From IMG/VR virus record IMGVR_UViG_3300011008_000999: DNA of 64,000 nucleotides; one strand, written 5' to 3'. Numbering within the stretch: position 1 is the first letter of the stretch; each line of letters begins with the position of its first letter. Shown here one piece after another: positions 1-64,000 of the stretch. The notes beneath the pieces were generated by a model, which saw only the letters and a list, made by a program, of their open reading frames with translations, did not search any database and was not told the origin of the DNA. Both the position numbers and the translations under genes were made by a program. Source of the stretch: a virus (taxonomy: Duplodnaviria > Caudoviricetes).

Positions 1-144
1 GTCGATCTTACCATCACCAGCTCCAACATCTAAAATTTCAGATATATGGAACATATTTATGATAGTAGAGATCCACATACTAAGCTGAGACATTCGACGA
101 TCATAAATAAACCAATCATGAAAAGTGCTTAATAATGTTTTCAA
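1..144 (-). CDS. Class I SAM-dependent methyltransferase, 5' part (runs off window)
   Basis: Open frame from TTG at 144 (GGAG upstream) reading ...ISEILDVGAGDGKID, i.e. SAM motif I. Confidence 0.65.
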   Translation of the reverse strand, partial: MKTLLSTFHDWFIYDRRMSQLSMWISTIINMFHISEILDVGAGDGKID

Positions 145-526
145 TTGTCGTGCTCCATTCTATCATATATAAATAAATCATACATGCTATTTCTAATGAG
201 ACCATTAGACATAGTTTTTCTCGTTTACTTATTATAATTTGTATAAATACTGGGAATAGACACAGAATAGCCATAGAAGGTCTCAGGATGACCAAGGAGA
301 TACCTAAAGCTAAGATATAAATAATGTCTATTGGCTGATTTTTATATTTTAACAAGAATAACCCTAGAGTTCCAAAAAGTAGTATAGGATGTACTAATAA
401 GCAAAAGCTACTATAGTTTAAGATTACCAACCAAAATGGCATTTCATTCTTTTTGTAGTCAAAAACCATAATAGCAATTGCAGATAGTACAAATATTATA
501 CTACAGACAAGATTCGTCATGCTCAC
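116..526 (-). CDS. Hydrophobic membrane protein
   Basis: Several TM-like hydrophobic stretches. Confidence 0.6.
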   Translation of the reverse strand: MSMTNLVCSIIFVLSAIAIMVFDYKKNEMPFWLVILNYSSFCLLVHPILLFGTLGLFLLKYKNQPIDIIYILALGISLVILRPSMAILCLFPVFIQIIISKREKLCLMVSLEIACMIYLYMIEWSTTIENIIKHFS

Positions 527-1541
527 CGATATACACCTTAAGTGGAATCTTGCTCATCCAAATAGTATTATCATTCATAAGAGCTCTATACTTCTTAGCA
601 TCATCTGAAGTGAAATATCCTTCATCAGTGAATTCATACTCACGATTACGATTATCTCTCATAAAGCCTTTATAGAAAAGATCAATCTGTTGAGCAAGCT
701 TCTCTTCATTTTCCTTTGAATAATCAAGCTGTAAATATTTCTTAGAAGCGGAATTTCCAGGACAAATGAGATAACCTTTATTGATTGTAGTATTAAGCTC
801 ATTTTCCATTGCCCACTTATAAAGAATCATAGATCCAAGATAACCATTAAATGTTACTGCTTCATCAGTAGGATGACCAGTCTTATAGTCGAGAATAATT
901 ACATCATTTCCTCTATAATCAACACGGTCAGCAACATAAGATACTGCACAAGGAACTGTATATCCAATAGATTTTGCATAAAGATTTTCTGCTCTACCTC
1001 TATGTTCAGTTACACACTTAAGAGTCTTTTCATTAAGTTCAGATCTTGGATGAAGATAATCTTTAATGTCATAGTAACCAGTAATATATTCATCGAGCTT
1101 GGCTTTATCCATATCAGGATTTGTAGCTAACACTTGAGCTTCAAGTTCCCAAAGCTTATCACGAGTTCTCTCTTCACCAGGAAGAAGATAATAATCTTCA
1201 AGGACTTTATGGAATGCCGTACCAATTGCAGTAGCATCATTAGCACCTTCTTCAAAGAAGTTCTGCATTAAACTGAGGGCAGGATTTGTTTTATATCCTT
1301 TCATAAATGATGGTGAAAAATAGTCACCGCTATACCTATTTAACAAGGACTGCAGGTTAGACCCGTAGCCCTTGTAAATAGCAAGATTTTTAGTTTTATG
1401 TTTATTATTGTATGCCTTGATAATTTTAGCAACAGCTTCCTGTACATCAGTAAATAAAGCCTTAGCATCTATTGAGCTGTTATCAATCTTGGCAACGTAA
1501 GTGACTAAAAAGTCCTTACCATTTTCAGTAATGATTTCCAT
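501..1541 (-). CDS. PD-(D/E)XK nuclease, RecB/Cas4-like
   Basis: GTAFHKVLE and ADRVD...ILDYKTG motifs. Confidence 0.8.
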   Translation of the reverse strand: MEIITENGKDFLVTYVAKIDNSSIDAKALFTDVQEAVAKIIKAYNNKHKTKNLAIYKGYGSNLQSLLNRYSGDYFSPSFMKGYKTNPALSLMQNFFEEGANDATAIGTAFHKVLEDYYLLPGEERTRDKLWELEAQVLATNPDMDKAKLDEYITGYYDIKDYLHPRSELNEKTLKCVTEHRGRAENLYAKSIGYTVPCAVSYVADRVDYRGNDVIILDYKTGHPTDEAVTFNGYLGSMILYKWAMENELNTTINKGYLICPGNSASKKYLQLDYSKENEEKLAQQIDLFYKGFMRDNRNREYEFTDEGYFTSDDAKKYRALMNDNTIWMSKIPLKVYIGEHDESCL

Positions 1542-1554
1542 TGCTTACATCTCC

Positions 1555-2532
1555 TTAATATCTGTCGAAAGCAATTCTAGTCTTCATACTATTTGCTTCG
1601 AATGAATCAGCCAAAAGCAACTTAGTAAATGTACTTGTGCCAGGCTTATAAATAAACGCACCAAGTAAATCAGGCTGTCTAAGGAATGATGTCTGAAGCG
1701 CAGAAAACTGTCCATCACGCCATCTAGAAAGAAGAGCAACTTCATAAAATCTAGATTCTACACCTACATTTCCGATTGTATCAATGATCTCCTGAATTTT
1801 ATCTTTTGCAGCAATAATATCCTTAATATCAGGAATTTTCTGCTCAAGAGTAACATTAACCTTTTCAGCAGTACCTTTATTCATAGAGTCGAGAGATGCC
1901 TGAGTTGCGTGCTCAGTAATCATTAAGGTAGAATAAATACCAATATTCTTAGGTGTGAACTCAGTATCATATGAACGTCTATAAAGACCTGCACATTTCT
2001 TACAGAAATGTCTAATACCATGATTACATGAGAGGAAAGTTCTTACATGAATCTTACTTCTCTTAGGTAACTTCTGGATATCAGCATAATCTTCAACATA
2101 CTTATTAAGTTCCATAACCCAATGATTACGAACCTTATAGTTGAAAGTATCTTCATCAATATCTGATACCTTCATTTCAGTTCCTTCACTTCCACAATCA
2201 TCGATCTCAATAGTCATATCATCACATGAACTAATGAGTTTCTTATAGAAGTAACCTGATTCTGTAATATCAGTTACATTAGCGGCAATAACTGACTGCA
2301 TGAATTTCTTTGATTCCTGCTCAGAATAGTTATTATTACGTCTTGCAGCTGATTTCTTTATATCATCTGTATTCTTTGTAAAAGAAGTAATTTTTTCGAT
2401 CTTTGCCATAGCTTTGTCATCATTATCAACAAATGCTGAAGCAAAATCACCAACAGTAGGTACTACGCAGTGTTCAAACATTGCTTCACCTAACTTATGG
2501 TATTTCTTAACATACTCTTGTCTTGTTATCAT
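1555..2532 (-). CDS. rpoC: RNA polymerase beta' subunit, C-terminal part
   Basis: Bridge helix ITESGYFYKKL...DDCGS, Zn site C-x7-CKKC, trigger-loop region IGIYSTLMITEHATQ. Confidence 0.85.
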   Translation of the reverse strand: MITRQEYVKKYHKLGEAMFEHCVVPTVGDFASAFVDNDDKAMAKIEKITSFTKNTDDIKKSAARRNNNYSEQESKKFMQSVIAANVTDITESGYFYKKLISSCDDMTIEIDDCGSEGTEMKVSDIDEDTFNYKVRNHWVMELNKYVEDYADIQKLPKRSKIHVRTFLSCNHGIRHFCKKCAGLYRRSYDTEFTPKNIGIYSTLMITEHATQASLDSMNKGTAEKVNVTLEQKIPDIKDIIAAKDKIQEIIDTIGNVGVESRFYEVALLSRWRDGQFSALQTSFLRQPDLLGAFIYKPGTSTFTKLLLADSFEANSMKTRIAFDRY

Positions 2533-2981
2533 TATTTCTTCTCCTTAAGAACGATTTCTGATCCATCATCATAGATTAATGTTAAAGTATCATCTACAAT
2601 TAGGATATTAACATGAGTTTCAGTTTGCTCTCCAGTGAGTTCATCTTCTGATACGAAGTTTGCACTGAAGTTGTTGTCTATATCATCGTCTTTTATCTCT
2701 TCATACGTACCATCCTGAATAATTCGATCTTCACCAGCATCTATAGCAATATCAACTTTATTATTGCTATAGATTTCAACTGCGACAGTAAACTGTCCGT
2801 AGTCTTTGGTGTAGATTTTGCTAGTTGGTTTAGTAAGAAGAATAATGGTAAGAACAATAAGACCTACAATCATAACTACAAAGAAAATCACAGAAGGAGT
2901 ATCAATCTTACTGTTCTTTTTCTTTTTAGGCTTTGGTTTAGTATCTTTCTTTTCTTCCATTGTTTTACACCTCTTCACCAA
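2532..2981 (-). CDS. Single-TM protein between the two beta' halves
   Basis: Basic N-terminus, one TM helix, acidic beta-rich domain. Confidence 0.6.
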   Translation of the reverse strand: MVKRCKTMEEKKDTKPKPKKKKNSKIDTPSVIFFVVMIVGLIVLTIILLTKPTSKIYTKDYGQFTVAVEIYSNNKVDIAIDAGEDRIIQDGTYEEIKDDDIDNNFSANFVSEDELTGEQTETHVNILIVDDTLTLIYDDGSEIVLKEKK

Positions 2982-4200
2982 TCAACGTTGCAACATATTC
3001 GAACTCTTCAAGAATACCATTTCTGATACTTGAGTTAGAACCTTCAATATAGTTATTACTTGCAAGAAGTTTCTTAGCTTCCTCACATGCTTCTCTTGAA
3101 TAAAGAACAATTACATTAAGTGAGTCACCATCAACGTCTGCAGCAAGTCCATCGTATACGATAGGGTTTGCCTGAATAACGAACTGTTCCTGTTCTAACT
3201 TAGAGAATACAGGCTTCATAGCGATAATTGACTTAGCACCGATGGTAGGCTGTCTATTGAAGAGTACAAGATATTCTTCATCTTCAAGTTCCTGATTGAT
3301 TCCATCGATATCAGTCTTACCATTCTCATCTGTATACTTAGCAAACAGACTAGGATAAAGAGTAGGAATGAAATAATAACCGATCTTAAGAGTGTCTTCA
3401 TCAAGACCAAAGTTATTGGTCATAACTGCACGGATCATACCTGTTTCAGGCTGACCTTTAAGCTCTGCATCAATGATGTTTCTCTTATTCTTTGCAAGGA
3501 TCTGGAATAACTCGTGATAAAGCTTATCGAGTTCCTTACATACAATAAATCTAAGATTGATCTCGTTGAAGATAGTAAGCTTACTATTCTTCTGAAGGCT
3601 CTCATATCTATTGTTCTGACGAAGCATATTGATGTAGATAGTATTCAGATTACCAATGAAGTATTTATCACCCTGGAAAGTAATCTGTCTAAATGAAGTA
3701 TGAGGAATACTTACAAGTCTATACACGTTTTCATTGTACCAAGACTCAGAAACGCCAATACTCATAAGTGCTTCCTTACCGATAAGAATCTTTTTCTCAT
3801 CGTACTTAGAGAGATCTGCCTTAAGGTCGAATTCTACATATTCACCTTCATAAAGGAAACCTCTACTATTGAGAAGATTATCTACCATGACCTTATCATA
3901 AGATTCATAGTTGATAACTCTCTTAGGAAGATCAAAGTTGAACTTAATGTAAAAGTTAGGAATATTACGTTTGTTCAGTACTCTGCAGTTACATTCAGGA
4001 CAAATTCCAGGTTTTGTCTGCTTACCACAGTAGCATTTACCAAACTTACCAAAAATCTTTTCAGAGAAAATTCCATCTTCATGAAAGAGGTAACGATCAC
4101 CATCCTTGATCTTTCTTGCCTGAAACAACTTATCAGACGTTACCTGATTCATAGGATTCTCTACAATATGTACTGGTTTAATCGTCGCTCTCAGAGGCAT
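2965..4200 (-). CDS. rpoC: RNA polymerase beta' subunit, N-terminal/catalytic part
   Basis: DGIFSEKIFG, CYCGK..CPEC zinc finger, LFNRQPTI, catalytic AADVDGD. Confidence 0.9.
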   Translation of the reverse strand: MPLRATIKPVHIVENPMNQVTSDKLFQARKIKDGDRYLFHEDGIFSEKIFGKFGKCYCGKQTKPGICPECNCRVLNKRNIPNFYIKFNFDLPKRVINYESYDKVMVDNLLNSRGFLYEGEYVEFDLKADLSKYDEKKILIGKEALMSIGVSESWYNENVYRLVSIPHTSFRQITFQGDKYFIGNLNTIYINMLRQNNRYESLQKNSKLTIFNEINLRFIVCKELDKLYHELFQILAKNKRNIIDAELKGQPETGMIRAVMTNNFGLDEDTLKIGYYFIPTLYPSLFAKYTDENGKTDIDGINQELEDEEYLVLFNRQPTIGAKSIIAMKPVFSKLEQEQFVIQANPIVYDGLAADVDGDSLNVIVLYSREACEEAKKLLASNNYIEGSNSSIRNGILEEFEYVATLIGEEV

Positions 4201-6430
4201 TGTTATCTTTCTCCTTTTTGATTATACTATTGAAGTTATCTTCATCAAACTGATCATATACAGCTTCATCAGTTGTATCAATATCTTCGATCTCATCTTC
4301 AAGTGTAAGCACATATCCGATGGACTTAAGAATCTCAATAAACTGCATTGATAACTTCGGATTCTTAGGAAGAGTACGTTTCTCTTCAATATCAGTTACA
4401 AGCTTATGTGAACCAACATACTTAGTAATAGAACGAATACCAAGTTCCTTAAGAATGTTAGGACAATCATTAGCTACAAGGTTAAGTTTCTCCATCTCAC
4501 CAAAACGAAGAGTTCTAGTATAACCGTGATCAGCAGAAGAACAACTAACCTTTGTTGAAGCATGGTGATAAAGTCTCATGATATGGTTGATACCTACAGG
4601 AATGATGTTCTTAATTCCCTTGTACTCAATAATAGAGTTTTTAGAATAAGTAGCCATCTGTTTCTTATACTTCTCAATCATAATTGAGATATAATCTTCA
4701 CCATCAAACTTAATTCCTGATGCTCTGGCCCATGCTTCAAAGATCTGACCTAATGAACCACGTCTCATAGTTGAGAAACCTGAGATAACAACTTCAAGAG
4801 GACCTGCTTCCATATTACCAACTTTCTTGGTAAGTCTAGGCATCTGATCATCAGGAAGAATAAGACCTACAGTACCTTTAGCACCATGAAGATTAGTGAT
4901 TTTATCTCCAAGTCTGAAAGGAATTTCCCAAGTAATAAATACACGAACATTGTTTACATCAACATCATCAATCTTAGAGATCTTAACGTTTTCATAACCA
5001 AGTAAAATCGCATAGTTCTTAGTAGGGAAAATCAACTGAAGCGTATCTATATCAATTTCATTAGTGGAATTGTAGATCTTTTCAAGAGCAGTAAATACCT
5101 TGGACTTCTTGTTAAGATATAAGATTGTGCTGTCGTATGTTCTAAGTCTCTTTGCAAAAGATTCAGAAATAACGATTGAGTCAGCAGATGTATATCCTTC
5201 AAGATCAGTAAATCCAACTCTTGCTTCAATACGATGTGTAATATCATCGATCTCATCTGCAAGAGGCACTGCCTGAGAAGTCATCTTCGCATTCATCATG
5301 ATTCTCTTAGGTTTGTCGTTGTTACAGAAAGGTGACTCAGACAAACACGAAAGACGTTTAGTCTGAGGCATATCTACATATTCATACATATTATGCAGAT
5401 TACCCTTATCATCAACAATCCAAAGAAGACCGTCTTTAACTACTACATTATCGAGCAACAGTCTCTGACGACCTGCAGCTTTAGATGTAACAGTCTTAAA
5501 TGAATCGAAGAATCCATTTGTATCTTTGTATGTGAATGCAGGCTGGAAAGATCCGCCGCTATTATAGATATTTGCACAAGTTCTGAAGTTCTCAAGAGCG
5601 AAAATCTTACTTTCAGAACGAACGAGGCAACCTTCAAGGTGTTCACCAAGATCATTGTATCTCTTACTCTTACTTACAATGATTGTGTTTACTCCTAAGA
5701 GAATTCCTTTAGTAGGCTGTGCATATTTTCCAGATTTAAGAACTGCTTCCTCGAAGTATTCAAGTCTAGAAAACTTGTAGTTGAAAATACTATCTGAATC
5801 GAACATAGGAAGCTTTCTAAGAGCTTTAGTAAAGTTCTCAGTAGTTAACTTCTCACCGATAGTAGTTTCAAGAAGCATCTTCGATCTCTTAGAAAGATGA
5901 TTATTGAAGATCTCTTCAATGGTAGGCTCGAACTTGTACTCTTCTTTAGTAACTACACATTCGAATTTATCCTTACCAATATCGTATTTCCAACCTTCAC
6001 CTCTAACAGTTTCGAAGTCAAGCTTACCTACACAACTGTAATAATCCTTTACTGCTGTAACACGAGTTACATAATGTGATCTATTAATGATCCAACAAAG
6101 GTCAATGGAAGGTGTAGGCATAGCACCAATAAGGTACTGCTTTCCATTGTAATCTCCTAATATGTCGATACACATATTATGGAAATTAAGTCTCAGCTTA
6201 TAACTATTAGGTGTCTGTTTGTCGGCTTCTGCATTAAGAAGTCCTGTATTAAGATTTTTTGCCAGCTTACACGGCTCTGCGGTGTTCCAGTACTTTGCAC
6301 AATCGGCATCAATCTGCGCCTGAATTGTAGCAAAGTCATCTTCTTCATTGATTGGACTCACACCGAGAAACTTTTGATTTGCCTGTGTCCAATATACAAG
6401 CTCGTTTTGGTATAATTCCTGGATAATCAT
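4178..6430 (-). CDS. rpoB: RNA polymerase beta subunit (reduced)
   Basis: RIMMNAKMTSQAVPL, GDKITNLHGAKGTV, RFGEMEK motifs. Confidence 0.9.
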   Translation of the reverse strand: MIIQELYQNELVYWTQANQKFLGVSPINEEDDFATIQAQIDADCAKYWNTAEPCKLAKNLNTGLLNAEADKQTPNSYKLRLNFHNMCIDILGDYNGKQYLIGAMPTPSIDLCWIINRSHYVTRVTAVKDYYSCVGKLDFETVRGEGWKYDIGKDKFECVVTKEEYKFEPTIEEIFNNHLSKRSKMLLETTIGEKLTTENFTKALRKLPMFDSDSIFNYKFSRLEYFEEAVLKSGKYAQPTKGILLGVNTIIVSKSKRYNDLGEHLEGCLVRSESKIFALENFRTCANIYNSGGSFQPAFTYKDTNGFFDSFKTVTSKAAGRQRLLLDNVVVKDGLLWIVDDKGNLHNMYEYVDMPQTKRLSCLSESPFCNNDKPKRIMMNAKMTSQAVPLADEIDDITHRIEARVGFTDLEGYTSADSIVISESFAKRLRTYDSTILYLNKKSKVFTALEKIYNSTNEIDIDTLQLIFPTKNYAILLGYENVKISKIDDVDVNNVRVFITWEIPFRLGDKITNLHGAKGTVGLILPDDQMPRLTKKVGNMEAGPLEVVISGFSTMRRGSLGQIFEAWARASGIKFDGEDYISIMIEKYKKQMATYSKNSIIEYKGIKNIIPVGINHIMRLYHHASTKVSCSSADHGYTRTLRFGEMEKLNLVANDCPNILKELGIRSITKYVGSHKLVTDIEEKRTLPKNPKLSMQFIEILKSIGYVLTLEDEIEDIDTTDEAVYDQFDEDNFNSIIKKEKDNNASESDD

Positions 6431-6491
6431 TAGCTAAATCCTTTCATAATATTTTATATAGAAAGTGGATAATGGTGTCTCTTAATATTTT

Positions 6492-6507
6492 TTATATCTT
6501 ACAATTT
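6492..6507 (-). promoter_or_regulatory. Class II upstream motif AAATTGTAAGATATAA
   Basis: Identical 16-mer at 31187..31202; variants near 32032 and 9686. Confidence 0.55.
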
Positions 6508-6517
6508 AACTTAATAA

Positions 6518-7066
6518 TTACTGCTGATTTTCTGCAGCAGCCTGGCGCTCCGCCTCACACTGACGAACAATCGCGTTAACCATGTGAGGAAGATAACCAT
6601 TTACTGCGTCATGAGTAAAGATCATAAGTGAGCGGAACTTATCGATAGTCATACCAACACCGATCTTAAGATCTGGCGAACCATCAGGAGCAATTGCTCC
6701 AGTTTCAGTAATCTTACCTTTTCCGCGAGACATATTGATGAAGATCTTGTCCCCAGATCTGCCCAAAGAGAAGATGCGTGATTCCGGTGCACCATTATAA
6801 TTCTTAGAACTCTTTGAACCACCCATAGAGATAGTCTTCTGACCAGCTTCCAACTCTTTAATAAGACGTCCACTAGCTGCATCTGTTGCGAGCAATGCTA
6901 CCTCTTCAAAATCGAGATAACAATCAATGGACGTCTTATCTGTGTAGTTTGCATTCTGAAAACGCACCTTTTCGATTCCGAATGCATCATAATATACATT
7001 TGTAACTACCTTATTGGTACTAGCCTTGGTGATTTTAGATTTTTCAAATTTATCATTACGATTCAT
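6518..7066 (-). CDS. Hypothetical protein
   Basis: 182 aa ORF with RBS and own promoter. Confidence 0.7.
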   Translation of the reverse strand: MNRNDKFEKSKITKASTNKVVTNVYYDAFGIEKVRFQNANYTDKTSIDCYLDFEEVALLATDAASGRLIKELEAGQKTISMGGSKSSKNYNGAPESRIFSLGRSGDKIFINMSRGKGKITETGAIAPDGSPDLKIGVGMTIDKFRSLMIFTHDAVNGYLPHMVNAIVRQCEAERQAAAENQQ

Positions 7067-7105
7067 ATTTTCTCCTTAATCACCATTATCCACCACTATA
7101 TTACT

Positions 7106-7140
7106 ATTATATACTGTTTATCTAAATTTGTAAATAGTTT
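7106..7140 (-). promoter_or_regulatory. Class I sigmaA-like promoter AAACTA-TTTACA-N17-TATAAT (representative of about 18 copies)
   Basis: Exact 17-bp spacer checked here and at 13242, 15468 and 18057. Confidence 0.85.
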
Positions 7141-7200
7141 CTTGTTCAAAAAGAATAAAAATTTGCCAGAGTTAATTACTTAACCCTAGCAAACTTTATA

Positions 7201-8181
7201 TTAATCTACAACTGTGAAATTAGAATCAGGATGATTCTCTAAGTACTCAGCAAAAGCTGATTTTGTACTAATATGAAGTGTAACTGTATTACAATCTTTA
7301 AATAAAGTACTATATGCATCAACTTCTTCTCCAGAATTATCACTAGTTTCAACTACTGTTGCATCAAAATCCTTGTTAGCATAGAAATCTGTAAGTGCTG
7401 TACACTCTCTACACATTTCCTGATTTACAGATTCTACATTATTTATATCTAGATTAGTAAGATTAGCACATCTAAAGAATACAATTGAACCAAGTGTTTT
7501 GCAAGTATCTGGAAGCTTAACTTCAGTTACACCTGCTGCAAAGAACGCTGCGTCTCCAATACTTTCTACCTTAGTCCAAGTAAGATTATTGAGTCTTACA
7601 CAACCTTGGAAAGCATAACTCTTAATCTCAGTTACATTATTGAAATCAACTGAAGTGATTGAAGAACATCCAGAGAATGCACCATTACCAATAGAAGTAA
7701 TACCATCAGGAATAGTAATAACTCCCTTTTCACTACCAAAAGTAGTAAGTCGTGTACATCCATTGAACATATTATCAGGGATCTCAGTAAATGTGGTAGG
7801 GAAGTTCAAAATTTCCTCAACTCTAGAATTTGCAAAAGATACATTCTCGAGAACTACATCTGTATTCATAAAGTATACTGTATGAAGTAAAGATTCTGCA
7901 GGAACATATACATTTGAAATCTTAGTTACGTTCTCAGGAAAGATAAGATCCATTGCTGCTCTACCATTTTCAGATAAACCGATGATCTCAGTCTTATTTT
8001 CATTTCGATAAATGAAATCACCATCAGTTACTGGACTATCCTGCTCTTCAGCCTGTGCAATTACTTTCTCAGTTGGAGTAGGAGTAATATCTGTAGACTG
8101 CTCTACTTTTTCCTTTCCACATGCGGCTAACATAGTTGTCATTGCAACAAGACAAATTGTTACTAGTGTTCTTTTCTTCAT
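7201..8181 (-). CDS. BspA/TpLRR leucine-rich-repeat lipoprotein
   Basis: Lipobox LAAC; repeats such as IPDGITSIGNGAFSGCSSITSV. Confidence 0.85.
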   Translation of the reverse strand: MKKRTLVTICLVAMTTMLAACGKEKVEQSTDITPTPTEKVIAQAEEQDSPVTDGDFIYRNENKTEIIGLSENGRAAMDLIFPENVTKISNVYVPAESLLHTVYFMNTDVVLENVSFANSRVEEILNFPTTFTEIPDNMFNGCTRLTTFGSEKGVITIPDGITSIGNGAFSGCSSITSVDFNNVTEIKSYAFQGCVRLNNLTWTKVESIGDAAFFAAGVTEVKLPDTCKTLGSIVFFRCANLTNLDINNVESVNQEMCRECTALTDFYANKDFDATVVETSDNSGEEVDAYSTLFKDCNTVTLHISTKSAFAEYLENHPDSNFTVVD

Positions 8182-8202
8182 TTTATAATTTCCTTTCTTT
8201 AT

Positions 8203-9216
8203 TTAGACACCAAACTTACGCTTAATGCTGTCTACATCAAATGAAATATTTTTCTCTTTCTTAATCTGAGCTTTTGCTATTTCTGTAAGCATCTTAAGCG
8301 AAAGAGTGTTATCTTTACCTTTAACCCATTCATGTAAGATTTTATTAAGTTCACTTATATGAATAAGTTTAGTATTACTTTCATACCACTCATCTGTACG
8401 AATAATGTCTACTGGCATATCACCAACTATACATACATAACCATCAATAGAATCCAATTGAATTCCATTCGACTTCATTACTTCTTGCCAAATATGAGTA
8501 GATGGATGAACTTCAATGATCTCTTTACCTTTATCTGCATCAACTACACACCCATTCATGAGCATTAATGACTGACCTTGTTTGATCTTAAGATTCTTAG
8601 CATCTACTACTAAAAGATTATTTCCATATACTAATAGAGTATCAGTATCAGGTATATAGTCTTTTTCTGATTGTTTAGGTGGTTCATCTACACTTATTGA
8701 ATAATCTCTAATAACTTCACTTGCAGGACTACTTTCAATAAGTAGTTCATTACCAAAATAATCATTTGCACTTACATGAATAATCATTCCATTTGAGTAT
8801 TTCAGTAATACTTCATCACCATTTTGTTCTGTATTAGCTAAAGTTGCATTTTCAAGTGAATTAACAAATTTTGCTCTTTCTTTGTCTTCGAACCTATATG
8901 CAAGACTAGCAAATGCTACTAATCCGTTAAGTTCATCATCGTATTTAACTAGTCTAGTTAAAAATTCACAAAGATCTTCTTCACCTTTAATGCCGGCTTT
9001 TGTTTTAGATATTTGACCTTCAAGTTCAGGATCTTTCATTTCCCAATCAGTTTTGCCAAATTCTCTACTATCTCGTTTTTCTTCTAATTGTGCTAAGGTT
9101 TGTCTTAAACCTTCACCAGGATCTCCAATTACTCTATTACCAGCAACTAGATAGTTACGTACGTTAATAGCTAATTGTTTATCCTCAGGTCTTATACCAT
9201 CCTGATTTAGTTTCAT
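8203..9216 (-). CDS. NERD-like nuclease domain protein
   Basis: GIKGEE...DTDTLLV...VVDAKN pattern. Confidence 0.55.
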   Translation of the reverse strand: MKLNQDGIRPEDKQLAINVRNYLVAGNRVIGDPGEGLRQTLAQLEEKRDSREFGKTDWEMKDPELEGQISKTKAGIKGEEDLCEFLTRLVKYDDELNGLVAFASLAYRFEDKERAKFVNSLENATLANTEQNGDEVLLKYSNGMIIHVSANDYFGNELLIESSPASEVIRDYSISVDEPPKQSEKDYIPDTDTLLVYGNNLLVVDAKNLKIKQGQSLMLMNGCVVDADKGKEIIEVHPSTHIWQEVMKSNGIQLDSIDGYVCIVGDMPVDIIRTDEWYESNTKLIHISELNKILHEWVKGKDNTLSLKMLTEIAKAQIKKEKNISFDVDSIKRKFGV

Positions 9217-9229
9217 ACTTAACCTCCAA

Positions 9230-9673
9230 TTATAATATCTGACAAGCTATTTGCTCAATATTTTTTATTATATCTTCTAAATAATCATTGCGTGTTTTTA
9301 ATTCTCTAATCTGTTGTTCGAGCATAGCTATTTTTGTATTATCGCTACATTCAATATACGATTTATTACAAACTTTTCTATTTAGATCATTTTTAATTTC
9401 TGTATCAGATTTACTTTTTATTATATCCACAACAGAATTGTGTTCTGAATATAATAAGTCATTTTCACTACATTGTAAATAATTGCATAATAGACTTAAT
9501 TTTTGCCTATCTATAATACCAGTTTTTATTACACTATCTATATATGGTTTACGTTCTCCAATTGCATGTGCTATTGATGTTAACGTTAACTTATATACAT
9601 ACGCATAATATTTAATAACATGTATATTGATAGCAACTATATCTTTAGTTAAATCTGAATTATGTTTTGTCAT
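9230..9673 (-). CDS. HTH DNA-binding protein with coiled coil
   Basis: Xre-like helix pattern. Confidence 0.45.
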   Translation of the reverse strand: MTKHNSDLTKDIVAINIHVIKYYAYVYKLTLTSIAHAIGERKPYIDSVIKTGIIDRQKLSLLCNYLQCSENDLLYSEHNSVVDIIKSKSDTEIKNDLNRKVCNKSYIECSDNTKIAMLEQQIRELKTRNDYLEDIIKNIEQIACQIL

Positions 9674-9770
9674 TATTATTTTTTCTTATACTTACAAACA
9701 AGAATGCAATTGATCTAAATCAACTACATTCTTTTGCTTCTATAAACTTATAGAATTAAATAGCACTTCG

Positions 9771-10541
9771 TTAGCTATTCTTCGATGTAAGTTCATTGAG
9801 CTTAAGTTGTAGCTGACTAATCTGACTAAATGCAGAATCCATAAGATTAAGAAGATCACTAAGCTGATTATTAAGATCATCAAACTCTTCTTTATCAATA
9901 AGAAGCTTTACATGAGATTTACCTTCAGCATCAGTTATCACTAACTGAGAATAACCAACAGGAGTAACTTCTTTCTTTGCTACTTTAGGTTCGATCTCAG
10001 GCTTAAGTTCTTTCGTTTCTTCTTTAATTTTAGGCTTAACTGAAACTTTTGTTTTAGGTTTATCTGTCTTAGGCTTCGGTGTATATTCATATTTAATGAA
10101 CTTAGACTTACCGACACGAAGAATTTCACACATTTTGTTAAAAGATTCTTCGTTCATTTTACCAGTCTTTACACATGAACCTACGTAATTATAAGTATAA
10201 CCCATCTTAGTACTTAATGAATCCATAGAGAGTCTAATCTCTTTAAGATACTTTTTAAGGGCGGTACCTTTGATCTTTACTGTATTACCAATAGATACTT
10301 TAGTGCCTGTATGATACATATTCTTTTCATCATCAACAGTAAGAATATTATCATCTGTACCAAGTAAATTACACATAGTCTTGTAAGCATCAGCAGACAT
10401 CTTGCCGTTCTGCAAACAATTGTAAATGTAACCATCAGAATAACCAAGAAGCTTGGATAAAGAAGACATATTATATCCATTAAGCTCCATGTATTCTTTT
10501 ACCTTAGTGGTGTCTATATTAACGTACGTATAGGTTTCCAC
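9771..10541 (-). CDS. Tandem Xre-like HTH protein
   Basis: Two repeats of LS..xGY...Y+..C+..GKM. Confidence 0.6.
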   Translation of the reverse strand: METYTYVNIDTTKVKEYMELNGYNMSSLSKLLGYSDGYIYNCLQNGKMSADAYKTMCNLLGTDDNILTVDDEKNMYHTGTKVSIGNTVKIKGTALKKYLKEIRLSMDSLSTKMGYTYNYVGSCVKTGKMNEESFNKMCEILRVGKSKFIKYEYTPKPKTDKPKTKVSVKPKIKEETKELKPEIEPKVAKKEVTPVGYSQLVITDAEGKSHVKLLIDKEEFDDLNNQLSDLLNLMDSAFSQISQLQLKLNELTSKNS

Positions 10542-10558
10542 TAATTATCCCTCCTTTT

Positions 10559-11671
10559 CTATTGAGTCTCACGACTAATATATTCGAGTATCTCTGTTGA
10601 CATTTTAAGACCATCAACAAGTCTATTAAATTTATCTTCTTCGACAAGAACATAATTCTTTCTGTCGATTGAGATCTTAACTAAATCAATCTGTGCAGGA
10701 ACTATTTCATTAAAGAGGGGAATAATAGTCTTTGCTGATTCACTAAGATTTACTCCAGAATGATTATTCTTGTCACTTTCGGATGACATATTAAGTACTT
10801 TATTATCATCTGTTTTGGTATTCTTTGGTGACATTCTGGGAACTTCTGGAGTATCATCAATTACAGCATTTTCATTAATACTACTAAGCTGAATAATATA
10901 GTTTTCTACTTTATTATTAAGACGCTTTCCGTTAGACAAACAGTATGATACATAAGTGGGACCCATTCCACATTCAATAGAAATATCTTTAGAAGTCTTT
11001 CCTGTTTTCTTAATTAGATCTTTCATCTTAGCTTTATAATCAGCATCGCTAAGAATATTTTTATCTTCAGTCTCTGGAACAGTTATAACAGGTACAGAAT
11101 CGATCTTCTTTACTACCACTGGTCTTACATCATTAAGTACTTTCATAAGTTCATTATAAAATGACTCATGCATTCTACCAGTCTGCATACAAGAATTGAT
11201 ATAACCTGCACTCTTACCATGGTTAATACAAAACTCTGCTCTCTTAATATTAGACGCCTTTAACTTAGCCTGAAGTTCTACCTTATCAAATTCAACTATA
11301 CCAATAACTTCTCTTTTTCTTCCTGATTTTGTTTTAGGTTGATTTTCTTCATTATATTTAGGAACATTGATTTTTGTAGCAGTCAGAACATGCTCAACAT
11401 CCTGTGTGTTATTTTCATGATTCTGCGCAAATACATATTTACCATCAGTAGAGAATGTAGGATATAATACTCTAAAGAAATCACATAACATGATATATGT
11501 AGCCTTAGGCATTTTCTTCTCTGCTAAACACTTATCAATAAAACCTTCTTCTTTAAAGACAACTTTAGACTCAATATAATTATTATTAAGTCCAGCTGCA
11601 ATTATAGTCGCCTTAATTACATTTACATCAAGATTTACTAAATACTCACATTTTTCTTTTCCCATAATCAA
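10559..11671 (-). CDS. Multi-HTH repeat protein
   Basis: Three repeats related to those in 9771..10541. Confidence 0.55.
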   Translation of the reverse strand: MIMGKEKCEYLVNLDVNVIKATIIAAGLNNNYIESKVVFKEEGFIDKCLAEKKMPKATYIMLCDFFRVLYPTFSTDGKYVFAQNHENNTQDVEHVLTATKINVPKYNEENQPKTKSGRKREVIGIVEFDKVELQAKLKASNIKRAEFCINHGKSAGYINSCMQTGRMHESFYNELMKVLNDVRPVVVKKIDSVPVITVPETEDKNILSDADYKAKMKDLIKKTGKTSKDISIECGMGPTYVSYCLSNGKRLNNKVENYIIQLSSINENAVIDDTPEVPRMSPKNTKTDDNKVLNMSSESDKNNHSGVNLSESAKTIIPLFNEIVPAQIDLVKISIDRKNYVLVEEDKFNRLVDGLKMSTEILEYISRETQ

Positions 11672-11722
11672 TGTCCTTTTATAAAAATAAATATAAACGC
11701 TACAATAAACAGAGGCTAAGTC

Positions 11723-13210
11723 TTATGACTTAGTCTCTGCATAAAACATTTTTCTAAGAGTTACTGCATCTCTAGGAAGTAAGTCTCTCTTTTCAGCAGT
11801 ATTCTCATTATAGAGCTTCTTACAAAATTCATAGAACTTAAGCGCAAGCTCATCTTCAATAAGGTCTTCTCTCTTGTACTTTCCATACTTAAGAGTTCCC
11901 TGCGCAATAGATCTCATAAACTTCCAGAATTTATAGAATGCAAGCTTAACCTTAACCATATAACCATCAGCAGCTTCTACTACAAATCCTTCGATCTGAC
12001 GACCTTCGTATAAGTAATCATTTGCAGTAACAGTTTTGTACCAATCTACAAATTCTTCGTAAGTATCAATTACACACGCCTTAGTCTTATACTTAAGACC
12101 AAGATCCTTTGCTATATCTACAAGCTGCTCATAAGGAAGCTGTTCAAAGTCCATCTTATTCTTAATAATTGCTATCAAGAAAAGCTGATTTTCAGCATAA
12201 TCAATAATGTGAGGATCATTCTTCATATCTACATTTTCAAAGACAAAAGTAACATTCTCATTTTTAGAGAAGTTTTTCATCTTTTCAATGTTTTCAGAAG
12301 TCATATTTCTCTCAATTGCTTCTCTTAACCATACTGAGAAATCACCTTCAGGTGAAGACTTAGTAGTAACAAAAAGATCATCAGTCTCTTCATTATATGA
12401 AGCAAGACCAAGATAACCATTTTCCTTTACATAGCAAGTTACAGGAAACTTCATAGTCTTAAGGTTACCAAGCTGAGTAGATTCCATTTCACCGATATTA
12501 AAGAACTTATTAAAACCACGCGCAACGATCTTACCTAACTTAGTGTTAATGTAAAGACCTCTTGCAACTATAGTCTGATTATCCCATACACCAGAATAGA
12601 AAGCTTCTCTAGTAAAGTTAAATGATGAGATATTTCCATAAGACTTTTCAGCCACACAAGGATTAGATCTCATATTGTCAATAACTTCATCTATATCATC
12701 AAGCTTTACTTCTGATTTAACAGTAGAAATCTTATCAAATTCTTCAGGCTTAATAACCTTTACATATGAAGGAACTTCACACTGTTCAAAGTTATGATAC
12801 ATTCTATCAATAACTTCTTCAGGAACACGTCTAAATGCTTCACGAGATGCATTTCTTCTCTTGCACTCTTCAATAGGAAGATCAGTGAAATCAATCACAA
12901 ATGCATGATAATTGTATCTCTCAACAAGTGACTTATAAGAGTTAATTTCTCTAGTAGTTGAGTGAGTTGCGTCTATAATAGTATAAAGACCAAATGACAT
13001 ACGAAGTTCAAGTAACTGATTAAGATACTTGAATACCTTGCCATTATATTCCTGAGAAATTTCAGATACTTCAGTAGAACCTGAATAAGAGTACATAAAC
13101 TGAAGTCTAAGATCATCAGTTGAAATGGTATAAGGTTCTAACTTGTTGTTCTTTATGAAAGTTGATTTTCCGCAACCAGGTGCACCACGAAGAATTATTA
13201 ATGATCTCAT
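11723..13210 (-). CDS. Polynucleotide kinase (AAA_33) fused to Rnl1-like RNA ligase
   Basis: GAPGCGKST Walker A; KFFNIGE, KENG, EGFVV, KVK ligase motifs. Confidence 0.85.
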   Translation of the reverse strand: MRSLIILRGAPGCGKSTFIKNNKLEPYTISTDDLRLQFMYSYSGSTEVSEISQEYNGKVFKYLNQLLELRMSFGLYTIIDATHSTTREINSYKSLVERYNYHAFVIDFTDLPIEECKRRNASREAFRRVPEEVIDRMYHNFEQCEVPSYVKVIKPEEFDKISTVKSEVKLDDIDEVIDNMRSNPCVAEKSYGNISSFNFTREAFYSGVWDNQTIVARGLYINTKLGKIVARGFNKFFNIGEMESTQLGNLKTMKFPVTCYVKENGYLGLASYNEETDDLFVTTKSSPEGDFSVWLREAIERNMTSENIEKMKNFSKNENVTFVFENVDMKNDPHIIDYAENQLFLIAIIKNKMDFEQLPYEQLVDIAKDLGLKYKTKACVIDTYEEFVDWYKTVTANDYLYEGRQIEGFVVEAADGYMVKVKLAFYKFWKFMRSIAQGTLKYGKYKREDLIEDELALKFYEFCKKLYNENTAEKRDLLPRDAVTLRKMFYAETKS

Positions 13211-13276
13211 AATTAAGTATCTCCTTAAATATTATGAGTTTATTATAACATGATTAGTTTTATTTGTAAATAGTTT

Positions 13277-14002
13277 TTAGATACGTTCATATCTAGGCAT
13301 AAGACTTACTTTATGAAGATTAAGTCTATGTCTACGTTCAATATTCTCTTTCTTCTTAGGATCATCGATCTCACCAGTCTCAATATAATGATCAAGTTCT
13401 GCATAAGTGAAACCGAGATTATCTTCATCAGTCTTACCACAAAGACCATCAGAAGGTGTCTTATGTACAAGATCTTTCGGAAGTCCAAGAGCATCACCAA
13501 TCTTAAGCATATCCGTTACAGTGAACTCACAGCAAGGACTGAAATCACCTATGCTATCACCAAACTTTGTAGAATAACCTACATAATCTTCAGAGCAGTT
13601 GCAAGTATTACATACTCTACCACCATTAGGAAGAGACTGTGCAATTGCATAAAGTGCAGTCATTCTAAGTCGCGGAGCAATATTGATTTTAGTATCTTCA
13701 GATGGATTATCAAGCTGTCCCATAAGACCATTAAATGCATCTGCAATATTTACTGTATAACTCTTAATACCTAACAGATCAATAACTCTCTGACTATCTG
13801 AAATATCTTTCTGTTCTCCATTAGGCATCATAACACCAACTACTCGATCTTTACCGAGAGCATCTACAAGAAGTTTGGCAATTATGGTAGAATCTTTACC
13901 ACCGGAAATACCGATTACCGCACTTGCCTGCGGACCATTTGTCTTAAACCATTCTTTAATCCAGCTTTTAATTCCTTCAATTTCAAAATTTACATCAAAC
14001 AT
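13277..14002 (-). CDS. nadE: NH3-dependent NAD+ synthetase
   Basis: GISGGKDS, NIAPRLRM, GYSTKFGD, PSDGL. Confidence 0.95.
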   Translation of the reverse strand: MFDVNFEIEGIKSWIKEWFKTNGPQASAVIGISGGKDSTIIAKLLVDALGKDRVVGVMMPNGEQKDISDSQRVIDLLGIKSYTVNIADAFNGLMGQLDNPSEDTKINIAPRLRMTALYAIAQSLPNGGRVCNTCNCSEDYVGYSTKFGDSIGDFSPCCEFTVTDMLKIGDALGLPKDLVHKTPSDGLCGKTDEDNLGFTYAELDHYIETGEIDDPKKKENIERRHRLNLHKVSLMPRYERI

Positions 14003-14004
14003 AT

Positions 14005-14418
14005 TTAAGCCTCCTTAAAATGATGCTTTAGAATATCACATACTTGTTTTGATTGTTTATACCAAATATGGTTTTTACCATATCTAGATTCTATTTCATT
14101 TAATCTTTCTGCTATAGTGACTTCTTCGCCTGTAGGACTTGTAGTCATATCAGCAAGATTTATAATCAGCCATTCCATATCTACACTAGTTGGAATAGTT
14201 CCATGAGACCTAATGTAGTCAGCATGTCCCCAACCTTTTAATAGGTCAGCTCCAATTTCTTCATGCCATTCAGGATCAAATTCATAACCGATATCATGAT
14301 TCCATCCTAAAGCAAACATTTCTCGTGCATACTGCTCATCATAACCAAGGTCTATAGTTATTTTATATGCTTTACGCGCAACTCCTAAGATATGATGCAG
14401 TCTATTTTCTGTTATCAT
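14005..14418 (-). CDS. HD-domain phosphohydrolase (YqeK-like)
   Basis: RLHHILGVA...HDIG...H...LAD. Confidence 0.7.
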   Translation of the reverse strand: MITENRLHHILGVARKAYKITIDLGYDEQYAREMFALGWNHDIGYEFDPEWHEEIGADLLKGWGHADYIRSHGTIPTSVDMEWLIINLADMTTSPTGEEVTIAERLNEIESRYGKNHIWYKQSKQVCDILKHHFKEA

Positions 14419-14921
14419 AGTTTCTTACCTTTTAGATATTTGTAAAAATCTGCATCAATATACTTCTTATACTTATTAGGATCTTTACGTATCTTTGTAC
14501 CAGAAATATTGATCTTACTTCTATCTGCAATTATAAAATAGTGATATGGATATAACTCACTTAATTTACTTGCATAATGTTCTTCACCAGTATACCAACA
14601 ACAAGTATTTTCATTTGGATTTATATTTGCGTTAGTAAAAAGTTCTTTACACCAAGCTCTCCAAGCAGGAATATCAAACTTACCGGAAAGACCAATTTTC
14701 TTATCGTCAATAGGAACCACTATAATGTTAGGATTATCTTTATATTTAGTTTTCATTAACTCTATACGAGTTCTAAATGGAAGGAAGTCTTTTCCTCTAT
14801 CATCATCAAAGCCGCAAACGCCAATAATAACAGTACTATTTTCCTTAATAGCTCTATTTATTAGAGATAAGTGACCTTGATGAAGAGGAATAAAACAACC
14901 AAATACTATGCCTATTTGCAT
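14415..14921 (-). CDS. NadR/NadM-like (Na)MN adenylyltransferase
   Basis: GCFIPLHQGH (HxGH), ISGTKIR; NAD gene context. Confidence 0.75.
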   Translation of the reverse strand: MQIGIVFGCFIPLHQGHLSLINRAIKENSTVIIGVCGFDDDRGKDFLPFRTRIELMKTKYKDNPNIIVVPIDDKKIGLSGKFDIPAWRAWCKELFTNANINPNENTCCWYTGEEHYASKLSELYPYHYFIIADRSKINISGTKIRKDPNKYKKYIDADFYKYLKGKKL

Positions 14922-14929
14922 GTTACTCC

Positions 14930-15436
14930 TTAAACAATATCGACCTGGAAAGTCTTCATTGCTTCAATAGCGGTTTTATGAGTATCAGGAGTTACACAAG
15001 CACAAAGTCTCTCGATTACCTTAACAGTAGTTTCAGGACAAAATGCTTTAGCAAGTGCAACATTACTGATTACACAGATTCCTGTACATACGCCGCAAAA
15101 CTCAACATAGTCAAAACCATTGTTCTTGATATAGTTAGCAAGATCTACACTACCGAAAGTAGGCTTATTGAATATATTTGCTTTTGCAGGAACGTTGATT
15201 CCATCAACGATCTGCCATCCTTCAGTACTTTCAATACAGTGAACAACCGGAAGCTTGCTACCTTCCTGAGTCTCCATATAGTTAGGCTGGTGAGTATCTC
15301 TTGTAAAAACTACTTCTCCATCAAAAGTCTTTACATAGTCATTGATATCACCGACGATCTTCTGTGCTTCTGTATTTGCAAGAGTTCCAGTAACGAAGTC
15401 ATTCTGCATATCTACAACAACTAAAAGTTTCTTCAT
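14930..15436 (-). CDS. pncA: Nicotinamidase (isochorismatase family)
   Basis: VVDMQNDF, DTH, HC, K-TFGS, GVCTGICV. Confidence 0.85.
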   Translation of the reverse strand: MKKLLVVVDMQNDFVTGTLANTEAQKIVGDINDYVKTFDGEVVFTRDTHQPNYMETQEGSKLPVVHCIESTEGWQIVDGINVPAKANIFNKPTFGSVDLANYIKNNGFDYVEFCGVCTGICVISNVALAKAFCPETTVKVIERLCACVTPDTHKTAIEAMKTFQVDIV

Positions 15437-15505
15437 AAGATTTCTCCTTTATAAATTGATTTATTTTATTATAACATGAAAATTTTATGTTGTAAATAGT
15501 TTTTG

Positions 15506-15973
15506 TTATGCATTGTGCTCATCTATAAACTTTGCTGTATTGATAAAGATCTGTTTTAACTGATCATCAATCTGATAACGTTCAGCATTCTTAGTAATAG
15601 ACGTAAGAAGGTTACCATTATTTTGACGTTCTGACGAAGCCTTCCAATCTGCAAACATTTCTATAGTATCAATTAAATTCATATCATTGATACCTTTAGT
15701 AAAATGCTCAGGATGATGTCTATTCTTTGCATAATGTGACGGAAGAGCAGTAACTTTTAATTCTGCAAGTGATGCATTATATTCATCTGATCCATAAGTA
15801 AGACCACTAAGCTTATCATTAACTCTAGCAAACTCTTCTGCTTCAGGACTCTCAAGCTTACTTCTATCATGATCTATACCACGTTGAGTAAGTGCATCTG
15901 TAAATATCTTAATATACTTACGTACATTTTCGATATGTTTAATAGTGTCTAATTTGCTTTCAGCAAGTTTCAT
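15506..15973 (-). CDS. DUF5662-like HD-related protein
   Basis: HDRSKL, HYAKNRHHPEHF, EMFADW. Confidence 0.6.
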   Translation of the reverse strand: MKLAESKLDTIKHIENVRKYIKIFTDALTQRGIDHDRSKLESPEAEEFARVNDKLSGLTYGSDEYNASLAELKVTALPSHYAKNRHHPEHFTKGINDMNLIDTIEMFADWKASSERQNNGNLLTSITKNAERYQIDDQLKQIFINTAKFIDEHNA

Positions 15974-15993
15974 ATACTTTATCGTCCTTTCTA

Positions 15994-16305
15994 TTATTCC
16001 CAGCTATGTGAAATACCTGTTACTAATTCATCAAGTTCTGCGAAAAATTTTTCATGTGAATCTTCCCATTTATTTTCAAGCTGTTCTGAATATGTAGCAA
16101 CTTCACCACCACATTCATATTCTACATAAATATATACTTCACCACTGGTTTTTACTGCTACCCAGCCATAATAAAGATTTGAAAATCTAATACGCTTCTC
16201 AAAACAATTTCGAAGTTGACCTGTTACACTAGATCTTGTATATTTAAAACCATGCTCAGTAAGTATATTTTTTGATTGACTTAAATCTTCACTTAATATA
16301 CCCAT
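15994..16305 (-). CDS. Hypothetical protein
   Basis: ORF in operon. Confidence 0.6.
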   Translation of the reverse strand: MGILSEDLSQSKNILTEHGFKYTRSSVTGQLRNCFEKRIRFSNLYYGWVAVKTSGEVYIYVEYECGGEVATYSEQLENKWEDSHEKFFAELDELVTGISHSWE

Positions 16306-16481
16306 TAGTTTTCTTCCTCCTTTTTCATAATTTTACCACAAAATGGGCATTTATTTGGTCTTATTTCAGTTCCATGAGAATTTATAGGTGCATCCATTTT
16401 ACATGAGGCACATCTGTATCTATAAAACTCATTATCTCCAAAATTTTTACAGTACTCTTCCCAATAACTAGTATTTTCCAT
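16305..16481 (-). CDS. Small zinc-ribbon protein (below ORF-track cutoff)
   Basis: MENTSYWEEY...CASC...CPFCG with RBS. Confidence 0.55.
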   Translation of the reverse strand: MENTSYWEEYCKNFGDNEFYRYRCASCKMDAPINSHGTEIRPNKCPFCGKIMKKEEEN

Positions 16482-16557
16482 AATATCTCCTATTTATGTT
16501 TAGCATAAAATTCCTTAAATCGTTCAAAAGTACTATCCATACACATTAAGAACTTAA

Positions 16558-16764
16558 CTATATCTGGATCTGTCTTAACATGTGTAGCTCTAAAATGCAA
16601 ATATCAGGTTTACTATGTTCCCAAATACTTACTTCAAGTTCAAGTGGACCATCAATATAACCTGTACTACCTGTACCGTACGAATCAATTTCTACATCAT
16701 CAGGTAGATTTTTTAGAATTTCTTTTAACGCACCAACTGTAGTAATTGGATATATTGTTGTCAT
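16558..16764 (-). CDS. Hypothetical protein
   Basis: TVGALKEILKNLPDD, a common small phage protein start. Confidence 0.55.
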   Translation of the reverse strand: MTTIYPITTVGALKEILKNLPDDVEIDSYGTGSTGYIDGPLELEVSIWEHSKPDICILELHMLRQIQI

Positions 16765-16776
16765 TAAATCACCTTC

Positions 16777-18009
16777 TTAATAAATAACTACAACTGTTCC
16801 AACTTCAACTGCATCATATAATTCATAAGAAAAATCAAGTGGAAGGTTAATACATCCATGAGAACCATTTGTGATATAAGTCTCAGGATTTTCAAAATCT
16901 GATGCAGGTCTCCAAGTAGCGTCATGAAGTCCATGTCCGCGTTCAGTAAATCTCATCCAGTTCTTTCCAGAAAGACCACCATCAAATGCAATTCCATGAA
17001 ACATACTAGAAATCTGATATACGCCTATAGGTGTATCAGTTATATCAAGTTTTCCAGTAACTACTTTAGATTTAAGTTTAAGCTCTCCATCTACATAATA
17101 CCAAAGATACTGATCTTTAATAGATATCTCAATAAATGTATTAGGAATTTCAAACATATAAGGATGTGTGAACCTATACTCTTTGAATTCCTCTCTATTT
17201 ACAAATTCAGATTCATTATCTGCAAGAAGAATAGGTACTCTATTTGTTTCAGACTCAAGTGAGCAAATCTTATCTTTGATATAAAGATATTCTTTCTGAA
17301 AATCTACTCTATTTCCATAAGTACTTATACAATAGCAATCTTCAGCTGACTTTATATATATAAGACCATTAACTGGAGAGTTAAATTCCCAAGTATTATA
17401 ATAAGTATTGTACTTATCAGCCTTTTCTTTTACAAGTTCGATTACGTGATTATTAAACTCTTCAGAATCAAAATGAGTAGTAATAGTATTTGAACTTACA
17501 GTAACAAAATCTTTAAGATCATAAATATTGATATACTCGTTATTTGTATACTGAATTGTAAAGTTAATATAACGACTAAGAATACCAACAAGTCTATCAT
17601 ATTCCATAGAAGGTCCGTTATCAGACATAACAAAGTCTTTAACATCAATAGTAGACTTAGGCGCAGATTCTTTAATCTTATCATATAACTTATCTATATC
17701 AATAAGATTAGTTTCTACATACTCAGTTACTCTTAATCCTTTCTCATCCCAGACAAGAGTAGGATATGTATTATCATGTCTACCAGCATTTAGTGATTTT
17801 AGATATTCCTTAGTGACAGTATTCTTATCAATCTCAAGTATATTATTGTTACTAACTACAGATACGGTATTACAAATAGGTTCAGCAATAATTTCTTCTA
17901 TTTGACTGGCTTCTACATTCTTAGAACAAGCTGCTATAGTACAAACTCCAGTAATTGTTACAATTGCAAGTATAATAGGAAATGCAAGTTTAGTTAAATG
18001 TCTCATCAT
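16777..18009 (-). CDS. L,D-transpeptidase (YkuD domain), membrane anchored
   Basis: GLHDATWR...GSHGCINLP catalytic motif. Confidence 0.9.
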   Translation of the reverse strand: MMRHLTKLAFPIILAIVTITGVCTIAACSKNVEASQIEEIIAEPICNTVSVVSNNNILEIDKNTVTKEYLKSLNAGRHDNTYPTLVWDEKGLRVTEYVETNLIDIDKLYDKIKESAPKSTIDVKDFVMSDNGPSMEYDRLVGILSRYINFTIQYTNNEYINIYDLKDFVTVSSNTITTHFDSEEFNNHVIELVKEKADKYNTYYNTWEFNSPVNGLIYIKSAEDCYCISTYGNRVDFQKEYLYIKDKICSLESETNRVPILLADNESEFVNREEFKEYRFTHPYMFEIPNTFIEISIKDQYLWYYVDGELKLKSKVVTGKLDITDTPIGVYQISSMFHGIAFDGGLSGKNWMRFTERGHGLHDATWRPASDFENPETYITNGSHGCINLPLDFSYELYDAVEVGTVVVIY

Positions 18010-18091
18010 ATCTCCCTTAAGAATTAAATTCTCTTTTGATTTATATTTACGAATTTATTATAATATGCAAATGTTACCATGTAAATAGTTT

Positions 18092-18310
18092 TTATGCTCT
18101 AGCATTCCAACGTTTTAAAGCTTCACTAGTTACATATTCTCTAGCAGTTTTAAGTGTTTCTAAATCTATATCTTTAAGTACTTTAGAATTTATTGGACCT
18201 CTAGCATGACAGCTATTACATCTACCACTAGCTTTCATAGTATAGCAAGACTTAGTAACTTGAATTTTTACTTTATTACTTCCACAGAATGGACATGCTA
18301 ACTGATTCAT
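18092..18310 (-). CDS. Lar-like zinc-finger protein
   Basis: CPFCG...CNSCHARGP...WNAR. Confidence 0.65.
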   Translation of the reverse strand: MNQLACPFCGSNKVKIQVTKSCYTMKASGRCNSCHARGPINSKVLKDIDLETLKTAREYVTSEALKRWNARA

Positions 18311-18388
18311 TTATTTTTCTCCTTTTCCTAATTAAAATGGGCACCGAATACTCGGCACCCATTATGTAACTTTATGTTGATGAGTTAC

Positions 18389-19606
18389 TTACTTTTCATT
18401 AGCCATTCTCCAATCAATGGCTCTCTGAAGATACTCAACATACTCAGGATTCTTACACATTCCTTTACCAGGAGTATCAGAAATCTTTGCAACATCCTGT
18501 CCATTACAGAATGTAGTCTTCATTACAATGTTGAGTGCAGGTACATCAGTGTCATTTGCAAGGTAAGTACCAATACCAAATGCGACCTTTGCCTTTTCTC
18601 TAAAGTATCTGCAGATCTTATCAGCTCTCTCAAAGTTAAGACTATCAGAGAAGAGAAGAGTCTTTGTTTTAGGATCGATACCAAGCTTCTTGTAATGAGC
18701 AATCATCTTCTCACCCCATTCGATAGGATCACCAGAGTCATGACGAACACCACTGAACAGAGTAGCATAAGTAAGATCAAAGTCTTTAAGGAAGCAATCA
18801 GTTGTAATTGCATCTGTAAGAGCAGTTCCGTTAAGGATTCCATACTCATTTACCCATGCTCTAAGTGCATAATAGTTAGAGTATGCCGGATTGTGCTTAT
18901 GATCTCCCTGACCTACACACATGATCCACTCGTGTGCCATAGTACCGACCGGAATAACTCCAAATTTCTTTGCGAGATATACATTAGAAGTACCGATAAA
19001 TCTGCTTGCGCTATGCATCGTATCATTGAGATGACTGAACTTCTGAATTGCAAGTTCCTGCGCTTCTGCAGAAAGTCTACGTCTAAGACCAAATTCAGAG
19101 AATGTGCCAAGGTAATACTTACCATGCTTAACATCCTCGAACTTAGCATCGAGACGTTTCTTAAAGCTATCTATAAGCTCATTGTAATTGTACTGCATTC
19201 TGAAGTAAACTTCATTTACGATTGCCAATGTAGGGATCTCATACATAGAAGTATTTACCCAAGTTCCTTTAGTCTCAATAGAAAGACCGCACTCTGCATT
19301 AGTAGTGATCTCAAAATCTTCGAATCGAGGCTGCCAGATTCTAAGGAAATTGATATAGCTGCCCTTGAACCATTTGATCTGATCGAGATACTGAAGTTCA
19401 TCTTCAATGAATCTCAGCTGACAGTATGCCTTGATCTGTTCCTTGATCTCTTCTACCATCTCAGGAGTAAAATGAACATCTTTATTACGACACTTGAATG
19501 TCCAAGTAGTCATGTATTCAGGGAACTGATGATAAATTGCCTGACCCATAGAAAACTTATAAAGGTCAGTTTCCAAAAGACTGTTAATAATCTGATTGAG
19601 TTTCAT
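18389..19606 (-). CDS. pncB: Nicotinate phosphoribosyltransferase
   Basis: TDLYKFSM, EFGLRRR, GTMAHEW, GVRHDSGDP, AKISDTPGK. Confidence 0.95.
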   Translation of the reverse strand: MKLNQIINSLLETDLYKFSMGQAIYHQFPEYMTTWTFKCRNKDVHFTPEMVEEIKEQIKAYCQLRFIEDELQYLDQIKWFKGSYINFLRIWQPRFEDFEITTNAECGLSIETKGTWVNTSMYEIPTLAIVNEVYFRMQYNYNELIDSFKKRLDAKFEDVKHGKYYLGTFSEFGLRRRLSAEAQELAIQKFSHLNDTMHSASRFIGTSNVYLAKKFGVIPVGTMAHEWIMCVGQGDHKHNPAYSNYYALRAWVNEYGILNGTALTDAITTDCFLKDFDLTYATLFSGVRHDSGDPIEWGEKMIAHYKKLGIDPKTKTLLFSDSLNFERADKICRYFREKAKVAFGIGTYLANDTDVPALNIVMKTTFCNGQDVAKISDTPGKGMCKNPEYVEYLQRAIDWRMANEK

Positions 19607-19836
19607 GTTTGTAACTTCCTTTCTTATTTATTCTGTTCATTCATGAACTTTTCTGCAGCTTCTTTAGTATCAAATGATCGTTCACTGGGACCAAGTAGAC
19701 TAGTAGCATCTCCATATACTACCCAGTATTTATTACCTTCTTTATACATATATGCCTTCATATAAGTACCTCCATTTAATTTATAAATAAATTATAACAT
19801 GAAGACAACAAAAAGTAAATAGTTTTAGTAATTATT

Positions 19837-20286
19837 TTATGTAGTTAATTCTTTTTCGCGTTCTTTAATACTATCATGAAGATACTTCCAAGTAATTGTA
19901 AGATTTCTGTCTCCAGCTCTCTTAAAGAACTTGTATAAAGTAGGAAGATTAGTTTTTTCCTTTTCTCCAATCTCAGTACCTTTTATCTTTTCAGCAATTA
20001 TAGCACAATCTTTGCTTTCAAGAGTATAAGTCTTATTAGAAGTTAAGAACTCTACTATAGAAAGATCATAGTCAAAAAGAGCTAAATTGTTGTTAACTGC
20101 TTCCATAACATTATGCATAGCATCAGTCATAGAAACTACATTAAAATCATCAATCTTATCTATGTAGTTATTATATGATTCAAAGAACTCATCTCCATAT
20201 TTAGATGCGATCACTTTCCTGAGTTCGTTAAATTCTTCATCTGAATAATTATGTCCATTTCCTTTTGAATTATATAATGTAATCAT
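19837..20286 (-). CDS. Hypothetical protein
   Basis: ORF with class I promoter. Confidence 0.6.
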   Translation of the reverse strand: MITLYNSKGNGHNYSDEEFNELRKVIASKYGDEFFESYNNYIDKIDDFNVVSMTDAMHNVMEAVNNNLALFDYDLSIVEFLTSNKTYTLESKDCAIIAEKIKGTEIGEKEKTNLPTLYKFFKRAGDRNLTITWKYLHDSIKEREKELTT

Positions 20287-20411
20287 GATAATTTTACCCC
20301 CTCTATTGTAATAGTTAACTTTAAATAATTATAATATTATCATTTAAGTATGTAAATAGTTTTTACAAACAAAAGGAGACTAGTTTTTTCAACTAATCTC
20401 CTTATTGAATT

Positions 20412-21207
20412 TTACCAACTTACGTAAACATCAACTGTTCCGTAATCACAACCACAATCGTAAATCTTACCAGGTCTACCTAATGGCGTATCAATTACTG
20501 TACCATAAGCGATATAATTACCATCAGCCGCAAGACATATATAACCATTTTCATCACATACAAAACCATCTTCATCTACATGACGACCTGGAATATTAAG
20601 TCCACCACCAGGTAAAACTTTCTCACTATACCATGTCCAGCTAGAACCGCCCCAGCTAATACGTCCGTGATACATTAAATCATGTGGTGTATAAATAATA
20701 TCAGTAGATTCAATCTCAACAAATTCAGCTTCAGTTGTTTCAGGAACTTCAGGAGCAGTAATGTAGCTGCTTTTATTTCAACTATATTTTCGCTAAATCG
20801 TTCTTCTTCAGATACTTCAACTACTTCTTCAACTTCAGCTAATTCCATCTGAGTCACTTTAAGTTCATAGATTGAACTAGGCATGCCTGGAATATACTCA
20901 AATGAGTACTTACCTACATAAACTTTATTATCTGACTTAGGTCCGTAAAGTTCTTTATAGTAGTCCGCCATTGTAGTAGTAGGTACTTCTAATCTCTTAA
21001 CATCTAATGTAGGTACATCCGCTAAAGTATTAACAAATACAATCTGTCCTTGTTCAGCAGTTTCTACTGAATCATCTGGAATTTTTGCTTCAGCGTTTGC
21101 ACTAACAACGATTAACAAAATACTATATACCATCATACACAAAAACATGATAGTGATATTCTTTTTTCACGAATCGTATTCACGACTGTTTCTAAATTCT
21201 TCATCAT
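20412..21207 (-). pseudogene. Frameshifted secreted protein with C-terminal 3D-like domain
   Basis: Two single-A deficits (about 21165 and 20776) join three pieces; C-terminus CLAAD...GTVIDTP..GKIYDCG..VDVY. Confidence 0.6.
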
Positions 21208-21287
21208 CTTTCTTTGTCCTTTTTATAGTTATAGCACTCTTTTGAATTGTAAGCATGTCATTCTCCAGAGTGCTATTAACTCTTATT

Positions 21288-22220
21288 CTAGGCCATTAAA
21301 ATCATGGTGTAAGCCTGATCAACAAGTGCACTGCCGTGAGCAATATACATGTAGCGGTTGATATTACTGTTCTGAGTATTACGACCTTCAACATGATCTG
21401 CATAATCGGCAACTGCAGAAATGAACTTGTATCCGGTAGATCCAAATTCAAACAGGTCTGCTTTGTCAAGGTATACTGCAAGCAGCTGTTTTCTTCTGCG
21501 TTCCTGGTTCTCTTTCTGCTTATCAGACATATCATCATTGATAGGGAACAAACGATTGATAAACTGAGTAACCTGAGAACTAGAAATTTTGATAGACTGG
21601 AGAACTTCACATTCTCTGTTAAGCGCTTCCATGTAAGAAGAACCTGCAAGAAGAATCTGTCTTGCTTCATCGATCTTCTTCATAGGATCACCAGAGTGTA
21701 CACATCTCCAATGTCTAGACGGATCTCTTAACGGAATATTAAGTGCATTTGAGCACGCAATTCTTTCAGGGACGATCATACATTTGACTGATCCTGTACC
21801 ATCGTGTGAGTTCATAAAGATTAGATAACATTCAACATCATCACCAAGGATAGAATATTTACCAGTTATCTTTGCTTCAAGCCACGTAGAAGATCCACCA
21901 CGATAAGATCCACCACGGATGAACTCAATTTCTTTTGAGTTATAGATCGATTCAGTAAATGCAAAGGCATCTGCATTATTAACGATCTTATACTTATCGG
22001 AAACTATACCAAGAGGTTTTTCATCGGCTTCCCTAACAATAATGTTAGATCCAGGAACCTCGATCTGCTTACCATTAACTTCGGTATATACAGGATGTGC
22101 AGAAACAGTCCAATTAAGACCAGCCTGTACAAGAACATCATCATATGACTTAGCATCGATGATTTTTTCACCGAAACCTGTATGCAACTTTTCTTTCTGC
22201 AAAAAACTAAGATCTGCCAT
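21288..22220 (-). CDS. DUF932 / TIGR03299 phage-plasmid protein
   Basis: AGLNWTV, LGIVSDKYKIVNN, NSHDGTGS, R+ACSNAL. Confidence 0.85.
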   Translation of the reverse strand: MADLSFLQKEKLHTGFGEKIIDAKSYDDVLVQAGLNWTVSAHPVYTEVNGKQIEVPGSNIIVREADEKPLGIVSDKYKIVNNADAFAFTESIYNSKEIEFIRGGSYRGGSSTWLEAKITGKYSILGDDVECYLIFMNSHDGTGSVKCMIVPERIACSNALNIPLRDPSRHWRCVHSGDPMKKIDEARQILLAGSSYMEALNRECEVLQSIKISSSQVTQFINRLFPINDDMSDKQKENQERRRKQLLAVYLDKADLFEFGSTGYKFISAVADYADHVEGRNTQNSNINRYMYIAHGSALVDQAYTMILMA

Positions 22221-22319
22221 AACAATACCTCCATTAAATAAAATACACGTTGCTGTTTATTTATTATGGTTTTATTATAACACGATCTTAGATAAATGTA
22301 AATAGTTTTATTAAATTTT

Positions 22320-23258
22320 TTAAACTATCTTTGCAGATAAGAATTGTTCTTTAGTCATATCATTGACGTCTTTACAGTCACCATAGCATGAATAATCAAT
22401 TTCTTTTATAATTTTATTGGTGACATTTTTACGAAACTTTTCTCTAGCTTTTTTACCTGCGTCATCATTATCTGTAGCTAAAATTAAATATCTCAAGTCT
22501 GATTTTTTAATTAACTCATACTGACAACTAGATCCAGTTCCGTTCAACGCAATAGCGTATCTTCCATGAGACCATATAGCCAATGCATCTAACATTGACT
22601 CACATACGTATACCTCATTTATTTCTACACCTTTACGTCTTTCTCTATAGATTTCATACAAACCATATACTGGTTTATCTACACCTTCAGGATAGTGAAA
22701 GTATTTATTCTTGACATTACGTGTAGCAATAAAAAGAATATTGCCGAATTCGTCTTTATTTGGAAATGTGATACAGTCATGCTCTTTATCGTATCCAATG
22801 TCGAATTTACGAATAGTGTCTAAGTTCAATTTTCTTTCAAACATATATGGATGTGTGAACCTATACTCTTTAAGTATCTCTTTATCTACAAATTCTACCG
22901 TCTTCTTTTTTCTCGATGGCAGATTAAATTTGACTTTACGCTCTTCAATAGTGCTTCCATCAAAATTTTCTAATAACCATGATCGTCCGTTTACTTGTAA
23001 ACAATGAGACACTACATCTGCTAAGGAATGTGTTTCCTTGCAGCCGAAACAATAGAATAATCCGTCGGATTCTCTAAACTGAGCTGACGGATGATTCTCT
23101 TGTCCGAATTTATGATATGGACATTGAACGGACAAATATCCGTTTATTGTCTTATATCCTTTTGAAAAGTACTTAAACCCACCTTGATGACAGTCTAAGA
23201 TAAGTTTATCTATTATCTGTCGTGTAGTAGTATTTAAGTTTAGATCTCCAACTCTCAT
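22320..23258 (-). CDS. dnaG: DNA primase (CHC2 Zn finger + TOPRIM)
   Basis: CPYH..CFGC, CESMLDAL, ATDNDDAG, KDVND. Confidence 0.9.
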   Translation of the reverse strand: MRVGDLNLNTTTRQIIDKLILDCHQGGFKYFSKGYKTINGYLSVQCPYHKFGQENHPSAQFRESDGLFYCFGCKETHSLADVVSHCLQVNGRSWLLENFDGSTIEERKVKFNLPSRKKKTVEFVDKEILKEYRFTHPYMFERKLNLDTIRKFDIGYDKEHDCITFPNKDEFGNILFIATRNVKNKYFHYPEGVDKPVYGLYEIYRERRKGVEINEVYVCESMLDALAIWSHGRYAIALNGTGSSCQYELIKKSDLRYLILATDNDDAGKKAREKFRKNVTNKIIKEIDYSCYGDCKDVNDMTKEQFLSAKIV

Positions 23259-24586
23259 TAGATTGCATCTCCAGTGTCAGTGCTATATGCATCAGCATTT
23301 GCAGTAGTATCAATTGCAATTCCATCTTTAGGATTTGCAGTATATGTGAATTTACCAGTATTAATGTCATACTGATAGAACAGATGCTGACCTTTTTCAC
23401 CGTATCTATTTTTGCTAAGATAAAGTTTAATTACATCTTTTGCTTTATAAACTGAGATTGCTCTTGATGCATTATGTGAAATACCATCAGAACCACGAAT
23501 TGTATCAAGCTCAGGTGATTCTGTACTTACTTCACCATCTGAATCTCTTGCGCCAGTTCTGTTTGCCTGCATAACTGCAATAATAGGAATTTTCTTTTCC
23601 ATACTAAGAAGCATAAGATCTTCTGCAATATCAGTCAGATTTTCAGTAGTATTCTTACCTTTATGACCTCTTTCATTTGTGAGGTAAGTAAGACCGTCAA
23701 TTACTATCATCTGCAAATCGAGCGCTTCAATCCATCTTCTAAGTTCTGATATTGTAACTCGCTTTTCAGGAAAATCAAGTGGTGTTACTACATTAAATAC
23801 AGGTCTGTCCTTATTAGCAAGTGTATTTACATATTTCTTATATGGATCTGAATTGAAACTACCATCTGCTCCAGTAATTCCATGATTATCAAAGTTCTTA
23901 AACAAAGTATCAAAACGATAACCAATTTGTATAGCACTCATCTCAGGTGAGAAGAATCCAACATTTGCACCTTTACCTATAGGATTACCTTTAGCATCTC
24001 TAGGACCAGCCCAAACTTCAACCGCAAGTTTTTCAGCAATCCATGTTTTAGCATTATTGGTACGCGCATAAATAACTACTAATTCTTCTCCTCTTCTTAA
24101 ACCACCATTAAGAATCATATCTAATTCATTAAGGTTAGTACTAAAAAGATATGCGTCTCTATCATTTTGTTTCTCTAATAACTGATCATATCTTGTAGGA
24201 GCAGTCTTAATAATATCAACTCCATAAGTTCTATTAGGCGCCTGAATAGCAGATAGCTTTTGGATAATCATATCCTTAGTCTTAACTGCATCTTTTGCCC
24301 ATTCAGTTTCACTATTAGTAATAGTTTCTACACAATCATTATATACATATTCTTCATAAAGTCTACGTTCAAGATATGAAACTGACTCAGATACATCAAG
24401 TATAGTAAAATCCGGAAAAGCGTCAAGCATCGAAGCCGCATCAGGAATATTCTTGTATGTTCTAAAATGCTTCAGGATGTACTTGTATTGATCTGCATAA
24501 TTGAAATAATATTTATCATCAAACTTCGTAAGAAAGGCTTCATCCTTTTTACTGATGATATAGTTTAATGCCTGTAATTGTATCAT
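23258..24586 (-). CDS. DnaB-like replicative helicase
   Basis: ARTNNAKT, FFSPEM, IDGL, QANR, KNRYG. Confidence 0.9.
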   Translation of the reverse strand: MIQLQALNYIISKKDEAFLTKFDDKYYFNYADQYKYILKHFRTYKNIPDAASMLDAFPDFTILDVSESVSYLERRLYEEYVYNDCVETITNSETEWAKDAVKTKDMIIQKLSAIQAPNRTYGVDIIKTAPTRYDQLLEKQNDRDAYLFSTNLNELDMILNGGLRRGEELVVIYARTNNAKTWIAEKLAVEVWAGPRDAKGNPIGKGANVGFFSPEMSAIQIGYRFDTLFKNFDNHGITGADGSFNSDPYKKYVNTLANKDRPVFNVVTPLDFPEKRVTISELRRWIEALDLQMIVIDGLTYLTNERGHKGKNTTENLTDIAEDLMLLSMEKKIPIIAVMQANRTGARDSDGEVSTESPELDTIRGSDGISHNASRAISVYKAKDVIKLYLSKNRYGEKGQHLFYQYDINTGKFTYTANPKDGIAIDTTANADAYSTDTGDAI

Positions 24587-25278
24587 AATTTTCCTCCAGC
24601 TCTAAAGTCATCAGACTTAAACTCAATGACTTTCGAACCGTTAAAGATTCGACTCGCAAGTCGTCCACCAATTACACTCTTAAGAGTTTCATAGTCTGTA
24701 ATGTTACTTGTATAAATATTGCTTTTATCATTAGCAATTCTATAATCGATAAACTGAATGAGCTGTTCATGTTCATAATCAGTCAATCGCCCAAAAGCTA
24801 GATCATCCCAAATAACAAGATCTGCTTCTTTAAGTCGATCAATATACTCAGGAATATCTCCAAACTTCTTAATATCCAATAAGAATGTAGGAACATTTAC
24901 AAATACACCACGAGGAAAATCATAACTACCTTTCCATGTCTGATCAAAATAACGTAACATTATTTTTGCAGCCCATGTAGTTTTAGCATTACCGCATGTT
25001 GTGGAGCAGATATAAAGGTTTTTACCTTCTCTAACAAATTTAACTACTTCTTCACCTTTGTACTTATCTAGTTCATCATATTGTACTTCATCAGCATCAA
25101 CATGATATATCTGAAATGGCTTCTTATACATACTCGGAAGATTACTCATATCCAACTGATTGTTGAAAAATCTGTATCTTTCACAAGTAGCAGAACAAGG
25201 TGAAGTCTTACATACATTGCTGTGAAAACAATCTTTCATTCTTGGCATTTTAATAAGTTCCTTTCTTACCTTCTGCAT
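24583..25278 (-). CDS. DnaC/IstB-like helicase loader
   Basis: GNAKT, DLVIWDDL, YTSN, RLASRI. Confidence 0.85.
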   Translation of the reverse strand: MQKVRKELIKMPRMKDCFHSNVCKTSPCSATCERYRFFNNQLDMSNLPSMYKKPFQIYHVDADEVQYDELDKYKGEEVVKFVREGKNLYICSTTCGNAKTTWAAKIMLRYFDQTWKGSYDFPRGVFVNVPTFLLDIKKFGDIPEYIDRLKEADLVIWDDLAFGRLTDYEHEQLIQFIDYRIANDKSNIYTSNITDYETLKSVIGGRLASRIFNGSKVIEFKSDDFRAGGKL

Positions 25279-26026
25279 TTAATGCTTTAGCTTTTTCTTT
25301 AAGTTTCTGAATATCATCTTCAGTAAATGTACCACTAGTAATAGTAGTCTTATCAAAGTTTGCATGAGACGAAGTATTTACTTTCTGCTTAGGTCCAACA
25401 TTAGGCTGAGTACTAACTCTCTGATCGACAAACTTGAACCATTCTCTATCAATAGAGTTTTGAATACAGGTTATCATATCGTCATCACTCATCTTAAAGC
25501 TTACTAAGTCATTAATCTTAGCTCGAACTATATATCCATGAAGTGCATCTGCTTCAGCAAATCTTCCACGTCTATTCATCCAAGTTTCAAAATACTGAAT
25601 TAGCAAATTAGTAATCTTCTCATTGAAGTTATAACTATTAATAAGACCAATCATTTTCTCATAAGCATTAAGAACTTTAGGCTGTTCTTGAACAGTATTC
25701 TTAAATTCTTCTACCTGAGCCTCATTGATCTTTTTAGCAACAGTCTTTTCATTTTGAGTCTTAATAGCAAACTCAGCTTCACCCTTCTTGTTAATGGTAA
25801 TATAACCAATTTTAACAAGTTCATCGAAAAAGGCATCTAACTCTTCTTTCGTCGATGTAGATACCTCTGTAAGCTCTTCTAATGAAGAGATACTTGAAGA
25901 ACTGTAGTATAACTGTGCATAAAGACCTTTAGCACTAACTGATAAACGTTCATCTTCAAAAATTAGTGCTGGAAGTACCATAAAATCTCTATTCTTTGGT
26001 TTCTTAACAAAATCTTTTCGTGCCAT
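25250..26026 (-). CDS. Replication initiator (wHTH)
   Basis: DERLSVSAKGLY...ELVKIGYI; upstream of loader. Confidence 0.65.
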   Translation of the reverse strand: MARKDFVKKPKNRDFMVLPALIFEDERLSVSAKGLYAQLYYSSSSISSLEELTEVSTSTKEELDAFFDELVKIGYITINKKGEAEFAIKTQNEKTVAKKINEAQVEEFKNTVQEQPKVLNAYEKMIGLINSYNFNEKITNLLIQYFETWMNRRGRFAEADALHGYIVRAKINDLVSFKMSDDDMITCIQNSIDREWFKFVDQRVSTQPNVGPKQKVNTSSHANFDKTTITSGTFTEDDIQKLKEKAKALNAEGKKGTY

Positions 26027-26027
26027 A

Positions 26028-26375
26028 TTAGTTACTCCAATTCTTTAATTCTTGTGTAAGCTTTGATTTCTCACAGCCTGTAGGTGAAATATTTTCATTT
26101 CTGAGATTTCGTATAATTGTGCGATTTGTACTAACGTAATAAGTTTTGTTATTATAACTAGCGCAATACTTCAAATGATCCACATAGTACTTTATGAAAT
26201 TGTTGTTCATCTCATAATCGAAACTATCAACACAATCACAAAATATAGCATAACGATCGTTAATATCCTCGAAGATTTTATATCCACATCGGAAGACCCT
26301 ATGCCAAACATACATGTGGTCTCCGACTGATAACGCCTCGATGATATCAGCCTGGTCATTTGTATTCTTTTTCAT
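26028..26375 (-). CDS. Hypothetical, possible sigma region-2-like protein
   Basis: IFCDCVDSFDYEMNNNFIKYY loosely resembles sigma 2.2-2.3. Confidence 0.3.
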   Translation of the reverse strand: MKKNTNDQADIIEALSVGDHMYVWHRVFRCGYKIFEDINDRYAIFCDCVDSFDYEMNNNFIKYYVDHLKYCASYNNKTYYVSTNRTIIRNLRNENISPTGCEKSKLTQELKNWSN

Positions 26376-26460
26376 ACTATACTACTCTCCTTAAGTTCTT
26401 AAATAAACAATACAATCTTGAATTGTCTCCAAGACTGTATTGTGTTATTTTTAATTAGGG

Positions 26461-27444
26461 TTAACCCTGAGTAAGAATATGGATGCTACTACTCTCTGAC
26501 ATAGATACAAGATAGAATCTTGGTGATTTAAGGAACCAAATACTATTTCTTGTTTCTACCCACTCGAATCCATTTGGTGTCTCAGGTGGTTCCTGAGTAT
26601 TCATAAGTGTCAATGAACCATCATTTTCATCTAACTCATACTCATATACTTTGATGAAGTTAAATGCACTTCTAAAATCATTAGAAGCAAGAATTTCATC
26701 AATATATGTTGCATCTGTACTAACTAACTTAGACAAATGCTTGCTCTCTAACTTAGAGAATGCTGCAATCTTACGTCTTCCCATTGCCTCACTAATCATT
26801 TCCATCCAAAGATAACAAGGAACTGTTAGTGAAGTTTTCTCAGGATCTCCGATAACTGTCATATATGCAGCGATATGCTCAGTAGCAAATCTGAATAAAC
26901 CTAACTTCATTGGAATAATAGGAAGATTAAGTTCCATCTTATTACCAAACTGCTTAGGTGAAATTACAATTGCAATATAGTCATTATTAAACTTACTATC
27001 TTCTCCAGCGCCATTTACAATATATTCTCTATAATCAAGATCATTACCAGATCTCGATGCGCTTTCCTTAGCATACTGTAGAGCTGAATAAGAACGAATC
27101 TTATTAGTTCCCTTACCTTTACTTACATTCCAGTTAACAAGTGTTGCAAAGAATAAATCGCTTGCTGATACATTAATACTTGTCTTAGTAATATCACAAA
27201 TAGCATCTAAAAATGTAAGTGCAGTAGTAATCTTTCTAAGCTGATCATCATTGATGTCACCTTTAAAGATCATATCAATAATATCAGTTGTTGTATGAGG
27301 TGTCAAAAGAGCTTTTAATACTTTCTCTTTTAATGTATCATTACTTGAAAAATAAGAGAAATAGATATTATTGTCTTGATCACCAGATTGAACATGTGTA
27401 AGTTCAACCTTGCTTATATCATACTCGTATTTTCTTCTAGCCAT
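26461..27444 (-). CDS. Hypothetical protein
   Basis: 327 aa ORF with RBS. Confidence 0.7.
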   Translation of the reverse strand: MARRKYEYDISKVELTHVQSGDQDNNIYFSYFSSNDTLKEKVLKALLTPHTTTDIIDMIFKGDINDDQLRKITTALTFLDAICDITKTSINVSASDLFFATLVNWNVSKGKGTNKIRSYSALQYAKESASRSGNDLDYREYIVNGAGEDSKFNNDYIAIVISPKQFGNKMELNLPIIPMKLGLFRFATEHIAAYMTVIGDPEKTSLTVPCYLWMEMISEAMGRRKIAAFSKLESKHLSKLVSTDATYIDEILASNDFRSAFNFIKVYEYELDENDGSLTLMNTQEPPETPNGFEWVETRNSIWFLKSPRFYLVSMSESSSIHILTQG

Positions 27445-27485
27445 AATAGTCTCCTTTCAAATTTATGAACGGAATCTTTTACTTA

Positions 27486-27701
27486 TTAAAATCCGAGAAA
27501 ATCAAGAACCTGCTGACGATCTTCCTTCTCCTCTTCAGTAAGAGCTCCGGTCTCTACACGGTGGCGATACTGCTCAAGCTCTAAATCAGCCTGAAATGCA
27601 TTAACAGATTCGCTAACCTCTACATTAGCTTCATTGTTCTTAATTTCCTTGCTAGTGTCTGCCATAATAAATCTCCTTTTCTGTTTATCTGAAACCATCA
27701 T
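27486..27701 (-). CDS. Small acidic protein
   Basis: ORF; probable start MADTS with RBS. Confidence 0.55.
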   Translation of the reverse strand: MMVSDKQKRRFIMADTSKEIKNNEANVEVSESVNAFQADLELEQYRHRVETGALTEEEKEDRQQVLDFLGF

Positions 27702-28264
27702 TTCTTTTTGATAAATCCTGGCTCTATGGTATCATAAATCTGATCCAGGATCTTATAAGCAGATGTATTTCGTTCACTAATAGTTGCTTCATAATCTACA
27801 TCATAGATCGTATCAGCACGAGTACCAAACGTCCATTTAGACTTTCCAGTAAACATACTACAATTTAGCGCATTCACCCTATTAAAAATAAATAGCTCTT
27901 CATTATGCATGTAGATTATACGATCATAGAAGTTATTAGGTAGAAAAAGTTTCTCGTTTACTGTCTGTTTAATAACTCCAGTTAACTCTTTTAATCCAAG
28001 TACCATGTGATCAGCATGATAACCCTCTATATTGATTATATGATACTTTTTACCTTTTTCTTTATCTCCAACTATGTATACATGAATCTGTTTAGAGACA
28101 ATAACAATAAACTTAGGATCAAAAAAGTATTTCAAAAATGGGTATTCAGGATGACCTTTAGCTCCATATTTTCTTTCATCAGATATAATATGTGCAGCTC
28201 TAAATAAAGGTTCAACCTTAGGATTTATACTGAGAATAGCTTCAGTTACATCTTGAGCTGTCAT
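27698..28264 (-). CDS. Hypothetical protein
   Basis: ORF with class I promoter. Confidence 0.65.
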   Translation of the reverse strand: MTAQDVTEAILSINPKVEPLFRAAHIISDERKYGAKGHPEYPFLKYFFDPKFIVIVSKQIHVYIVGDKEKGKKYHIINIEGYHADHMVLGLKELTGVIKQTVNEKLFLPNNFYDRIIYMHNEELFIFNRVNALNCSMFTGKSKWTFGTRADTIYDVDYEATISERNTSAYKILDQIYDTIEPGFIKKK

Positions 28265-28321
28265 AATATAATCCTCACTTCCATATTTTATTATATCACA
28301 GGTTTAATACAAAGTAAATAG

Positions 28322-28795
28322 TTATTTACTCTTTAAGTAAATTAGTTTGACTGGTTTCATCTTTTCAGAGAAAAATTGTTCATTTTTAAAATACTGATAA
28401 AAGTAATCGACTGTAATGTCTATCTTTTCTGCCCAATCATGATTATATTCAGTTACATTATGTTTGTTTACTAAAGACTCATAAACTTTACTCGACATCA
28501 TTACAGACGACGAATCTGGTCGAACTAACTCAACATTCTTAATAATTTCATCATAAATGTCAGTTAGATATTTCTCTAGAAATTCAGAATCTACTATAGA
28601 ATTATTAGTCAAAAAGTTAAAATCTATGTTATTGATTGGTTCAGCTATAAAATATCCAGGTTTATAACCAATACACTTTTCATGTTTAACAAGTACTACA
28701 TTTCTTCCTTTATACGCATATTGAGTATCTTCCTTAGATGCTACAGTAATTCTATTGCAAAAAGGGCATTTAATGAACCTATAATCTGCAATCAT
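28322..28795 (-). CDS. Hypothetical zinc-binding protein
   Basis: CPFC...HEKC. Confidence 0.55.
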   Translation of the reverse strand: MIADYRFIKCPFCNRITVASKEDTQYAYKGRNVVLVKHEKCIGYKPGYFIAEPINNIDFNFLTNNSIVDSEFLEKYLTDIYDEIIKNVELVRPDSSSVMMSSKVYESLVNKHNVTEYNHDWAEKIDITVDYFYQYFKNEQFFSEKMKPVKLIYLKSK

Positions 28796-28797
28796 TA

Positions 28798-29250
28798 TTA
28801 TACCTCGTCTTCATCTCCATATCTATCTAGCAATTCCTTCATTCTCAAGAATGTAGGTTCATCTACTATATAATAGTTTTTGCTACTAGGACCAAAGCTA
28901 AATACTACTGCTGTGTGATCTTTCTTCATATAGATAGATTCTTCAAGATTTTTAGTAAACCAACCTTTCTTAACTGAAAAGCTTTCCTGATCCTTTACAC
29001 AAGTCTTACATTCAATAAGCCAATTAGAATCAGTTACATCACCTTTATTATAAGGAGTAGCACCACTATTTGCTACAGTTTTTCCACCAATAGCCGATGC
29101 GACAGCTGTTTCTTGTTTCTTAGAAAAATAACGAGTAGGTTTCTTTTCACCAGTATCTTTATGTTGTCTAAGAGCACTACTAGTAATAGTATCTTTATGC
29201 TGTCTAGACGAACTACTATTAGTACCTTCTTTTCGCTGTCTAAATTCCAT
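28798..29250 (-). CDS. Holliday junction resolvase-like PD-(D/E)XK nuclease
   Basis: E...NSGA..KGDV...LIECKT; near recA; 36-bp tandem duplication (RQHKDT x2) at N-terminus. Confidence 0.7.
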   Translation of the reverse strand: MEFRQRKEGTNSSSSRQHKDTITSSALRQHKDTGEKKPTRYFSKKQETAVASAIGGKTVANSGATPYNKGDVTDSNWLIECKTCVKDQESFSVKKGWFTKNLEESIYMKKDHTAVVFSFGPSSKNYYIVDEPTFLRMKELLDRYGDEDEV

Positions 29251-29252
29251 AA

Positions 29253-29717
29253 TTACTCCTCGATCTTTATTGCGTCTGGTGAAGGAATAAGAGTTACATT
29301 GTAATCTCTATACATACCTAACCAACTATATCTACGAACTTCAAGATGTGGTTCATCGTAGGTAATAGTAATAAGTGTATCTTCTGTAACTTCCTTACCA
29401 TCTTTCATAAATGTTACCGTCTGATTTACATCATCACAGCTAATAATTTCAGTAGTGCTTAAAACTTCAAACTTAGCGTTTTCATTTTCAGGTGACATAT
29501 TTTTATACGGAACAACAACAATTAATAGACTAATACAACTAACTACTACAAATATTATAGCAATAGCTGGTACAAGCGCAGCATTAGATAAAGCCATAAG
29601 CTTATCCTTGAATTTAATCATTAATGCCGTAGTACAAGCTATAAGCACTAATGTAAGAATAATAGGAAGATATATACTTACACTTGAATGAATATTTCCA
29701 TAAGAATAAGGTATCAT
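29253..29717 (-). CDS. Two-TM membrane protein
   Basis: Two hydrophobic helices. Confidence 0.6.
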   Translation of the reverse strand: MIPYSYGNIHSSVSIYLPIILTLVLIACTTALMIKFKDKLMALSNAALVPAIAIIFVVVSCISLLIVVVPYKNMSPENENAKFEVLSTTEIISCDDVNQTVTFMKDGKEVTEDTLITITYDEPHLEVRRYSWLGMYRDYNVTLIPSPDAIKIEE

Positions 29718-29821
29718 TTTTTGTTTAGGTCTCCTTTTTTATTATTGAAAAGTAGGAGGGGAATTGCACCCCTCAAGTTGTAGACTTCAGTGCTAAACTC
29801 ACTGCTACCAATTTATTTTAT

Positions 29822-31165
29822 TTAGAAATCGTCATTAGACTCATCTGAGTTAGTGACTGGCGCATAAGCAGTGTAGCTTACATCATTACCATCACCAAAG
29901 TCAGCATCTTCCTTTTCAGGCTTAGTCTCTTCCTTAACCTCTTCCGTAGTCTCTTCTTTTACTTCGTCCTTCTTTTCATTAGGAACATCATCTTCATTCT
30001 CAGGCTTTAAGTTGCTGATAGAAGCTTCAACACCTTTTTCTGCTTCAAGGATCTGAGCAAGATCATCATCATTGATGAGAGAAATATCCTTACCAGTCTT
30101 ATTGATATAAGCTGATACTGCCTTCTCATATTCTGCTCTAAACTCATCATGAGTCTTGATGTAATCGACCATCTTTCCTTTACCAGCAAACTGAAGTTCC
30201 TTACCATCTGCATCAGTATAAGGAGTATCAGTACCAGGAATTACCAGCTGCCAAGTAACTGATGAAAGTTTTTTAGCAATTTCATACTTAGTGATGATCT
30301 CAATAAGGTCGGTGATTGTGTCAAGTCCAGAAGCAAATCTAAAGATAATCTTTGCACCATTACGATTAAGAGCACCAAGTCTGTTCTTTGTAACAGAGAA
30401 TGTTGCTACAATACCATCAGTATCTGCATCAGTCTGAGATGCTGCAACATCAATATTATCTCCTTTAGTGAACTTACGATTTGCGAATCTTACCTTGATA
30501 CAAGGATAGAAGTTAAGTGCATATCCACAAGGCTCTGTATAGATCTTAGCACCAGTAAATGTAGTACCAGCTACACGGGTGTGGTTGATGATAAGAAGAG
30601 TGTTACCTGCCTTAGCAATTGCAGGAACCATAAATTTGAGGAACTTACCCATTGACTTAGCAATAGACGCTCTCTGACCATTATCCTTGGTAATATCATT
30701 ATCAATATCAGCCTGAGAAAGAAGCATAGGTGCTGAGTCAATAATAATCATACCAATATTGTCTGCTTCCTGAATCTTAATAATATCAGAGAAGATTTCT
30801 TCAGCAGATTTACCTGAGCAATCATATCTCATAAACTTATTAGGATCAAGATCAAGACCAGTCATCTTGACAAACCATTCTACCTGACCAACAAGGGTCT
30901 CCTCTGCGTCCACATAAATACAGGTTTTGTCAGGATGTTTCTTCTGGAACTGTGCCATAGCAAGACAAGCAAGTAATGACTTACAAGATCCAGATTCTCC
31001 AGCATAAACTACAAGCTTTCCTTCAGGAAGTCCACCATACAATGCGTAGTCTGCTGACATTGTTCCCATTGAAAATCTAGCACATTCCGGAATAACATCT
31101 CCTGGTGTAAGTACCTCAGATTTCCATGCTTTGTTAATTTGTTTTGCGATGTCTAATACATTCAT
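29822..31165 (-). CDS. recA: RecA/UvsX-like recombinase
   Basis: GGLPEGK...GESGSCKS, YVDAE, IIDS, KNR; acidic tail. Confidence 0.9.
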   Translation of the reverse strand: MNVLDIAKQINKAWKSEVLTPGDVIPECARFSMGTMSADYALYGGLPEGKLVVYAGESGSCKSLLACLAMAQFQKKHPDKTCIYVDAEETLVGQVEWFVKMTGLDLDPNKFMRYDCSGKSAEEIFSDIIKIQEADNIGMIIIDSAPMLLSQADIDNDITKDNGQRASIAKSMGKFLKFMVPAIAKAGNTLLIINHTRVAGTTFTGAKIYTEPCGYALNFYPCIKVRFANRKFTKGDNIDVAASQTDADTDGIVATFSVTKNRLGALNRNGAKIIFRFASGLDTITDLIEIITKYEIAKKLSSVTWQLVIPGTDTPYTDADGKELQFAGKGKMVDYIKTHDEFRAEYEKAVSAYINKTGKDISLINDDDLAQILEAEKGVEASISNLKPENEDDVPNEKKDEVKEETTEEVKEETKPEKEDADFGDGNDVSYTAYAPVTNSDESNDDF

Positions 31166-31208
31166 TTCTTTTTTACTCCTTTAATCTTATATCTTACAAT
31201 TTATATTG

Positions 31209-31526
31209 TCACCCAATACCAAAATTACTAGCGTGCGTTAATTCCGGTGGGGTTGCAATCTTTTCATAACTATTATTGGATTCATTCCATTTGTAAACAA
31301 CTCTAGCTAAATCAACAGTTAATATACCTGGTTCCATTGTCTCAATAATGGCATAATCATACATACCATCTCTCATGTCGCTGAAGTTGTTCTCTACTGC
31401 ACAGTTTGCTTCTTCGAAACAGTCAAACCAGCCCACGCATCTACGCTCACCAAAGTCGTAAATACTTGGACTGATGGGATTATGACTGATCTTCTGAAAC
31501 ACTGTTACGGTATAGATTCTCTCCAT
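31209..31526 (-). CDS. Hypothetical protein
   Basis: ORF in operon. Confidence 0.6.
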   Translation of the reverse strand: MERIYTVTVFQKISHNPISPSIYDFGERRCVGWFDCFEEANCAVENNFSDMRDGMYDYAIIETMEPGILTVDLARVVYKWNESNNSYEKIATPPELTHASNFGIG

Positions 31527-32016
31527 CCTCTCTAACTCCTTTCAGTTTATTTTCAGCGTTTTTACTAATAAGGACGTTAGAAAGTATGTTTACAATTCGA
31601 TGACCTTCATCTAATTTTGACTTCATACTATTGGCTACCGCGCTTTGGATCATTGTTACAACTTGCTTATCCATTGACTCAATTACCGCCTGATTACTTC
31701 GGACCGCCTGAGTTCCTGCTGTGCCGTTAAATATATCGGCTTGTGCGCCTTTAGAAACGGCAATCGCACATTCTTGCATAAGCAGAGACATATCCTTTCG
31801 TTCAGAAAAGTAATATAATTCAATAGAAAGCTGCAGCATATAATCCTGCAGCTCCTTATTAGTCAAAGTAGTTAAATTATTCTTGATCTTTGCAATAATT
31901 GCATCGATATCCTTTGTGTTTCTGTCAACAGTTTCCTTAACAATAGGCTTAAGAGCATTATAGATCTCAGAAACCTCTTTCTTTGCCTCATTTACTTTGT
32001 TAATATCAACCATCAC
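31480..32016 (-). CDS. Helical hypothetical protein (UvsY-like position upstream of recA)
   Basis: All-helical; position only. Confidence 0.5.
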   Translation of the reverse strand: MMVDINKVNEAKKEVSEIYNALKPIVKETVDRNTKDIDAIIAKIKNNLTTLTNKELQDYMLQLSIELYYFSERKDMSLLMQECAIAVSKGAQADIFNGTAGTQAVRSNQAVIESMDKQVVTMIQSAVANSMKSKLDEGHRIVNILSNVLISKNAENKLKGVREDGENLYRNSVSEDQS

Positions 32017-32168
32017 ATTCTCCTTGCTTCTTTATATCTTACACTATTTTTATACTCATTAAGCTGAAATACATTAGCATCAGTTTTGTTATCAAAATTA
32101 TTTATCATACACATCATTCTTTTGAATTTTTCATCTTTGAGTTCTTTCTTATACTTCTTCCAGTTATC

Positions 32169-32304
32169 TTGACACTCCCCATGCCTAAAGGCAGGGGATT
32201 CTTGTTTCAGCCACTACTGCGTTCCTAACAAGTAACCTTGTTGGCTCGTCTTACACAATGTCCACAAGCGTAAATTCCCGTATGCCCTACGGTATTTTTA
32301 TATG
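32169..32304 (-). ncRNA. omegaRNA scaffold of TnpB element 1
   Basis: Between tnpB stop and RE; similar to 59587..59733. Confidence 0.75.
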
Positions 32305-33396
32305 TTAGGCTACTGAAAGCCCTTTGTTTAAGATGTTTAGGCTTGCATTAGTGTCTCTATCGTGCTTTGTATGGCATTTAGGACACTCCCATTCTCTAAC
32401 AGAGAGGTTCTTTACAAGTGGATTTTTATATCCACAACAGCTACATGTTTGACTACTAGGATACATGGTCGGAACTTTAATTATTTCATTTCCATACCAA
32501 GTGGCTTTGTATTCAAGCATTGTAAAGAATTTAGACCATGAGCAGCTTGCTATGTGTTGCGCAAGCTTATGGTTGCGCACCATCCCCTTAATATTTAAGT
32601 CCTCTATACAGATAGTTTGGTTTTCGCTAACAAGTATAGTTGACTGTTTTTGAAGGAAATCGTTGCGCTGATTAGTTATCTTCTCATGGACTTTAGCTAC
32701 TTTAACACGCTGTTTATTGCGATTATTAGAACTTTTCTGCTTACGAGAAAGCCTGCGTTGTTCTCTGATAAGTTTACGCATAGATTTCTCTAAATACTTA
32801 GGGTTGTTGACAATATTGCCGTTGCTGTCGGAGTAAAATTCTTTAATACCGACATCAATGCCAATCACGCCGCCTGCATTTGGTCGATATTCGGGTTCAA
32901 AATCAACATTCAGCACTACAAAGTATTTACCTGTGGGAGTGTGTTCTATCGTAGCATTATTGATACGTCCCACTTTCATAGACTGTTTGACTTTGACATA
33001 TCCAAGCTTCGGGAGCTTAATATAATTCCCGACTATGCGAATGTTATCACCTTGGTTAATGGTCCTGTAGGACTGATGATTATTATGCTTACTCTTGAAC
33101 TGCGGATGTCTTGCACGTTTCTCAAAGAAATTTTTAAATCCACGGTCTAAATCTCTCAAAGATTGTTGAAGTGCAATAGAATCAACAACTTTCAAAAAAG
33201 CAAAATCATCAGACCTTTTTAATTCCGTAAGCATAGCAGATGTTTGATTGTATCCTATTTTTTGACCATTAACGTAGGCATTATTACGCATAGCAAGACC
33301 TTTGTTGTAGATGAGTCTGCAACAACCAAGTGTTTGATTTATTAAGTTTTGCTGCTCTTTATTAGGATATATCCTAAACTTAACACCTTTATTCAT
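32305..33396 (-). CDS. tnpB: RNA-guided endonuclease TnpB
   Basis: RuvC D (GIDVG), E (IEDL), D (DRDTNA); CxxC..CxxC. Confidence 0.95.
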   Translation of the reverse strand: MNKGVKFRIYPNKEQQNLINQTLGCCRLIYNKGLAMRNNAYVNGQKIGYNQTSAMLTELKRSDDFAFLKVVDSIALQQSLRDLDRGFKNFFEKRARHPQFKSKHNNHQSYRTINQGDNIRIVGNYIKLPKLGYVKVKQSMKVGRINNATIEHTPTGKYFVVLNVDFEPEYRPNAGGVIGIDVGIKEFYSDSNGNIVNNPKYLEKSMRKLIREQRRLSRKQKSSNNRNKQRVKVAKVHEKITNQRNDFLQKQSTILVSENQTICIEDLNIKGMVRNHKLAQHIASCSWSKFFTMLEYKATWYGNEIIKVPTMYPSSQTCSCCGYKNPLVKNLSVREWECPKCHTKHDRDTNASLNILNKGLSVA

Positions 33397-33856
33397 TGGC
33401 TAATCCTTTACATATTGGCTATTGTCGCTTATATCCCCATAGCTAAAGCTAGGGGTTTTACGCTCGTCTTGATAACTCTTAAGACCGTACCAATCAAACT
33501 CAAAAATACATTTAATATGCTCATTATCCTTAATTAGAAATCTTACTACAAACATTTCAATGAGCATAGAACTTCCTAACATTGCAATACATACCACACA
33601 TCCGATAAATGCGTTGTTACCATAAGGATCAGGGGCATCTACACCACTTGCGCAAAACAAAAATCCAGGAAGACTGAATACTAAAAATGCATACTTAACA
33701 AGTGAAAGCACAATTGCCAAACTACGTCTTGTCTTAGTTAAAAACTCCTTTGTAAAAATCTGTTCCAGCATGATAAATACCTCCTTAATAAATATTTATA
33801 GTTATATTATATCAAGGAGGTATTCATTTGTAAATAGTTTTTATACTAAAGTACTA

Positions 33857-34786
33857 TTAATTGTCATTCTTTTTATGACCTTCGGTCTTATTTACTGAAG
33901 TAGAATCTAACTCCTTATTGTTATCAGTTGTATCTTCTTCAAGAGTAGTCTCGTCTTCATCTGGAGTAGTAACTAAACCTTCTTCTTCGACCTCATACAT
34001 CTGCATGAAAGTATTCATTACATACTCTTCATAATCACCTTTTTCTGCACTAAGTACTTCATCAGGAATTATAACTCCATCAGTAGTAAGTGTCATGAAA
34101 AGGTAACCAGTCTCGACGTCAGACATCTCAGCAGAACCAGTCATTTCAGAACTTGCTGCGATAAAGTTAAGATCTTTATCAAAGTAATAAATTATTTCAG
34201 TCTGATTCTCATCAGTATCATTATAAATAGCTGCGATATAAGTGATTCCATTAAGATCTCTATCTTCGATTCTAGTATTTTCAGGGAAAGTCTGATCCTT
34301 TATAGAATCAGTTTCATCAGTCATGGTTAAACCACTATTATCTAAATCATAATCATCAGAAAACCACTTTTCCTGAGCTGTATCATAGTAGTAAATAGTA
34401 TCATCTACCATATATGCGTTAATATAATTTGCAATGTAAGTATAAGTTACTCCATCACCATCGCTCATTGCCATATAAAGATCATCTTCAGTATAAGATG
34501 TAACATCAGAAGATACATACATCTTCATTGTGAAGTTCTTCATATCTGCAAACTGATTCTGCATAGCTTCAGTAAGCTGTTCTGCTGTAGGATATTCTGC
34601 TACTTCTTCAGTAGGAGTAGGTTCTTTATCATCTACTACCTCTTTAGCCGTCTCAACCTCAGCAGTTACCTGCTTCTTACCTATAGTGGTATCAGTCTTT
34701 CCACAAGCTGCAAGCATTGATACGCATGAAAGAACTAAAAGTACACCAACTAATTTCTTTTTCATAACTTCTCCTTTAAATAACAC
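33857..34786 (-). CDS. Acidic lipoprotein
   Basis: Lipobox LAAC. Confidence 0.75.
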   Translation of the reverse strand: MLFKGEVMKKKLVGVLLVLSCVSMLAACGKTDTTIGKKQVTAEVETAKEVVDDKEPTPTEEVAEYPTAEQLTEAMQNQFADMKNFTMKMYVSSDVTSYTEDDLYMAMSDGDGVTYTYIANYINAYMVDDTIYYYDTAQEKWFSDDYDLDNSGLTMTDETDSIKDQTFPENTRIEDRDLNGITYIAAIYNDTDENQTEIIYYFDKDLNFIAASSEMTGSAEMSDVETGYLFMTLTTDGVIIPDEVLSAEKGDYEEYVMNTFMQMYEVEEEGLVTTPDEDETTLEEDTTDNNKELDSTSVNKTEGHKKNDN

Positions 34787-34874
34787 TATTTATATTCTAC
34801 GGAACTATTCCATGAATAAACTATAAAAAATTGGAGCTATATAAGACTATATAACTCCAATTACATAAATTATC

Positions 34875-35462
34875 TTATTTTGAAGACTTCTTAGATGTAG
34901 ATGACTTCGTACTAGAAGACTTCTTAGCTGTAGACTTGCTAGCAGTAGATTTACTTGCAGATTTAGAAGTAGACTTGCTAGAAGACTTCTTTGCTGGTGC
35001 CTTCTTAGGTGTTGTAGCTGTCTTTGTAGCAGGCTTAACTGTCTTTTTCTTGACAGTAGACTTAGTACGAGGGAAAACTTCCATAATCTCCTTCATATCT
35101 TCCTGATATACTTTATTGCCAAACACATACTTAAGAGCTGCGATAGCAAGACCTTTCTCATAATCAAATACATCATCTGGACCACACTTAGCAGTAGTCT
35201 TTGTTCCATCTTTCCAGAAGATAACAACTGCCGAATCCTGACAAATAACATTGTCAATGAAATTTGTGAGCTTAGGTGTAAAATTCTTTGCTCTATGACA
35301 AGCAGCACATTCCTTTACAGTTTCAGCTGCCTTCTTAGCCGTCTTTTCAGCAGTCTTAGCAGCAGATCTTCCAACAGTAACTACCTTTACAGGTACATCA
35401 GAAAGTGCTCCAAAAATACCACCAATTATTTCATCAATTAATTCTTCTTCGCGTTTAGACAT
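34875..35462 (-). CDS. Protein with histone H1-like Lys/Ser/Ala-rich tail
   Basis: WKDGTKT..C..DVFDYEKG domain plus basic low-complexity tail. Confidence 0.65.
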   Translation of the reverse strand: MSKREEELIDEIIGGIFGALSDVPVKVVTVGRSAAKTAEKTAKKAAETVKECAACHRAKNFTPKLTNFIDNVICQDSAVVIFWKDGTKTTAKCGPDDVFDYEKGLAIAALKYVFGNKVYQEDMKEIMEVFPRTKSTVKKKTVKPATKTATTPKKAPAKKSSSKSTSKSASKSTASKSTAKKSSSTKSSTSKKSSK

Positions 35463-35494
35463 GTCTATACCTCTTTTCTTAATATTTGAACATT

Positions 35495-35516
35495 TGTATA
35501 ATTAAATAGCTCTTCG
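35495..35516 (-). promoter_or_regulatory. Class III upstream motif AAGAGCTATTTAATTATACA
   Basis: 20-mer identical at 43702..43721; variants at 63838 and 9754. Confidence 0.55.
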
Positions 35517-35520
35517 CTAC

Positions 35521-35808
35521 TTAACGATCTTCAGGATGCTGATCTACCATAATAGTTCCATCAGCATTATATCTTACACATACTCCACAACCATTATATC
35601 CATCATATAACAAATAATGTACTCCGGTCTCTGGATCAACATAATCCATAATCTGATCATCATGCGCGTATGTAAGTTCCTTATAGTAATCTGCATCGTT
35701 TTTTACAATATTAGTAGTATCATCTGGTACACTACAACTAGATAAAAATAACGTACAAAATAGCATAGCAATAACTGCTATACTATTTCTAATTGAATGT
35801 ATTTTCAT
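35521..35808 (-). CDS. Small lipoprotein
   Basis: LSSC lipobox; VDPETGVHY...RYNADG. Confidence 0.7.
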   Translation of the reverse strand: MKIHSIRNSIAVIAMLFCTLFLSSCSVPDDTTNIVKNDADYYKELTYAHDDQIMDYVDPETGVHYLLYDGYNGCGVCVRYNADGTIMVDQHPEDR

Positions 35809-35830
35809 AATAATCTCCTTTTATAAGATA

Positions 35831-35946
35831 TAGAGCGAGTTGGATTCGAACCAACGATTGGCTGTTTCCCTTGAATTAGGTAGCGGTTAAAATCACAAAA
35901 ATGATTCATTTTTATGACAGCTGCCTTCCCACTTGGCTATCGCTCT
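35831..35946 (-). ncRNA. tRNA scaffold with handle insert replacing anticodon loop
   Basis: AGAGCGA/TCGCTCT acceptor, D and T arms; GCTGT/ACAGC stem encloses AATCAT-TTTT-GTGATT-TTAACCGCTA. Confidence 0.75.
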
Positions 35947-35948
35947 AA

Positions 35949-36021
35949 CTGGGGTAGCGGGACTCGAACCCACAAATAACGGAATCAAAATCCGTTGCCT
36001 TAACCATTTGGCGATACCCCA
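35949..36021 (-). tRNA. tRNA-Gln(TTG)
   Basis: Cloverleaf read by eye. Confidence 0.9.
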
Positions 36022-36024
36022 ATA

Positions 36025-36460
36025 TAATATCACGTTACGTCTAACGTTAACTACGTATCCGATTTTCATATATCAACTATACGTTTCATTGATATACTAG
36101 ATTGACCTTTTTACGTCCGTCGACAACCATTAAGGAAGGTATTGTTCAATCACTCCTCGAACCTGTACGGGCACCACCCCGTGGTCTGTTCATATCACGC
36201 CTCTGGTTATTACTGCAACCTACACAGTTCTCTCTCGATCCATCTGCTTGAGGCACTAATTTAAGGTTCCACATACTTTACAGAGCTTTTCCCATTACTC
36301 CGACCTTCTGCTTGGGTCTAACGTTATATCCTGTATAGATGAAAGGTGGTTTAATCCATTCACCGAGCTAATAGTCAACATTTCGTATAACTAATCGCTT
36401 CTGCTACCATACAGAATCGTATCCTACGGCCATCTTTTTGGTAAAGGTTCAGGCGACCTT
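36025..36460 (-). ncRNA. Unassigned large structured RNA
   Basis: ORF-free, GC-richer, hairpin-rich, between two tRNAs. Confidence 0.45.
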
Positions 36461-36462
36461 AA

Positions 36463-36538
36463 GGGTGACTGATGGGATTCGAACCCATGATCTCTGGAGC
36501 CACAATCCAGCGTTCTAACCAACTGAACTACAGCCACC
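36463..36538 (-). tRNA. tRNA-His(GTG)
   Basis: Cloverleaf with G-1. Confidence 0.9.
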
Positions 36539-36751
36539 ATATAGAACCTTTCGCTATACCGTCTTGTACTTTGGCAATATAGCTGCTAAGTGATTTGGTA
36601 GGTTCTTTATCCATGTTTATTCATGGTACCAAACCGTCTCTCTCGCCGTTTTTAATAGGTAGGCACCGCAGGAAACCACTCGCATCCTAAATCTTACTGC
36701 CTATTCAGTTTTGTCACTAAAGATTGATCAGATCTTCGTATGTAACAAAAT

Positions 36752-36878
36752 TAGATAACTACGGAATCGAACCGTCTCATAGCCATACTTCCAAAGTTTC
36801 CTTTGTCTGTAGACTCGAACCACTTTCAACCCTTCACCCGTCGGTACATCAGGTTCCTCGCCATTAAGGAGTTATCTA
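36752..36878 (-). ncRNA. Non-canonical tRNA-like RNA with two T-loops
   Basis: TAGATAAC/GTTATCTA ends; TTCGAGT and TTCGATT loops. Confidence 0.6.
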
Positions 36879-36880
36879 AG

Positions 36881-36979
36881 TGGATGGTTATGGAGTCGAA
36901 CCATTATTACTTGCATACCCTCAAAGTTACACGCTGTTAGTTGTCGACGTTTAACAGGTCGCCTTGTGTATACCATCCA
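36881..36979 (-). ncRNA. Non-canonical tRNA-like RNA
   Basis: TGGATGGT/ACCATCCA ends and T-arm; no anticodon arm. Confidence 0.55.
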
Positions 36980-37170
36980 TAATCTATAAGAGCTACTAAC
37001 TTATAGACAATTGAGAACGATTACCGTTTCTGTGTCGTTAAAGTATATATCATTTCAACTCTAACTGGTACTGTGTCCGGGGCTATTCTCGGTTCGGTAG
37101 ACTTATGCCGTGACTATTTTCATAATATGGCTCATCATTTCTGACTGTCTACTCAGCTTTTGTCATTATC

Positions 37171-37377
37171 TTATTCAATATCCTCTTCTTCAGGATGACG
37201 AAGATGATGAATAAATCTTTTTATTTTTTCAATAATATACCATACAATAGATACTATGATTATTAGTATTAATGCTGGTCCACCACCATTACTAATTACT
37301 TCTGTAATAAAACCTAAAAAAGCAATTATTCCTAAAGTCCATAGTAATAATGAAAGTCCATCAAAATCTTCATTCAT
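37171..37377 (-). CDS. Small two-TM protein
   Basis: RBS and class I promoter. Confidence 0.65.
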   Translation of the reverse strand: MNEDFDGLSLLLWTLGIIAFLGFITEVISNGGGPALILIIIVSIVWYIIEKIKRFIHHLRHPEEEDIE

Positions 37378-37498
37378 TTTTACTACCTCATTATTAATGG
37401 TTAGCTTACTTTATTATATTATCACATATTCTATTATAAGTAAATAGTTTTTTAAAATTTTTTTAATGTATAGGTCCCTAAAAAGAGACCTATACAAT

Positions 37499-40400
37499 TT
37501 ATAAATCATCTACAGTATAAGATAGTGTGGTAGATTCAACTGCATTAGTATCTGGATTAGTGTAAGTAATAGTACAAGTATATGTACCATTAGAAGTAAC
37601 ATCAATAGATGCAGAAGTAGATCCAGTTGACCATACATAAGATGCATTTATAGTAGATACTACTGACAGTGTAGCTTTACCAATTTCAGCAGTATTTCTA
37701 TTTAGTGTAAATGTAGCCTCAACATCATTATCACTATGACCACATCCAATCTTAGAAACCATTTCAGTATATGATTCTATATGAGAAACAGTTCTATTAC
37801 TAAAGTTACTTGGATTATTCATATCTTCTGCATAAGTACTAGGTGATGAATAAGTAGCATACGTAGATATCTTTTCATCTAATTCACCTGTAGCGTAGTT
37901 ATATCCATCATTATCTTCAAGCCATCCACCGCTCATTATAACAGGATTTTCTATTCTATCTAGTTGACCATTTACGAAAATAGAAACGTTAGAATATTGA
38001 TGGAAATATCCATTACTATTCATCTGACAATGAGGAGATGATCCTTTTGCTTGAATCATAACTACCCAGTCCTGATTCCAGTTACGTAACATACCATAAT
38101 ACTTATGATAAGGTGCATAAGGTAAACACTGATGTACACAAACATCATCATGTATTTCAGGAACCAGTACATAACAACTATCATTGTGTACATGTTTTAA
38201 TTCATACATAGATGTAGCATTTACTACATGATGTTCTGAACTAAGAATATTATTACAAGTTGTACACTTAGTTACAATATCATATGAACCTTTAGAATTA
38301 GGACTTGGAGCAATATTATTCTGAATTAAAGTAACTGTAGTATGACCTAAAGGACTAGTTTCAGAATCTGTATAAGAATCTCCACATCTATCACATTTAT
38401 GTATTGTATATCCAGCCTTAGTACATGTTGGATTAACTACAGTTTCCTTATAATCGTGTCCTAATGGATCAATATCTTCAGTCTTAGTTCTACTACAATA
38501 TTCACATGTATATGATACTGTTCCAGGTTCCAAACAAGTAGCTGTCTTAATAAATTTACCAGTTTTCCATTTATGTTCTACTATAGGCAATTCATCTGTA
38601 ATATATGAATCTCCACATCTAGAACATAGATGTTCAGTATGACCACCATGTTCACATGTAGGCTTAACTACTGTTTCTTTATAATCATGTCCTAAAGCAG
38701 GAACTTCGACAATTTCGTCTTTAGATATAGTTTGACAATATGTACAATATGTAATCTTATGATATATACCAGGTTTATCACATGTAGGAGCTTCTTCAGC
38801 TGATTGTGTAGTAAATTCAGTAAATTTACATCCACCTTGCTCATCATAGAATATTGCCTTATCTAAAGCTCTTAATGTATCTACTAGTTCTGTAAATGAC
38901 ATGTCGTTAGTAACCGTAATACCTGCTCTTTCGAGTGCAGCACTTTGTGTCGCTATAGCGGTTACTAACTTCTGTTTACCTATAGCTACACATTGAAAAT
39001 TTTCGTCAAGCTGCTGATGATATACATCCAAGTTATTTTTGTAAGCTTTAAGTAACTCTAATAATTCTTGATCATTTTCGTAGTTAGATAATGCTAATGT
39101 ATTATAATTAGTATCAATAGCACTACTTAATGTACTAAACTTAGTATTAAAGTTAGTAAAATTACTAGAAATTAACTCATTCACTGACCCAAACTGAGAA
39201 TTAATAATCTCATTCTGGTTAGCAATATTAGAATCTACTGCTGAAGTAATATTCTGACTTACTGTGTCCATTTTACTAGATAGTAAGTTATGATATTGTT
39301 CAACCTGATTACCTAAATCAGTAAACTGTAAAGAAATGTTATTGTCTAATGTAGAAATTAATCCTTGGTAAGTAGTCTGAAGATCATTTACCTTATTGAT
39401 TAACTTAGTATTGTTATCAATACTAGTAGTGGTTAATGCATTCTGTACATTAACAAGTTTTGTTATTGTATCATTAAACTCAGTTTTACTCTGATTTGAT
39501 AATGCTACAATTAAGCTATTAACATCTCCAATAGTTTCATCAAAATGAGTCTGAATATCATTTAATTCAGTCTGAATCTTATTAAACTCTAGTTGAACTT
39601 CTTCTAACTTCTTTTCATTTAAAGTATTAAGTAAGTTCTGAATGTCAGTATTAGCAGTATCTACTTCAGATGAAATATTATCTAATTCACCTATTAATAC
39701 CTCTTTAGCATCGGTAATACCTTGATTAATAGCTTCAAAATCTGTATCAAGAGTATCATATAAATCAGATGCAAATTCATCAATGTGATTATTAAGATCT
39801 ACTTTGAACTGTGTGATACTATTCTTTAAAGTTGTGTCATTTTCAGTTATAGTATTATTAAGTGTAGTAAGATCGTCATTAATAGTATCAAGTTTAGTGT
39901 TTACTTCAGTAAACTTGTCTAAAATATCTTTAGACTGCTCTTCATCTACTTTCTCAATAAGTTCAACAATAGTCTTAGTAGAATCAGATATCTGAGTAGA
40001 CAAATCATCTACACCAGTAGTCAAACTATCAGTAGAAGTAGTAATTTGTTCAGATAATTTAGTGAAATTTTCCTTAAGAAGTTCTTTGTTATCATCATTT
40101 GTCTTTGATAAATACTCATCTAACTTAGTAGAAAAGTCATTGATTTTCTTAATAGTATCATCATATTGTGTTTTATTATCTGATTTCAGAGTATCTAATT
40201 CTGAAGAAATAGAATTCAATTTAGCAACTAAATCATCATATTTCTTCTGTGCATCAGCTGTCTGACCTTCATTTACTAAGTTAATTACTTCAGTAAGAGT
40301 ATCTTTAGCTGATGTTATTTTATTTTGTAATTCCTTTGTATCAACTGTGAAAGTATTTATTGTAGTGTTTATATCCTGAGATAAATTATCAAAACTAGTA

Positions 40401-40666
40401 TCTATTGTATCTTCTTGCTTAACTACAATAGTACTAATTCCATTTATAGTATCTTTACTAGAATTTACATTGACTTTAACCGTATCTAACTGTGTTGCCA
40501 TATCAGTTAAATCTGCAGATATTTGTTTATTAGTTTTATCAAGTTCAGCCATAGCAATTGCGCGCTGATTCCAAATAGAAAAACCAATTATTGCAATTAG
40601 TAAAGATAAAATTACTACAGGAATAACTACTTTTACTGTTGAGCGTTTATCCTTATTCTTCTGCAT
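37499..40666 (-). CDS. Membrane-anchored coiled-coil protein with Cys/His repeats
   Basis: N-terminal TM, about 550 aa heptads, PTC..G.T.H.C..CG..LGH repeats, Ig-like end. Confidence 0.8.
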   Translation of the reverse strand: MQKNKDKRSTVKVVIPVVILSLLIAIIGFSIWNQRAIAMAELDKTNKQISADLTDMATQLDTVKVNVNSSKDTINGISTIVVKQEDTIDTSFDNLSQDINTTINTFTVDTKELQNKITSAKDTLTEVINLVNEGQTADAQKKYDDLVAKLNSISSELDTLKSDNKTQYDDTIKKINDFSTKLDEYLSKTNDDNKELLKENFTKLSEQITTSTDSLTTGVDDLSTQISDSTKTIVELIEKVDEEQSKDILDKFTEVNTKLDTINDDLTTLNNTITENDTTLKNSITQFKVDLNNHIDEFASDLYDTLDTDFEAINQGITDAKEVLIGELDNISSEVDTANTDIQNLLNTLNEKKLEEVQLEFNKIQTELNDIQTHFDETIGDVNSLIVALSNQSKTEFNDTITKLVNVQNALTTTSIDNNTKLINKVNDLQTTYQGLISTLDNNISLQFTDLGNQVEQYHNLLSSKMDTVSQNITSAVDSNIANQNEIINSQFGSVNELISSNFTNFNTKFSTLSSAIDTNYNTLALSNYENDQELLELLKAYKNNLDVYHQQLDENFQCVAIGKQKLVTAIATQSAALERAGITVTNDMSFTELVDTLRALDKAIFYDEQGGCKFTEFTTQSAEEAPTCDKPGIYHKITYCTYCQTISKDEIVEVPALGHDYKETVVKPTCEHGGHTEHLCSRCGDSYITDELPIVEHKWKTGKFIKTATCLEPGTVSYTCEYCSRTKTEDIDPLGHDYKETVVNPTCTKAGYTIHKCDRCGDSYTDSETSPLGHTTVTLIQNNIAPSPNSKGSYDIVTKCTTCNNILSSEHHVVNATSMYELKHVHNDSCYVLVPEIHDDVCVHQCLPYAPYHKYYGMLRNWNQDWVVMIQAKGSSPHCQMNSNGYFHQYSNVSIFVNGQLDRIENPVIMSGGWLEDNDGYNYATGELDEKISTYATYSSPSTYAEDMNNPSNFSNRTVSHIESYTEMVSKIGCGHSDNDVEATFTLNRNTAEIGKATLSVVSTINASYVWSTGSTSASIDVTSNGTYTCTITYTNPDTNAVESTTLSYTVDDL

Positions 40667-40720
40667 GATTATCTCTCCAAATAAATTCTGCCTGTATTTC
40701 TACAGGCAGAAATAAATAAG

Positions 40721-43663
40721 TTATTTTACATGTCCACATACGCCGCATTTATCATGAACTTGATATAATCTGAATGTACCATTTATTCCAGTTCCCGCAT
40801 TGACATTAGTCAATCCAGCTACTTCATTCATATATGTATCAGTAGTTCCTGGTAATCTATGAGAAGTAATCCAAGCAGGTGAACCTGCCCAACCACCTAA
40901 GAATATCATAGCGCTACCTTCTGTGTACCAAGTACCCTGTCCATTAATTGATACAGCAGTACCACTTCCAATATTACCATAATGCCAATATCCAGCTCCA
41001 GATGGACCTCTAGCATCTCCAGCATAACATGATAAATATATTTGAATAGATGGCTGTTGTAAATATACCTTAGCTGTTTGATTATATGTATGTTCAGCTA
41101 AAGGAATATCTTGGCTATCATAATGATATCCACATGCGCAAGTATAGGTATGTGTTCCTTTTACTGTACAGGTTGAATTAGTCTTTACTGTAGCAGTATA
41201 GGTATGATTTGTAGAAAATACTTGATGACATCTACTACACCAAGTATGAGCATTTGCTTGTCCAGCATATACTTCATTATGACCTAAAGCTGTAGTATAA
41301 TCAGTATTAGCTAGTTTATCTCCACATCTTGTACAAGTATGAGTTGTATATCCCTGTTCTGTACAAGTAGGAGCTACTACAACTGAATCATACTCATGTC
41401 CTAAAGCCGGAGTAACTCTTTGAGTAGATGATAATTTTGCATTACATCTATCACAATAAACTACTTCATTATGAATTCCAGTAAGAGTACATGTAGGTAA
41501 ACTTACAGGTTCATTTACAAATTCTCTAGGATCATGACCTAAAGCTGGAACTATATTATCGTCATAATAATAATCACAAGGTATTCCAGTATTAGGATCT
41601 ATATTAGTGCAATAATGTCTAGTACATCCTTGTTCAGTACATGTAGGTGGGATTACCGCTGTACTTAAATTATGTCCTGTTTTAGGTATAACTACCCAAA
41701 CATTTGTAGCATCTGCTTCACAAGTTAAACAATATTGAACATCATTGTAACCTCCATCTTCTTCACAGGTAGGTTCAATTCTATTTCTAACTTGTCTTTC
41801 AAGTACACAATACTTAGGATCTACTGGAATATGAATATCCAATTCTAGATTAACAATTCCATCAGCTAATTCGTCCCAAGTTTCTGTACCATCCCATCTT
41901 TGACCATCCGCTCTAACTGATCCTTTGTCGTTAAGTGCGGATGCTATGTCAGATTTGATCTTAACGACATTTTGAAAAGACTGTTCTGCATTAGTATTAT
42001 AAGAGTCAACAGATTGCTGATACTGTGTGATTAGTGCTGCAATTTCATCTTTATTTTCTTGTTCCTGCTGGCTCAAATTATTATAGTTAGTAGTTAACTG
42101 ATTACTAATAGAATTGAAGTCATTTTCAATATTTTGACTTTGTGTAGACAAGCTGCTATTAACATCATCAAACTTGCCGTTAATTGTAGAGGTCTGATTG
42201 TTAATACTCGTATTAACACTTTCAGTAATTTGAGTATTTACAGAGTCTAATTTCTCATTAATACTAGCATTACCATTAGATATAGTAGTAGATAAATCGG
42301 AAAAAGACTCATCTACACTAGTCTGTAATTCTGATATAGACTGTTCATATTCAGTTTTCATAGTATCTAACTTATTCTGAAGATCCGTTTTAGATGTATT
42401 ACTTACTTCAGTTAAATCAGTCTGAATACTAGTAAGTTTATCAATAGTATTGCTATATTCTGTAGCATTCTGCGTAGATAAATCGCTAATAAGAGTACTA
42501 ATACTTGCCAATGTACCGTCAAAATGTGTTGTTATAGTATCTAAGTGTGTCTGGATATCTTCAATCTTATTTGGCAAATCATCTGCATTATCTTCTTCAA
42601 TCTGATTGATTAAATCAGTAATTTCAGTTTTTGCTGTAGATATTTCTGTAGAAAGATTAGAGATATCTGTTTCTAAAGTAGATACAGAATTACTAATATT
42701 ATCATTTACTGTTCTGAATTCTACAGTTAATTTTTCATCAAGAAGACCTTCAAATTCATCTAAGTGATCATTGACCTCGGTAGTAAAGTTATTTATTTGC
42801 TCAGTAACCTCACTATGCTGTGTAGCAGTAGTCTCAGATAAGCTTAAAATAGAACTATTTACTGTATCAATATCTGTACTTAATGCTGTAAATTGTTCAT
42901 TTAAGTATTCTGGATTATTACTTTTAGTAGATTCAATTAGTGCTGTGATTGTCTCAGTAGATGTACTAACTGTTGTAGAAATAGAATTAAGATTTGCAGT
43001 TAATGTGGTTAAAGTAGTATCTACTTTTGTTGTCATTTCTGAAAAATTAGTTTTGATTGTCTCAGCTAATTCTTCATTAGACGTTTCTAAATATTTATTT
43101 AATTCAGTCTGAAAATTATTTAGCTTAGCAATGATCTTTTCATATGAATCTTTATTAGCTTTAGACATTTCATCTATCTGTCCGCTAATATCATTAAGCT
43201 TAGCTAAAATGGCTTCAAACTTCGTCATTATCTCTGCGTTCTGACCTTCGTTGATTTCCGTTATTAAAGTATTTATGTCAGTTTTTGTAGTTTCTACCTG
43301 TTTAGATAAATCAGACAAGTCAGTTGTCATCTGATTAAGAACTGTATCTATGTCCTCATTGACAGATGTAAAACTATAGTTTAATGTTTCACTTGTTTCA
43401 TTTATAGTAGTTTTAATATTCTCGACTTCACTTTGGTTAGTGTCGATAATACTACTCATACTATCAAGTGTCACTGACATAGTTTCTAACTGCTCTTTTA
43501 TTTGAGCTGTTGACGATAGTGGAGTAACGGTATCATCTATCGTCGTCATTGGTGGACGCTTATAAGCAGAGTATAAGCCTAGTCCAAGTAAAAGACATAT
43601 AATAAAAATAGAAAAAGCTATTAGTATTATACGCCTTTTTGGTGGATGAAATTTCTTATCCAT
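40721..43663 (-). CDS. Paralogous membrane-anchored coiled-coil protein with Cys/His repeats
   Basis: Same architecture as 37499..40666. Confidence 0.8.
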   Translation of the reverse strand: MDKKFHPPKRRIILIAFSIFIICLLLGLGLYSAYKRPPMTTIDDTVTPLSSTAQIKEQLETMSVTLDSMSSIIDTNQSEVENIKTTINETSETLNYSFTSVNEDIDTVLNQMTTDLSDLSKQVETTKTDINTLITEINEGQNAEIMTKFEAILAKLNDISGQIDEMSKANKDSYEKIIAKLNNFQTELNKYLETSNEELAETIKTNFSEMTTKVDTTLTTLTANLNSISTTVSTSTETITALIESTKSNNPEYLNEQFTALSTDIDTVNSSILSLSETTATQHSEVTEQINNFTTEVNDHLDEFEGLLDEKLTVEFRTVNDNISNSVSTLETDISNLSTEISTAKTEITDLINQIEEDNADDLPNKIEDIQTHLDTITTHFDGTLASISTLISDLSTQNATEYSNTIDKLTSIQTDLTEVSNTSKTDLQNKLDTMKTEYEQSISELQTSVDESFSDLSTTISNGNASINEKLDSVNTQITESVNTSINNQTSTINGKFDDVNSSLSTQSQNIENDFNSISNQLTTNYNNLSQQEQENKDEIAALITQYQQSVDSYNTNAEQSFQNVVKIKSDIASALNDKGSVRADGQRWDGTETWDELADGIVNLELDIHIPVDPKYCVLERQVRNRIEPTCEEDGGYNDVQYCLTCEADATNVWVVIPKTGHNLSTAVIPPTCTEQGCTRHYCTNIDPNTGIPCDYYYDDNIVPALGHDPREFVNEPVSLPTCTLTGIHNEVVYCDRCNAKLSSTQRVTPALGHEYDSVVVAPTCTEQGYTTHTCTRCGDKLANTDYTTALGHNEVYAGQANAHTWCSRCHQVFSTNHTYTATVKTNSTCTVKGTHTYTCACGYHYDSQDIPLAEHTYNQTAKVYLQQPSIQIYLSCYAGDARGPSGAGYWHYGNIGSGTAVSINGQGTWYTEGSAMIFLGGWAGSPAWITSHRLPGTTDTYMNEVAGLTNVNAGTGINGTFRLYQVHDKCGVCGHVK

Positions 43664-43800
43664 ATTGTTTTCCTCCAGTCATTACAACTTAGTCACACAG
43701 ATGTATAATTAAATAGCTCTTTATTTGACTAATATGCATAAAAATAGAACAAACTATTGTATAGTTTGTTTAATAAAGTTTTTATAATTATAAGATAGAA

Positions 43801-44235
43801 TTAAAATCGTTCCATCTCTCTTTTCATATCTTTTTCTTTAATTGATTGACGTTTGTCATAATTATGCTTACCTTTACATATACCGAGAAGAACTTTAACC
43901 TTATCATTCTTCATGTACATCTTTAAAGGAATAAGAGTAATTCCATTGTCAATTAACTTGTTCTTAAGGGACCTAATTTCCTGCTTATGAACAAGTAATC
44001 TTCTATTTCTTCTTTCTGCTACATCATAGTCCATAGCTTTATCATACTTAGCAATATGAGTGCCAATAAGAATAAGTTCATTATTTTCAATAGAAATATA
44101 TGAATCCTTAAGATTACATGAACCTTTCTTTATAGACTTAATTTCATGACCTTTGAGCTCAATACCACATTCAATGGTATCAAGCACAAAATAGTCATAA
44201 TAAGCTTTTCTATTTTCTATGTTAATAGAATTCAT
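43801..44235 (-). CDS. smpB: SsrA-binding protein
   Basis: NRKAYYDY, GIELKGHEIKS, RRLLVHK, GKHNYDKR. Confidence 0.95.
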   Translation of the reverse strand: MNSINIENRKAYYDYFVLDTIECGIELKGHEIKSIKKGSCNLKDSYISIENNELILIGTHIAKYDKAMDYDVAERRNRRLLVHKQEIRSLKNKLIDNGITLIPLKMYMKNDKVKVLLGICKGKHNYDKRQSIKEKDMKREMERF

Positions 44236-44402
44236 AATTGCTCCTTGATAGCGCTAATAGTCTGTTTTAATGGACATTCAAAATTCTCAGCTTCTTCATC
44301 AAATAACCAACATGCTTCGCATCCAGCAGGCTGATCTTCAATACACTCACAAAGTACTTCAGCATGATTGATAAGTTTCTTAATATCTTCAGGATTTACC
44401 AT
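44232..44402 (-). CDS. Small Cys-rich protein (below ORF-track cutoff)
   Basis: MVNPED...CEC...CEAC...CPL with RBS. Confidence 0.5.
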   Translation of the reverse strand: MVNPEDIKKLINHAEVLCECIEDQPAGCEACWLFDEEAENFECPLKQTISAIKEQL

Positions 44403-44468
44403 ATTATACTCCTTATTATTTTTCTTTATTAAGGCAAATAGTAGTTTACATAATTTCCTTTGGATTCA

Positions 44469-44888
44469 TCATCCTTCAATATACTGTCTTACTACTCCCT
44501 GAGCCATCTTACCATCAAGAGCACTACCGAACTGCGCCTTAAGAGTCTTCATACATACACCAATGTTCTTCTCAATATTGTTAGTATTGAGGTACTCAAG
44601 AATCTGTTCTTCAGTAACTGCCTGAGGAAGCAGTCCCTGACAATAACCTACCTTTTCAGCAATCTCAGTTGCTCTTACAGAATCATTCTTTACATACTCG
44701 TATAAATCATTAAGCTGCTTGATCTCATTCTTTGCTGCCTTAATGAAGTCATCATCAGTTACAGCACGATTACCATCATTCTTTGCGATCTTCTGAGCAT
44801 TCTCAAGAATAGATCTATATGTAAGCTTTGCAGCCTCATTCTTGTCTTTCATTGCATCTTTAATTAGCATTCTTACTCTTGCTTCCAT
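44469..44888 (-). CDS. GatB/YqeY-domain protein
   Basis: IKDAMKDK...LLPQ...IG.CMK.LK...DGK. Confidence 0.8.
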   Translation of the reverse strand: MEARVRMLIKDAMKDKNEAAKLTYRSILENAQKIAKNDGNRAVTDDDFIKAAKNEIKQLNDLYEYVKNDSVRATEIAEKVGYCQGLLPQAVTEEQILEYLNTNNIEKNIGVCMKTLKAQFGSALDGKMAQGVVRQYIEG

Positions 44889-44910
44889 TTCTTTTATCTC
44901 CTTTTTATTA

Positions 44911-45468
44911 TTATACTAAGAAGCTTATACACTTCTTAATTTCATTCATAATATCATTATAGATTTCATCCATTGAGACAGGACCATTATTATGAGCATC
45001 TACTGCTACATTATATATATAAGGTCTATCTTCAAGGAACTTCTGCTTGCTATGCGTATGACCAAAAAGATTAAATACACAAGTCTTAGGATTACTGTTC
45101 AAATCTGCGGTAAGTGTAGGATAGTGACTAATATAGAACTTTCGTCCCTTATATTCGATCTGCTTAGCTAAACAAATCTCAATAATCTTATCACATCGCT
45201 TATATACTTCGATCTTAGCAGGAGTATCGTGATTACCAAGAATAAGAATAATCTTACCCTTGAGTATTTTCAATGTATTCTCTACAAACTCAATATCTGA
45301 GCCAAAAAAGAAGTCGCCATCTACAATAACAGTATCTTCATCAGTTACAATATTATTCCAATTTCTGATAAGAGTTTCATTTGATTCCTTACAAGACTTA
45401 AAGCCTCTTGGACCCCAAATAAACTCTCTATCATGATTAAAATGTAAATCAGACGTTAAATAAAGCAT
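44911..45468 (-). CDS. Calcineurin-like metallophosphoesterase
   Basis: SDLHFNH, GD, GNHD, SHYP, GHTH. Confidence 0.9.
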   Translation of the reverse strand: MLYLTSDLHFNHDREFIWGPRGFKSCKESNETLIRNWNNIVTDEDTVIVDGDFFFGSDIEFVENTLKILKGKIILILGNHDTPAKIEVYKRCDKIIEICLAKQIEYKGRKFYISHYPTLTADLNSNPKTCVFNLFGHTHSKQKFLEDRPYIYNVAVDAHNNGPVSMDEIYNDIMNEIKKCISFLV

Positions 45469-45469
45469 T

Positions 45470-45940
45470 TTATTTATTCTCCATTATAAAATCAAATATC
45501 TCTTTAGGTACATATTTAGATATGTCTTTCTTGTGTTTAAGAAGTTCTCTTACCATACTAGAACTTACATGACCAAGCTGTCCAGCTCTAATATAAATTG
45601 TGTCAACTCCTGTAACTTCTTCATTAACTGATGCAAGGTTTTCTTCATATTCATAATCCATACCATTACGAATACCACGAACTAATACATCACAGTTATA
45701 CTCAATAGCTGCATCTACACCTAAACCTGTAAATACAACTACTTTTGTATTTGTTATACCTTCTCTTTCAAGAACGTCTTTAATTAAAAGTGCCATTGTA
45801 CTTTGATTATATTTTCTTGTTTTAGCTGGATTAACTCCAACACCAATTACAAGACGATCAAATAGCTTAGATGCTCTTTTAATTACATGTAAATGTCCAT
45901 TTGTAAATGGATCAAAACTACCAGCATAAAAACCGTTCAT
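45470..45940 (-). CDS. coaD: Phosphopantetheine adenylyltransferase
   Basis: GSFDPFTNGHL, RGIR, YE, VSSSMVREL. Confidence 0.9.
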   Translation of the reverse strand: MNGFYAGSFDPFTNGHLHVIKRASKLFDRLVIGVGVNPAKTRKYNQSTMALLIKDVLEREGITNTKVVVFTGLGVDAAIEYNCDVLVRGIRNGMDYEYEENLASVNEEVTGVDTIYIRAGQLGHVSSSMVRELLKHKKDISKYVPKEIFDFIMENK

Positions 45941-45949
45941 ATATTCTCC

Positions 45950-46354
45950 TTAACAATATTTTTCTTTATATTCGTTATACAGTTTTTTAATTTGATCTCT
46001 AGCATCATCTTCATTATCTGCCTTAATATTGAGCACTCTATATCTAATGCTAGTAAAAGCTGCCGCAGTACTTAATTCAGTATGACCTTCAACACCAATG
46101 TGTTTATCAAGATGTACAGCGTTAAATGCACCTTTCTTAAGATCAGCCATATCGTAGTATGCCTTATAATAAGTAAATAACTTATACTCATTAGGATCAT
46201 ACATACCATCTGCAGTTTCCTGTTCATCTATAGTACAAGAATGTAACTCAGCATAAATCTGAGCTTGAACTTTATCAGTAAAAACTTTTTCTATTCCAGA
46301 TTCATCAAAGTCATGCCATACACACACATAAATTTTCATATTATATGCCTCCAA
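45950..46354 (-). CDS. Hypothetical protein
   Basis: ORF in operon. Confidence 0.6.
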   Translation of the reverse strand: MEAYNMKIYVCVWHDFDESGIEKVFTDKVQAQIYAELHSCTIDEQETADGMYDPNEYKLFTYYKAYYDMADLKKGAFNAVHLDKHIGVEGHTELSTAAAFTSIRYRVLNIKADNEDDARDQIKKLYNEYKEKYC

Positions 46355-46807
46355 TTAAGTTAAAGTAGTTGTACATGTACCTTTATGATCAGGACCAGTA
46401 AGTGCATCCAAAATATCGGCAAAGATCTTTTCTTTATCAGTATTAACGAATGTATTGCATGTGCAATATGTCATAAGACTTGTAGGTTCTTCTGTAAACT
46501 GTACTACAATTATACGTTTATGATTAGCAAACGCATAACCTTGTTCCCAGTTAGTTCCGGCAGAACCAATTCTACCAGGTGTAATCATAAGGAATATATC
46601 TGCTTTATCAATGGCTTTTTTATCAGCTTCAAATACTAGCTGTGCCCAATCTTCTTGAGAATAATCCCAAGCATTTTCGATTTTAAGTTCAAATGGACAA
46701 TATATTTCATATCCATTCTTTCTTAAATGTTTTGCTATATTTACCATTAAAGTTCTCTGTTCAGATGAACAACTACCTGCTAAATAAATCATATACATAC
46801 CTCTCAT
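46355..46807 (-). CDS. Nucleoside 2-deoxyribosyltransferase-like protein
   Basis: IYLAG...D..AIDKAD...GTNWEQGYA. Confidence 0.8.
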   Translation of the reverse strand: MRGMYMIYLAGSCSSEQRTLMVNIAKHLRKNGYEIYCPFELKIENAWDYSQEDWAQLVFEADKKAIDKADIFLMITPGRIGSAGTNWEQGYAFANHKRIIVVQFTEEPTSLMTYCTCNTFVNTDKEKIFADILDALTGPDHKGTCTTTLT

Positions 46808-46904
46808 ATATTTATTATGAGTCTATTATAACATGAATTTTTAGTAACGTAAATAGTTTTGATAAAAGAAAAATGGACATGAGATTTTTCTCACATCCAT
46901 TTGA

Positions 46905-47405
46905 TGGGGATATTGAGGATTCGAACACTCGAAGCCGCATTACTCCACGTTCGTCATTGATGTTGCGCATCCATCAATCTAGAATCATATTACACTCGAG
47001 TTTATATGATTCACGTTTTGTCTTTTTTGGCACGTACTCTCCGCACGCCACTTTGTCCACTTGTATATCACCCCATGATAAGCAGTCTCCCCAGGAGTCG
47101 AACCTAGGACCTTTGTAGCGTCGTACCCCATCCGGTAACCTTTCTTGCGGAAAGATCTGCATGCATTTACTTTAGGGTACCGGGCCCGCATTACTCTACT
47201 TGTAGTGTCAGTTAGCTAGACTGTCTTTCAAATATTTCACTGCCCTTCATCAAGACCATATTAATTAGTATAGGCTGTTCGTCAAACTCCAGTTAGCAAT
47301 TCAAACCCAACTTAGACTTACCGGCTAAGAGCGCTTCTAGCTTGCACAGGGCAATTTACACGCCGCGTCTTAACTCCACTCTGCAGCAGTATCTAAGAAT
47401 TACAG
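46905..47405 (-). ncRNA. Structured RNA region with two oversized tRNA-like units
   Basis: T-loops near 46920 and 47095; three GTRGAGT..A..GCGG repeats. Confidence 0.5.
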
Positions 47406-47417
47406 TTTGCACCTAAA

Positions 47418-47489
47418 AGTCGACGGTGGGAGTCGAACCCACGATACTGGTTTTGCAGACCAAGGCCTTAACCACTTGGCTACGTCGAC
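47418..47489 (-). tRNA. tRNA-Cys(GCA)
   Basis: Cloverleaf. Confidence 0.9.
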
Positions 47490-47638
47490 AAACATAATTT
47501 ATAGAAAGTTTTATTTAGTATACATAGCTCGACAATACATTTTTCTTATTGTACTAAATCTAATTACCTGATCTCGCTTACCTTTAGTCATTTCATAATT
47601 CTAAGGCTGCACCTTTTGTTTCATAAATCGTTTTCATT

Positions 47639-48484
47639 TTATTTCTCAGTAATCTTAGATGCAGTTTTCTTAATAGCTGTAGTCTTTTTCTTCTTAAGCT
47701 GTTCTGTCAACCTAGCACACTCAGCTTTAAGTCTTGCATTCTCATCACGTTCTTTCTTTAATTCTTCTTCATATATATTAATCAATGTTTCAGTACATTC
47801 TGTCAAACTAACAATTTTAGCTTTAAGAATAGTAAATCCATCACTAAGTTCAGGATAGTTTGCTTTTCCGTAAGTAGTAAGTGGATAGATCCAAGTTCTA
47901 GTTTCATTTACATATTTATGAAGCTTTTCAGGTTTCATAACATAGAGATCTTCTACATTATGTGATCTATCTGCCAACTTAATAAGAATAGCATACTTAT
48001 TTCTCTTAATCTGGTTGAAATAATCATCAAGTTCTTCTTCTGTTGCACCAGATCTCTTACTTACTAACTTAACTGCTTCCAATACTTTAGGTGAAAAATG
48101 ATATTCATTAACTAGTTCATTTCCACCCTTAGGAAAGTATTCTGAACAATCTTCTAAACTATCATGTAATAAAGCTGCTGCAAGAAGATTATCAAGTTCA
48201 TCAACTTTTAAAGGAAGTCTTAATGAAATAAGTGTAGAGCAAACTTTTAATACGTGAAGTACATAAGGTAATCTATAAGATTGACCGTTAACAATTACTT
48301 CGCCTTTTCTATATTGACCATTGTGGAAACGTCTTACTAAAGGTAACGCTCTTAAAGTCTGTGGAAGTCGAAGCGCAGTCGCATAACCTTTGATAAACAA
48401 ATAAGTTTTATCATATAGAAAAGCTTCTTCTACGTTAAATGATTCAACTATTTTCTGTGACATACACTTCACCACCTTTCTCAC
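47639..48484 (-). CDS. RelA/SpoT-type HD hydrolase (small alarmone hydrolase-like)
   Basis: H.GQYRK, PYVLH, AALLHDSLED, IKLADRSHN. Confidence 0.8.
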   Translation of the reverse strand: MRKVVKCMSQKIVESFNVEEAFLYDKTYLFIKGYATALRLPQTLRALPLVRRFHNGQYRKGEVIVNGQSYRLPYVLHVLKVCSTLISLRLPLKVDELDNLLAAALLHDSLEDCSEYFPKGGNELVNEYHFSPKVLEAVKLVSKRSGATEEELDDYFNQIKRNKYAILIKLADRSHNVEDLYVMKPEKLHKYVNETRTWIYPLTTYGKANYPELSDGFTILKAKIVSLTECTETLINIYEEELKKERDENARLKAECARLTEQLKKKKTTAIKKTASKITEK

Positions 48485-48826
48485 TCTTTGGACTGAAGTT
48501 CCATTACTCTCTGGTAAGCTTCTTCTCCAATAACATCCATTACGGCATTACCATGTTCTGGTGACTTTTTACAAATTTCCCAAATATCTTTAGCTACTTC
48601 AATTTCGATCTTTTCCATAATAGCATCCTTTCTTTTTATTAAGGAACCATCGCTGCTATCTTTCACTCCTACGATAGTGCACCTAACAGAAGATGTAGCA
48701 TTTACCGGCGCTCAACCTTTACTGTGCTATGAACGACTTTGCTCCAAGTTGAGCCGAGGCGGCTGGAACCATGAAACAAAACTTGTAGAATCCAAAATGA
48801 ATAAAATGACAAATCACTTTGGAAAG

Positions 48827-49185
48827 TGGAGATGAGGGGAATCGAACCCCTGTCCGAAATACTTACTCAGAGCTTTCTACACGTTTATCTTGCTTTTAAT
48901 AAGTTATCTAACCATCTAAACAGGCGAACTGATTAGCAACTAACTATTGTGGTCTTATGTATGAATACTTTTGTCATCCTCTTCATACAGCAGCGATCAT
49001 CTTTGGCCATAAGAGATACGACCGCAATACTCTTATGACTTAACTCTCCGAAGAGAGGTTGCTGCGATTAGGCAGCTGCGTAACCGTAGTTAGCGTTTAT
49101 TGTTTGGTGTCGGATTCAAGAGGTGTCCACCATCCTCTACGTGCTTTTCTCGTTGCTTGTACCCCGTCGAAACCTTTACATCCCC
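48827..49185 (-). ncRNA. ssrA: tmRNA; tag (A)ANYGYAAA*
   Basis: 5' GGGGATGTAAAGGTTTCGAC, 3' GGTTCGATTCCCCTCATCTCCA; ATAAAC-GCT AAC TAC GGT TAC GCA GCT GCC TAA. Confidence 0.95.
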
Positions 49186-49262
49186 AGGGTAAGATTAAGA
49201 ATTGCAACTATTTCTTAATCATATAAACATTATATCATGAACAATTTTATTTGTAAATAGTT

Positions 49263-49502
49263 TTATTCTACAATATAATCTTTAATTGCTTCCTTAAATG
49301 TGTCAAAAGCAGTACCATCTTCAGTGTGAACACGAAGTTCGATAGGCTTAGAAAGATCGAGCGAAAAAATACCCATAATAGACTTAGCGTCAATAACATA
49401 TCTGCTGCTTACAAGATCAGCATCAAAAATCTGCTTAGTCATTATATTAACGAATCCTTTTACTTTCTCAATTGAATTGAGAGATATTACTGTAGTAAAC
49501 AT
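49263..49502 (-). CDS. HPr-like protein lacking His15
   Basis: IDAKSIMGIFSL (Ser46 motif). Confidence 0.8.
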   Translation of the reverse strand: MFTTVISLNSIEKVKGFVNIMTKQIFDADLVSSRYVIDAKSIMGIFSLDLSKPIELRVHTEDGTAFDTFKEAIKDYIVE

Positions 49503-49726
49503 ATTACTGCCTCCTTAAGTGTAAATAGTTAGTACGACGACTAACTATTTTAAAACGAACTATGTTAATTGTAAAAGACCACTCCTAAGGTTGCAACTAG
49601 AGGCATCATCACCGCTTATAAAGTGTCTATGAATAAATCTAGAATCATCATAGGCAAGCAATATAAGGAAGGTACTTCTTACAGCCGCTAAACTGTTGTA
49701 ATTCCTCTACTTAAGAGTGGTCAAAT

Positions 49727-49860
49727 AGAGATGGTAGGAATCGAACCTACAATTCTACACTATATACACATACATTCGACTTACTAGTATATCAAATATA
49801 TGTTTTTGATGTATATAGAACGAGATCACATCCGGCGTCTTCCTATTCCGCCACATCTCT
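49727..49860 (-). ncRNA. Non-canonical tRNA-like RNA (Leu-type D arm, long hairpin)
   Basis: AGAGATG/CATCTCT, GGCGGAATAGGAAGACGC, T-arm. Confidence 0.65.
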
Positions 49861-49864
49861 AAAC

Positions 49865-49956
49865 TAGTCAGATAAGTTTCGAACTTATGTCTCCCTACGT
49901 CTAGGTTGTTTTGACCAAGGATTTACTTTTTGGCACCTTATCTAAACTACTGACTA
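49865..49956 (-). ncRNA. tRNA-like RNA with D-loop insert and 4-nt anticodon loop
   Basis: TAGTCAG/CTGACTA; CCTA-GACG-TAGG. Confidence 0.6.
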
Positions 49957-50110
49957 ATAATCCGAGGTAGGATTCCATTATGGCCCCTTTGATACGCATG
50001 CTTTTATCATACTCACCATAACCGCCACCTACATGTTCTGCAGGTTCGTCTGCTACGTCTTTCGTCCTTATTCGAATTCGGACTTGTTAGTGATTAAACG
50101 ACTCGGACAA

Positions 50111-50183
50111 TGGAACCGAAGAGATTTGAACTCTCGACCCCCTGCTTGCAAGGCAGGTGCTCTCCCAACTGAGCTACGGCCCA
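50111..50183 (-). tRNA. tRNA-Ala(TGC)
   Basis: Cloverleaf with G3-U70; first pair mismatched. Confidence 0.85.
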
Positions 50184-50308
50184 TATATGAGGGAAACATG
50201 GCCTTAAAAACCCTCTCTGCTACTCTCGGACTAAGGTTTTGCTGATTACCCATTATCCTACCCTTGCAGTTAACTTCAGCAAATTATTCTGTCATCATGT
50301 TTTTTAAG

Positions 50309-50383
50309 CGACTCGAACGGGACTTGAACCCGTGACCTCCGCCGTGACAGGGCGGCACTACCAGCCAGCTGAGCTATCGAGCC
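50309..50383 (-). tRNA. tRNA-Asp(GTC)
   Basis: Cloverleaf. Confidence 0.85.
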
Positions 50384-50513
50384 ATAATTACTATTTGTCT
50401 AAGTAACTCTAATCTATTGCAAGTCAATTAGAGGACTACGTACGATTTTTCGACTTAAGATACTTACCACATCGATGACGTAATAAATATCAAGGTTATA
50501 GTTAACCTTATAA

Positions 50514-50597
50514 TGGGCCGAGGTGGACTCGAACCACCGATGTTTCTAATGTAACGGATTTACAGTCCGCCGCCCTCGCCGCTAGGCATACCGACCC
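50514..50597 (-). tRNA. tRNA-Tyr(GTA)
   Basis: Cloverleaf, long variable arm. Confidence 0.9.
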
Positions 50598-50603
50598 AAA
50601 TTA

Positions 50604-50813
50604 TTATCTAGATTCTTTATACTTAGATACTAATCGAACCTTATTAGCTTTATAAACTTTTTTCATTTTTATAGAATCATAAACTACACACCATGGAGTG
50701 GAATTATACATTCCTACACCAATTGCTTCAACTGATTCCTTATAAATAAAAGGATCATGTACAGTTTCTGCAAATTTTTTAGCTTTTGATTCTGAAGGAA
50801 AATATTTTTTCAT
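50604..50813 (-). CDS. Small hypothetical protein
   Basis: ORF between tRNAs. Confidence 0.4.
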   Translation of the reverse strand: MKKYFPSESKAKKFAETVHDPFIYKESVEAIGVGMYNSTPWCVVYDSIKMKKVYKANKVRLVSKYKESR

Positions 50814-50816
50814 AAG

Positions 50817-50890
50817 TGGATCAGCAGGGACTCGAACCCCGGACCGGCTGGTTATGAGCCAGCTGCTCTAACCAACTGAGCTACTGATCC
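50817..50890 (-). tRNA. tRNA(CAT), Ile2- or Met-type
   Basis: Cloverleaf. Confidence 0.85.
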
Positions 50891-51065
50891 ATATAAGAGA
50901 GTGTACTAATCCTCAGCTTCGAGTATGGCTAACCCTTAGGGAGTCGAACCCACCGATAAGATACAGAATAGTAATCAGCACATCTGTTTTAACTAGGTGA
51001 TTAAGCTAGCGACTTATCTGGACTTTAGATCATCTTGCAAAACAATCTGTCGTCTACACTCTAAA

Positions 51066-51189
51066 GAAGGATGGTAGGACTCGAACCTACAGTGTACCGG
51101 CTCCCTAAGCATTAGAATTTTGGTTGCTGTCTTTATCACGAAAATGATAGTGTCAAAACGGCGCGTCTGCCAATTCCGCCACATCCTTC
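51066..51189 (-). ncRNA. Leu-type tRNA scaffold with handle insert in anticodon arm
   Basis: TATCAT-TTTC-GTGATA-AAGACAGCAA inside the arm. Confidence 0.75.
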
Positions 51190-51191
51190 AA

Positions 51192-51315
51192 CGACTGAGG
51201 AAGGAATCGAACCTTCACCTTTTCCGTGACAGGGAAATTTATTTAAGTTTGTTTGCTGTCTAAATCACGGTGATGATTCTGAAATATAAATATGCTTCCA
51301 TTACACCACTCGGCC
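51192..51315 (-). ncRNA. tRNA-Asp(GTC) with about 50-nt handle insert between D arm and anticodon stem
   Basis: AATCAT-CACC-GTGATT-TAGACAGCAA, then intact TTTCC-CTGTCAC-GGAAA. Confidence 0.75.
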
Positions 51316-51360
51316 AAATTTTATTTAATTGTCAAGTTGCTGCTGAATAATTCAGCGAAT

Positions 51361-51472
51361 TGCAGGAAATGGAATCGAACCATTGTCTCGTCCTATATGT
51401 GTGGAATATAAGATAGCTGTTAAAATCACGAAAATGATTCATTTTACGCGCTCTACCACTAAGCTATCCTGC
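51361..51472 (-). ncRNA. tRNA scaffold with handle insert replacing anticodon loop
   Basis: AATCAT-TTTC-GTGATT-TTAACAGCTA. Confidence 0.75.
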
Positions 51473-51473
51473 G

Positions 51474-51546
51474 AGCTCCCGATCGGACTCGAACCGATAA
51501 CCTGCTGATTACAAATCAGCTGCTCTGCCAATTGAGCCACGGAAGC
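51474..51546 (-). tRNA. tRNA-Thr(TGT)
   Basis: Cloverleaf. Confidence 0.9.
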
Positions 51547-51589
51547 ATGGGGAGTCCTTATTTTAAGTGGCGACTCCCACCACTATTAA

Positions 51590-51712
51590 CATGGTGGAAG
51601 GATTCGAACCTTCGACGACTTTAAATTGTGCATAATCTAAAGTTTGTATGTAGCAACCCACTTAAGAAATCTACTTGATGCACCAAATAGAATTTCCGCA
51701 GCTACCACCACG
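51590..51712 (-). ncRNA. Non-canonical tRNA-like RNA
   Basis: CGTGGTG/CACCATG plus T-arm; first RNA after promoter near 51750. Confidence 0.55.
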
Positions 51713-51763
51713 ATATATATATATTATATCAAGGTAAATATAATTTGTAAATAGTTTTTTAAG

Positions 51764-51836
51764 AGCAGGTGAAGGGAATCGAACCCTCATCTCTTGGTTG
51801 GAAGCCAAACATACGAATCCATTATACTACACCTGC
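51764..51836 (-). tRNA. tRNA-Gly(TCC)
   Basis: Cloverleaf. Confidence 0.85.
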
Positions 51837-52020
51837 AAAACATGCAATCCAAGGAAGTATTAAAAATGCTAAACCAAAGAAAGCAAATGCTGAAATTTCT
51901 GGACCATCGATTGTATCACTTTCTTTAATTCCAGATCCATACAAAATCGTATTAAAAATTAGTATAATTCCGATAAGTTCGGATAATAAAAACCATTTCA
52001 TATTATATTTTTCCCTCAAG

Positions 52021-52094
52021 CACCTGATACGGGATTCGAACCCATGACTCCGGCTTGAGAGGCTGACGACTTAAACCAACTTGTCTAATCAGGC
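52021..52094 (-). tRNA. tRNA-Glu(CTC)
   Basis: Cloverleaf. Confidence 0.85.
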
Positions 52095-52097
52095 ATA

Positions 52098-52231
52098 AGA
52101 ACTAATTAAGGATTCGAACCTTAAACAACTGGATCACTACTCCATTTTTTGTATCACAGACCTTAGTGTTAGGTTGTATGTCATTCTCATACTTATGCTG
52201 TGAATACACTTGCCTCGTGCGTATTAGTTCT
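52098..52231 (-). ncRNA. Non-canonical tRNA-like RNA with extra arms
   Basis: AGAACTAA/TTAGTTCT plus T-arm. Confidence 0.55.
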
Positions 52232-52234
52232 AAA

Positions 52235-52309
52235 AACCAGTATAAGGAATCGAACCTTTAATTTCTAGGCCTATCGCCCAGCACACTTACCAAAGTACTT
52301 TTACTGGTT
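52235..52309 (-). ncRNA. tRNA-like RNA with atypical anticodon loop (CGATAGG)
   Basis: AACCAGT/ACTGGTT, T-arm; no U33. Confidence 0.5.
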
Positions 52310-52320
52310 CCAAAGCAACC

Positions 52321-52378
52321 ATCGACTAGACTCGAACTAGTATCACCTTTCGGTATGTTTCCATATTAACACTACGAT
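52321..52378 (-). ncRNA. Mini tRNA-like RNA with GAAA tetraloop in place of anticodon arm
   Basis: D arm, ACC-GAAA-GGT, T arm. Confidence 0.55.
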
Positions 52379-52590
52379 TTATTGTTACTTTGTAGATGGA
52401 CTCCATTTTTTACAAGGAAAAATGGATAAAACCCAATTCTGCTTGTCGTCTAATTTAAACAGAATTAACTGACTAATACCATCATTTTAATCAGTTTTCA
52501 TGTTTAATAATTAGTTTTGTAAATAATTAGTTTTTTAAAATAATGTTTTTAATAATTAATATACTATAATACTCAATAACCTTTTGTTAA

Positions 52591-52659
52591 GCGCATACTC
52601 GATTCGAACGAGCATCTTGATCTTCAAAGGATCATTATTCTACCATTAAACTAATGCAA
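52591..52659 (-). tRNA. Degenerate tRNA (TTG loop, weak acceptor)
   Basis: TGATC-CTTTGAA-GATCA. Confidence 0.5.
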
Positions 52660-52912
52660 GGTATATTGAGAGGAGTCTCCATTTTATTCACAGCTAAAAT
52701 GGATAAAAACTGGCCTCTGCTCGATAGAAAAACTATTTTTCTATCTTCAGAGATCTTTGTCGTCCAAATACTCCCATATTGGAGACCATGATCTAAATTT
52801 AAAATTTATATTATAATCACTTAAATTCCCATCGGTGTCTGCGTGTCATTCAATCTGTAGTAGGGTTACAGGTGAACTGGCATGGCTCCTTTCTTTTATG
52901 AATAAACTGCAG

Positions 52913-52985
52913 TGACCTCAACGGGATTCGAACCCGTGACTCCGGCGTGAAGGGCCGACGACTTAAACCACTTGTCGATGAGGCC
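52913..52985 (-). tRNA. tRNA-Glu(TTC), C at position 33
   Basis: Cloverleaf. Confidence 0.85.
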
Positions 52986-52992
52986 ATATAAC

Positions 52993-53160
52993 TTAATCTG
53001 AATACATTCTACCGTCAACTGTTGGTTGACTTAAAAGTATAGCAGCAACTTCATTTATTGTTTCATTGCTCAATATTTTATTGAACTCTTCAGCTATATG
53101 ATCAGTATGATAAGTATCTTTCTCTGATGAATCATCTGATACTATAATTACTTTAGACAT
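52993..53160 (-). CDS. Small acidic protein (55 aa, below ORF-track cutoff)
   Basis: MSKVIIVSDD...MYSD* with AAGGA RBS. Confidence 0.45.
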   Translation of the reverse strand: MSKVIIVSDDSSEKDTYHTDHIAEEFNKILSNETINEVAAILLSQPTVDGRMYSD

Positions 53161-53210
53161 ATTATTTCCTTGATGTAATTAAAACTAGTTGTTGAATTTC
53201 AATGTCTTAA

Positions 53211-53284
53211 TGTGCTTGAAGGGATTCGAACCCTCGACTGACGGATTAAAAGTCCGCTACTCTAGCCAGCTGAGTTACAAGCAC
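53211..53284 (-). tRNA. tRNA-Lys(TTT)
   Basis: Cloverleaf. Confidence 0.9.
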
Positions 53285-53351
53285 GTGTACGTCTGTTTTC
53301 GTACTTTACGTTTTCGCTTCATATCATTTATCTCCTTTGTTTAATTTTTAA

Positions 53352-53424
53352 TGAACCATGCGGGGCTCGAACCCGCGACACCATGATTAAAAGTCATGTG
53401 CTCTACCAGCTGAGCTAATGATTC
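53352..53424 (-). tRNA. tRNA-Lys(TTT)
   Basis: Cloverleaf. Confidence 0.9.
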
Positions 53425-53653
53425 ATATAAGGTGAATTAACTTTCGCAAACCTCCCTCAACGTATGGCCGCGCCAAAGGAAATCTCTACTTATTGAAGCA
53501 CCTCATAAATTAAATTATCAAGTATCTGTTTGATTATGATTTTATTATATCAAGCAAAATTACAAATGTAAATAGTTTTTCTAAAAATTTTTTATTTTTT
53601 GTTTGATTTATTGTATTGATATAATATCATATATCTATATGTTTGTAAATAGT

Positions 53654-53941
53654 TTATCTGAAATATTTATCAGAGTTATTTTTAAGAACTCTTCTTACAC
53701 AACCATATAAATCATAACTTAAACGTCGAAGTGGTTTTTGGAAGTCTCTAGATAATTGACTTCTAGATCTACCTACATTTCTAGATAATTCTCTTAAACT
53801 CCAATTTTGATCTACTAATAACTTAGCATTATCAAGAATTTCTTTTTCAAGATCAGTTAAATCATAACTACATACATCATCTAGCATATAACCATTATAG
53901 TACATATATTCTGATGTATCATATGAATCGTATCCCCACAT
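53654..53941 (-). CDS. SpoIIID-like HTH regulator
   Basis: SLRELSRNVGRSRSQLSRDF...L...LY..VRRVL..N matches SpoIIID pattern. Confidence 0.7.
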   Translation of the reverse strand: MWGYDSYDTSEYMYYNGYMLDDVCSYDLTDLEKEILDNAKLLVDQNWSLRELSRNVGRSRSQLSRDFQKPLRRLSYDLYGCVRRVLKNNSDKYFR

Positions 53942-53962
53942 AAATATCCTTTCTTAAGCCAG

Positions 53963-54042
53963 TAGGCGAGATGGGACTCGAACCCACACGATTTCTCGCT
54001 AGATTTTGAGTCTAGTGCGTCTGCCAATTCCGCCACTCGCCC
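53963..54042 (-). tRNA. tRNA-Leu(CAA)
   Basis: Cloverleaf. Confidence 0.9.
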
Positions 54043-54044
54043 AT

Positions 54045-54440
54045 TTATTTTTCAATATATGTTATCCATGCATGTTTCTTATTGTGTACAAATCTACATT
54101 TATACGTACCTTTTGAAATATTTCCATAAGCTCCGCATAATTTATAAATTTTACTATTAGTATCAGTTACATTATTCATATATTTAGTATTTTCTGCAAA
54201 TGATACAGTTCCGTTTTCTTCAATATTGTTCTTATACAATCGCTTAACTATATGTTTTCTTATTTGTGTTATAATAAATACTGGAAGTACACCAATCAAT
54301 ACACCTATAGTAAATAAGATTAGAGCTGTATATTTATTACTTATCATAGCAATAATTACTGGTGGAATAGATAATACACAAAGTACAATAATCCATATTC
54401 CATCATAGAACTTTTTATGGTGCATCAGATTGTATTCCAT
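54045..54440 (-). CDS. Two-TM membrane protein (start corrected to MEYNL)
   Basis: AAGGAG RBS; the longer ORF start lies inside a tRNA. Confidence 0.65.
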   Translation of the reverse strand: MEYNLMHHKKFYDGIWIIVLCVLSIPPVIIAMISNKYTALILFTIGVLIGVLPVFIITQIRKHIVKRLYKNNIEENGTVSFAENTKYMNNVTDTNSKIYKLCGAYGNISKGTYKCRFVHNKKHAWITYIEK

Positions 54441-54478
54441 ATTAATTACTCCTTCATATAAGACTTTATTTGAAGTAG

Positions 54479-54561
54479 TGCGCCTGGCGGGACTCGAACC
54501 CGCACGCTGTTTCCAGCCTGGATCCTTAGTCCAGTGTGTATGCCAATTCCACCACAGGCGC
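54479..54561 (-). tRNA. tRNA-Leu(AAG)
   Basis: CTGGA-CTAAGGA-TCCAG. Confidence 0.9.
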
Positions 54562-54571
54562 ATATAAGAAA

Positions 54572-54695
54572 ATATGTAGGTAAAGGACTCTCACCTTTAC
54601 ACGAATAGAATTACTGTCAGTAGCCGAGTCAAACTTATATATCTTTTTCCTATCTATTCATACGACCTACGCGTCTATCTTCCGCCACTACATAT
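54572..54695 (-). ncRNA. Non-canonical tRNA-like RNA (Leu-type D arm)
   Basis: ATATGTAG/CTACATAT; degenerate T-loop. Confidence 0.5.
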
Positions 54696-54699
54696 TTAA

Positions 54700-55194
54700 T
54701 TACTTACTGATTCTATCAGCAATACTACTTGATGTATAAGACTCAGGCTTTACCTTACAGTCATATCCGCAGGCTTTGATCCAACCAACGAGCATTGGAA
54801 TAAGTTCCTTTGTCTTACCCTTATCGCTCCAACCTGCGTCTACATGAATAGCCAAACTTGAGTTTTCTCTAAGTTCGCCGTACTCAGACTTTTCCAAAAT
54901 TTCTACAAGTTCAGTCATTGTGTTTAGACTTCTTGTAGTCTCTTCAGTAAGCTTCATACGAACATCAGAGATCTTTTTGATGTTTGAAACTTCATAGAAG
55001 AAGATTCCACCATGTCCTTCACAGGTTACCGCGATAACAGTTACGATCTTAGTAGTTGAGAAATTATTCTGTGAATCAGTACCTACAGTGATTAGTAATG
55101 GAACATCATAATGCTTCATTTTCTCAAAGTAGTCTAGAATCTTACTTGGAATTTCTTGCAACTCTAGTTTTCCGTACGTGTTACTCTTGTACAT
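54700..55194 (-). CDS. RNase H-like YkuK/DUF458 protein
   Basis: VGTDSQ, HGGIFFY, ET..S, IHVDAG, KPES. Confidence 0.85.
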   Translation of the reverse strand: MYKSNTYGKLELQEIPSKILDYFEKMKHYDVPLLITVGTDSQNNFSTTKIVTVIAVTCEGHGGIFFYEVSNIKKISDVRMKLTEETTRSLNTMTELVEILEKSEYGELRENSSLAIHVDAGWSDKGKTKELIPMLVGWIKACGYDCKVKPESYTSSSIADRISK

Positions 55195-55235
55195 TTCGAT
55201 AACCTTCTTTCATAATATTTACCTTTTTCAGGTAG

Positions 55236-55315
55236 TACCGGTGACAGGACTTGAACCTGCATGCTTTCGCGCTAGATCCTAAATCTAGTGTGTCTGCCAA
55301 TTCCACCACACCGGC
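55236..55315 (-). tRNA. tRNA-Leu(TAG)
   Basis: Cloverleaf. Confidence 0.9.
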
Positions 55316-55329
55316 ATGCATATATTTAA

Positions 55330-55402
55330 TCACCTGTACGGGACTCGAACCCATGTCTCCAGATTGAGAGTCTGACGGCGTAACCAGCTTGCCTAACAGG
55401 CG
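55330..55402 (-). tRNA. tRNA-Glu(CTC)
   Basis: Cloverleaf. Confidence 0.8.
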
Positions 55403-55408
55403 ATTTAG

Positions 55409-55482
55409 TACCTAAGGGCGGACTTGAACCGCCGACCTTCTCCTTATGAGGGAGCTACTCTAGCCAGCTGAGCTACTCAGGC
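55409..55482 (-). tRNA. tRNA-Met(CAT)
   Basis: Cloverleaf. Confidence 0.85.
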
Positions 55483-55485
55483 ATA

Positions 55486-55592
55486 TTAGGTTTAGGTAAG
55501 CTTTCACCTCCAGAAGGATTCGAACCCTCGTCTCTCAGTTTCCTAAGTGTTCTACCTCTAAACTACCGAGGTTACTAACTTACCATGCCTAA
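55486..55592 (-). ncRNA. Anticodon-less tRNA (GAAA loop) on an outer stem
   Basis: Core 55506..55572 with CTTAG-GAAA-CTGAG; flanks TTAGG..GGTAAG / CTTACC..CCTAA. Confidence 0.7.
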
Positions 55593-55667
55593 AGCTGGTA
55601 AAGGGACTCGAACCCATAACCGACTGATTACAAATCAGTTGCCCTAATCCAATTGGGCCACACCAGC
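55593..55667 (-). tRNA. tRNA-Thr(TGT)
   Basis: Cloverleaf. Confidence 0.85.
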
Positions 55668-55802
55668 ATTTTTAAGGAAAATAAAGTATAAGCTTAAGTC
55701 ATTATACTTTATCTGTCAGTTACTCATTAATCTTTTGTCGTGGCTTACATTACCCCTGTACACTGAATAATGCAGTTTCACTCATTTTCGCTTAATCCTT
55801 AG

Positions 55803-55874
55803 AGCAAATGACGGGAGTCGAACCCGCGTTCCTTGCTTGGCAAGCAAGTGTACTAGCCATTGTACTACATCTGC
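55803..55874 (-). tRNA. tRNA-Gly(GCC)
   Basis: Cloverleaf. Confidence 0.9.
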
Positions 55875-55983
55875 ATGAACGGGAGACAGCTTTTATCGAA
55901 GATGATCAGTCAACGTGAATACTTTGGCTTTCAGTCATGACTCCTTCCACCATTTTTCCAAACTATCTATATTTTATCCCTAG

Positions 55984-56058
55984 TGATTCCAGCGGGACTC
56001 GAACCCAGCATTTCAGGCTTGAAAGGCCTGTGAACTCATCCAGTTATTCGATGGAACC
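55984..56058 (-). tRNA. tRNA-Glu(TTC)
   Basis: Cloverleaf. Confidence 0.85.
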
Positions 56059-56063
56059 ATAAA

Positions 56064-56137
56064 TGCACGTAGAGAGGATCGAACTCCCGGCCTACTGCTT
56101 GTAAGGCAGCCTCTCATCCCAGCTGAGCTATACGTGC
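56064..56137 (-). tRNA. tRNA-Val(TAC)
   Basis: Cloverleaf. Confidence 0.9.
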
Positions 56138-56254
56138 ATATTTGCCTACCTCCAAAATTTTAACTCTCGGCACTGTGATAACAGTGTGAATACAATGTAT
56201 TCATAGGCATGTTTTATATACCTCGCGCGTAATATATAAAACAGAGTTATTACG

Positions 56255-56330
56255 TGGACCTTATGGGAATTGAACCCATCTGCTTTCCTGCTTGCAAGGC
56301 AGGCGACCACTCCATGCAGTCCCAAAGCCC
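56255..56330 (-). tRNA. tRNA-Ala(TGC)
   Basis: Cloverleaf, atypical D arm. Confidence 0.8.
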
Positions 56331-56410
56331 ATAATTCTCTAATCAGTGATATACGATGTTTGTATCTCGCTTACGCTCACATTAGTCCATATATGTAATT
56401 AGAGTTAAAA

Positions 56411-56481
56411 TATGTTGGAAGGACTCGAACCTTCAACCTCCGGCTCCGACGCCGGTACTCTGCCAACTGAGCTACAACACC
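56411..56481 (-). ncRNA. tRNA-like RNA with 6-nt anticodon loop (GTCGGA)
   Basis: Otherwise canonical arms. Confidence 0.65.
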
Positions 56482-56582
56482 TTCTACCTACTTATTCAAT
56501 TTTTAGATTGTACTTCTCTACATATCCTGTTCGGTAGGACGCTCAATTAAGAATTGTACTTTTTCTCATTGAAACGAATTAA

Positions 56583-56670
56583 CGACCTAAAGAGGAATCG
56601 AACCTCTACCAGCTTTAAGACTTAATGCCGTTCTACGCGCTTAAAATATCTTCCATTAAACTATTAGGCC
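56583..56670 (-). ncRNA. tRNA-like RNA with 20-nt anticodon loop
   Basis: GGCCTAA/TTAGGTC; TTTAAG[20 nt]CTTAAA. Confidence 0.65.
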
Positions 56671-56672
56671 AG

Positions 56673-56744
56673 CGACCCTAGTGGGACTCGAACCCACGCT
56701 ACCTGATAGACAGTCAGGCGTGTTAACCGCTACACTATAGAGCC
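56673..56744 (-). tRNA. tRNA-Asp(GTC)
   Basis: Cloverleaf. Confidence 0.9.
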
Positions 56745-56758
56745 ATATTTAATTTTAA

Positions 56759-56840
56759 TGGGAAAGGAGGGATTCGAACCCCCCGAACCTAACGGAACTG
56801 ATTTACAGTCAGCCGGCTTTAACCACTTGCATACTCGCCC
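56759..56840 (-). tRNA. tRNA-Tyr(GTA)
   Basis: Cloverleaf. Confidence 0.85.
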
Positions 56841-56844
56841 ATAA

Positions 56845-56925
56845 TGCGCCGCTCTGGACTCGAACCAGAAATGCCTAAGCCACGATTTTACAGACCGCTG
56901 CGATACCAATTCCGCTCACCGACGC
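56845..56925 (-). tRNA. tRNA-Tyr(GTA)
   Basis: Cloverleaf. Confidence 0.8.
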
Positions 56926-57012
56926 ATATTTCGATAGTAATAATAATACTCGCCTTCCATAATTTTTTATCTCCTTATAGTTAATTTCATTTAATACAGA
57001 TTTCTCTGTTAG

Positions 57013-57085
57013 TGCCTCGTGTTGGTGTCGAACCAACCTCTCTTGTTCTTCAGACAAGCGCTATCACCGGTTCAGCTGACGGGGC
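57013..57085 (-). tRNA. tRNA-Phe(GAA)
   Basis: Cloverleaf. Confidence 0.8.
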
Positions 57086-57186
57086 TTGGTAAAGTCAGAT
57101 TCTTTACCAGTACTAAATCGCTTCATAGTATTTTTCTCCTTTTTATTTGATTACATCAAACTACTTACTAATTGTAAATAGTTTAG

Positions 57187-57258
57187 CTGGCAAGGTGGGG
57201 TTCGAACCCACGACCTTTCGGTTAACAGTCGACTGCTCTACCGCTGAGCTACATGCTA
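57187..57258 (-). tRNA. tRNA-Asn(GTT)
   Basis: Cloverleaf. Confidence 0.85.
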
Positions 57259-57266
57259 ATAATTAT

Positions 57267-57350
57267 AGGACGCATTGTTTACGGATTTGAACCGTGTGAT
57301 TTGAGTTGCAGTCAAATATTTTACCAAAATTAGTTTGCTGTGAACGTCCC
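57267..57350 (-). ncRNA. D/anticodon(GCA)/T arms mounted on an ACAGCAA handle instead of an acceptor stem
   Basis: GGGACGT-TCACAGCAA...TTTGA-CTGCAAC-TCAAA...ACGG-TTCAAAT-CCGT...GCGTCCT. Confidence 0.7.
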
Positions 57351-57353
57351 AAG

Positions 57354-57438
57354 CGCCGTAGATAGGATTCGAACCTACATACCTTTTTGAGGCTGGCGGT
57401 TTTCAAGACCGCTGCTCCACCAACTGAGCGACTACGGC
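57354..57438 (-). tRNA. tRNA-Ser(TGA)
   Basis: Cloverleaf, long variable arm. Confidence 0.85.
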
Positions 57439-57592
57439 ATATTATACACATTACCTATTCTCAAATGTGGATATCAATAGGCTTGTCATCTATCAGAGGG
57501 AGTCGAACCATACTGTTGCATCAGTATTTCTCACTATCCACATCTTGATCCTCATCTTAGATGTACACAATAATGCAAGTTTAATGTGTAAG

Positions 57593-57676
57593 CGGTGCAC
57601 ACGAGATTCGAACTCGCAAGCCACTAATGCGACCAACTGCTTAGCAGGCAGCTCCCTAACCATTCGGATATGCACC
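57593..57676 (-). tRNA. tRNA-Ser(GCT)
   Basis: Cloverleaf, long variable arm. Confidence 0.85.
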
Positions 57677-57780
57677 ATATTTTATTGACGTTATACCAGA
57701 TTGACTCTGGATAAACTCTAAATCTTAAGCTATATATTTATATTAATTAAAATTAAGGTTCACAGAATGTCATTATGTAA

Positions 57781-57852
57781 TGCTCCTGGCGAGATTCGAA
57801 CTCACAATATTCGGTTCGTAGCCGAGTAGTTTATCCATTAGCTTACAAGAGC
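57781..57852 (-). tRNA. tRNA-Arg(ACG)
   Basis: Cloverleaf. Confidence 0.85.
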
Positions 57853-57859
57853 ATTTTAG

Positions 57860-57931
57860 CTGGCCGTGAAGGACTTGAACCTTCAATCTCCTGAGTCAGA
57901 GTCAGGCGCCTTACCGTTTGGCTAACGGCCA
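57860..57931 (-). tRNA. tRNA-Gln(CTG)
   Basis: Cloverleaf. Confidence 0.9.
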
Positions 57932-57940
57932 ATATTTTAA

Positions 57941-58040
57941 CAGGTATGGAAGGATTCGAACCTATATCGCATGAGTTTGGTTTCTCATGTATTCTAACCA
58001 AAGTATGAAGCGCTTAGACATACATTAAACTAAATTCCTA
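57941..58040 (-). ncRNA. tRNA-like RNA with hairpin inserted in D loop and 8-nt AAACCAAA loop
   Basis: GTATG..CATAC insert; CATGAG/CTCATG stem; T-loop. Confidence 0.55.
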
Positions 58041-58041
58041 G

Positions 58042-58115
58042 TGCACACTCGGAGACTCGAACTCCGGACCGCTCGGTTATCAGCCGAGTACTCTAACCAA
58101 CTGAGCTAAGTGTGC
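58042..58115 (-). tRNA. tRNA-Ile(GAT)
   Basis: Cloverleaf. Confidence 0.9.
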
Positions 58116-58230
58116 ATGCTTGCTAGAATAATTATTACTCTAGCAAGTGGTTGTACAAATAACTGTTCAACCATCACTTAAGAAAGGTGGTATGCGAGAC
58201 ATAATATTTTAAGACATTATATCTTGCAAG

Positions 58231-58303
58231 AGCTGATATAGAGACTTGAACTCTAAACCTACGGATTACTAAACCATTGCTCTGCCAATTGAGCTATACC
58301 AGC
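58231..58303 (-). tRNA. tRNA-Thr(AGT)
   Basis: ATGGT-TTAGTAA-TCCGT; GCTGGTA acceptor like the other Thr tRNA. Confidence 0.85.
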
Positions 58304-58377
58304 AAGTAGGATAAAAAATAAGCAGTTATCCAAGTAGATTTGGGTAACTGCTTTGAATGATATTTCACATTTTCATT

Positions 58378-58647
58378 CTACGTGCAGTTCTCCCGTGTCT
58401 TCAAAATATTATAAATACGATCTCTATCATTTGTAGATACTTCAATTGACTCAGAAATGTCAAATCCATTATCTGCAAAAATACTCATGGTTCCTTCAGT
58501 ATTAACATCAACACTAATCCAATAACTAACTGTGACATTAGACACTTCATTAGTTTTAAGCTGCTTAGCAAGATCCTTGATGCGTACAGCAAGGCTAACG
58601 TTAATATCTTCGAGTTCTTTAAGTGTTATACTCTGTATATTTGTCAT
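58378..58647 (-). CDS. Hypothetical protein
   Basis: AAAGGAG RBS. Confidence 0.6.
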   Translation of the reverse strand: MTNIQSITLKELEDINVSLAVRIKDLAKQLKTNEVSNVTVSYWISVDVNTEGTMSIFADNGFDISESIEVSTNDRDRIYNILKTRENCT

Positions 58648-58728
58648 GTTAGTTATCTCCTTTCATTAGTATTGATAAGTGCGGATAACGAGACTCGAAC
58701 TCGTATGAGGTTGCCCCCGAGGGATTTT

Positions 58729-59420
58729 CTTACCACTATAACTTTCATTACCGTCTCAAACAAAACGTTTGTGGTCTGGACTAGTTCTTCACCATATCAT
58801 TTCTGACTTAGGTGCGACGTGTATAGTCTCTACACATTTAGGTTACTAAACCATTTAGCTCGCCATTCCCATACAGCTTTAACTATCTGTAAGGCTTTGT
58901 GATTTAGCGCCGTTCTCATCTAGGAGTTTCCTACCTAGTGACTCATTTGTCTTTCCTCTTCTAAAACGATAAGTTTTAGTTAAAGCATGGCAATTTGGAC
59001 AAATTAACCTTAGATTTTCTAATCTATGATCAGTTGGATTGCCATTTATGTGATCTAATTCACAAGGTGTATATGTTGCACCTTCTGGTTTTTTATTCCA
59101 ACCACATAATTGACATTTGTCCTCAAAATATCCTTCATTTATAAGTCTAATTTTTAACTTATATGTTTGATAATGAGGATATTTACCAGCTAGTATATCA
59201 GAGGTTTCAATGTGTCTAGAAGATAACTTTTTAGTACCTTTTCCACCTTGATTTTTAATTTTGTGGAATATACCTAACGCCTTTGCTTTCGCAATATACG
59301 TTCGATATGACATACCGCATAATTTACTAGCTTGAGCCACGGTTTGACAGTTTTCAGTGATTTTTATGAACTCTTCATCAGTAATACCAGATTTGTTCAT
59401 ATTATCACCTACTTTCTTTT
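58729..59420 (-). ncRNA. Group I intron in anticodon (U^AA)
   Basis: Splice after U, terminal G; P1 GACUU|A...UGAGUC with U-G pair; P7 elements GTAGAGACTA and GAAGAACTAGTCC. Confidence 0.9.
58879..59400 (-). CDS. Intron-encoded HNH homing endonuclease
   Basis: CQLC...ELDHING..DHRLENLRLICPNCHA. Confidence 0.9.
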   Translation of the reverse strand: MNKSGITDEEFIKITENCQTVAQASKLCGMSYRTYIAKAKALGIFHKIKNQGGKGTKKLSSRHIETSDILAGKYPHYQTYKLKIRLINEGYFEDKCQLCGWNKKPEGATYTPCELDHINGNPTDHRLENLRLICPNCHALTKTYRFRRGKTNESLGRKLLDENGAKSQSLTDS

Positions 59421-59492
59421 AAGTCCCTTGTGTCTGCCAATTCCACCATATCCGCATTTGTATGGGCTAGGGTTACTAACCCATACTTATGT

Positions 59493-59586
59493 TTAAGCAG
59501 CTACAGTAACTGCTGCATAACGATCACTACAGATCACATCAAGCATTGCTTCGAGAGGTGTCTTATTCATTCCCTGAACTAAGTTC
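59493..59586 (-). pseudogene. C-terminal remnant of a DUF2828/vWA (Ro60/TROVE-like) gene
   Basis: NLVQGMNKTPLEAMLDVICSDRYAAVTVAA* followed by hairpin; family recognised from memory of the TP..ML....S.RY ending. Confidence 0.55.
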
Positions 59587-59733
59587 GTGAACTACTCGGC
59601 AACAAGTTACCGAGCTTCTTGCTTCAACCACTACTGCTAGGCTACACGTAACCGTGTTGGCTAGTCTTACACAGTGTCCACAAGCGTATAAGTTCGGGCA
59701 GTTCCTGCCCTACTATAAGAATAAGAGATGGAT

Positions 59734-60858
59734 TTAGGCTACTTGTAGTAATCTGAGTCCTTCATTTTTTATGTTGATAGCTGCATTGTAGTCTCTATCT
59801 ATAGTTAGACCACAATCACATTTATATATTCTATCAGCAAGGGTAAGCTTTCTTTGGCTTCCGCAACAGCTACATAGCTGTGAGGAAGGATACCATTTAT
59901 CTACTTTGATAAAGTATTTTCCTCTATCAAAAAGCTTGTACTCTAGCATATTTAGAAATAATCCATAGTCGTTATCTAAAGTAGCCTTTCCATTTCCAAA
60001 GCCCTTATTAGACATAGCTCTCATATCAAGGCTTTCTACACATACAACGTCATACTGATTGGCTATCTCAGTAGAGAGTTTATGTAAATTATCTAGTCTT
60101 TGGTTAGTGATGTGTCTATGGATTTTATTTACTTTCTTTAATTGTTTTAGATAGTTATTGGATTTCTTTTCATTCTTTTTAGAACCTATTTTACGAGAAA
60201 GTTTACGTTGTTCTTTAGCGAGCTTTTTATGACTTTCTCGATAGTATTTATGATTGGAACCTATATTTCCATTACTATCCATATACAAACCATCAGATTT
60301 ATAATCTAAGCCGATTGCATTATCTGATTTAGTAACTTTAGTAATAACTCTGTCAAATTCAAAGAGAATAGAAATATAAAAACTACCATCACTTTCTTGA
60401 GATACAGTAGCAGACTTGATTATCCAGTCAGCCTCTGGCTGTCTATGGATAACTGCCTTCACCTTACCTATCTTAGGTAACTTGATGTACTTATCATCTA
60501 TGATTGCCACCGTACCTTTTTGATTATTAGTAGTATAGGACTTTCTAGTATGCTTTCTTGACTTGAATTTAGGAAAGCCATTACGTTTTTTACGTTTCTT
60601 GTCAAAGAAAGCCTTATAGGAAGACTGTAAGTTGATTTGTACATTGGCGAGAGCCAAAGAATCAACTTCCTTCAAGAATGTATAGTCTTTCTTGTACTGT
60701 GCAGGCGTAGTCTGAAAACTCTCGCCTGTAGCTTTGTAATAAGCAATCTTATCTACGAGCATAAGATTCCACACCTTACGGCAACAGCCGAAGGTCTGTG
60801 CAAACTTATCAGCTTGTTCAGTTGTAGGATATACTCGATACTTGATTGCTTTATTCAT
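59734..60858 (-). CDS. tnpB: RNA-guided endonuclease TnpB
   Basis: GLDY, VESL, DRDYNAA; Zn finger. Confidence 0.95.
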   Translation of the reverse strand: MNKAIKYRVYPTTEQADKFAQTFGCCRKVWNLMLVDKIAYYKATGESFQTTPAQYKKDYTFLKEVDSLALANVQINLQSSYKAFFDKKRKKRNGFPKFKSRKHTRKSYTTNNQKGTVAIIDDKYIKLPKIGKVKAVIHRQPEADWIIKSATVSQESDGSFYISILFEFDRVITKVTKSDNAIGLDYKSDGLYMDSNGNIGSNHKYYRESHKKLAKEQRKLSRKIGSKKNEKKSNNYLKQLKKVNKIHRHITNQRLDNLHKLSTEIANQYDVVCVESLDMRAMSNKGFGNGKATLDNDYGLFLNMLEYKLFDRGKYFIKVDKWYPSSQLCSCCGSQRKLTLADRIYKCDCGLTIDRDYNAAINIKNEGLRLLQVA

Positions 60859-61268
60859 AGCTGTACATTCTTTTGCCTTTCTATATATTTTAGGATGTTT
60901 TCCTCAGAGGTGGAGCCTATGGTTTCACAGAAGTAAGAGCCATTCCAAAGTTGACCTTTCCAAAGCATAGTTCTAATCTCAGGAAACTCTTTGAGTAATG
61001 TATTCCCACTAATGCCTTTGAGATACTTTACTATTTGAGTAACTGAAATCTTTGGTGGAGCAGATACAAAACAATGAACGTGGTCGCTTTCACCAACTTT
61101 GCAATCTACCACAGTAAAGCCTTTCTCAATACCTATCTCTTTTACTAACTCATAGAGTCTTTCAGCTATCTCAGGTTTGAGAACTTTCCTTCTGTATTTG
61201 ACACACCATACGATGTGATAATTGATATTGTAGACGCAGGTGCGTCCGTGAGTGTACTTGTTATTCAT
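60855..61268 (-). CDS. tnpA: Y1 HUH transposase
   Basis: YHIVWCVKYRR, DHVH, LKG.S, YIERQ. Confidence 0.95.
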   Translation of the reverse strand: MNNKYTHGRTCVYNINYHIVWCVKYRRKVLKPEIAERLYELVKEIGIEKGFTVVDCKVGESDHVHCFVSAPPKISVTQIVKYLKGISGNTLLKEFPEIRTMLWKGQLWNGSYFCETIGSTSEENILKYIERQKNVQL

Positions 61269-61416
61269 ACATATAGTATATATCTAATGTGTATCAATGT
61301 TAATATTTATGCTATTAGCTAATCATACATATAGTATAATAATTTAGGTTGAGAAAAACGGGCTTTCATCTCGGATACAAGTAACCGAGAATTCCCGCCC
61401 GAATTCTTAAAGGTGT

Positions 61417-62136
61417 TTGCTGTTTGAGTCACATGTATTTTGAGTCGTCCACTAAAGTAGGACCTCTCTAATTAAATGATTGACAAGATCTGTTAATAGG
61501 ATTTTTCGACGATCTTTATACTCGATTTCCTCGTACGTTGTGGACGTACAAACCAGACTTTACAGTCATCATCGTTAACATTTGATAATGTTTGCTGTAG
61601 TCAATCACAAAATGCAATTGTAAAGGTACGATACCTAAATGACGAGTTTAACAAGATAATTTTTTCGCATAAATTTTCTGTTGTTAATGTTTTGCAGTAA
61701 TCGTCACAAATAGGTGAGTTACTAAATGACTGACAAGGAACGTTTAATGGGATTTTTTGGTCGTTACCTATGCTACACCGTTTCCCGACATGTTAGGTAC
61801 ATGCCAACCTAATTTTTATTTACCTAAAATAAAATTAAGAAGATTTGCAATTGTATTGCTGTTAAGTCAGTCACGACTTGTAAAAAATATGATTGTCACG
61901 GACTCTTTCTCGGATTTTCTGGTGGCATACCGCTCTTTACCGTTTCCGGATAGATCATTTGAATCGGATCTTTTGGCTGATACTATCATGTTCCATTTCC
62001 GGATAGGTCGTTAGTCAGATTTTTAGTGACCTATCAGTATACATTTTCTGGATTGTTAAACAATCAGCTTTGGCACCTTTATCGTGCACATACTGTTATC
62101 ATCTTTAATAGAATGATTTGCTGTTAAGACAATCAC
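61417..62136 (-). repeat. Array of five handle-RNA units (one truncated)
   Basis: 61889..62136, 61726..61874, 61639..61707, 61476..61608, 61417..61432; covarying terminal helices plus AC(A/T)GCAA. Confidence 0.8.
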
Positions 62137-62159
62137 AAATTTAAGTGTTTCCACTTAAG

Positions 62160-62232
62160 CTCCCTCAGTAGGACTCGAACCTACGACCCTGCGGTTAACA
62201 GCCGCATGCTCTACCAACTGAGCTATAAAGGA
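62160..62232 (-). tRNA. tRNA-Asn(GTT)
   Basis: Cloverleaf. Confidence 0.9.
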
Positions 62233-62488
62233 ATAATTTGACCCGTTGTTTTTCGGAATATAATTCCTAGTCAAGGAAAGTGGAATCATACTTTCAGTAA
62301 TAAGTTATGTATAAACCTGACACATTATACATAACTAGACTTCCGTCTACTCCACCACCTGATATTTCAATCAGGAATGTAAAATAACTTACATTTAAGA
62401 TGCGGTATAACAGAGTAAACTCTGCACGATACTTGATGCTACTAAATGCATTTATAAGCTTTGTAGTCATTCTATATCTATACCGCAA

Positions 62489-62564
62489 TTGCGGAGCCTG
62501 GGAGTCGAACCCAGTATCTCACAGGTTATGAGCCTGGAATGGTATTCCGTTCCACTCGCCCGCG
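62489..62564 (-). tRNA. Initiator-like tRNA-Met(CAT)
   Basis: C1:A72 mismatch; only two of the three G-C anticodon-stem pairs. Confidence 0.8.
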
Positions 62565-62730
62565 ATGAGAAGTATTAGGTCTTGATCCCAACGAGCTCGC
62601 CCACCTGCGAGTACTTCCCAGCGTATGAAGACTAATATATAATATTGGAGGTATTATAACAAGCTTCACTGACAAAAAGTAGCGCAATCGCTCTTCATAC
62701 GCAAACATCAATTTTTATCCTTTCGGATAG

Positions 62731-62805
62731 TCGGAATGACAGGACTCGAACCTGCGACCTCGTGATCCCAAATCACGCATTCTAGCCAAACTGAACTACA
62801 TCCCG
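62731..62805 (-). tRNA. tRNA-Pro(TGG)
   Basis: Cloverleaf. Confidence 0.9.
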
Positions 62806-62843
62806 AAACTATTACCTCCGAAGAGGTAAAAGGTTTACAAAAT

Positions 62844-63727
62844 ACGCTGAGATAATTGGCGTTTGTACATAGCATCTATAGTCGTTGGAGACTATTTATC
62901 ACACAGTCGATTAGACTGTAGCTATGAATGGCACTAATCTTGAGAAGATTAGCAGACACTTACCAGAAGCTTTATAGATTTCATTTTGTCACATTCTTCC
63001 TTGCGGGATTCACAGCTTGCGGGCTGTTAGAGTTGCAACTACTCTTACTTCTCTCATGTATCACCTTGCGAGTTTTACATGCCACCATATTGCAGATGGA
63101 TAAGCCATTTTTCAGCTTTCTGGTCGGATGCACTTTTGCGATTTTTAATCAAATAATTTGGTTATTATATTAACTGTATAATCCAAATCCTATGAGGATA
63201 ATGTTTTCCATTCCATTGAACTACGAGGCATCCGTTTGGACACCAATACCTTTTGAGTACTGTCCATCCATCGTAATTCTGCTTGTCTTGTGTCGACTTA
63301 CTCGATTATTCTGAACCGCTCTTTCGATTAGAACCATCACATCCAATTCAATCCACCGAAGTGAATATCCTCTTCAGTCTCCGGAACTTCTCTTTCAAGT
63401 TGGATCCATCATAAAAGTAAATTTAGCACTTATTATATCCCTATAACTTGCACCAAAGATCTAACTACTGAGCTCTATTATTTCTAATAAAGAGAACATT
63501 TTCCATTGCTCTGTTTGCTTCGACCTCTCAATCACTTGACCGTTGAGGTTACGTTCAAACTAAGTAGTTTAGGTTTTCCGCTGTACTGTATTACTACAGT
63601 CGAGAAAGGTTTGGCTCCTTACTCTTTATCCCTGTTACCAGGTTTATCTAACGACCCGAAACCGACCGGTTATATTAAACAATCAAATTTTAGGGCCAGA
63701 ACCGAAGTTCTAGTTCAACTTGATTGA
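62844..63727 (-). ncRNA. GOLLD-like giant structured RNA
   Basis: About 880 nt without a credible ORF; many GCAA/GAAA/TTCG hairpins, CTCAAAAGG, 3' ACGCC..ATCTCAGCGT; beside tRNA genes. Confidence 0.7.
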
Positions 63728-63763
63728 TTAACACCTTAATTTGTCAAGGTTCAATTAAATTCA

Positions 63764-63822
63764 ATGACTCGTTATATTTTTCACCCAATTGAAAATTTTT
63801 TAGTATTTGCTGACTAAGTCAC
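63764..63822 (-). ncRNA. Stand-alone handle RNA unit
   Basis: GTGACTT-AGTCAGCAA...TTTTCA-ATTGGG-TGAAAA...GAGTCAT. Confidence 0.7.
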
Positions 63823-64000
63823 ATTTGAATTTATTAATAATAAATAGCTCTTCGTTCTCATTTTCGATGAATATCAATCATATCTGATATAATCAATATT
63901 CATTACTCATTCGAATCGATATTGTTATCTTATCACAGTGTTTTTTGTTTGTAAATAGTTTTTTGAAAATTTTTTAATTTTTTCGAAGTTCTATATCAAA

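Follow-up and report, generated by a model that had tools for sequence, protein, structure and literature searches.

Few enzymes are as conserved as the multisubunit RNA polymerases, and natural versions that lack large modules and have altered 'invariant' residues reveal the true requirements of the enzyme. A giant mobile DNA element from the rumen of cattle and sheep carries genes for a strongly reduced, bacterial-type RNA polymerase core, which raises the question of what these genes encode and where they came from. We analyzed a 64,000-nucleotide stretch of this element (the window), the complete record of which spans 331,944 bp (~332 kb). The original prediction had placed a beta gene, two beta' halves and a membrane-protein gene at 1555-6430. 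All open reading frame coordinates and lengths proved exact, and the genes lie on the minus strand. The operon comprises the following features:

7106..7134, minus strand: sigma-A-type promoter at the operon head (TTTACA, 17-nt spacer, TATAAT; AAACTA extension upstream)
6518..7066, minus strand: first operon gene, a 182-aa protein conserved in position, no family assigned
4178..6430, minus strand: beta-like subunit, 750 aa, unsplit (Pfam, profile alignment, AF2 model)
2965..4200, minus strand: beta' N-terminal half (beta'N), 411 aa, with Zn ribbon, clamp coiled-coil and catalytic double-psi barrel
2532..2981, minus strand: small single-pass membrane-anchored protein, 149 aa, between the beta' halves
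1555..2532, minus strand: beta' C-terminal half (beta'C), 325 aa, with bridge helix, second Cys4 cluster, trigger loop and short C-terminal part
501..1541, minus strand: PD-(D/E)XK nuclease gene (PF12705, 3.2e-11), directly downstream of beta'C

Three polymerase genes in a conserved operon

The core totals 1,486 aa (750 + 411 + 325), ~55-60% of normal bacterial size, and each of its genes is single-copy in the complete genome, as phmmer searches against all open reading frames returned self-matches only. In each relative examined (five related records), the three genes are undamaged and their order is conserved. The operon promoter, preceded by a terminator-like hairpin at 7158-7197, matches the consensus at 11 of 12 positions and is kept upstream of the same gene in two relatives (L004 and L005). 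This first gene, which had the deepest cover in four RNA-library runs, encodes a protein with 47-90% identity and the same position in five relatives; it had no Pfam match, and a Whirly-like ssDNA-binding fold (Atlas score 0.87) is suggested as a lead only. The predicted membrane-protein gene between the beta' halves was confirmed; its product is rich in Lys at the N-terminus, and a hydrophobic helix of 19 residues comes next. Its position is conserved and its sequence evolves fast, with 31-82% identity and a dN/dS of 0.17-0.71 versus 0.08-0.26 for the polymerase genes. The nuclease gene, found in the same order in all relatives, is probably co-transcribed with the polymerase genes.

Conserved folds with altered catalytic elements

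The DGIFSEKIFG and CxCGK motifs and both Zn sites, as originally noted, can be read directly from the translations. Four further elements were located by motif and alignment:

4874..4888, minus strand: active-site motif HGAKG, beta residues 515-519, equivalent of bacterial HGNKG
3124..3144, minus strand: catalytic motif AADVDGD, beta'N residues 353-359, in place of NADFDGD
2221..2304, minus strand: bridge-helix region, beta'C residues ~77-104, ...VIAANVTDITESGYFYKKLISS... (HMMER alignment)
1879..1905, minus strand: trigger-loop motif TQASLDSMN, beta'C residues 210-218 (HMMER alignment to TQLTMRTFH)

The beta protein matched Pfam Rpb2_6 (PF00562, 2.7e-9). It combines a double-psi barrel and a C-terminal clamp part with a short flap and, at its N-terminus, a beta1/beta2-like module of reduced size, and it has none of the long insertions of bacterial beta. 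Residues H515, G516, A517, K518 and G519 are invariant in 55 sequences and align to the bacterial GrHGnKG. In profile searches, beta matched bacterial beta at 8e-16, AR9 at 9e-10 and phiKZ at 3e-5; the best matches were Firmicutes beta chains (8i23, 8x6f, 6wvj), with the alignment reaching the acidic C-terminal tail. An AF2 model (pLDDT 83.4, pTM 0.81) aligned to whole beta/Rpb2 chains from plastid, Pol I, vaccinia and Xanthomonas at Z 17.6-21.3, with 454-555 residues aligned over positions 1-630 at an identity of only 12-16%. Family members in the near-length search had beta proteins of 677-832 aa, apart from one truncated match (416 aa).

For beta'N, we obtained a match to Pfam Rpb1_2 (PF00623, 2e-9), and the beta' profile matched bacterial beta' at 2e-10. 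C56, C58, C67 and C70 of the Zn site (CYCGK...CPEC) are invariant, and the helices of the clamp coiled-coil (residues 184-204 and 210-238) resemble their bacterial counterpart in sequence. The predicted replacement of NADFDGD by AADVDGD was confirmed in the translation and is conserved across homologues: the motif aligns to aDfDGD of Mycobacterium tuberculosis beta' (chain 5uh5_D), D355, V356, D357, G358 and D359 are invariant, and A353 and A354 occur in at least 90% of the family. The metal-binding DxDGD triad is thus present, while the Asn and Phe of the full signature are absent. In bacterial enzymes, this Asn helps to read the sugar of the incoming nucleotide. Structurally, the beta'N model most closely resembled the N-terminal half of AR9 beta' (7s00_d; 326 residues aligned at Z 15.1), followed at Z 13 by mycobacterial beta'. 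The AR9 chain is of near-equal length, indicating that beta' is split at a similar place.

The match of beta'C to Pfam Rpb1_5 (8.8e-5) fell below the curated cut-off. The protein holds an invariant second Cys4 cluster (C113/C169/C177/C180) and a bridge-helix-like sequence, TESGYFYKKLISS. In the bridge-helix region, HMMER aligned tesGyfykklis to anaGYLTRRLVD of a bacterial beta'; G93 and K97 of this region are invariant. The HMMER alignment also bore out the proposed trigger-loop change from QLTMRTFH to QASLDSMN, in which Asp215 and Asn218 stand for the conserved Arg and His; L214, D215, M217 and N218 are invariant. Since beta'N 384 corresponds to E. coli beta' 490 and beta'C 93 to E. coli 791, ~180 residues are without a counterpart, in agreement with the large gap noted earlier between the active site and the bridge helix. 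Most of bacterial beta' after the trigger loop likewise has no counterpart in beta'C. The missing parts would correspond to the secondary-channel rim and the jaw.

A family under purifying selection, and its origin

Clustering at 90% identity divides the family into more than 120 clusters. It occurs in elements of 290-530 kb from the ruminant gut, on contigs that reach 532 kb, and a literature search found no paper describing it. Catalytic residues are invariant in 46-55 homologues, down to ~46-60% identity, and the AADVDGD and trigger-loop variants are constant across ~50 diverged homologues. The dN/dS was 0.08-0.09 in comparison with the nearest relative; for two relatives at greater distance it was 0.09-0.12 and 0.17-0.26. 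These values indicate strong purifying selection on the polymerase genes. The family presents a three-chain bacterial-type core without alpha or omega that strong selection maintains in many large ruminant-gut elements. Short contigs with 95-99% identity to all three genes were also present in rumen RNA libraries from three studies, a weak hint only of transcription, as DNA carry-over is possible.

Phylogenetic analysis, which had been suggested as a check, recovered the family as monophyletic (SH-like 0.92; SH-aLRT 84) on a long branch. In both the FastTree and IQ-TREE trees, rpoB of Salmonella, Staphylococcus and Enterococcus forms a clade that does not include it, and its grouping with phiKZ/AR9 enzymes is not stable. 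Its nearest sequence neighbors are metagenomic fused beta-beta' polymerases rather than cellular beta.

These placements bear on the possibility that the genes are a reduced derivative of a captured low-GC Gram-positive rpoB/rpoC pair, a proposal about origin only and compatible with a functional core. The Firmicutes beta chains as best matches, aligned up to the acidic tail, the bacterial-like clamp coiled-coil sequence, and the sigma-A-like factors, alpha C-terminal domain and extended -10 promoters of the genome all argue for such a capture. We nevertheless consider it unlikely, as both trees place the family outside bacterial rpoB on a long branch, structural identity is only 12-16% and the nearest neighbors are the metagenomic fused enzymes.

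That the enzyme is simply a diverged member of the phiKZ/AR9-type non-virion polymerases of jumbo phages is, in our judgment, more doubtful still. The AR9 chain is the best structural match of beta'N, the PHROG matches of the polymerase proteins are phiKZ-type subunits, and FastTree put the family beside phiKZ-like beta sequences (SH-like 0.79-0.82). This grouping, however, was absent from the IQ-TREE tree and involves the longest branches; beta profile E-values were far better to bacterial beta, and no phiKZ/AR9 chain appeared among the beta'C matches or the best 60 of 81 beta'N matches. Comparison of the systems (7S00, 7OGP) leads in the same direction. Both are encoded by mobile elements, have beta' split near the same place and lack alpha and omega, and beta'N is near-equal in size and fold to its AR9 counterpart, but the element has beta in one 750-aa chain versus two in AR9 (496 + 665 aa) and one enzyme set versus two paralogous sets (virion and non-virion) in phiKZ/AR9. 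It also has sigma-70-family factors and sigma-A-type promoters where phiKZ/AR9 use a fifth subunit (gp68/gp226) in place of sigma-70; according to reviews, that group lacks sigma-70 genes (PMC7824862, PMC13282480). Overall, its sequence similarity is weaker to AR9/phiKZ than to bacterial enzymes. The unsplit beta, single set and sigma-70 genes bear out the predicted distinctness from phiKZ-type enzymes, though a distant link is conceivable.

Sigma factors and promoters without alpha or omega

The alpha N-terminal domain (PF01193) and omega (PF01192) were absent from the window and from the whole 331,944-bp record, in searches whose controls matched in 14 of 14 genomes. The predicted lack of omega was thereby upheld, and that of alpha in part: its N-terminal domain is absent, but another part of the genome encodes an alpha C-terminal domain as a fusion with a sigma region-4-like helix-turn-helix. 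The element further encodes two sigma-70-family proteins, of which one is 418 aa long and contains regions 1.2, 2 and 4, and sigma-70 paralogues were found in all four relatives searched. Genome-wide, ~80 stereotyped sigma-A-type promoters of the extended -10 type share the motif of the operon head; a second motif class reads CTATTTAAT-ATAATA. The sigma genes have promoters of the same type as the polymerase operon. As all promoters seen are of a type that the host holoenzyme should be able to read alone, no promoter class needs a second polymerase.

A probable transcribing core

Taken together, we judge that the products of the three genes probably form the catalytic core of the element's own DNA-dependent RNA polymerase, an enzyme of the bacterial beta/beta' type with two barrels. 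The barrels, the HGxKG motif, the DxDGD triad and the whole-subunit fold of beta, as read from sequences and models, support membership in this class. Such a core would be active, transcribe the element's own genes and assemble although the element supplies neither an alpha dimer nor omega. Given the shared promoter type of the polymerase operon and the sigma genes, the earliest transcripts most likely come from the host polymerase, after which the element's core would take over or add to transcription. That it works with the element's sigma-70-family factor at the same ~80 promoters is possible rather than probable; the CTATTTAAT-ATAATA class could be its target instead. Because the genome has both sigma-70 factors and classic -35/-10 promoters, sigma use by the reduced core is directly testable. 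Speaking against a transcribing core are the replaced Asn and trigger-loop Arg and His, the alpha N-terminal domain and omega not being encoded, the host-readable promoters and the Rpb1_5 match below cut-off. With these near-universal residues replaced, rate, fidelity, sugar selection or the type of activity could differ.

The same replacements, the lack of alpha and omega genes and the fact that every promoter seen could use the host polymerase would also fit proteins that no longer polymerize RNA, whether as a relic in decay or as a decoy or scaffold binding host sigma, DNA or host polymerase subunits. This we regard as very unlikely, since the family shows no variation in the Asp triad, the beta Lys or either Cys4 cluster, dN/dS is ~0.08 and each relative examined has all three genes undamaged and in the same order; moreover, YonO-type enzymes reportedly work without a trigger loop. 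A different nucleotidyl-transfer role, such as priming or relaxed ribo/deoxyribo selection instead of general transcription, could be argued from the Ala that at least 90% of the family has for the sugar-reading Asn, from the possible ssDNA-binding protein and the nuclease in the operon, and from the use of the two-barrel fold by the DNA polymerase PolD. We consider such a role highly improbable: G or A at this motif position is common in the many fused beta-beta' relatives and so marks the lineage instead of being an adaptation peculiar to this enzyme, the parts expected of a transcribing enzyme (clamp, Zn ribbon, flap and bridge helix) are kept, and the sigma factors and stereotyped promoters fit transcription.

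Nature of the element

The 'phage' label given to this DNA was not confirmed. In Pfam searches of the element, the virion models PF05065 (HK97-type capsid) and PF03237 (Terminase_6N) had no match, nor did PF07068 (gp23 capsid), whose control likewise matched nowhere. Among 30 large proteins scanned (20 against PHROGs, 10 against Pfam), a part of the proteome in which divergent virion genes could escape detection, there was no capsid or portal protein, and the sole weak terminase match was a TrwB/VirD4-like coupling protein. The element might be a giant, perhaps conjugative, extrachromosomal element of low-GC rumen bacteria and not a phage, with a private, sigma-70-dependent, alpha- and omega-free 1,486-aa core that reads its own ~80 promoters, a combined proposal that we advance with considerable reserve. 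If true, this would be the first multisubunit polymerase of a mobile element to rely on a sigma-70 factor, and no smaller sigma-dependent core would be known. Structural work and orthogonal transcription could both profit from a core that is small, separately encoded and sigma-compatible.

Comparison with other polymerases

The element's proteins have their best profile matches in bacterial cores (8I23, 8X6F, 6WVJ, 7L7B), with which they share the two-barrel active site, HG-KG, D-DGD, the Zn ribbon, the coiled-coil of the clamp, the bridge helix, the second Cys4 site and the clamp segment at the C-terminus of beta. Both settings also have sigma-70-family factors and -35/-10 promoters. In contrast, beta' is split, the flap shortened, the catalytic motif AADVDGD and the trigger loop without Arg and His, and the alpha N-terminal domain, omega, ~180 residues and most of the post-trigger-loop region are missing. 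The 1,486 aa compare with 2,438 aa in Clostridium thermocellum (8I23; 1,250 + 1,188) and 2,749 aa in E. coli (1,342 + 1,407). Cyanobacterial and plastid polymerases, which were among the beta'N matches (8H3V_E, 8W9Z_C), also have beta' in two genes (gamma and beta'), broken between catalytic barrel and bridge helix, but differ in being full-size or larger and in keeping alpha, omega and the canonical motifs.

The mReC polymerases are likewise beta/beta' homologues on metagenomic virus-like contigs, some from host-associated samples. They were selected for having both subunits at least 800 aa long and the motif NADxDGD, and their members have gp23-type capsids (Weinheimer and Aylward 2020, PMC7481178), whereas the element has subunits of 750, 411 and 325 aa, AADVDGD and no gp23 match (the control matching nowhere).

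In fused compact polymerases, such as the 982-aa Orf6 of the yeast killer plasmid pGKL2 (PMC2919709), both subunits are strongly reduced, as in the element. The metagenomic fused beta-beta' proteins, its nearest outside relatives in sequence, often have G or A at the first motif position (GADFDGD, AADFDGD). Many of them, at 1,215-1,300 aa, are shorter than the element's core, so that the core is not the smallest of its type and 'minimal' applies to it in a relative sense. A fusion of beta with beta'N is also seen in one sister group of the element's family (P0365, 1,091 aa). The element differs from the fused enzymes in its three separate chains, and in trees its family forms a clade apart from the fused groups. 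Most fused forms examined come from short contigs (about 7-78 kb) and not from elements of 300-500 kb, and our search exposed a large, unnamed diversity of them in metagenomes.

A reduced RNA polymerase core with fixed, atypical motifs

We consider it likely that the reduced RNA polymerase core encoded by the element is a working transcription enzyme and forms a separate lineage. Re-reading the ORFs returned the polymerase genes of the original prediction with exactly the coordinates and lengths it had given.

Polymerase genes and the small gene between the beta' halves (window positions)
4178-6430, minus strand, beta-like protein, 750 aa
2965-4200, minus strand, N-terminal half of beta' (beta'N), 411 aa
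2532-2981, minus strand, small protein with a lysine-rich N-terminus and one hydrophobic helix, 149 aa
1555-2532, minus strand, C-terminal half of beta' (beta'C), 325 aa

Pfam models matched the core proteins through Rpb2_6 (2.7e-9), Rpb1_2 (2e-9) and, below the cut-off, Rpb1_5 (8.8e-5), and PHROGs gave weak matches to phiKZ-type subunits. HMMER aligned AADVDGD with the aDfDGD of a bacterial beta' and TQASLDSMN with TQLTMRTFH, bearing out the claim that the catalytic and trigger-loop motifs are altered at equivalent sites, and the alterations are conserved across homologues. In alignments of 55 beta, 46 beta'N and 53 beta'C homologues (46-98% identity), HGAKG of beta, C56/C58/C67/C70 and D355-V-D-G-D359 of beta'N, and C113/C169/C177/C180, L214, D215, M217 and N218 of beta'C were invariant, with A353 and A354 of beta'N present in at least 90% of homologues. 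Given this conservation, the odd residues are fixed family traits, not damage. The dN/dS of the three polymerase genes against the nearest relative was 0.081-0.088, and the genome holds no paralogue of any of the three core proteins. As predicted, no alpha or omega subunit is found in the window, and this extends to the entire record, from which the alpha N-terminal domain and omega were absent while positive controls matched.

The small membrane protein between the beta' halves was rejected as a polymerase subunit. It holds its position but diverges in sequence (31% identity against 66-67% for beta), and its dN/dS was 0.17 against the nearest relative and up to 0.5-0.7 in more distant pairs; because of this poor sequence conservation it is not counted as part of the core.

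Extent of reduction and predicted structure

By profile alignment, residues 364-397, 406-429 and 492-741 of beta correspond to 644-677, 774-797 and 920-1188 of Clostridium thermocellum beta (1,250 aa). Hence 363 N-terminal residues take the place of about 643 in the clostridial protein, and the intervals of 8 and 62 residues between the aligned blocks correspond to 96 and 122 there. In beta', residue 384 of beta'N aligned with E. coli beta' 490 and residue 93 of beta'C with 791; neither half contains an equivalent of about 180 of the residues that separate the catalytic barrel from the bridge helix, which agrees with the predicted loss of much of this region. After the trigger-loop motif, beta'C continues for about 107 residues and no more.

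The AF2 model of beta was confident (pLDDT 83.4, pTM 0.81), and its residues 1-630 superposed on whole beta/Rpb2 chains (Z 17.6-21.3; Foldseek E-values down to 1e-23). The beta'N model (pLDDT 76.4) contained two long clamp helices, 184-204 and 210-238, and matched the AR9 beta' N-half best (Z 15.1), followed by mycobacterial beta' (Z 13.1).

Relatives and phylogenetic placement

A near-length search recovered at least 120 family clusters at 90% identity, on contigs of up to 532 kb, and an exhaustive profile search found 47 family representatives at E <1e-30. One sister group, represented by the metagenomic protein P0365, has beta fused to beta'N (1,091 aa) on contigs of about 150-180 kb. Past a sharp drop in score, the next matches were for the most part single-chain beta::beta' proteins without a name, about 1,215-1,500 aa long, carrying Rpb2_6, Rpb1_2, sometimes Rpb1_5, and often GADFDGD or AADFDGD. 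Similar fusions of 1,525 aa lie near a portal gene in Salmonella phage Arash (gp206, L009:5874-10451) and Vibrio phage D69 (L052:2581-7164). Cellular beta scored lower than the single-chain proteins. Among solved structures, the beta profile matched Firmicutes beta at 8e-16, AR9 at 9e-10, archaeal B at 5e-9 and phiKZ at 3e-5. The beta::beta' fusions found by profile search (metagenomic proteins P0410-P0511) represent a large unnamed diversity; contigs of about 18 kb carry several of them, and one cluster was binned as Thermotogaceae.

The core may be an old line in its own right, a relation of the phiKZ/AR9 enzymes, or a bacterial gene pair that was captured and then reduced. A beta-core tree of 119 sequences and 403 columns, aligned with MAFFT on anchored segments, recovered the family as monophyletic (SH-like 0.92) and separate both from the rpoB clade of Salmonella, Staphylococcus and Enterococcus and from the fused groups; its neighbours were two very long phiKZ-like branches, at weak support (0.79-0.82). 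A 52-taxon IQ-TREE fast search kept the family together (SH-aLRT 84.2), with one phiKZ-like sequence shifting to AR9. Monophyly and separation from the rpoB clade stood in both trees, whereas the deep placement, including that beside the phiKZ-like branches, was weak and tree-dependent.

To enter the mReC set of Weinheimer and Aylward (PMC7481178), subunits had to be 800 aa or longer and carry NADxDGD; the present family falls outside these limits. A literature search, with subscription journals outside its scope, returned nothing specific to this lineage.

Operon, promoters and expression

Further features of the element (plain positions are those of the window; G000:C1 positions are those of the complete record, and L010 and L045 are loci in it)
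7134-7106, minus strand, operon-heading promoter matching 11 of 12 consensus positions, downstream of a terminator-like hairpin
48824-49185, tmRNA with tag ANYGYAAA (Rfam, 139 bits)
G000:C1:113746-114702 (L010:784-1740), fusion of a sigma region-4-like HTH and an alpha C-terminal domain, 318 aa (PF03118, 66 bits, 6.3e-19)
G000:C1:323625-325199 (L045), 524-aa protein with a TrwB/VirD4 type IV coupling protein DNA-binding domain (PF10412, 6.7e-13)

The operon runs from a 182-aa protein through beta, beta'N, the membrane protein and beta'C to a PD-(D/E)XK nuclease, an order conserved in five related IMG/VR records (beta identity 66-91%). Intergenic k-mer enrichment revealed about 80 coding-strand copies of aaACTATTTACa, most followed by a 17-nt spacer, often ending in TG, and then TATAAT. 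These sites, which can be written AAACTATTTACA-N17-TATAAT, are near-consensus sigma-A-type extended -10 promoters with a fixed upstream extension. The promoter heading the operon is conserved in the two closest relatives, and the sigma gene has a promoter of the same type. Host polymerase probably starts expression of the operon and the sigma gene, as both have promoters that it should be able to read.

Another class of motif between genes, (A/G)(A/C/G)CTATTTAA(T/A) and then an AT-rich tract that is often TTATAATA or TAATAATA (also written CTATTTAAT-ATAATA), has about 35 matches, of which about 30 lie a short way upstream of genes; it may represent a second kind of promoter or leader. At some of these sites a conserved ATGTGAAAAAT comes next. 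The class belongs to the genome as a whole; within the window it lies upstream of 40721-43663 and 34875-35462.

Short contigs with 95-99% identity to all three polymerase genes were present in RNA libraries of three studies, with gaps in cover over parts of genes; such matches record presence in RNA libraries, short of proof of transcription. Contig cover in each of the four rumen RNA-library runs was deepest over the 182-aa gene (window 6518-7066, minus strand). The nearest named Atlas cluster of its product is Whirly-like (score 0.87, a lead only), and the protein may bind ssDNA and be abundant. This gene is flanked, at window 7081-7093 and 6464-6476 (minus strand), by the 13-bp arms of an inverted repeat (GTGGATAATGGTG, CACCATTATCCAC). 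One arm falls within the 5' leader of the 182-aa gene, its partner within that of beta; the repeat could form a long-range stem or a processing site in the RNA.

Sigma factors and a putative holoenzyme

According to reviews, phage multisubunit polymerases occur without sigma and phage sigma factors without a polymerase (PMC7824862, PMC13282480); unlike this pattern, the element encodes both together. Its 418-aa sigma-70-family protein has regions 1.2, 2 and 4, and sigma paralogues were found in all four related records searched. A second sigma-70-family gene, outside the window at G000:C1:29787-31055 (locus L003:1018-2286), carries a single in-frame TAG at the Gln position of the region 2.2 motif DLIQEGN (...SFMDLV*YGNMGL...). 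The nearest relative's orthologue is intact (468 aa), and no suppressor tRNA occurs among the genome's 40 tRNAs; the TAG could reflect read-through, recoding or a fresh nonsense mutation.

In bacterial enzymes, the clamp coiled-coil is the main docking site for sigma. The reduced core retains this coiled-coil and the genome retains sigma-70 paralogues, so a holoenzyme of the core with the element's sigma is plausible; we regard its formation as a tentative possibility, on the doubtful side. Predicted together as a complex, beta'N and regions 1.2-2 of this sigma scored 0.00, which is evidence neither way. The sigma4-alphaCTD fusion may bind the A-rich tract and the -35 element of the stereotyped promoters. 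As a conserved partner it was ruled out, being present only in the nearest relative (75% identity).

All tRNA genes of the genome (40 by ARAGORN, 43 by Rfam) lie with the tmRNA in one 27-kb stretch (window 35831-62805, minus strand), many of them downstream of stereotyped promoter copies.

Nature and source of the element

The window is the minus strand of 143027-207026 in a complete 331,944-bp IMG/VR record with terminal repeats, a GC content of 0.33 and nearly all genes on one strand. The stretch was found in bovine and sheep gut metagenomes from at least nine studies. Although IMG/VR lists the element as a virus, it may be plasmid-like rather than phage. Models of the HK97-type capsid, gp23 (PF07068) and Terminase_6N had no match in it; for PF07068 the control also matched nowhere, so that this negative carries no weight. 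Scans of 30 large element proteins (20 against PHROGs, 10 against Pfam) gave no match to a capsid or portal. The single weak 'terminase' match proved to be the TrwB/VirD4-like coupling protein.

Two peptide patterns, the only ones used, gave 28 matches among 185,579 species genomes, none confirmed as a family member, and the set gave no host assignment through integrated or binned copies. Querying 50,697 phage records with beta and beta'N by tblastn turned up no close isolate. The matches were short, at most 40% identical (most 24-39%), and fell in phiKZ-like phages, the fused polymerases of Arash and D69, and host rpoB/rpoC in unverified 'phage' records. Elsewhere in the element, a 432-aa protein (G000:C1:559-1857; locus L048:559-1857) combines WGR and poly(ADP-ribose) polymerase catalytic domains (PF00644, 2.7e-24).

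Follow-up and report, generated by a model that had tools for sequence, protein, structure and literature searches.

A Lachnospiraceae-related gene set for making NAD+ from nicotinamide in a jumbo phage of ruminant guts

The 64,000-nucleotide stretch of DNA analysed here (the window) belongs to a 332-kb jumbo phage from ruminant guts. It carries a gene set for making NAD+ from nicotinamide, consisting of five minus-strand genes whose products gave matches far beyond chance. At least 12 studies of bovine, sheep or goat guts include sequencing runs that contain this locus. Four of these genes form a tightly packed operon that is transcribed in the order pncA, a NadR-family nucleotide adenylyltransferase gene (NMNAT), an HD hydrolase gene and nadE. 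The pncA and NMNAT genes are separated by 8 nt, NMNAT and the HD gene overlap by 4 nt, and a 2-nt gap precedes nadE. The fifth gene, pncB, lies 3 kb upstream of the pncA operon and has its own promoter. The first-pass annotation had placed pncA, an HxGH adenylyltransferase, an HD protein and nadE in one operon with pncB nearby, and the profile matches, coordinates and gaps confirmed both parts of this description.

Features of the NAD gene set and its flanks in the window
Feature	Positions	Strand	Remarks
Sigma-70/sigma-A-like promoter, TATTTACT-N17-TGTTATAAT	19791..19821	-	Precedes the 45-codon ORF and pncB
Small ORF, 45 codons	19624..19761	-	Between promoter and pncB; own GGAGG ribosome-binding site
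pncB, nicotinate phosphoribosyltransferase, 405 aa	18389..19606	-	TIGR01514, 418 bits (cut-off 269.55)
Promoter of the same family, TATTTACA-N17-TGTTATAAT	15468..15498	-	Precedes pncA; followed by AAAGGAG ribosome-binding site
pncA, nicotinamidase, 168 aa	14930..15436	-	PF00857, E 4.7e-26
Stand-alone NadR-family nucleotide adenylyltransferase, 168 aa; predicted substrate NaMN and/or NMN	14415..14921	-	TIGR01526, E 4.4e-26, model positions 1-157 of 325
Mini HD-domain phosphohydrolase, 137 aa, distantly YqeK-like	14005..14418	-	PF01966, 22.1 bits (cut-off 22); start overlaps adenylyltransferase stop by 4 nt
nadE, single-domain ammonia-dependent NAD+ synthetase, 241 aa	13277..14002	-	TIGR00552, 155 bits (cut-off 63.65)
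Promoter of the same family	13242..13272	-	End of NAD operon, start of kinase-RNA ligase gene

The motif TATTTAC-N17-TATAAT was found 13 times in the window, always on the coding (minus) strand, compared with 0.02 copies expected. The promoter previously assigned to the NAD operon thus stands, and the pncB unit shares the same promoter family. Host RNA polymerase probably transcribes the NAD module from two promoters of this family, and early expression of the module would be predicted from their sequences. The next gene after nadE encodes a kinase fused to an RNA ligase, of the type that counters defences by tRNA repair.

The closest solved structure to PncA was the P. horikoshii nicotinamidase 1ilw (3e-16), and alignment with this enzyme identified the catalytic residues D9/K91/C121 as well as a metal site composed of D47/H49/H66. 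PncA is 55-60% identical to Lachnospiraceae PncA proteins located in pnc operons. PncB also matched NF003704 (480 bits) and both PF04095 and PF17767, shares 76-81% identity with Lachnospiraceae PncB, and was placed inside the Lachnospiraceae family with support of 96/96. Because no PRPP synthetase is encoded by the phage, PncB would rely on host PRPP.

The adenylyltransferase matched PF01467 (39.5 bits), contains the motifs PLHQGH and ISGTKIR, and has neither an RNK nor an HTH domain within its 168 residues. Its structure matches were 6gye (1.5e-19), 8x7f, 9x6f and 1lw7. Assignment as NadD was rejected, since NadD models reached only about 1e-4, below their cut-offs, as against 4.4e-26 for TIGR01526 and the value given above for 6gye. 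Orthologues of this enzyme occur fused to PncB, NadE or HD. NMNAT::PncB fusions were found in Butyrivibrio MAGs, with a 580-636 aa open frame holding the match in 9 of 41 sampled genomes of the genus. NMNAT::NadE fusions were identified in P0180 and P0192, and an NMNAT::HD fusion in three related sequences. To our knowledge, the NadR-family enzymes of E. coli and H. influenzae have been assayed with NMN only. The same holds for the reported adenylyltransferase activities of L. lactis NadR (PMC7221760) and of the NadR-like Bas30_86 (PMC13464706), for which NaMN was not used. For the phage enzyme, the predicted and most likely reaction is the conversion of NaMN to NaAD.

NadE contains an SGGKDS PP-loop and matched PF02540 (E 1.5e-46) and the structures 2e18 (1.9e-33) and 3fiu (1.7e-30). 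Its closest cellular sequences are from Butyrivibrio, with 63-69% identity to Butyrivibrio NadE, and other Lachnospiraceae. When 80 NadE loci of these bacteria were inspected, PncB adjoined NadE in 26, PncA in 23 and a NadR-type enzyme in 11; two isolates, B. hungatei DSM 14810 and Butyrivibrio sp. X503, are represented among such loci. These two isolates and MAGs carry an operon with the same four enzymes as the phage. Identities range from 52-54% for the NMNAT to 81% for PncB, and the unusual NadR type of the adenylyltransferase is shared. The bacterial order is pncA-NMNAT-pncB-nadE without an HD gene, and NMNAT is often fused to PncB, whereas the phage has pncB at a distance with a separate promoter and an HD gene between NMNAT and nadE. 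On these sequence comparisons, the NAD gene set is host-derived, from a Lachnospiraceae pyridine-nucleotide salvage operon.

The HD protein is the component without a counterpart in that operon. Its metal-binding residues (H9, H41-D42, H52, H72 and D90) are kept across 29 homologues, and its predicted model has a pLDDT of 95. YqeK structures were its best, albeit weak, sequence and fold matches; the HD-family profile matched Butyrivibrio YqeK at about 5e-6, and the protein did not reach the cut-off of the YqeK model TIGR00488. Outside this phage clade, linkage of the HD family to NAD genes was seen in 0 of 35 loci of at least 5 kb. The protein may be a YqeK-like nucleotide phosphohydrolase. 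The arrangement, with an HD phosphohydrolase placed after an NAD-biosynthetic adenylyltransferase or joined to it, resembles the nadD-yqeK pair of Firmicutes, which was confirmed in Butyrivibrio. However, the phage adenylyltransferase is of the NadR type rather than NadD, and its HD protein has 137 residues instead of about 200.

We consider it reasonably probable that the locus is a phage-borne copy of the Lachnospiraceae salvage module that rebuilds NAD+ via NaMN, serving phage consumers and equally buffering losses to NADase defences. PncA would deamidate nicotinamide to nicotinate, from which PncB would make NaMN with PRPP and ATP. The NadR-family enzyme would then most likely convert NaMN to NaAD, and NadE would convert NaAD to NAD+ with ammonia as the amide donor. 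The gene content adds up to the deamidating nicotinamide-to-NAD+ route that had been proposed at first reading. NAD+-dependent DNA ligase releases NMN, and the NAD+ consumers encoded by the phage include an NAD+ ligase adenylation domain, PARP and KptA. A PncC-domain protein is encoded elsewhere in the phage genome (TIGR00199, 71.4 bits; cut-off 68.9); as a PncC-type NMN deamidase it would feed the ligase by-product into the NaMN hub. A position of NaMN as the hub, with NaAD and then NAD+ following, is favoured because of the fusions of NMNAT to PncB, NadE and HD together with the phage PncC. The net outcome would be fast regeneration of NAD+ from breakdown products in infection, which would supply the ligase, PARP and KptA and equally offset losses caused by host NADase defences.

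The module might instead be dedicated to counter-defence. As a deamidating counterpart of NARP1-3, it would then mainly rebuild NAD+ from the nicotinamide that NADases of the Thoeris, SIR2 or TIR type set free, a role that we regard as a tentative possibility. Those defences release nicotinamide, which is exactly what PncA takes as its substrate (PMC13464706), and Li et al. have proposed the same role (PMC11662467). Of 41 genomes from the genus presumed to be the host, 5 encode SIR2_2-domain proteins, the host-type promoters have an extended -10 consistent with early expression, and the adjoining kinase-RNA ligase gene is of a counter-defence type. However, no sequence feature links the module to defence over supply, its genes are nearly copies of a host housekeeping operon, and ADP-ribose is not recycled by the route. 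As four enzymes, 3 ATP and PRPP are needed per NAD+, the route would also be slower and costlier than NARP1. Because the phage encodes several NAD+ consumers of its own, own supply would explain the module equally well, and any effect on defence is a putative one.

A different order of the last two steps is established in F. tularensis (PMC3376133) but appears unlikely here. In that order NadE, working as an NMN synthetase, would convert NaMN to NMN, and NMN, the usual substrate of the NadR family, would be turned into NAD+ by the phage adenylyltransferase. No bona fide NAD synthetase is much closer to the phage NadE than 3fiu, the NMN synthetase of F. tularensis, is; the score with 3fiu was 109.6 bits, compared with 81 bits for B. 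subtilis NadE. NMNAT::NadE fusions are also compatible with this order. Gln122 occupies the position of F. tularensis Q133, but the other two of the three specificity positions, which we take to be Y27 and R236, differ (G23/N22 and L227). With this order, NMNAT::PncB fusions would couple non-consecutive steps, and NMN, as the intermediate, would be lost to the PncC of the phage. Moreover, the NadE clade must accept NaAD, because B. hungatei has only one NadE, alongside a canonical NadD, and Butyrivibrio sp. WCD3002 pairs its NadE orthologue with NadD and has no NadR-type enzyme. The closest solved relative of the phage protein is an archaeal NadE, and the NadE of M. jannaschii has no NMN synthetase activity (PMC3376133).

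The route could also lean on host NadD, since the presumed hosts possess NadD-YqeK. In this case an NMN-specific adenylyltransferase, in line with NadR-family precedent, would recycle only the NMN released by the phage ligase, while PncA, PncB and NadE would boost the flanking host steps and host NadD would convert NaMN to NaAD. Such parallel branches seem improbable given that the adenylyltransferase gene is located within the pncA-nadE operon, that relatives are fused to PncB or NadE, and that PncC competes for NMN. That the genes are recently captured passengers without a selected role in the phage is very improbable despite their high identity to host genes, as all reading frames are intact with catalytic residues retained, a 394-kb relative conserves the module (NMNAT and HD at 53-67% protein identity, pncB also present), many homologues with 70-89% identity sit on 100-530 kb contigs, and the order is rearranged relative to the host operon with phage promoters in front.

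Our preferred reading, salvage through NaMN, can be compared with several phage systems. NARP1 (Adps-Namat) and NARP2, including the NadV-NatV pair of KVP40, also regenerate NAD+ from its breakdown products but are two-step amidated routes. The distinction drawn from both at the outset was borne out: homologues of Nampt, Adps and Namat are absent from this phage genome, which encodes neither a PRPS-like Adps nor a second protein of the NAPRTase family, and its sole PF04095 protein is of the PncB type. NARP3 (PnuC plus the NadR-like Bas30_86; Yan et al. 2026, PMC13464706) also rebuilds NAD+ and has a homologous adenylyltransferase domain (PDB 9x6f, E 1.3e-7), but it imports nicotinamide riboside and needs an RNK domain, whereas the phage route would begin at nicotinamide and pass through deamidated intermediates; a search for PnuC and the RNK domain found neither in the window, so that NARP3 is absent as well. 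The suggestion that the locus reveals a new anti-defence idea based on NAD reconstitution did not hold, because Bacillus phage G and the phages of Li et al. 2024 precede it. Phage G, also a jumbo phage, encodes PncA-like/isochorismatase, NAPRT, adenylyltransferase and NadE proteins (gp275, gp277, gp281 and gp283) inside 6 kb, near RNA ligase and KptA. Its adenylyltransferase is annotated as nicotinate-nucleotide (NadD-type), and with an identity to the window proteins of only about 33% its set is an independent acquisition. Li et al. 2024 (Microbiome, PMC11662467) reported complete gene sets for salvage or the Preiss-Handler route in 174 jumbo phages of the gut, termed NAD-jumbo phages. Besides supply of the phage's own needs, these authors had already suggested that such sets counter defences of the Sir2 type, which deplete NAD+. 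A phage NAD pathway of this kind has been known since that report, and the concept is not new. As in the present case, these are animal-gut jumbo phages with clustered pncB, adenylyltransferase and nadE genes and NAD+ consumers such as NAD+ ligase. Their adenylyltransferases were labelled nadD, nadM or nadR by KEGG with the type unspecified, whereas the enzyme of the phage described here is a NadR-family domain that stands alone, accompanied by pncA and an HD partner, with PncC elsewhere, in a set traceable to Lachnospiraceae.

The first-pass annotation had placed pncA, an adenylyltransferase gene, an HD gene and nadE in one operon with its own promoter and pncB nearby, and this arrangement held. 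The four genes are separated by a gap of 8 nt, a 4-nt overlap and a gap of 2 nt. The window contains 13 copies of the promoter sequence TATTTAC-N17-TATAAT, most of them with an extended -10 TG and all on the coding strand, against an expectation of 0.02. One copy precedes pncA, another precedes a 45-codon ORF that is followed by pncB, and a third lies directly after nadE, where it starts the next gene. The assignments of PncA, PncB and NadE were also sound. In PncA, the catalytic triad (D9, K91 and C121) and the metal site (D47, H49 and H66) align with those of the Pyrococcus horikoshii nicotinamidase (1ilw). PncB is a PncB-type nicotinate phosphoribosyltransferase (TIGR01514, 418 bits versus a cut-off of 269.55), and NadE contains the PP-loop motif SGGKDS (TIGR00552, 155 bits versus 63.65); both calls passed curated equivalog cut-offs.

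Features of the module and of the phage genome. Positions refer to the window, except for those with the prefix G000:C1, which are on the genome of this phage outside the window.
Feature	Position	Strand	Remark
Kinase-RNA ligase fusion	11723-13210	-	AAA_33-type kinase (residues 4-143) and T4 Rnl1-type RNA ligase (216-426)
nadE	14002 to 13277	-	
HD protein	14418 to 14005	-	
Adenylyltransferase	14921 to 14415	-	
pncA	15436 to 14930	-	
DUF5662 protein	15506-15973	-	between pncA operon and pncB
410-aa protein with C-terminal YkuD L,D-transpeptidase domain	16777-18009	-	between pncA operon and pncB
pncB	19606 to 18389	-	
Translation-support island	35948-62805	-	~40 tRNA genes, tmRNA, SmpB
SmpB	43801-44235	-	
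YqeY-like protein	44469-44888		neighbour of CoaD
Metallophosphoesterase	44911-45468		neighbour of CoaD
CoaD, phosphopantetheine adenylyltransferase	45470-45940	-	TIGR01510, 149 bits versus cut-off of 103
Nucleoside 2-deoxyribosyltransferase-like protein	46355-46807	-	sub-threshold TIR_2 match, 25.2 bits versus cut-off of 28
281-aa protein	47639-48484	-	SpoT/RelA-type HD hydrolase domain (HD_4)
tmRNA	48826-49185	-	tag ANYGYAAA
PARP catalytic domain protein	G000:C1:1279-1848		outside the window
PncC-domain NMN deamidase	G000:C1:121472-121762		outside the window
KptA/Tpt1	G000:C1:127052-127543		outside the window
NAD+-dependent DNA ligase adenylation domain	G000:C1:239658-240317		outside the window

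The adenylyltransferase (NMNAT) is a stand-alone NadR-family NMN adenylyltransferase domain rather than NadD. It scored 21.6 bits with the NadD model TIGR00482, far below the cut-off of 112, and its best matches were the NadR-family model TIGR01526 (4.4e-26) and phrog_3462. The TIGR01526 match is confined to the N-terminal half of that model (positions 1-157 of 325), and the protein has no RNK or HTH domain. Its HxGH (PLHQGH) and ISxTxxR (ISGTKIR) motifs are those of a NadR-family domain, and its nearest solved relatives are NadR of Lactococcus lactis (6gye, 1.5e-19) and Escherichia coli (8x7f), the NARP3 enzyme Bas30_86 (9x6f) and NadR of Haemophilus influenzae (1lw7). The whole genome contains no other NAD-type adenylyltransferase; the second PF01467 match is CoaD, and this cytidylyltransferase-like gene was thus ruled out as a NadD candidate. 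No relatives were found among viral contigs scanned with the NMNAT protein alone, and the literature searched contained no account of NadR-type enzymes standing alone within pnc operons.

Because every NadR-type enzyme in the literature consulted was assayed with NMN (PMC7221760, PMC13464706), NMN is the substrate that the family would lead one to expect. Genomic context points the other way, and the NadR-type enzyme of this clade probably uses NaMN. Several Butyrivibrio MAGs encode the NMNAT and PncB, which produces NaMN, as one fused protein; in 9 of the 41 genomes sampled from Butyrivibrio the match lies inside an open frame of 580-636 aa. Two metagenomic proteins likewise join the NMNAT to NadE. 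Since it is joined to both partners, the NMNAT would most simply catalyze the middle step. Moreover, Butyrivibrio hungatei has a single NadE alongside a canonical NadD-YqeK pair, and in Butyrivibrio sp. WCD3002 the NadE orthologue occurs with NadD but without a NadR-type enzyme, indicating that this NadE clade must accept NaAD. Finally, the PncC-domain NMN deamidase of the phage makes sense only with NaMN as the hub. The Butyrivibrio fusion of about 580 aa was seen in loci L015 and L017-L021 and in genomes G008-G013, G024, G026, G028 and G029, and no description of a NadR-type adenylyltransferase fused to PncB was found in the literature searched.

We consider it unlikely that the pathway follows the order known from Francisella tularensis, in which NadE converts NaMN to NMN (PMC3376133). 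In favor of that order, F. tularensis NadE (3fiu) resembles the phage NadE about as closely as any other solved NadE does. In addition, it has Gln (Q122) at the position of Q133, one of the residues that we take to determine the specificity of the F. tularensis NMN synthetase (Y27, Q133 and R236). The phage residues aligned with the other two are G23 (or N22) and L227, such that one of the three positions is F. tularensis-like. Acceptance of NaAD by the NadE clade, the phage PncC and the NMNAT::PncB fusions all argue against this order. A scheme of parallel branches, in which the NadR-type enzyme only recycles NMN while host NadD supplies the middle step, is similarly improbable given that PncC and the fusions of the NMNAT to PncB and to NadE favor NaMN use.

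The HD protein is a putative accessory of the module. It is a minimal HD domain of 137 aa, modeled with confidence (pLDDT 95), and its metal ligands (H, HD, H, H, D) are kept across 29 homologues. Its pairing with the adenylyltransferase recalls the nadD-yqeK pairing. The protein itself did not match the YqeK model TIGR00488 at an E-value of 0.01; its family profile matched YqeK structures weakly (2ogi at 1e-3 and 8jja at 8e-3) and the Butyrivibrio YqeK that is located after NadD at about 5e-6. Foldseek likewise returned YqeK structures as the top matches to the predicted model, although these were weak (TM of about 0.6, E of about 1e-2). In the 394-kb relative and in two further sequence clusters, which are 80-95% identical to each other, the HD domain and the adenylyltransferase form a single in-frame fusion. 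Rumen metagenomes commonly contain the wider family (35-46% identity), and NAD genes adjoined it in none of 35 loci of at least 5 kb, a result that weakens the case for a dedicated NAD-pathway enzyme. A predicted complex of the NMNAT and HD proteins scored 0.00 and was counted neither for nor against an association. Neither a scan of viral contigs with the HD protein alone nor tblastn against deposited phages returned a relative. In a 290-kb phage contig (L010:4229-9891 and 11573-12436), five successive DNA methyltransferase genes surround an HD homologue, with an ADP-ribosylglycohydrolase nearby.

The closest cellular NadE sequences are those of Butyrivibrio and other rumen Lachnospiraceae. 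Beside NadE in such cellular loci were PncB (26 of 80), PncA (23 of 80) and a NadR-type enzyme (11 of 80). Two strains in culture, B. hungatei DSM 14810 and Butyrivibrio sp. X503, have adjoining genes for the NadR-type NMNAT, PncB and NadE, and pncA precedes these genes in B. hungatei. Identity of the Lachnospiraceae proteins to those of the phage is 76-81% for PncB, 63-69% for NadE, 55-60% for PncA and 52-54% for the adenylyltransferase. In a maximum-likelihood tree, PncB of this phage and of the 394-kb relative fell inside the Lachnospiraceae (support 96/96), whereas PncB of the 735-kb phage LR756501 was far from this clade, which indicates independent captures. On the evidence of the operons, the identities and the tree, the phage module is a salvage operon copied from a host and rearranged, in which pncB was shifted 3 kb upstream with its own promoter and the HD gene was inserted.

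The source is a jumbo phage of the ruminant gut. The record has direct terminal repeats, and the window, with about 34% G+C, corresponds to positions 143027-207026 on its minus strand; all genes of the region are on the minus strand of the window. Metagenome runs of bovine, sheep and goat guts, from 12 or more studies, contained near-identical DNA, with no RNA run among them, and a nucleotide search of deposited phages with the NAD-gene stretch gave no match. At 331,944 bp, and with its salvage genes, an NAD+ ligase, PARP and KptA, the phage belongs to the NAD-jumbo phages as delimited by Li et al. (2024); these exceed 200 kb and encode a full salvage or Preiss-Handler set as well as NAD+ consumers. 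Directly downstream of nadE is a kinase-RNA ligase gene with its own promoter, whose product looks like a tRNA repair enzyme directed against anticodon nucleases. At this junction the 394-kb relative has two SPFH/Band 7 genes (L008:9218-11109) that are absent there in the window; a YkuD gene is close to the module in this relative as well. Elsewhere in the window, the nucleoside 2-deoxyribosyltransferase-like protein could act on nucleotides or NAD-related compounds, and the HD_4 protein may be a hydrolase of (p)ppGpp or another alarmone.

NAD+-type ligases release NMN, and PARP and KptA release nicotinamide. With PncC also present, the salvage module and these NAD+ consumers would constitute a closed pyridine nucleotide cycle encoded by the phage. 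Such a cycle would serve the phage's own NAD+ needs, and it would buffer host NADase defenses too; such defenses exist in the presumed host genus, in which 5 of 41 genomes carry SIR2_2. These two roles are inseparable by sequence alone. If the module only supplies the phage ligase, PARP and KptA, it is ordinary auxiliary metabolism. It is conceivable, but on the doubtful side, that the stand-alone NadR-family enzyme is the first NaMN-using member and that the deamidating module of five genes suffices to restore NAD+ and rescue the phage from Thoeris, SIR2 or TIR-type defenses, with the HD protein perhaps breaking down a by-product or NAD-derived signal. The module would then be a fourth, host-borrowed route of NAD+ reconstitution.

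Conflict over NAD+ is a central theme between phages and bacteria, and three phage reconstitution routes, none of them deamidating, have been shown experimentally. As first proposed, the gene set is distinct from NARP1 (a PRPS-like Adps and Namat), since the genome has no PF13793 match and its sole PF04095 protein is PncB. It is also distinct from NARP2 (Nampt, also called NadV, and Nmnat), since the one gene of the NAPRTase family scores above the cut-off of the nicotinate-specific model, although an NMNAT-type domain is shared. The PnuC-NadR route, NARP3, which combines a PnuC transporter with a bifunctional NMNAT-RNK enzyme, differs as well; the genome has no PF04973 match, its only PF13521 match is a sub-threshold P-loop and the NadR model was covered over just 1-157 of 325. 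PncA, PncB and NadE are not mentioned in the NARP papers. The contrast with NARP1 and NARP2 stood, but the claim to a third anti-defense pathway was anticipated. Li et al. (2024; PMC11662467) found complete salvage or Preiss-Handler sets, some of them clustered, in 174 of 668 animal-gut jumbo phages that also carry NAD+-consuming enzymes, and proposed counter-defense against Sir2-type depletion. Bacillus phage G has genes annotated as PncA-like, NAPRT, NaMNAT and NadE within 6 kb; a 9-kb segment of LR756501 encodes PncB, NadE, one NadR-like and one PncA-like protein, and phage Phass-1 and human-gut contigs have parts of the set. The four-step Preiss-Handler route in jumbo phages is so far a metagenome-based proposal, for which this compact, intact and promoter-defined locus, traceable to culturable Butyrivibrio and other Lachnospiraceae, is a clean test case. 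It also raises an enzymological question that extends to bacteria, namely NaMN use by a NadR-family adenylyltransferase naturally fused to PncB or NadE. We conclude that the locus is that of a Preiss-Handler NAD-jumbo phage with an enzymological twist.

What the first reader, a model, noticed from the sequence alone, without database searches (positions are those of the whole stretch)
51066..51472. The same handle, circularly permuted, grafted into tRNA scaffolds
Seen: four tRNA-like genes (35831..35946, 51066..51189, 51192..51315, 51361..51472) carry a 50-60 nt insert WATCAT-[4-nt loop]-GTGATW-N-AC(A/C)GC(A/T)A. This is the helix of the 61.4-62.1 kb units with strand order swapped and the G-U end closed by a tetraloop. 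In three it replaces the anticodon loop; in tRNA-Asp it sits between D arm and an intact GTC anticodon arm. The scaffolds differ from each other, so the module was reused independently. Inference: protein-tethered tRNA mimics (decoys or substrates for anticodon nucleases, ligase or RNase), or a new type of removable tRNA insert.
Basis: partly seen in the sequence, partly recalled or inferred. Interest (0 to 1): 0.88.

Follow-up and report, generated by a model that had tools for sequence, protein, structure and literature searches.

The report
Ro60-like protein handle grafted into tRNAs
Four tRNA-shaped genes in this 332-kb phage carry a short conserved RNA "handle" that, in dozens of the phage and gut-bacterial loci fetched here, sits next to a Ro60-like ring protein; so they are probably Y-RNA-like partner RNAs, not tRNAs with introns, and in this phage the protein gene has been destroyed by a transposon.

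Summary
Four tRNA-like genes on the minus strand (35831-35947, 51066-51189, 51192-51315, 51360-51473) each contain a 7-bp hairpin (AUCAU-N4-GUGAU core), 2 nt, then (R)AC(A/C)GC(A/U)A. A covariance model finds exactly these four in the 332-kb genome. The same GUGA...ACAGCAA...UCAU helix, with open ends, closes four stand-alone RNAs at 61476-62136.

The module recurs in at least 10 different tRNA scaffolds in other phages and in gut Firmicutes and Prevotella contigs. About 50 of roughly 57 such loci also encode a DUF2828+vWA protein within the fetched flank. The AlphaFold model of that protein matches Ro60/TROVE structures best.

The handle is therefore most likely the docking site of a Ro60 paralogue, and the genes are Y-RNA-like tRNA mimics with a topology permuted relative to YrlA.

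The intron reading is not supported. There is no BHB motif, splicing endonuclease, RtcB or Rnl2-type RNA ligase, and excision mostly fails to restore a canonical anticodon loop.

New for this window: a syntenic 394-kb relative keeps all four genes and an intact DUF2828 gene. Here an IS200/IS605 element replaces that gene, leaving about 32 C-terminal codons (59499-59600), so the handles are orphaned.

Earlier notes of this scan describe the DUF2828-handle system in many other genomes. I found no paper or Rfam family for the RNA.

The parts
35831..35947 (-). Gene A. A tRNA-like scaffold with acceptor AGAGCGA/UCGCUCU, a 3-bp D stem, anticodon stem GCUGU/ACAGC and a T arm. A 51-nt interior stands in place of the 7-nt loop. 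The handle hairpin is at 35880-35908, with ACCGC in place of ACAGC.
   Evidence: Rfam tRNA 50.1 bits; R1 34.8 bits; sequence; ortholog in G001 (L165).
51360..51473 (-). Gene B. A tRNA-like scaffold with a C1.A72 mismatch at the end of the acceptor stem. The handle (51413-51441) branches off after the first 2 bp of the anticodon stem and is followed by a 7-bp hairpin with loop UCCACAC.
   Evidence: Rfam tRNA 44.5 bits; R1 40 bits; 98% identical ortholog in G001; metagenomic variants have an 8-nt loop.
51192..51315 (-). Gene C. An Asp-like scaffold. The handle (51252-51280) lies in a ~49-nt insert between the D arm and an intact anticodon arm UUUCC-CUGUCAC-GGAAA.
   Evidence: The G001 ortholog has compensatory acceptor-stem changes.
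51066..51189 (-). Gene D. A Leu-like scaffold with a class II-type D arm and no long variable arm. The handle (51123-51151) lies inside the anticodon stem CCG/CGG. The 3' linker ends in UAGGGAG, as in related scaffolds.
   Evidence: Rfam tRNA 33.9 bits; R1 36 bits; homologous scaffold L152; G001 ortholog.
61476..62136 (-). Four stand-alone Y-like RNAs, each closed by the same helix with open ends: 61889-62136, 61726-61874, 61639-61707 (ACUGC variant) and 61476-61608.
   Evidence: Terminal helices and coordinates; motif scan; all conserved in G001.
61417..61432 (-). Truncated fifth unit. Only the 5' strand and ACAGCAA remain. Its body and 3' strand are lost at the IS junction.
   Evidence: Synteny with G001 ends at 61415.
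59612..61415 (-). IS200/IS605 element (tnpA 60855-61268, tnpB 59734-60858). It replaces the rest of unit 5, a tRNA-Asp and about 448 codons of the DUF2828 gene that are present in G001.
   Evidence: Pfam Y1_Tnp 2.6e-40 and OrfB_IS605/TNB; synteny break; right end shared with another tnpB copy.
59499..59600 (-). Remnant of the Ro60-like DUF2828 gene. The last ~32 codons align to profile positions 459-490 of 491. One in-frame TAG lies inside, and the natural stop follows.
   Evidence: domain E 2.9e-5 over the six frames of window 59300-61500; E 0.0015 over the whole genome. Window 59591-58040 aligns at 80% identity to a stretch of G001 that begins in the last ~90 nt of its DUF2828 gene.

Best explanation
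The four genes are tRNA-shaped members of an apparently undescribed family of Y-RNA-like partner RNAs.

The family is defined by a portable handle: a clamp helix whose outer end is always U.G / A-U / C-G (UCAU paired with GUGA), about 2 unpaired nucleotides, then single-stranded (R)ACAGCAA.

I infer that this handle is the docking site for a Ro60 paralogue, the DUF2828+vWA protein family. The inference rests on constant gene linkage and on analogy with Ro60-Y RNA.

In stand-alone RNAs the helix joins the 5' and 3' ends, as in YrlA. In these four genes the helix is capped by a variable loop and inserted in the anticodon-arm region. The RNA therefore keeps a tRNA's own acceptor end, D arm and T arm. 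The tRNA body would act as the second module, which a protein-bound RNA presents to tRNA-recognising enzymes or nucleases. This last step is inferred.

In this phage the protein gene has been replaced by an IS200/IS605 element. The nine or more handles are now orphans. They either work with a protein supplied in trans, from the host or a prophage, or they are relics that have not yet decayed.
For: 1. The handle is real, strand-specific and structured. There are four R1 hits and no others in 332 kb. Covariation includes invariant U.G and frequent U.G pairs that exist only on the tRNA-sense strand.

2. The same module occurs in at least 10 different tRNA scaffolds, at positions 26/27, 28/29, 29/30 or in the loop, in other viral contigs and in gut or rumen MAGs.

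3. Linkage to the protein is strong. 50 of the loci with a tRNA-borne handle encode a DUF2828+DUF7788/vWA protein in the fetched flank. None of 91 chance-match loci does. Most exceptions end at a contig edge. Three of three complete phage genomes tested have both the handle and the protein.

4. The AF2 model of the protein (pLDDT 80.5) matches Ro60/TROVE structures as its top nine PDB hits over the full length (TM-score 0.31-0.58).

5. Loci often hold arrays of 2-4 handle-bearing tRNA-like RNAs. Some (L135, L140, L138) also have a terminal-helix RNA with or without a T arm, directly upstream of the protein gene. This is the Rsr-YrlA layout (PMC4201824).

6. The syntenic relative G001 has orthologs of A-D, the five units and an intact DUF2828 gene exactly where this genome has the IS and a C-terminal remnant.
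Against: - No binding has been shown. The link between handle and protein is genomic association plus fold analogy.
- The Pfam TROVE model and the Rfam Y_RNA/YrlA models do not match. The only YrlA hit is 24.7 bits against a cut-off of 69, in L121. The handle differs from the Ro60-binding motif of YrlA.
- This genome has no partner protein, so a function here is uncertain. Two of its nine handles carry a substitution in the otherwise near-invariant ACAGC, against 0 of 10 in G001. That hints at decay but is not significant.
- Some scaffolds (gene C here, L080, L048, L146) keep perfectly canonical anticodon arms, which the mimic model does not require.
- Helix length between GUGA and ACAGCAA varies from 6 to 9 bp in stand-alone units, so one fixed protein-RNA geometry is not obvious.
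- Expression is not shown.
Confidence: 0.7

Rival explanations
1. The inserts are a new kind of short, protein-dependent tRNA intron. The conserved hairpin plus ACAGCAA is the recognition element for a splicing endonuclease. After excision and ligation the genes give working tRNAs.
For: Gene C keeps a canonical Asp anticodon arm. In other loci, removing the insert restores clean arms: L080 gives ACGGG-CUUGUAA-CCCGU, and L048 and L146 have intact Thr and Ile arms. ARAGORN in intron mode returns a tRNA for each gene. 'Enigmatic' tRNA introns have been reported in Lak megaphages (PMC6784885).
Against: - For A, B and D and for most scaffold classes, excision gives A33, loops of 8-10 nt, or no anticodon arm. 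ARAGORN's four splice positions are mutually inconsistent.
- BHB-like motifs are no more frequent than in shuffles.
- The phage has no EndA, RtcB or Rnl2-type ligase.
- 41-49 nt is far too short for group I, and no intron family hits.
- The same handle closes RNAs with no tRNA body and tracks a Ro60-like gene.
- The part of the Lak intron table (S6) that is held as text contains no ACAGCA.
Confidence: 0.08
2. The handle is a functional RNA element that does not act through DUF2828. It could be a processing or stability signal for an RNase in polycistronic tRNA-array transcripts, or a cis-regulatory element of the DUF2828 operon. On this view the link to the protein gene is only co-transcription.
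For: In stand-alone units the invariant GUGA and UCAU lie exactly at the predicted RNA termini, which would suit an end-defining processing signal. Handles lie in tRNA arrays that need extensive processing. They persist in this genome without the protein.
Against: The hairpin-capped copies have no ends to define, yet they keep the same invariant pairs. Linkage to DUF2828 holds across very different phages and tRNA contexts, including small 40-78 kb phages with few tRNAs. The design of a helix plus an adjacent single-stranded motif parallels known Ro60-Y RNA recognition (PMC4201824).
Confidence: 0.12
3. The motif acts at the DNA level, as an inverted-repeat operator, a recombination or homing site, or a hairpin promoter. 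Its presence in tRNA genes would then be incidental.
For: ATCAT-N4-GTGAT is nearly palindromic. The phage carries mobile elements (IS200/IS605, HNH) nearby.
Against: - The invariant U.G closing pair and frequent U.G pairs are mismatches on the opposite strand.
- All copies are on the tRNA-sense strand.
- The outer pairs covary while the loop sequence is free.
- In stand-alone units the two helix strands lie 60-240 nt apart, which does not suit a DNA-binding site.
Confidence: 0.03

Closest known systems
Bacterial and phage Ro60 (Rsr)-Y RNA particles, especially YrlA (Chen et al. 2014, PMC4201824; Rfam RF02553)
   Same: Both are modular small RNAs with one protein-docking helix and one tRNA-like domain. 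Both are encoded on the same strand within a few kb of a ring-shaped TROVE+vWA-fold protein. Both often have several RNAs per locus and occur in phages as well as bacteria.
   Different: The protein belongs to a different sequence family (DUF2828/DUF7788; the Pfam TROVE model does not hit). The handle is different: UCAU/GUGA helix plus ACAGCAA, instead of the Ro60-binding helix and GNCGAAN0-1G motif. In the four genes here the topology is permuted: the RNA ends lie at a true acceptor stem and the handle is capped, whereas YrlA has its ends in the Ro60-binding stem and a closed 'acceptor'. The Rfam YrlA and Y_RNA models do not match.
Class I RNAs of dictyostelid social amoebae (Aspegren 2004; search pattern GTTGRCCTTACAGCAA ... 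GTCAACTG in PMC5054030; PMC7919456)
   Same: Both have a short covarying stem joining the 5' and 3' ends, a conserved 5' G, and an adjacent single-stranded motif ending in ACAGCAA, followed by a variable body. This is the design of the stand-alone units at 61476-62136.
   Different: Class I RNAs are eukaryotic, 42-65 nt, and reported as unique to Dictyostelia. They have their own DUSE promoter and a known RRM-protein binder. No tRNA-embedded or capped version is described. Homology is not tested here, and the resemblance rests on a 7-nt motif plus architecture.
tRNA introns (archaeal and eukaryal BHB introns; group I introns in bacterial tRNAs; 'enigmatic' introns of Lak megaphages, PMC6784885)
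   Same: Extra sequence interrupts the anticodon-arm region of a tRNA gene, sometimes at non-canonical positions (26/27, 28/29, 29/30).
   Different: There is no BHB motif, no ribozyme-sized core, no splicing enzymes in the phage, and no consistent restoration of a decoding anticodon loop. The insert carries a motif that also closes non-tRNA RNAs.

Membership tests
Ro60-Y RNA (YrlA-type) ribonucleoprotein | The RNA gene lies next to, and on the same strand as, a Ro60/TROVE-family protein gene. | tested here: inconclusive
   Met in relatives: about 50 of 57 handle loci, and G001-G003. Not met in this window, where only a 32-codon remnant of the gene survives beside an IS.
Ro60-Y RNA (YrlA-type) ribonucleoprotein | The partner protein is a TROVE (HEAT-repeat ring) plus vWA protein. 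| tested here: inconclusive
   Fold level: the top nine Foldseek PDB hits of the DUF2828 model are Ro60/TROVE structures over the full length. Sequence level: Pfam TROVE does not match; Pfam assigns DUF2828, DUF7788 and a weak VWA_2.
Ro60-Y RNA (YrlA-type) ribonucleoprotein | The RNA matches the Y_RNA or YrlA covariance models, or carries the Ro60-binding helix and GNCGAAN0-1G motif. | tested here: not met
   No Y_RNA or YrlA hit in the window at E<=1. The only hit elsewhere is 24.7 bits against a cut-off of 69. The handle sequence is different.
Ro60-Y RNA (YrlA-type) ribonucleoprotein | The RNA is bound by the protein in vivo or in vitro. | not testable with these tools
   No protein-RNA complex predictor or experimental data were available.
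Decoding tRNA | Cloverleaf with acceptor stem, D arm and T arm. | tested here: met
   Rfam tRNA hits of 29-50 bits across the inserts. Compensatory changes in the acceptor and T stems against G001.
Decoding tRNA | A contiguous 5-bp anticodon stem with a 7-nt loop (U33, purine 37), stacked directly on the D stem. | tested here: not met
   A and D have a 48-51-nt interior instead of a loop. B has a branched stem. C has a canonical arm, but it is separated from the D arm by ~49 nt.
BHB-type (archaeal/eukaryal) tRNA intron | A bulge-helix-bulge motif at the exon-intron junctions, and a splicing endonuclease plus ligase. | tested here: not met
   0-4 BHB-like motifs per gene against 1.1-2.7 in shuffles, none at a consistent boundary. 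No tRNA_int_endo, RtcB or RNA_ligase family in the genome, while the control genomes were positive.
Group I intron in tRNA | A ribozyme core of roughly 200 nt or more (P3-P9) that matches Intron_gpI. | tested here: not met
   The inserts are 41-49 nt, and no intron family hits at these sites.
Dictyostelid Class I RNA | A 6-bp terminal stem with a conserved 5' G, plus an adjacent 11-nt motif (..UUACAGCAA). | tested here: inconclusive
   The stand-alone units have a G-initiated terminal stem followed by UUAACAGCAA or ACAGCAA, compared with the published pattern. The four tRNA-borne copies are topologically permuted. Common descent and a shared protein partner were not tested.

The most novel reading that the evidence does not exclude
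The orphan handles are not relics but weapons. A phage that has lost its own Ro60-like protein still floods the cell with nine or more handle RNAs, several of them shaped like tRNAs with real anticodon arms. These would capture or misdirect a DUF2828+vWA ring encoded by the host or a resident prophage. In a Diplocloster hominis contig that gene sits beside a PP2C phosphatase and a kinase with a conflict-system domain. The RNAs would then be RNA-based anti-defence decoys. More broadly, the capped handle would be a natural, portable 'tag' that lets any tRNA body be loaded onto a Ro60-like surveillance ring.
Probability: 0.12. Interest if true: 0.85.

Novelty: new variant of a known kind. Interest (0 to 1): 0.6.

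Why it matters
Ro60-Y RNA particles are a classic but narrowly sampled RNA-surveillance system. Bacterial Y RNAs (YrlA) are known only for TROVE-family Ro60.

The evidence here points to a second Ro60-like family (DUF2828+vWA), found across many gut and rumen phage and Firmicutes/Prevotella loci, with its own RNA partners that I could not find described anywhere. Their docking module is portable enough to be grafted, in circularly permuted form, into many different tRNA bodies.

This gives a defined 29-nt element and a defined protein for binding and structural tests. It explains a class of 'tRNAs with odd inserts' that annotation pipelines miss or call pseudo-tRNAs. Through the shared stem-plus-ACAGCAA design it also offers a testable lead on the unexplained Class I RNAs of Dictyostelium.

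This particular phage is a natural knock-out: the RNAs are present and the protein gene is destroyed by an IS. That makes it useful for asking whether the RNAs act alone or in trans.

Tried and rejected
1. Intron hypotheses:
- ARAGORN in intron mode gave four mutually inconsistent splice positions and non-canonical loops.
- A BHB scan was at chance level.
- No EndA, RtcB or Rnl2-type ligase is present in the genome.
- The Lak-phage 'enigmatic intron' table contains no ACAGCA in the text that is held.

2. Known small ribozymes or Rfam families: no hit at the inserts or at the units at E<=1.

3. TROVE, DUF2828 or the L135 protein in the phage's own genome: nothing was found with Pfam models, phmmer or a custom HMM. 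Only the alignment-profile search found the C-terminal remnant.

4. Single-sequence MFE folds of the four genes were uninformative. Two have z-scores near zero, and the cloverleaf is not recovered.

5. Close parental tRNAs within the array: none of the four scaffolds is a near-copy of a canonical tRNA here. Only gene D shares its D arm with tRNA-Leu(CAA).

6. Dating the IS insertion: there is no identical second copy. The related tnpB is 72% identical and the right-end segment 85%.

7. The first genome-wide pattern scan of bacterial genomes returned many chance matches inside coding regions of unrelated phyla. Only the hits in a tRNA context were kept.

8. Literature searches for DUF2828, for phage tRNA introns and for Ro60/vWA/tRNA-like found no description of this RNA.

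Full report
**What is there.** The window is the minus-strand view of G000:C1:143027-207026. G000 is a complete 331,944-bp virus record with direct terminal repeats and 32.7% G+C. ARAGORN and Rfam find about 40 tRNAs and a tmRNA, all on the minus strand. A GOLLD-like RNA heads the array.

Rfam's tRNA model also matches four over-long genes across internal insertions: 35831-35946, 51066-51188, 51192-51315 (matched in part) and 51360-51473.

A loose pattern for GTGA...ACAGCWA occurs 8 times in the window against 0.8 expected. Seven of these lie on the minus strand in the tRNA region. In the whole genome the convincing copies are these four plus five at 61417-62136.

**Is the hairpin a real RNA structure?** I aligned 26 distinct copies from this window and from other sequences. 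The five inner pairs are invariant, partly because the search pattern fixed them. The two pairs outside them covary freely. The first is AU 10, GC 7, UA 6, CG 2, GU 1, with none unpaired.

A covariance model (R1) scored the four window copies at 34.6-40 bits. Nothing else in the window or the genome exceeded 15 bits.

Searching 30 other loci with R1 recovered further copies that the pattern had not forced. These include UUCAU/GUGGA and GUCAU/GUGAC variants. In 40 distinct sequences 97% of cells pair, four of seven pairs show double changes, and no shuffle reaches these values.

The core left invariant is a helix end of U.G, A-U, C-G, followed after seven pairs and two free nucleotides by (R)ACAGCAA. 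The U.G pairs exist only on the tRNA-sense strand. That argues for RNA rather than DNA function.

**The stand-alone units and the permutation.** At 61476-62136 four RNAs of 69-248 nt begin with GUGA(N5), are followed by ACAGCAA (ACUGCAA in one), and end with (N5')UCAU. The two ends form a 7-9-bp helix with a terminal G.U. A fifth unit is truncated at 61417-61432. Further variants sit at 63764-63822 and 57267-57350.

**Where the module sits in the four genes.**
- Gene A keeps a 5-bp anticodon stem (GCUGU/ACAGC) around a 51-nt interior.
- Gene D keeps a 3-bp stem (CCG/CGG).
- Gene B has the module branching off after 2 bp of the stem, followed by a 7-bp hairpin with a 7-nt loop.
- Gene C has the module between the D arm and a canonical CUGUCAC arm.

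The inserts are 41-49 nt. None of the scaffolds is a near-copy of a regular tRNA in the array.

**Relatives.** An exact-pattern scan of IMG/VR returned 116 loci. About half are chance matches in coding DNA. The rest are tRNA-like genes with the module.

A stricter pattern over 185,579 prokaryotic genomes returned 39 loci. The genuine ones are all in gut or rumen Lachnospiraceae, other Clostridia and Prevotella assemblies. One is an isolate, Diplocloster hominis CSJ-3, whose tRNA-like gene (the 120 nt compared) is identical to viral contigs.

At least ten scaffold classes carry the module, at positions 26/27, 28/29, 29/30 or within the loop. Some keep textbook anticodon arms: CUUGUAA in L080, CUGGUAA in L048, CUGAUAA in L146. 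Many do not: they have loops of 8-10 nt, A33, or no arm at all. Metagenomic relatives of gene B have an 8-nt loop where this phage has 7.

**The partner protein.** Reading downstream of these genes, I found a conserved ORF beginning MSFA(D/E)...TRTENGA. Pfam assigns it DUF2828 + DUF7788 with a weak vWA match.

Of the loci with a tRNA-borne handle, 50 encode this protein within the fetched flank. Most of the rest end at a contig edge. None of 91 chance-match loci has it. Three complete phage genomes with handles (394, 157 and 130 kb) all encode it.

An AlphaFold2 model built on a 12-sequence alignment (pLDDT 80.5, pTM 0.75) finds Ro60/TROVE structures as its nine best PDB matches over the full length. 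These include a TROVE-domain crystal structure, Thermus phage phiLo Ro60, Deinococcus Rsr, Xenopus Ro and human Ro60.

Loci typically hold 2-4 handle-bearing tRNA-like genes, and some also have a terminal-helix RNA with a T arm, directly upstream of the protein gene. This is the layout of Rsr with YrlA. In YrlA a protein-binding stem is combined with a tRNA-like domain (PMC4201824). The handle sequence is different, and the Rfam YrlA and Y_RNA models do not match.

**What happened in this genome.** No TROVE or DUF2828 homologue was found by Pfam models, phmmer or a custom HMM. A profile search allowing stops found one 32-residue match to the extreme C-terminus at window 59499-59600. It lies immediately after the tnpB gene of an IS200/IS605 element.

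The 394-kb relative G001 is syntenic. It has tRNA-Pro, tRNA-Asn, the same five units, a tRNA-Asp, an intact 487-aa DUF2828 gene and an HNH ORF, followed by tRNA-Thr and the rest of the array.

The alignment between the two genomes breaks at window 61415 and resumes at 59591. In between, 1.8 kb of IS replaces 1.6 kb that in G001 holds the rest of unit 5, the tRNA-Asp and about 448 codons of the gene.

G001 also has orthologs of genes A-D. B is 98% identical. C has compensatory acceptor-stem changes, and A has compensatory acceptor- and T-stem changes.

Two of nine handles here deviate in ACAGC (gene A and unit 3), against none of ten in G001. This is a hint of relaxed constraint, not a significant one.

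**Why not introns.**
- The inserts are far too short for group I, and no intron family hits them.
- BHB-like motifs are at chance frequency.
- The phage lacks a splicing endonuclease, RtcB and Rnl2-type ligase, while control genomes were positive.
- ARAGORN's intron calls are inconsistent from gene to gene.
- The same handle closes RNAs that have no tRNA to restore.
- The Lak-megaphage intron table, as far as it is held, has no ACAGCA.

The canonical anticodon arms in a minority of scaffolds keep this rival alive at a low level.

**Mechanism.**
- Shown: a conserved, covarying, strand-specific RNA module. It is portable between topologies and scaffolds. It is tightly linked to a Ro60-fold protein. 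That protein's gene has been lost here.
- Inferred: the protein binds the helix plus ACAGCAA as Ro60 binds the Y RNA stem. The tRNA body is the second module, presented to tRNA-recognising factors.
- Unknown: the biological role, whether the RNAs are expressed, and whether they act here with a protein supplied in trans.

**Comparison and novelty.** The closest known system is Ro60/Rsr with YrlA. The protein family, the handle and the tRNA-end topology all differ from it.

The stand-alone units also share their design, a G-initiated terminal stem followed by ..ACAGCAA, with dictyostelid Class I RNAs. The published search pattern for those is GTTGRCCTTACAGCAA ... GTCAACTG (PMC5054030; PMC7919456). 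That lead came from earlier scan notes. I checked only the published motif.

A jumbo-phage review mentions TROVE proteins with a 'tRNA-like partner' in a few phages but does not describe these RNAs (PMC7824862). I found no paper or Rfam family for the handle.

Earlier notes of this scan report the DUF2828-handle pairing in many other genomes. The system is therefore not new to the scan. The specific points added here are the four-gene anatomy, the ortholog comparison and the tool-based confirmation that an IS destroyed the partner gene.

Noticed in passing
window 62844-63279 (-): Full-length match to the GOLLD RNA model (93.1 bits, E 1.5e-23, below the gathering score of 150). It sits at the head of the tRNA and handle-RNA array.
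   Followed up: no
window 57267-57350 (-): An 84-nt RNA closed by GGGACG/GCGUCCU and followed by UUCACAGCAAA. Inside are a Cys-like anticodon arm (CUGCAAC) and a T arm. The ACAGCAA is kept, but the helix lacks GUGA/UCAU.
   Followed up: partly
window 63764-63822 (-): A 59-nt unit closed by GUGACU(U)/GAGUCAU with GUCAGCAA in place of ACAGCAA. It is another handle variant, upstream of the GOLLD-like RNA.
   Followed up: partly
window 32305-33396 (-) and genome 11433-12681: Further TnpB (IS605 OrfB) genes. The 32.3-kb copy shares an 85% identical right-end segment with the IS that destroyed the DUF2828 gene. The phage therefore carries several IS200/IS605-family elements.
   Followed up: partly
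window 49726-49860 (-): A 135-nt tRNA-like gene (Rfam 34 bits) with an AT-rich ~60-nt insert that lacks the handle. Earlier notes list more such mimics at 49726-50108 and 50898-51062.
   Followed up: no
window 43801-49185 (-): The phage encodes its own tmRNA (139.5 bits, tag ANYGYAAA) and SmpB. Nearby are YqeY-like, metallophosphoesterase, cytidylyltransferase, nucleoside deoxyribosyltransferase/TIR-like and HD-domain proteins.
   Followed up: partly
window 54700-55194 (-): An RNaseH_like (PF04308) ORF embedded in the tRNA array.
   Followed up: no
window 58879-59400 (-): An HNH endonuclease ORF directly after the DUF2828 remnant, also present in G001. My Rfam scan at E<=1 gave no group I hit there.
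   Followed up: no
L148 3838-7893 (Diplocloster hominis CSJ-3) and L135 5180-6127: Downstream neighbours of DUF2828 differ between loci. One locus has a PP2C phosphatase plus a protein kinase with a weak TCAD9 ('ternary conflict system') match, E 2.4e-4 and below the cut-off. Another has a dihydrouridine synthase (Dus).
   Followed up: partly
window 52235-52308, 56409-56482, 56582-56671 (-): ARAGORN calls a tRNA with anticodon AUA (labelled Tyr) and two tRNAs with undetermined 2-nt 'anticodons'. These are odd members of the array.
   Followed up: no
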